Part shown: positions 1 through 5,419 of the stretch, piece after piece | How the letters are laid out: each line of letters starts with the position of its first letter | Position numbering within the stretch: position 1 is the stretch's first letter | Notes under the pieces: generated by a model | Told to the model about the DNA's origin: nothing | Databases searched by the model: none | The model's input: only the letters and a program-made list of their open reading frames with translations | Translations under genes and position numbers: made by a program | Source: a virus | Strand: one strand, 5' to 3' | Virus genome (UHGV): UHGV-0213104 | DNA: 5,419 nt

Positions 1-3
1 ATT

Positions 4-339
4 ATGAAATATCCAAAATATCACACACCATTTTCAAACATGAAAGGTGTAGAAATGACAGAAGGTGAAACAATTGAAACAAAAGTAAGAAGAATTGTAG
101 AGGAAAAAGAACCAATTAGCGATACAGCACCAATTATCTATACAAATAGAGCGGACGGTGTAATAGCAGGCTATAACATCAGAACAGATAGATTTGATAT
201 AGCATTATCAGCAATGGATACAGTAAACAAAGCCAAGATTGCAACAAGAAACGGGAAGAACAAAGTAGAGGAATCCGATTCAAATAAAGAAATAGAATCG
301 AATACCGATATGCAAGCAGGAGAGACAAATGTTGCATAA
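4..339 (+). CDS. Hypothetical small protein (ORF1), function unknown. It may be 5'-partial, or may start right after the VP1 stop if the genome is circular.
   Basis: 111-aa ORF. Its ATG at 4 lies in the same (A)nCAATTATGA context as the other gene starts. It sits immediately upstream of the VP2-like gene. It contains a conserved-looking core, PIIYTNRADGVIAGYNIRTDRFDIALSAMD, that I cannot assign to a named family from memory. Its codon and base composition match the rest of the phage. Confidence 0.45.
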   Translation: MKYPKYHTPFSNMKGVEMTEGETIETKVRRIVEEKEPISDTAPIIYTNRADGVIAGYNIRTDRFDIALSAMDTVNKAKIATRNGKNKVEESDSNKEIESNTDMQAGETNVA

Positions 340-375
340 GGCGTAGGAAGCCGTCACTACATTAAAGATGAACCG

Positions 376-410
376 ACCAACGGGAAATGTAAAAACAAAG
401 TACCGTTGGT
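376..410 (+). other. Intergenic hairpin ACCAACGG-(19 nt)-CCGTTGGT between ORF1 and VP2
   Basis: Perfect 8-bp stem (376-383 / 403-410) with a 19-nt A-rich loop. It is not followed by a T-tract. Confidence 0.4.
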
Positions 411-445
411 ACGCATGTAGTATTATATATCTAGTATATTGTAGA

Positions 446-463
446 GCTCTTTTAAAAAAGAGC
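446..463 (+). other. Palindrome GCTCTTTT-AA-AAAAGAGC ~30 nt upstream of the VP2 start
   Basis: Perfect 8-bp inverted repeat with a 2-nt centre; it contains a SacI-type GAGCTC. It could be a hairpin in ssDNA or RNA, or a dimeric protein-binding site. Confidence 0.4.
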
Positions 464-492
464 GAAAATTGTAAATTTAAATTATTAAAATT

Positions 493-1206
493 ATGGCAGG
501 AATGGCACTAGCAGCAGGAGCAGCAGGAGCAGCAGGAACAACATTTGCTCAAACAGCTGGACAAGCATTCGCAAGCGCATTGCCACAAATGGCAATGACA
601 GCAAGCGGGGGAATATTCGGAAGTATTTCAGCAAAGAAACAACAAAAAAGAGCACACGCGTATAATCTCGAATACATGGATAAACAATTTCAACAAAACA
701 AAGAAGCAGCAGCAATTAACCAAGGTTATGCAAAAGAAATGTGGGATTATACAAACTTTGAAAATCAAAGAAAACACATGGAAGCAGCAAATTTAAATCC
801 AGCACTAATGTACGGAATGGGAGGAGCAGCAGGCGGAAGTGCTTCAGGTGCAGGAACAGTCGGAGGAGGAGGAAGTTTGCCAGGTACTAACCCAGTAAGC
901 GCAGGAGCGCAAGCCGGGGGAATGACTATACAGGGTGCAATGATGATGAGTGAAATCGCGAAGAACTTCGCACAAGCAAGTAAAGACGAAGCAGACGCAA
1001 ATAAGAAGAAAGGCGTAGATACAGAAGAAGCACGCGCAAGAATCAACTTGATAGAAAAACAAGCAGAAGTAGAAGAAGAAGTAAAACAACTAACAGCAGC
1101 AAACTATTTCAAAGTATTGAAAGAACAAGAGGAAGTTTCTAGAAAGATGCAGAAAACAAACAGGAAAATCTATAAAACACTGGTGTATAACAGAATTAGG
1201 AGATGA
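493..1206 (+). CDS. Microviridae VP2-like minor capsid / DNA pilot protein
   Basis: 237 aa. The N-terminus is Ala/Gly-rich (MAGMALAAGAAGAAG...). The central block YAKEMWDYTNFENQRKHMEAANLNPALMYGMGGAAGG matches the conserved gokushovirus VP2 signature (M.NTAYQR...DMKAAGLNPALAYG followed by a Gly-rich tract). The C-terminus is charged and helical. The start context is TTAAAATTATGGCA. Confidence 0.85.
   Translation: MAGMALAAGAAGAAGTTFAQTAGQAFASALPQMAMTASGGIFGSISAKKQQKRAHAYNLEYMDKQFQQNKEAAAINQGYAKEMWDYTNFENQRKHMEAANLNPALMYGMGGAAGGSASGAGTVGGGGSLPGTNPVSAGAQAGGMTIQGAMMMSEIAKNFAQASKDEADANKKKGVDTEEARARINLIEKQAEVEEEVKQLTAANYFKVLKEQEEVSRKMQKTNRKIYKTLVYNRIRR
1044..1053 (+). other. Candidate Rep nick site (rolling-circle double-strand origin): exact CAACTTGATA decamer
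   Basis: The 10-mer CAACTTGATA is identical to the first 10 nt of the phiX174 origin, which is the minimal ssDNA substrate of the gene A protein (nick after G, here between 1050 and 1051). It occurs once on the + strand. It lies inside the 3' part of VP2 and ~70 nt upstream of the Rep catalytic-domain coding region. This parallels phiX174, where the origin is embedded in gene A. Confidence 0.4.
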
Positions 1207-1753
1207 AAAAGGAAGGATTCATCTACATGGAATATTTTTCGGACAAAATGTAAACGAAGTAATAAAAAAGAATTGGAAATACGGATTTATATACATAGGA
1301 CAATATGTAAACGAAAGGACGATAATGTACATTACAAAATATATGTTCAAACAATGTGAATACAACAAACTATTTAAAGGGAAAGTGCTTTCAAGTAGCG
1401 GTATAGGTGCGGGGTACGTTTCCCGATTCGATTCCTCGCGCAATAAATACAAAGAGAATAAAAATACAAATGAAACTTATCAATTCAGGAACGGAATAAA
1501 AGTAAACCTTCCGAATTATTACAGAAACAAAATTTATTCAGAAGAAGAAAAAGAAAAACTATGGATTGAAAAATTAGAACAAGGATACATTTGGATAATG
1601 GGAGAAAAAGTAAACGCAAGAAATCCTGAAGAGTTCAGTAAGTGTTTAGAATATTATCAAGCGCGAGCCATTGAACTAGGAGGAGCAAGAAAAGAAGATT
1701 GGGAAAAATCAAAATACATAAGAAGGTTAATAAAGGAGAATAGAAGGCGCTAA
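1121..1753 (+). CDS. Microviridae VP4-like rolling-circle replication initiator (HUH endonuclease). The 5' end is unresolved: the frame is open from 1121 but the first ATG is at 1325.
   Basis: Frame +2 is open from 1121 to the TAA at 1751-1753. It encodes KNKRKFLERCRKQTGKSIKHWCITELGDEKGRIHLHGIFF (RCR motif II, HLH at 1220-1228). It then encodes QYVNERTIMYITKYMFK (RCR motif III, YxxKY, at 1328-1342). The C-terminal SSSGIGAGYV...NLPNYYRNKIY segment matches the gokushovirus VP4 C-terminus (PGIG ... LPRYY). There is no ATG/GTG/TTG in this frame between 1121 and 1325, and no motif I (uTLTu) anywhere upstream. The 5' 86 nt overlap the VP2 3' end in another frame. Confidence 0.8.
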   Translation, partial: KNKRKFLERCRKQTGKSIKHWCITELGDEKGRIHLHGIFFGQNVNEVIKKNWKYGFIYIGQYVNERTIMYITKYMFKQCEYNKLFKGKVLSSSGIGAGYVSRFDSSRNKYKENKNTNETYQFRNGIKVNLPNYYRNKIYSEEEKEKLWIEKLEQGYIWIMGEKVNARNPEEFSKCLEYYQARAIELGGARKEDWEKSKYIRRLIKENRRR

Positions 1754-1760
1754 AGCGCCT
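1745..1760 (+). other. GC hairpin overlapping the rep stop codon (AGGCGC-TAAA-GCGCCT)
   Basis: Perfect 6-bp GC-rich stem with a TAAA loop. The loop contains the rep TAA stop. The following sequence is ACCTTTCGG, with only a short T run, so it is at best a weak intrinsic terminator. It marks the left edge of the GC-rich island. Confidence 0.5.
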
Positions 1761-1768
1761 ACCTTTCG

Positions 1769-1804
1769 GCATTGGACGCCGTGCGGAATGCGCTATGCAG
1801 CGTG
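1769..1804 (+). repeat. Direct repeat copy 1 (36 bp, perfect): GCATTGGACGCCGTGCGGAATGCGCTATGCAGCGTG
   Basis: Identical to 2068-2103. It contains an internal inverted repeat GCATT...AATGC with a 13-nt loop, and the 9-mer CTATGCAGC. Confidence 0.9.
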
Positions 1805-2067
1805 TACCGTGCGGCGTGTTTTTTGTCACCTACGGCGACTGAGAACCTAGGTTCTCTATCCTCTCCTCTTCGGTGTATAGCGGGACACAGCTTTTTTGTT
1901 AGTCCGAGGGATAGCTACCTTCCGAACCGTTTTGGAGTCCGGAGTGCACCCGCGAAACAAGTTCGCGTGGTGTGCGCCTTCGGCGATACTAAGGTGCTAG
2001 TCGCTGAGGGGCGAGTTCTCGCCCTGTCACCCGAGAAGCGCTCTAGCGCCGCGCAGGCGCCTATGCA

Positions 2068-2103
2068 GCATTGGACGCCGTGCGGAATGCGCTATGCAGC
2101 GTG
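2068..2103 (+). repeat. Direct repeat copy 2 (36 bp, perfect). It is preceded by a third copy of the CTATGCAGC 9-mer at 2061-2069.
   Basis: Identical to 1769-1804, 299 bp downstream of it. The flanking bases differ (1768 G vs 2067 A; 1805 T vs 2104 G), so the repeat length is exactly 36. Confidence 0.9.
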
Positions 2104-2117
2104 GTAAATATGTGGCA

Positions 2118-2137
2118 CATTCCGAGATTACGGAATG
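2118..2137 (+). other. Hairpin CATTCCG-AGATTA-CGGAATG immediately downstream of repeat copy 2
   Basis: Perfect 7-bp inverted repeat. The heptamer CGGAATG also occurs inside each 36-bp repeat (GTGCGGAATGCGC). CATTCCG at 2118-2124 could therefore pair either locally or with repeat copy 2. Confidence 0.5.
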
Positions 2138-2249
2138 GAATAAAAAAGAAGAAGAAAAAAATAAATAAATAATTCACACAAAACGGTGAATTAGCCACAT
2201 AAAATTCTCTTAAGATTAAGAATTTTTAATAAAAAAGAGAAGGAAAAAA

Positions 2250-2280
2250 TTTGTAGATTAAAATAAAACGCTTACCTTTG
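2250..2280 (+). promoter_or_regulatory. Bacteroidetes-type sigma-A promoter: -33 TTTG (2250-2253), a 19-nt spacer, -7 TACCTTTG (2273-2280)
   Basis: It matches the Bacteroides consensus (-33 TTTG, -7 TAnnTTTG, ~19-21 nt spacing). It is the only TAnnTTTG in the window. It lies in the A/T-rich intergenic region ~90 nt upstream of the first gene of the small-ORF/VP1 block. The predicted TSS is near 2286-2288. Confidence 0.5.
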
Positions 2281-2366
2281 TAGTGTGAGAAAGAAATAGA
2301 GAAAATAAAACAAATTGTTCCACGTGAAACAAATAAAATATCAACATTAATTTAAAATACAATATT

Positions 2367-2549
2367 ATGATTATCGAATTAAAAATTAAAAAGGGTTCTG
2401 AAACAACTAAGAAAAAAATAGAAGTAAAAGCAGAAACCATTATGGAAATGATAGAAGAAAAATATTTAGTTGAAATATACAATGAATTAAATAAACAAAA
2501 TTACAACCATGAAGCAGGATACATAATATCAATTACAGATAAAGATTAA
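2367..2549 (+). CDS. Hypothetical small protein (60 aa), Lys/Glu-rich
   Basis: ORF with ATG in an AATATTATGA context, the first gene downstream of the predicted promoter. No recognisable family. Confidence 0.4.
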   Translation: MIIELKIKKGSETTKKKIEVKAETIMEMIEEKYLVEIYNELNKQNYNHEAGYIISITDKD

Positions 2550-2569
2550 TAACAACTAAATTAAAAATT

Positions 2570-2767
2570 ATGGAATTATTTACTATTTATTGGGAATCTC
2601 GAAAAGGAGAAGAATTGACAACAATCGAAGAAGCGGAAGACTTAAGAAAAGCATTAAGACAGGTAAACTACTTCGAGAAAAAAACAGGTTACAAAATTGT
2701 AGGTATAGAAATGATTAAAAAAAATGGAAAGGAGGAAAAAGAAAACACTCTATTGGATAAAGAATAG
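2570..2767 (+). CDS. Hypothetical small protein (65 aa)
   Basis: ATG in the AAAAATTATGGAA context, the same motif as the VP1 and VP2 starts. Charged composition. No recognisable family. Confidence 0.45.
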   Translation: MELFTIYWESRKGEELTTIEEAEDLRKALRQVNYFEKKTGYKIVGIEMIKKNGKEEKENTLLDKE

Positions 2768-2981
2768 AGAATTTAAAACATATGGGAAAATGAAAGAATA
2801 CGCATTTTTCCATATGCATAAAGGAGAATCGGAAAGAGCCGATATGATAAACGAAGATGGAGAGATTGAAAAAATCTATCTAATCGAACGAACTGATAGA
2901 CGTGTAATTATAAAGACGGTTAAAGATTACAAAAAAGAACAAATCGAAAAAGAAAACCAAAAACAGTTAAATTTATGGTAA
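2724..2981 (+). CDS. Hypothetical small protein (85 aa from ATG 2724; alternative start at ATG 2790 gives 63 aa)
   Basis: ORF overlapping the 3' end of the previous gene in another frame. The stop TAA at 2979-2981 overlaps the next start (ATGGTAA). The N-terminus is basic (MERRKKK). Confidence 0.35.
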   Translation: MERRKKKTLYWIKNREFKTYGKMKEYAFFHMHKGESERADMINEDGEIEKIYLIERTDRRVIIKTVKDYKKEQIEKENQKQLNLW

Positions 2982-3178
2982 CAAAAACAAAAAAAGAAAT
3001 ATGGATTTTAATATTAAAGATTATTGCGGCAATCGCCGCTGCAATCTTAGGAGTACTAGGAGTACAGAGCTGTACAATGAGTATGAGTATTGCAAAAAAT
3101 AATAACAACGCTACGCAGCAAACAGAGCAAAAAGCTACTAGCGAAGTAAAAAATGATAGTATTAACTTAAAATTTTAA
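2975..3178 (+). CDS. Small membrane or lipoprotein-like peptide (67 aa). Candidate lysis (amurin-like) or superinfection-exclusion protein.
   Basis: N-terminus MVTKTKKE is followed by a 22-residue hydrophobic segment IWILILKIIAAIAAAILGVLGV, then QSC, a loose lipobox-like V-Q-S-C, then a polar Asn/Gln-rich tail. The start is translationally coupled to the upstream ORF (ATGGTAA). It is located just before the scaffold-like and capsid genes. Confidence 0.5.
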   Translation: MVTKTKKEIWILILKIIAAIAAAILGVLGVQSCTMSMSIAKNNNNATQQTEQKATSEVKNDSINLKF

Positions 3179-3182
3179 AATT

Positions 3183-3476
3183 ATGACAGAAAGAGAACAT
3201 GAAGTTAAAAAGCTGTTTCAAATCATCAGAACAACAACACATGAGGAACAAGAAGAATATGTAATCGTAATTGGAAAACATCTAGCAACAGAGGCAAAAT
3301 TTTCATCAAGAGAAGAGGCAGAAGAGTTCATAGAATCAAAAGATTATGACTTAATTTGGGCATTAATTGCTGCATTAATTGATGCAAAAGACGCCGAAGA
3401 AATGGAAGTACAACAAGAAAAAGATATACAAGAAGTAGAAGAAGCAATCCAAAAACAAACCATTAAAGATTTATAA
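3183..3476 (+). CDS. Small highly acidic protein (97 aa). Candidate scaffolding protein (VP3-like).
   Basis: Very Glu/Asp-rich with predicted helical character. The start context is TTAAAATTATGAC. Its stop TAA (3474-3476) is 2 nt before the VP1 ATG (3479), i.e. a tightly coupled scaffold-then-capsid arrangement. Confidence 0.5.
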   Translation: MTEREHEVKKLFQIIRTTTHEEQEEYVIVIGKHLATEAKFSSREEAEEFIESKDYDLIWALIAALIDAKDAEEMEVQQEKDIQEVEEAIQKQTIKDL

Positions 3477-3478
3477 TT

Positions 3479-5410
3479 ATGGCAATTACAAAAGCAATCG
3501 GGAAAAATACGGTCGGTGATGGGAATAAAATGACCGTAAGGTTAAACAATTATTACAGAAGTACTCACGATTTGTCGTATGTATGGAAAAACACACAGGC
3601 AGCAGGTCCAATTGTACCATTCTTATGTGAATACGCACAGATTGACGATACACACGAAATCGACTTGTCTGCAATGGTAATTACACATCCAACGGTCGGA
3701 CCATTGTATGGTAGTTTTAAATTACAATTAGATGTATACGTAGCACCAATTAGACTATATCAAAAATTACTACACAACAATACAATGGGTATTGGGCTAG
3801 ACATGTCAAAGGTAAAACTACCATCGTTAAATATTAACTTAAAAAATAGTGACAATCCAACAAAAGATAATCAATTTTCACAAATAAATCCTAGCGCATT
3901 ATTAGCATATCTAGGGCTTAGAGGATGGGGGTTAAATGAAAATCCTAACGCAGAAGTATTCGCAAGAAAAAACGCTGTACCACTACTAGCGTATTGGGAT
4001 ATTTTTAAAAACTACTACGCCAATAAACAAGAAGAAATTGCGTATATGATTTCAACAAATGGGACATATCTCAATGGGTCAGTAGCTAGAAGCGATGAAG
4101 GTAGTACAACAATAAATGATTTTTCAAAATGGACAACCGCGCCAGCGGCTTTAAACATAACTTATGTAATAAATGTAAACAAAAAACCCGCAAACGGAAT
4201 AAATAAAGCATCACTAAATAATATTTTAATAGAAATAGGAGGAACAGGAAGTTTACCAGATAAAAAAGGAAGAATAGTAGAAATATTAGGAAATCCTACT
4301 CAAGACGATACAAAATGGACATGGACTATAGAGGACGTAAGTAAAATAAGAACCATATACAGAATAACATATCAAACTGAAACAATATTAAACCCGTTCC
4401 AATTGTCTATAATTGACGAAACAAGGGAAAATATATTAGCAGCGCCAAGTACAATGCCGTACGTTGTAAATTCAGGAATTCCATACCTATACGCACAAAG
4501 AGATAAACAAAATAAATTGCTAACAACACAACCCATGTACGGACTAGCCTTAAAAACATACCAAAGTGATATATTTAATAATTGGATTCAAACCGAATGG
4601 CTAGAAGGAGAAAACGGAATTAATGCAATTACAGCCATAGACACAAGCTCAGGTAGTTTTACAATGGATACTCTAAACCTAGCAAAAAAGGTTTACAATA
4701 TGCTAAATAGAATTGCAGTATCAGACGGAACTTACAAATCATGGATGGAGACAGTATTTTCGTCAAAATACGTAGAAAGAACCGAAACACCTGTATACTA
4801 TGGCGGAATGTCACAAGAAATCATTTTTGAAGAAGTTATAAGCACATCCGCTGCGGCTAGCGAACCATTAGGAACACTAGCCGGAAAAGGAAGGCTAGCA
4901 CCAAACAAAAAAGGAGGAAAAATAGTAATAAAAATCGACGAACCCTCATATATCATTGGAATATGCTCAATTACACCGAGATTAGATTACAGTCAGGGAA
5001 ACAATTTCACAATGAATTGGGAAACACTCAACGATGTACATAAACCAGCATTAGATATGATTGGTTACCAAGACTTAACAATGGAAAAAGCAGCCTGGTG
5101 GACCGAAACATGGAACGAGAAAGGAGGAAGAAGCGAAAAGAAAATAGGAAAAACCGTAGCATGGATTGACTACATGACAAATTATAACAAGAATTACGGA
5201 AACTTTGCAAGCGGAGAAAATGAAAACTTTATGGTTCTAGACAGAAACTACAACATAGAAACAAAAGATTTTACAACCTACATAGACCCTGCAAAGTATA
5301 ACGGAATCTTCGCAGACCAAAGTCGCTCAGCCATGAATTTCTGGATACAAATCGGTGTAGATTGGAAAGTAAGAAGAAAAATAAGCGCAAAATCAATTCC
5401 TAACTTATAA
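3479..5410 (+). CDS. Microviridae major capsid protein VP1 (F-like jelly-roll capsid)
   Basis: 643 aa. The N-terminal region RSTHDLSYVWKNTQAAGPIVPFLCEYAQIDDTHEIDLSAMVITHPTVGPLYGSFKLQLDVYVAPIRLYQKL aligns motif by motif with the gokushovirus VP1 N-terminus (RS.FD.S...KTT..AG.LVP....E.LPGDT...D.SA.VR...P...P...........FFVPNRLVW). It is the longest ORF, with uniform phage-like composition. Confidence 0.95.
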   Translation: MAITKAIGKNTVGDGNKMTVRLNNYYRSTHDLSYVWKNTQAAGPIVPFLCEYAQIDDTHEIDLSAMVITHPTVGPLYGSFKLQLDVYVAPIRLYQKLLHNNTMGIGLDMSKVKLPSLNINLKNSDNPTKDNQFSQINPSALLAYLGLRGWGLNENPNAEVFARKNAVPLLAYWDIFKNYYANKQEEIAYMISTNGTYLNGSVARSDEGSTTINDFSKWTTAPAALNITYVINVNKKPANGINKASLNNILIEIGGTGSLPDKKGRIVEILGNPTQDDTKWTWTIEDVSKIRTIYRITYQTETILNPFQLSIIDETRENILAAPSTMPYVVNSGIPYLYAQRDKQNKLLTTQPMYGLALKTYQSDIFNNWIQTEWLEGENGINAITAIDTSSGSFTMDTLNLAKKVYNMLNRIAVSDGTYKSWMETVFSSKYVERTETPVYYGGMSQEIIFEEVISTSAAASEPLGTLAGKGRLAPNKKGGKIVIKIDEPSYIIGICSITPRLDYSQGNNFTMNWETLNDVHKPALDMIGYQDLTMEKAAWWTETWNEKGGRSEKKIGKTVAWIDYMTNYNKNYGNFASGENENFMVLDRNYNIETKDFTTYIDPAKYNGIFADQSRSAMNFWIQIGVDWKVRRKISAKSIPNL

Positions 5411-5419
5411 AAAAAAACA

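Follow-up and report, generated by a model that had tools for sequence, protein, structure and literature searches.

A single 813-nt deletion as the probable cause of a Rep gene without start codon or motif I in a circular gut microvirus genome

Phages with single-stranded DNA are known to give rise to deleted and defective genomes, among them the deletion mutants of phiX174 and the Ff miniphage, which depend on a helper phage. A shortened replication protein may also be a normal product: an internal in-frame start within gene A of phiX174 gives A*, a gene A protein shortened at its N-terminus. Finally, template switching by phi29 or PCR polymerases yields junctions identical to those of deletions at microhomologies. 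All three precedents bear on the DNA considered here, a stretch of 5419 nt (the window), whose Rep gene carries an HUH motif and catalytic tyrosines and is preceded by no canonical start and no motif I. Comparison with close relatives indicates that the cause is a single 813-nt deletion.

ORF listing and profile searches find four main genes in the window: an ORF of 111 aa (4-339), the DNA-pilot gene VP2 (493-1206, + strand, an ORF of 237 aa; PHROG 8689), the frame of Rep, or VP4 (1121-1753, +; Pfam PF23343 and PHROG 942), and the major capsid gene VP1 (3479-5410; Phage_F / PHROG 514). In GenBank relatives, at about 50% amino acid identity, the order is VP1, small ORF, pilot, Rep, small ORFs. 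By blastn, nucleotides 1-46 of the relative L005 correspond to window 5371-5416, and L005 from 50 onward corresponds to the window from 1; the ends of the window are likewise adjacent in a second relative, L051. Since they are contiguous in both, the circle is complete at 5419 nt. The window is the whole circle of an Alpavirinae-like gut microvirus after the loss of 813 nt in one deletion, and all genes other than VP2 and Rep are intact. Megablast of the window against GenBank phages gave no match, an Rfam scan of its whole length (E <= 1) gave no hits, ARAGORN found neither tRNA nor tmRNA, and a scan for sigma-70 promoters gave no enrichment over shuffled sequences. Look-ups for identical proteins found no record of VP1, of the 237-aa VP2 ORF, or of the 142-aa ORF in the Rep frame.

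The Rep frame, frame +2, is closed by TGA at 1118-1120 and is then open from 1121 to the TAA at 1751-1753. It encodes ...KFLERCRKQTGKSIKHWCITELGDEKGRIHLHGIFF... and later ...MYITKY.... The translation contains HUH motif II as HLHGIFF (1220-1240, +, with HLH at 1220-1228) and motif III, with the catalytic tyrosines, as YITKY (1328-1342, +); H141 and H143 of the former and Y177, K180, and Y181 of the latter are invariant in an alignment of 58 Rep sequences. There is no ATG, GTG, or TTG in the frame from 1121 until ATG 1325, which begins the only ORF of the Rep frame with a canonical start (1325-1753, +, 142 aa), one without HUH. A preliminary description, made from the sequence alone, had reported this same open frame, its motifs, and the lack of a start before 1325, and rereading the sequence agrees with it in each respect. 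It had also held that motif I (uTuTu; FLTLT in this clade) is encoded nowhere, and indeed the motif occurs in no frame of the window. The profile alignment that it had recommended gives partial matches from which the N-terminus is missing. PF23343 (REP_ORF2-G2P) aligns at 45.1 bits, against a curated gathering threshold of 27.8 bits, with residues 4-78 matching profile positions 20-98 of 99. PHROG 942 is matched only at positions 146-316 of 501; because coverage begins at 146, the N-terminal part of Rep, motif I included, is absent. The HUH motif, the YxxKY motif, and the profile score are thus those of a Rep, while motif I and a complete ORF with its Cys cluster are lacking.

Relatives of this virus show what a complete gene looks like. 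A protein search found eight close relatives of Rep, at 77-94% identity, every one of them 315-317 aa long. The clade members examined, as full-length genomes or as long contigs, come from independent samples, and all have a VP2 of 366-371 aa and a Rep of 315-317 aa. The two genes are separate and complete, with a gap or an overlap of 1 nt between them, and complete genomes measure 6045-6133 nt. Farther away, the 31 more distant relatives in IMG/VR all begin their match at Rep residue 1 or 17, except where a contig end cuts them short. Two shorter proteins were considered as natural short Reps. One, P0009 (136 aa), is an artefact of the gene caller, its frame being open upstream, and the other, P0085 (209 aa), lies on rearranged contigs with inverted segments. 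Neither represents a natural lineage with a short Rep. This gene region is also disturbed in other microvirus contigs: L009-L011 carry inverted segments there, and L008 begins with 49 nt of non-homologous sequence.

Set against its closest relatives, the window is about 91% identical in nucleotides to L051 and about 84-88% to L005, and it is colinear with both, without inversion, on either side of one junction. Blastn matches window 1-1138 to L051 2605-3740 (91% identity) and window 1130-2008 to L051 4545-5425 (90% identity); in L005 the corresponding pairs are window 1-1136 with 50-1176 and window 1130-2338 with 1983-3168. The coordinate offset changes across the junction by exactly 813 nt, whether measured against L051 or against L005. 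This comparison, which had been among the checks first suggested, finds VP2 and Rep intact in the relatives and 813 nt missing here. With the 813 nt restored, the window would come to 6232 nt; the deleted genome keeps 87% of its length. Colinearity with full-length relatives around a single junction, with a block missing at that point, is what a deletion genome would present.

The junction lies at 1130-1138 (+), the crossover falling inside the TTT at 1136-1138, and the geometry of the blastn matches is the same with either relative. The window reads GAGGAAG-TTT-CTAGAAAG at this point, the left parent of the junction reads GACGAAATTTGG in L051 and GACGAAGTATGG in L005, and the right parent reads AAGAAAATTTCTAG. 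The crossover thus occurred in a direct repeat of between 3 nt (TTT, in the window) and 6 nt (AAATTT, in L051), with no inserted bases. The 31-mer across the junction is AAGAACAAGAGGAAGTTTCTAGAAAGATGCA. Searches of IMG/VR and the JGI metagenomes gave no match to the junction sequence; the deletion is thus known from one occurrence.

The missing block, 3739-4551 in L051, comprises 475 nt at the 3' end of VP2 together with the stop codon that they contain, a spacer of 1 nt, and the first 337 nt of Rep. With residues 1-112, Rep has lost its start codon, the Cys cluster, the motif I strand EFLTLTID, and half of the helix that follows. Of the 317 aa of the full protein, the remnant (1136-1753, +) encodes residues 113-317, and after them the stop; it has neither start codon nor motif I and is 94% identical in amino acids to the same residues of the L051 and P0001 Reps. 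When Rep residues 1-112 and the VP2 C-terminus of L051 were compared by tblastn with all frames of the window, the best E value was at least 1, as against 1e-112 to 1e-136 for the retained halves of the same two proteins. Since the block has no counterpart in any frame, it is gone rather than relocated, and no correction of a single base can restore it.

VP2 is also affected. Matches to L051 and to PHROG 8689 delimit its native part as codons 1-214 (493-1135, +), about 58% of the protein. Residues 16-214 are 91% identical in amino acids to the 371-aa VP2 of L051, the pilot profile PHROG 8689 is matched only at positions 11-177 of 327, and homology ends at about residue 214, leaving the C-terminal 157 or so residues (roughly 40-42%) missing. 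Frame +1 over 1137-1206 had initially been taken for the VP2 C-terminus. It is instead a tail of 23 out-of-frame codons from Rep DNA (+ strand), ending in the TGA at 1204-1206, and as nucleotides it aligns to the Rep genes of L004, L005, and L051; the true C-terminus is gone. VP2 and Rep lie in different frames, and therefore, after the deletion, the VP2 ORF reads through 23 Rep codons out of frame and stops. The apparent overlap of 86 nt between VP2 and Rep exists because of the deletion. At its other end, the five codons of frame +2 that come before F113 (1121-1135, KNKRK) are VP2 DNA.

In the alignment of 58 sequences, the deleted 112 residues include four invariant columns (P24, C38, C41, and C44) and 21 that are nearly invariant, among them M1, C2, and the F67/T69/L70/T71 of motif I (residues 67-71). 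The N-terminal Cys cluster, C2/C38/C41/C44, is therefore made up of three invariant residues and one nearly so. An AlphaFold model of P0001, a full-length Rep 94% identical to the remnant, has a mean pLDDT of 91.6 and places motif I in strand 65-72 of the HUH core, the HUH motif in strand 139-147, and the tyrosines in helix 172-182. In this model, the breakpoint between residues 112 and 113 splits helix 100-121 of the HUH domain. The top Foldseek matches are weak (E 6e-3 to 0.1) and all are HUH nuclease domains (AAV Rep, circovirus Rep, and nanovirus M-Rep); a sequence search of PDB with the Rep profile gave nothing significant. With the breakpoint in the middle of a helix and a strand of the core gone, the remnant does not start at a domain boundary. 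Judging from the architecture of the HUH domain, the window would encode no functional initiator. Since the remnant has no initiation codon, it is a non-functional gene fragment rather than a short Rep, and the fitting annotation is a truncated Rep or a Rep pseudogene.

How long ago did this happen? Over the 206 Rep codons shared by the window, L004, L005, and L008, dN/dS of the remnant against each of the three relatives is 0.056-0.070 (about 0.06), and the intact relatives give 0.061-0.081 among themselves. The window has 9 synonymous and 4 conservative (I/V, K/R) changes of its own, to be compared with 9:3, 11:3, and 8:1 in the relatives. A signature of purifying selection like that of intact relatives implies that the deletion is very recent in evolutionary terms. 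By this measure the window is not an old lineage that lives with a short Rep.

Two non-coding regions have been retained, and they make up all the non-coding DNA that is strongly conserved. The first is a conserved intergenic region (340-492, +), a candidate for a cis-acting role in replication or packaging: in an alignment of seven genomes, it is nearly invariant, against differences of 20-30% in the coding sequences of the genomes compared. Within it are the invariant block GTAGTATnATATATCTAGTATAT and a hairpin that shows compensatory changes. For microviruses, the possibility has been discussed that conserved hairpins between genes serve as negative-strand origins (PMC9865509). The second is a structured element directly after the Rep stop (1745-2136, +), with a GC content of 59% as opposed to 34% elsewhere. 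It is conserved with covariation in the relatives and has a fold z-score of -5.6 on the + strand. It has no match in Rfam, and its motifs turned up nowhere in genome_contigs, viral_contigs, or metagenome_contigs. A GC-rich patch at 1412-1447 is a further candidate for a cis element. Both 340-492 and 1745-2136 are putatively cis-acting. The replication origin of the clade could lie within the deleted block; conservation points elsewhere. The trans-acting genes Rep and VP2 are thus truncated while the conserved non-coding regions are kept, the combination to be expected of a deletion genome.

Another candidate origin, the phiX-like decamer CAACTTGATA at 1044, is a unique match and is absent from shuffled sequences. 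In both L005 and L051, the site reads CAACCTAATA, differing at synonymous positions, and a sequence that is not conserved even in the closest relatives is rejected as an origin. The idea, put forward at the outset, that a shortened Rep is paired with this decamer is abandoned with it.

I propose that a single deletion of 813 nt fused VP2, at about its codon 214, with Rep, at its codon 113, across a short direct repeat, in a recent event that may have been replication slippage or copy-choice between microhomologies during replication of single-stranded DNA. By itself the resulting circle would be capable of neither replication nor infection. Any propagation would require a full-length genome, infecting the same cell, to provide Rep and VP2 in trans, an arrangement that the intact non-coding regions 340-492 and 1745-2136 would allow; otherwise the circle would be a dead end. 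In phiX174 the A protein works chiefly in cis, and if the same is true here, complementation in trans would be poor. That the window is a defective genome, helper-dependent or dead-end, arising from one microhomology deletion of 813 nt is in my judgment probable, though well short of assured. Of the four explanations offered in the preliminary description, only the last survives in this proposal, a Rep that is really truncated at its N-terminus, in a genome that is defective or relies on a helper; the description had missed the cause, the 813-nt deletion, and with it the loss of about 157 residues of VP2.

The possibility to be taken most seriously after this one, although on balance unlikely, is that the virus in the sample was intact and that the deletion was made in vitro or in silico, as a template-switch chimera of MDA or PCR or as a shortcut of the assembly. 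Polymerases that switch template typically leave junctions at microhomologies of 3-6 nt, the Rep remnant shows no decay whatever, and the junction is known from a single instance. Furthermore, public assemblies contain clearly artefactual microvirus contigs affected in the same gene region (L008 and L009-L011), and such rearrangements are plainly no rarity. To judge from the sequence, a deletion by slippage or copy-choice and a phi29 chimera would look the same at the junction. An assembly shortcut is another matter: an assembler working with k-mers would not be misled by a repeat of only 3-6 nt, and so the junction must exist in the reads. A clean closed circle, with no branch of 813 nt, also suggests that the deleted form dominated the sample, and the rest of the genome is perfectly colinear and free of inversions, all of which argues against an artefact.

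A more elaborate version of the deletion, and a doubtful one, makes the window a naturally circulating, encapsidated, helper-dependent mini-microvirus, akin to a defective-interfering or satellite genome, which exploits Rep and the pilot protein made by a full-length relative and arose perhaps through aberrant termination mediated by Rep at a pseudo-origin.

Aberrant termination may be considered as an origin of the deletion in its own right. M13 and pC194 are known to give deletions that end at the origin, and in such a scheme Rep itself would have made the deletion, by terminating rolling-circle replication at a pseudo-origin within VP2, the true nick site being at the right-hand junction. 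Codons 111-120, just to the right of the junction, have 60% invariant third positions, as opposed to a typical 10-30%; what has been kept is the arc that leads from the right junction round to the left one, as the scheme predicts; and AAATTT is common to the left and right sites in L051. However, stronger cis candidates are found elsewhere, in 340-492 and the GC-rich patch 1412-1447, and the two sites resemble each other over only about 6 nt. I regard this mechanism as improbable.

Much harder to credit is a functional short Rep, initiated at a non-canonical codon (ATA 1172 or 1187, ATT 1217) or, after the manner of phiX174 A*, at ATG 1325. The frame is open, HUH and YITKY are intact, the remnant bears the mark of purifying selection, and AGGA stands 5 nt upstream of ATG 1325. 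But a very recent deletion explains the mark of selection equally well, and the AGGA is not conserved, L004 having NEKTVM there. No relative uses such starts, their Reps all being 315-317 aa. The non-canonical start, the first explanation originally offered, fails on the structure as well: the remnant begins in mid-helix of the HUH domain, without the strand of motif I, and all relatives start 112 codons upstream. Products from ATA 1172/1187 or ATT 1217 would lack the same parts, and that from ATG 1325 would lack HUH in addition.

Next to nothing speaks for a programmed +1 frameshift, the second of the early explanations, by which the 86-nt overlap of the VP2 ORF with the Rep frame would serve to make a VP2-Rep fusion protein: the overlap is a by-product of the deletion, relatives encode two separate and complete genes with a gap or overlap of 1 nt and show no conserved overlap with a slippery site, 1121-1206 holds no slippery motif, and the fusion would still lack motif I. 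Likewise rejected is a small sequencing indel or base error hiding an intact Rep, which has nothing to commend it beyond the missing start codon, since the 112 missing residues lie in no frame of the window, the genome is 813 nt shorter than its relatives at exactly this place, and the single-base correction once envisaged as restoring an ATG and motif I accordingly fails.

There is a practical lesson in favoring a deletion over these alternatives. When a circular microvirus contig from a metagenome shows a Rep without motif I and without a start, close relatives should be compared for a deletion first, before a new Rep architecture, recoding, or a non-canonical start is claimed. Should the molecule prove real, and plentiful in its sample, it would be a natural defective microvirus genome and could serve to map the non-coding regions sufficient in cis for replication and packaging in an uncultured clade that probably infects Bacteroidota.

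A search of the available literature on defective microvirus genomes returned nothing directly relevant, and the comparison is best made with the systems named at the outset. With respect to the VP4/gpA Reps of the Microviridae (PF23343, PHROG 942; HUH superfamily), residues 113-317 are 94% identical to the full-length proteins of close relatives and HUH and YxxKY are intact, but residues 1-112 are lacking, making the protein encoded here a fragment of a family member and not an intact member. The likeness to phiX174 A* is superficial. The ORF from ATG 1325 would similarly give a C-terminal fragment of Rep, but A* is made besides full-length A and keeps the catalytic motifs, whereas the window encodes no full-length Rep and the product from 1325 would be without HUH. 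The junction, with its repeat of 3-6 nt and no insertion, resembles both the slippage or copy-choice deletions of rolling-circle replicons and phi29 chimeras. By analogy, the genome belongs to a known category, the deletion or defective genomes of ssDNA phages. Like the deletion mutants of phiX174 and the Ff miniphage, it has a single internal deletion, has lost genes that act in trans, and has kept conserved non-coding DNA; unlike the Ff miniphage, which keep mainly the intergenic origin, it retains 87% of its length and is known from one assembled sequence.

The best candidate in this genome for a rolling-circle origin or packaging signal is the intergenic region at 340-492, between a 111-aa ORF and VP2, the DNA pilot gene. 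Among the seven genomes compared, it is far better conserved than coding DNA. It contains an invariant block, GTAGTATnATATATCTAGTATAT, and a hairpin whose arms covary, ACCAACGG/CCGTTGGT in some genomes vs ACCGTCCACC/GGTGGCGGT in others, with another covarying hairpin formed by GAGCTCTTTT/AAAAGAGC. The preliminary description had mentioned a phiX-like decamer at 1044. This decamer (1044-1053), CAACTTGATA, resembles the phiX174 origin and is the only such match in the window (0 of 200 shuffles), but the likeness is due to chance, because the two closest relatives, L005 and L051, read CAACCTAATA at that position, differing at synonymous sites of VP2.

Immediately 3' of the Rep stop codon lies a second element, about 390 nt long (1745-2136), whose GC content is 59%, as against 34% in the rest of the window. 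It is bounded on the 5' side by the hairpin GGCGC-TAAA-GCGCC, which has the Rep stop codon inside it, and on the 3' side by the hairpin ATTCCG-AGATTA-CGGAAT. The plus strand is the better-folding one (z = -5.6), and compensatory changes are seen at 19 of the 61 predicted pairs. The element is kept across the clade, with counterparts in related microviruses at L005 2598-2965, L006 4521-4842, L043 5716-6045, L046 2680-2990, and L007 1189-1575, and the more distant relatives L001, L003, and L009-L013 likewise have a GC-rich stretch after Rep. No match to it was found in Rfam, in GTDB genomes, or in IMG/VR, and no conserved ORF was found within it. Candidate roles for the element are a structured RNA not yet described and a complementary-strand origin like an sso.

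Might the element encode a protein? An ORF of 111 aa beginning with TTG (1772-2107, plus strand) does span it, and the annotation of OP549868 includes a hypothetical protein whose ORF overlaps with the counterpart of this region. In L005, the longest open stretch on the plus strand of the equivalent region is 61 aa; the ORF is not conserved and is most likely a by-product of GC-richness. The element also contains an exact 36-nt direct repeat (1768-1803 and 2068-2103). The second copy is missing from L005 and found at the contig end of L008, which makes the repeat a recent local duplication.

Within Rep itself there is a GC-rich patch, GGGTACGTTTCCCGATTCGATTCCTCGCGC (1412-1447), in which 80% of third positions are invariant, where 10-30% is typical. 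Its codons include CGA, CGC, and TCG, rare elsewhere in this genome, where 50 of 59 arginine codons are AGA or AGG. Such conservation at synonymous sites, together with the rare codons, suggests an embedded cis element. Separately, breakpoints of rearrangements or chimeras fall within the N-terminal coding third of Rep in several unrelated microvirus contigs from public assemblies (L008 1-49; L009 about 334-358; L010 1-63; L011 1-137), in some cases with a join to an inverted segment of the contig's own genome. These breakpoints may mark a hotspot close to an origin, or they may be an artefact that arises repeatedly during amplification.

The promoter consensus of the Bacteroides type consists of TTTG and TAnnTTTG. 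The sequence TTTG-N19-TACCTTTG at 2250-2279 fits this consensus, and its TAnnTTTG portion is kept in L005, L007, L043, and L046. This putative promoter suggests a host within the Bacteroidota and one transcription unit that starts with the small ORFs and continues over VP1, the major capsid gene, and VP2 as far as Rep.

Follow-up and report, generated by a model that had tools for sequence, protein, structure and literature searches.

An unannotated family of structured non-coding modules in the intergenic regions of gut microviruses

Microviruses rank with the smallest and most abundant phages of the gut, and nearly the whole of their 5-6 kb genomes is considered to code for protein; we know of no non-coding RNA encoded by an ssDNA microvirus. 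The morons of dsDNA phages are autonomous accessory units located between genes, often with a deviant base composition. The intergenic hairpins described in small microviruses are single, 13-64 nt long and conserved within one clade, and a complementary-strand origin is the usual interpretation of hairpins conserved between the genes of other microviruses (PMC9865509). Plasmid single-strand origins (sso) are exchangeable cassettes of ~160 nt that function in one orientation only (PMC5703833); the RSB and CS-6 (TAGCGT) motifs of sso that we used were taken from PMC4598088.

We analyzed the circularly permuted microvirus genome UHGV-0213104 (5,419 nt, hereafter the window), in which all genes lie on the + strand (Table 1). 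Its island at 1744-2104 had been described in the original prediction as GC-rich, packed with hairpins, non-coding and bounded by perfect 36-bp direct repeats. Downstream of it lies a TTTG-N23-TACCTTTG box ending at +297 from the module core (regex scan), which we take to be a Bacteroidota-type promoter according to the generally known consensus. The extent given for the conserved module is approximate, its borders having been projected by eye onto the window through two alignments (A1 and A2).

Table 1. Features of the window, in order of position; partner segments of helices are joined by "with".
Feature	Position	Strand	Basis
Small ORF	4-339	+	ORF list
Pilot gene	493-1206	+	ORF list
Rep C-terminal fragment	1121-1753	+	tblastn with Rep of L002, L059 and L062; ORF list
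GC hairpin GGCGC-TAAA-GCGCC over the rep stop codon	1745-1760		Fold, terminator scan
Extra upstream copy of the 16-nt border motif (CCTTTCGGCATTGGAC)	1762-1777	+	Motif comparison
36-nt direct repeat, copy 1	1769-1804	+	Repeat scan
Terminator-like element: 18-bp hairpin (1776-1794 with 1799-1817), then T6	1776-1824	+	Fold; partial terminator-scan detection
CTATGCAGC octamer/nonamer, copy 1, at hairpin tip	1793-1801	+	Motif search
Two peripheral module hairpins, 1825-1839 (A.C mismatch on + strand) and 1841-1856	1825-1856		Sequence, alignment, fold
Conserved structured module	1826-2076		Cross-clade similarity borders L001/L002, L010/L013
5' domain (GGTGTATAGCGGGA ... GCTACCTT ...), sequence-conserved	1872-1944		Alignments
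Near-invariant 3' domain	1936-2061	+	Model R1 match, 106.9 bits
Helix H1	1945-1955 with 1963-1974		Covariation
Helix H2	1975-1978 with 1982-1985		Covariation
Invariant junction	1986-2008		Alignment
Helix H3	2009-2014 with 2019-2024		Covariation
Helix H4	2038-2041 with 2051-2054		Covariation
Native 3' border motif CCTATGCAGCATTGGAC	2060-2076	+	Same relative position (+70 to +73) in L012, L019, L039, L044
36-nt direct repeat, copy 2	2068-2103	+	Repeat scan; fold
Predicted promoter of downstream small ORFs, TTTG-N23-TACCTTTG	2259-2296	+	Regex scan, sequence
Five small ORFs	within 2367-3476	+	ORF list
Capsid gene	3479-5410	+	ORF list

Composition, family membership and distribution

The composition and the repeats are as originally described: the island contains 59.0% GC against 33.7% in the rest of the window (51-67% across the island and 20-40% outside it in windows of 100 nt), and its two 36-mers are identical and 299 nt apart. 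Folding, which had been proposed as a check, gave structures more stable than those of shuffled sequences both as RNA (z = -4.3 on the + strand and -4.1 on the - strand) and as ssDNA (z = -5.1 on the + strand). A stop-free frame of 111 codons (1772-2107) spans the island, and a protein-coding gene was considered and rejected, the frame being open on that strand in 1 of 51 homologous copies and 542 of the 551 gap runs in the alignment having lengths that are not multiples of three (remainder 1 for 502, 2 for 40 and 0 for 9). The ORF is an accident of GC-richness and the island is non-coding.

Using blastn against GenBank phages, we found matches of 76-91% identity in non-coding stretches of other faecal or gut microviruses, and a second blastn search retrieved 27 GenBank microvirus records; mostly nothing is annotated beneath the matches, with a "hypothetical protein" call in three. 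Sequence databases were also scanned with the pattern GGTGTGCG-N7-CGATA-NN-AAGGTGCTAG and a second pattern, both built on the invariant core. The exact patterns recovered 22 IMG/VR contigs (19 + 3) and 30 metagenome contigs, nearly all of microvirus size, and a protein-anchored scan yielded 16 more contigs, 12 of them new; the family comprises at least 66 distinct microvirus contigs. The island is one copy of an unannotated non-coding family of ~250 nt and not the oddity of a single genome; the family is absent from Rfam and from GenBank annotation, apart from the occasional mis-call as a hypothetical protein.

A known RNA was ruled out. Rfam 15, searched on both strands of the window and 11 relatives with E-values up to 10, gave no credible family: the best scores on the island were 17-19 bits (E = 3.7-8.8), all below the gathering threshold, no family recurred over the module in the 11 relatives, and Gut-1 reached 22 bits for a cut-off of 50, in the 5' arm of one relative (L004) only. 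ARAGORN returned nothing usable on the island, and searches of the literature, sequence strings among them, turned up nothing describing the element. Host origin was ruled out as well: the module core was searched for twice by exact pattern in 185,579 genomes of bacteria and archaea, with 0 copies, and blastn against plasmids gave no module match. The proposed comparisons with Rfam and with host DNA thus assigned the island to neither.

The module occurs once per genome in searches with a covariance model of its 3' domain (model R1), the exception being an 11-kb contig that carries two different subtypes 5.95 kb apart and looks like two joined genomes, and it always lies in the main intergenic region. 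Its place in the clade of the window is always ~300 nt past the rep stop codon. Searches with the proteins of the window do not detect those of a second clade, in which 16 of 78 genomes have the module and 62 lack it; there it comes immediately behind the pilot gene and invariably on the opposite strand to the genes. Counted over 51 copies, the module is on the same strand as the genes in 29 and on the opposite strand in 22. It is absent from all five GenBank relatives of the window and from 60 of 62 IMG/VR relatives (capsids 37-53% identical to that of the window), the other two giving marginal matches. Some relatives without this core carry other GC-rich hairpin clusters at the same site, where a different type of origin is possible.

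Subtypes of the module do not track genome phylogeny. L010, from the second clade, and L013, from the window clade, have in common only the 281-nt module (85% identity) and one stretch of 152 nt, and L019, a clade-mate of L010, carries a different subtype; L001 and L002 have 259 nt in common at 86% identity, with sharp ends. Judging from these comparisons, recombination has moved the module between unrelated microviruses in either orientation, as an accessory cassette. The hosts of the carriers are probably Bacteroidota. Since relatives in its clade carry the module at the same place after rep, its presence in the window genome is, on this comparative evidence, not a fresh insertion.

Helices, strand and mode of action

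The module is about 250-280 nt long, or 4-5% of the genome, and structure is claimed here for helices H1-H4 of its 3' domain only. These were tested on an alignment of 51 distinct copies and then on 66 copies aligned to model R1. Across the 66 distinct copies 97.6% of cells are paired, with both-sided changes in 14 of 25 pairs (262 cells), and the covariation score is 0.414 compared with 0.129 in shuffled alignments, none of 500 shuffles reaching the observed value; sliding the partners gave at most 0.074. Rare compensatory changes occur even in the CACC/GGUG part of H1, which is nearly invariant. The four helices are strongly supported. Three of the hairpins originally proposed (1945-1975, 1975-1986 and 2009-2024) are H1, H2 and H3, and those at 1745-1760 and 1841-1856 are also present; the one at 2046-2060 is just partly conserved, the conserved alternative being H4, and the long-range pairing put forward between 1996-2004 and 2038-2047 is not conserved by the relatives.

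Some 60 nt that do not vary (GUGGUGUGCG, CGAUAUCAAGGUGCUAGNCGCUAAGG) separate the helices. For each of the invariant segments GUGGUGUGCG, AAGGUGCUAG and GCUACCUU several partners are possible, the alternatives exclude one another and covariation does not decide between them; a pseudoknotted or switching core is therefore likely. The 5' part (GGUGUAUAG... GCUACCUU) is conserved in sequence, and the outermost hairpins differ among subtypes.

Indicators of polarity disagree. Folding energy mildly favours the + strand (40 of 51 copies), consensus folds are equal on both strands, and the type of mismatch points elsewhere: the helices are nearly all Watson-Crick, the non-canonical cells at variable positions are A.C in ~33 cases, which go back to at least 10 events, and G.U in 2-4, the bias is the same in both orientation groups, and in the window clade the mismatches are A.C on the + strand. 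Such a bias is unusual for an RNA read on the + strand of the window and would fit the complementary strand or a constraint at the DNA level; since A.C cells become G.U on the complementary strand, the selected strand may be the minus strand of the window. No canonical Bacteroidota promoter aimed into the module was found on the aligned strand in any genome scanned, and the complementary strand has just weak -7-like boxes; canonical TTTG...TAnnTTTG matches drive viral genes and not the module, and the minus-strand promoter matches at +205 fall inside coding sequence. Rep and the module are separated by a terminator-like hairpin in the window. Were the complementary strand the active one, the module would form an antisense unit convergent with rep in the window clade, and in the second clade it would fall within the 3' UTR of the late operon, with a hairpin and then a U-rich tract following it on that strand (by eye).

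The last arrangement, directly after the pilot stop, is what would be expected of a purely cis-acting element at the end of a transcript, which for the operon ending in the main intergenic region could terminate transcription in both directions, be a site of processing or stabilise the 3' UTR, and it is matched by the position of the module after rep in the window clade and by the terminator-like hairpins that flank it. We nevertheless hold this role to be quite improbable: ending a transcript or protecting its 3' end would take far less than several helices and ~60 nt of unvarying unpaired sequence, in one of the two clades the polarity that is conserved runs antisense to the operon, and most relatives do without the module.

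The orientation counts bear most directly on a complementary-strand origin, in which host RNA polymerase, primase or PriA would recognise the folded viral ssDNA and each lineage would carry interchangeable origin cassettes. This was the preferred hypothesis of the original prediction, and both precedents cited in the introduction, the usual reading of conserved microvirus hairpins and the exchangeability of plasmid sso, speak for it. The phage genome is ssDNA, the module is in the main intergenic region adjoining rep, it folds well as DNA with almost strictly Watson-Crick helices, and the hairpin clusters found at the site in core-less relatives are what alternative origin types would leave. 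However, a structure acting in packaged DNA has to lie on the viral strand with its orientation fixed, as documented for plasmid sso (PMC5703833); here one and the same polarity is borne by the packaged-sense strand in 29 genomes and by its complement in 22, with an equal mismatch bias in the two groups, most relatives are without the module, and the A.C mismatches of the window clade are on the + strand; the origin is therefore disfavoured, and we regard it as unlikely. The motifs of sso agree with this: RSB (TTATGCCGAGAAAATTT) gave 0 matches with up to 3 mismatches, TAGCGW (CS-6-like) does not occur in the island of the window, and in relatives TAGCG(T/A) is found on the complementary strand only, in a junction rather than in a loop.

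We put at about one in two (roughly 0.5) the probability that the island is a horizontally exchanged module acting most likely as a structured RNA that is transcribed from the double-stranded replicative form. RNA is the most economical reading because it alone can be produced from whichever DNA strand carries the sequence, and the module probably does not act as a structure in packaged DNA. The ~250-280-nt module folds on a single strand into a variable 5' part and a nearly invariant 3' domain of 125 nt, whose four helices are linked by conserved unpaired stretches, and could serve for instance as a stable RNA acting in trans through a host or viral factor that it binds. RNA as the active molecule, along with its strand and binding partner, is something we infer; three observations speak for caution, namely that no canonical promoter was found to point into the module, that the helices are nearly purely Watson-Crick and that mismatches are A.C rather than G.U. 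Among the hypotheses first proposed, an acquired structured non-coding RNA or a mobile insertion with duplicated ends comes closest, as the module is conserved, covarying, sporadic and sharp-bordered with repeats at its borders; only the recent insertion into this genome has to be given up.

A self-cleaving ribozyme or other catalytic RNA is indirectly hinted at by the invariant multi-helix core, which is the only such hint.

Direct repeats, border motif and mobility

The first 9-12 nt of the 36-mer belong to a 16-nt motif (CCTTGCGGCATTGGAC-like) which is the native 3' end of the module, since it has the same offset from the core in L012, L019, L039 and L044. Among family members, only the window has a second copy of this motif 5' of the module. 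No other family locus has a flanking repeat longer than 14 nt, and scans with the 36-mer and both of its halves found it in no other microvirus examined, matches to an 18-mer half belonging to an unrelated gene of GC-rich phages. The idea that the repeats are a duplicated Rep-binding origin allowing the release of a minicircle consequently finds no support. Genomes without the island exist, as the original prediction had envisaged for an insertion, and an empty site, that is a relative with a single 36-mer or a single copy of the motif, was not found. A CRISPR array, with repeats of ~28-37 nt set regularly apart by spacers of ~30 nt, or a solitary CRISPR-like repeat was rejected (just two copies, 299 nt apart, and no match of the 36-mer elsewhere), as was a ToxI-like or CRISPR-like 36-mer, the copies being neither tandem nor conserved.

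Beyond the 36-mer the two flanks stay similar, in degenerate form, over a further ~22 nt, and the rep-stop hairpin with the TA that follows it (1747-1761) is 79-85% identical to the terminal hairpin of the module with its TA (2038-2063); the hairpin at 1745-1760, terminator-like on the - strand, is a degenerate copy of this terminal hairpin. Together with the native 3' border motif, this similarity argues for a partial tandem duplication. The 36-nt repeats would then be a secondary event, found only in this genome, and look like the still-perfect part of a ~60-nt duplication of the module 3' end with a period of ~299 nt. The duplicated ~60 nt comprise the terminal hairpin, the border motif and a linker, the upstream copy abuts the rep stop, and 36 nt of them have remained, or have once more become, identical. 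The two copies of the border motif would most simply have given rise to the repeats by template switching or short-patch conversion between them.

The terminator-like hairpin (1776-1817) has two G.U pairs on the + strand and its left arm and loop inside repeat copy 1; repeat copy 2 is a truncated copy of that left arm and loop, without the right arm. A GC-rich hairpin followed by a T/U run, the pattern of intrinsic terminators, is found only in this flank (1776-1824), which is a plausible predicted terminator for the rep transcript, and no end of this type is found on the module itself.

The window genome is unusual in other respects. Its Rep fragment corresponds to residues ~96-307 of the Rep of relatives, with no start codon before 1325; compared with relatives, Rep has lost its ~96 N-terminal residues together with motif 1 and the pilot protein its C-terminal half, and the junction of this deletion is near 1056-1130. 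The genome therefore looks defective; it is either a deletion derivative or a mis-assembly. The nearest relatives by capsid protein reach 53-63% identity at best, which makes a strain-level comparison impossible. The 36-nt repeat may belong to a rearrangement-prone defective lineage or, because the genome looks defective, could be an error of replication or assembly without biological meaning. Extending this to the island as a whole, as a chimeric assembly or captured host DNA with a repeat made by the assembler, seems to us extremely unlikely. The large deletion in rep and the pilot gene is compatible with it, and the contig cannot be cross-checked since no identical proteins are on record, but dozens of GenBank genomes and independent assemblies have a homologous module in the corresponding place, no host sequence matches, and an internal 36-nt repeat at 299 nt is atypical for an end-overlap artefact.

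The octamer CTATGCAG is ~30-fold enriched at module borders, always on the strand of the module; in the window it occurs as CTATGCAGC at 1793, at 2061 inside the native border motif, and at 2092 (2092-2100) inside repeat copy 2. This enrichment is one reason to consider a selfish mobile DNA cassette, which would move as a circle of ~260-300 nt through a nicking or recombining enzyme, Rep or a host recombinase, acting at the CTATGCAG-type motif and whose structure would serve its own transfer. Sharp borders between unrelated genomes, both orientations, a sporadic distribution and a GC content foreign to the genome would all follow, and L001 has short direct repeats at both ends (CGACTACA), while the window combines CTATGCAGC repeats with a 36-mer that joins 3'-end to 5'-flank sequence. 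Such a cassette is nonetheless rather doubtful: copies are single apart from the contig of joined appearance, they always occupy the same intergenic region and were never found in the bacterial genomes scanned, conservation is highest inside the module and not at its ends, we found no empty site bearing one copy of the motif, and the enzyme is only hypothetical, Rep acting on one strand only. A MITE or an IS200/IS605-type transposon was rejected (single copy, 0 matches in bacterial genomes, no inverted repeat, the whole-window repeat scan having reported none within the island); given the short direct repeats at the borders, some other mechanism of mobility is conceivable.

Tentatively, the structured RNA and the border motif may be combined. 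The module could represent a new class of phage-borne RNA gene, in the form of a self-contained cassette that passes between unrelated microviruses, is bounded by a recombination or nicking motif of the CTATGCAG type and acts in trans on a conserved host or viral component, for example as an anti-defence decoy or ribozyme, and the 1.2-unit layout of the window could be the footprint of a circular or tandem transfer intermediate. A sequence that takes up 4-5% of the genome, is near-invariant across clades whose proteins can barely be aligned and is repeatedly exchanged is hard to explain unless it is useful. Finding its partner could uncover a new means by which small phages manipulate their Bacteroidota hosts; alternatively, the module could reveal a new mechanism of mobile RNA or DNA cassettes in ssDNA replicons.

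Comparison with known systems

Orphan phage and gut RNA motifs in Rfam, such as Gut-1, are likewise defined only by conservation and covariation, intergenic, associated with phages or the gut and without a known partner; the present module differs from them in residing in ssDNA microviruses of 5-6 kb, in occurring in both orientations and in having no Rfam 15 model at threshold. Like morons, it is accessory, sporadic, compositionally foreign and exchanged, and sits between gene blocks in either direction, but unlike them it is non-coding, and no promoter or terminator of its own could be recognised within its borders.

With single-strand origins (ssoA/U/T/W, the phiX174 primosome site and G4 oric) it has in common that it is a structured non-coding cassette of 150-300 nt near rep in a rolling-circle replicon. 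It differs in that its orientation is not fixed and that it is missing from most relatives (PMC5703833, PMC4598088). Intrastrand pairing over ~150-300 nt, as in ssoA, is present, which does not distinguish DNA from RNA; the fixed orientation of ssoA on the displaced (viral) strand (PMC5703833) is not seen, with 29 copies on the same strand as the genes and 22 on the opposite one. Nor does the module behave as an essential origin of the phiX174 or G4 type, which would be present in all viable relatives and on a fixed strand.

The small-microvirus hairpins (PMC9865509) are also intergenic, near rep and marked by compensatory substitutions, whereas the module described here has multiple helices, extends over ~250 nt, is found across clades and is inverted between them.

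Family breadth and the site after rep

Four divergent members of the module family, the conserved structured non-coding cassette, retain AUAUCAAGGUGCUA-ACGCU together with the covariation-supported helix H3 and differ elsewhere, so that the family is wider than exact-pattern scans reveal. Three of them (L062, L063 and L064) scored 58-61 bits with the covariance model and the fourth (L117) scored 9 bits. In the 11-kb contig L041, one copy each of two different subtypes is present, separated by 5.95 kb; the contig is probably either an assembly join of two related microvirus genomes or a heterodimer.

In relatives without the conserved core, the near-invariant part of the module, other GC-rich hairpin clusters occupy the same place after rep; the site looks like an insertion hotspot for structured elements. 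In L058 the cluster includes GCACC-TACC-GGTGCTAG, which resembles a core that has collapsed. The GC-rich flank of the module is itself repetitive and varies among genomes. Between rep and the module, L012 has an 18-nt tandem array (ATGCAGCGTGCAGGCGCC, 2.3 units).

The window genome appears to be a deletion derivative, ~600-850 nt shorter than its relatives. Against these, in the region 493-1753, its pilot protein was matched only over residues ~5-185 of ~375, and its Rep only over residues ~96-307, without N-terminal motif 1 and without a start codon.

Coordinates of the features described in this section
Feature	Locus	Position	Strand
Promoter, TTTG ... TAnnTTTG	Window	2259-2296	+
Conserved start context, three genes	Window	477-498, 3167-3188, 3463-3484	
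Deletion junction	Window	1056-1206	
Border octamer	Window	1793-1801, 2061-2069, 2092-2100	
Border octamer, other carriers	L002, L005, L009-L012, L015, L018, L021, L027, L031, L039, L052		
Divergent members	L062; L063; L064; L117	4583-4704; 4538-4655; 1278-1415; 4029-4162	
Two module copies	L041	3065-3187; 9019-9140	
Alternative hairpin clusters	L058; L059; L061	4600-4760; 4527-4670; 4690-4790	
18-nt tandem array	L012	3568-3609	
Weak Gut-1 match	L004	1354-1424	
'Hypothetical protein' CDS	L002	1528-1770	
Palindromic motifs	L001; L021	1740-1775; ~3580-3615	

Annotation and expression signals

In L004, which carries the second-clade subtype, the module's 5' arm weakly matched the Gut-1 RNA (RF01706) through repeated GUGAAAU-hairpin units, scoring 22 bits where the cut-off is 50 (E = 0.05, 401-nt search); no Gut-1 match was found in L003. 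The 'hypothetical protein' CDS that GenBank places across the module in OP549868, OP549871 and OP549874 is probably a mis-annotation, because the reading frame is not kept across the family.

Downstream of the module, the window has a canonical promoter, which we take to be of the Bacteroidota type from its consensus and which is predicted to drive the small ORFs that follow. In at least 17 relatives, a promoter of the same type lies at +161 relative to the core. Promoters of this kind suggest that both clades infect Bacteroidota. Three window genes share the start context TTAAA(N)TT(N)TAAAATTATG(G/A)CA, which probably serves all three as a signal for translation initiation.

Border motifs

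The octamer CTATGCAG (variants CCGTGCGG and CCATGCGG) is ~30-fold enriched at the module borders, always on the module's strand, and builds an inverted-repeat hairpin in L010, L027 and L056; a role as a site of recombination or nicking is possible. Just outside the module, L001 and L021 carry palindromic AT/GC motifs (e.g. CACGCACGCATAATGCGCGCACGTATAATTGC) that resemble Xer/dif-type sites. The resemblance is notable given that certain microviruses of Bacteroidota occur as proviruses (PMC3091885).
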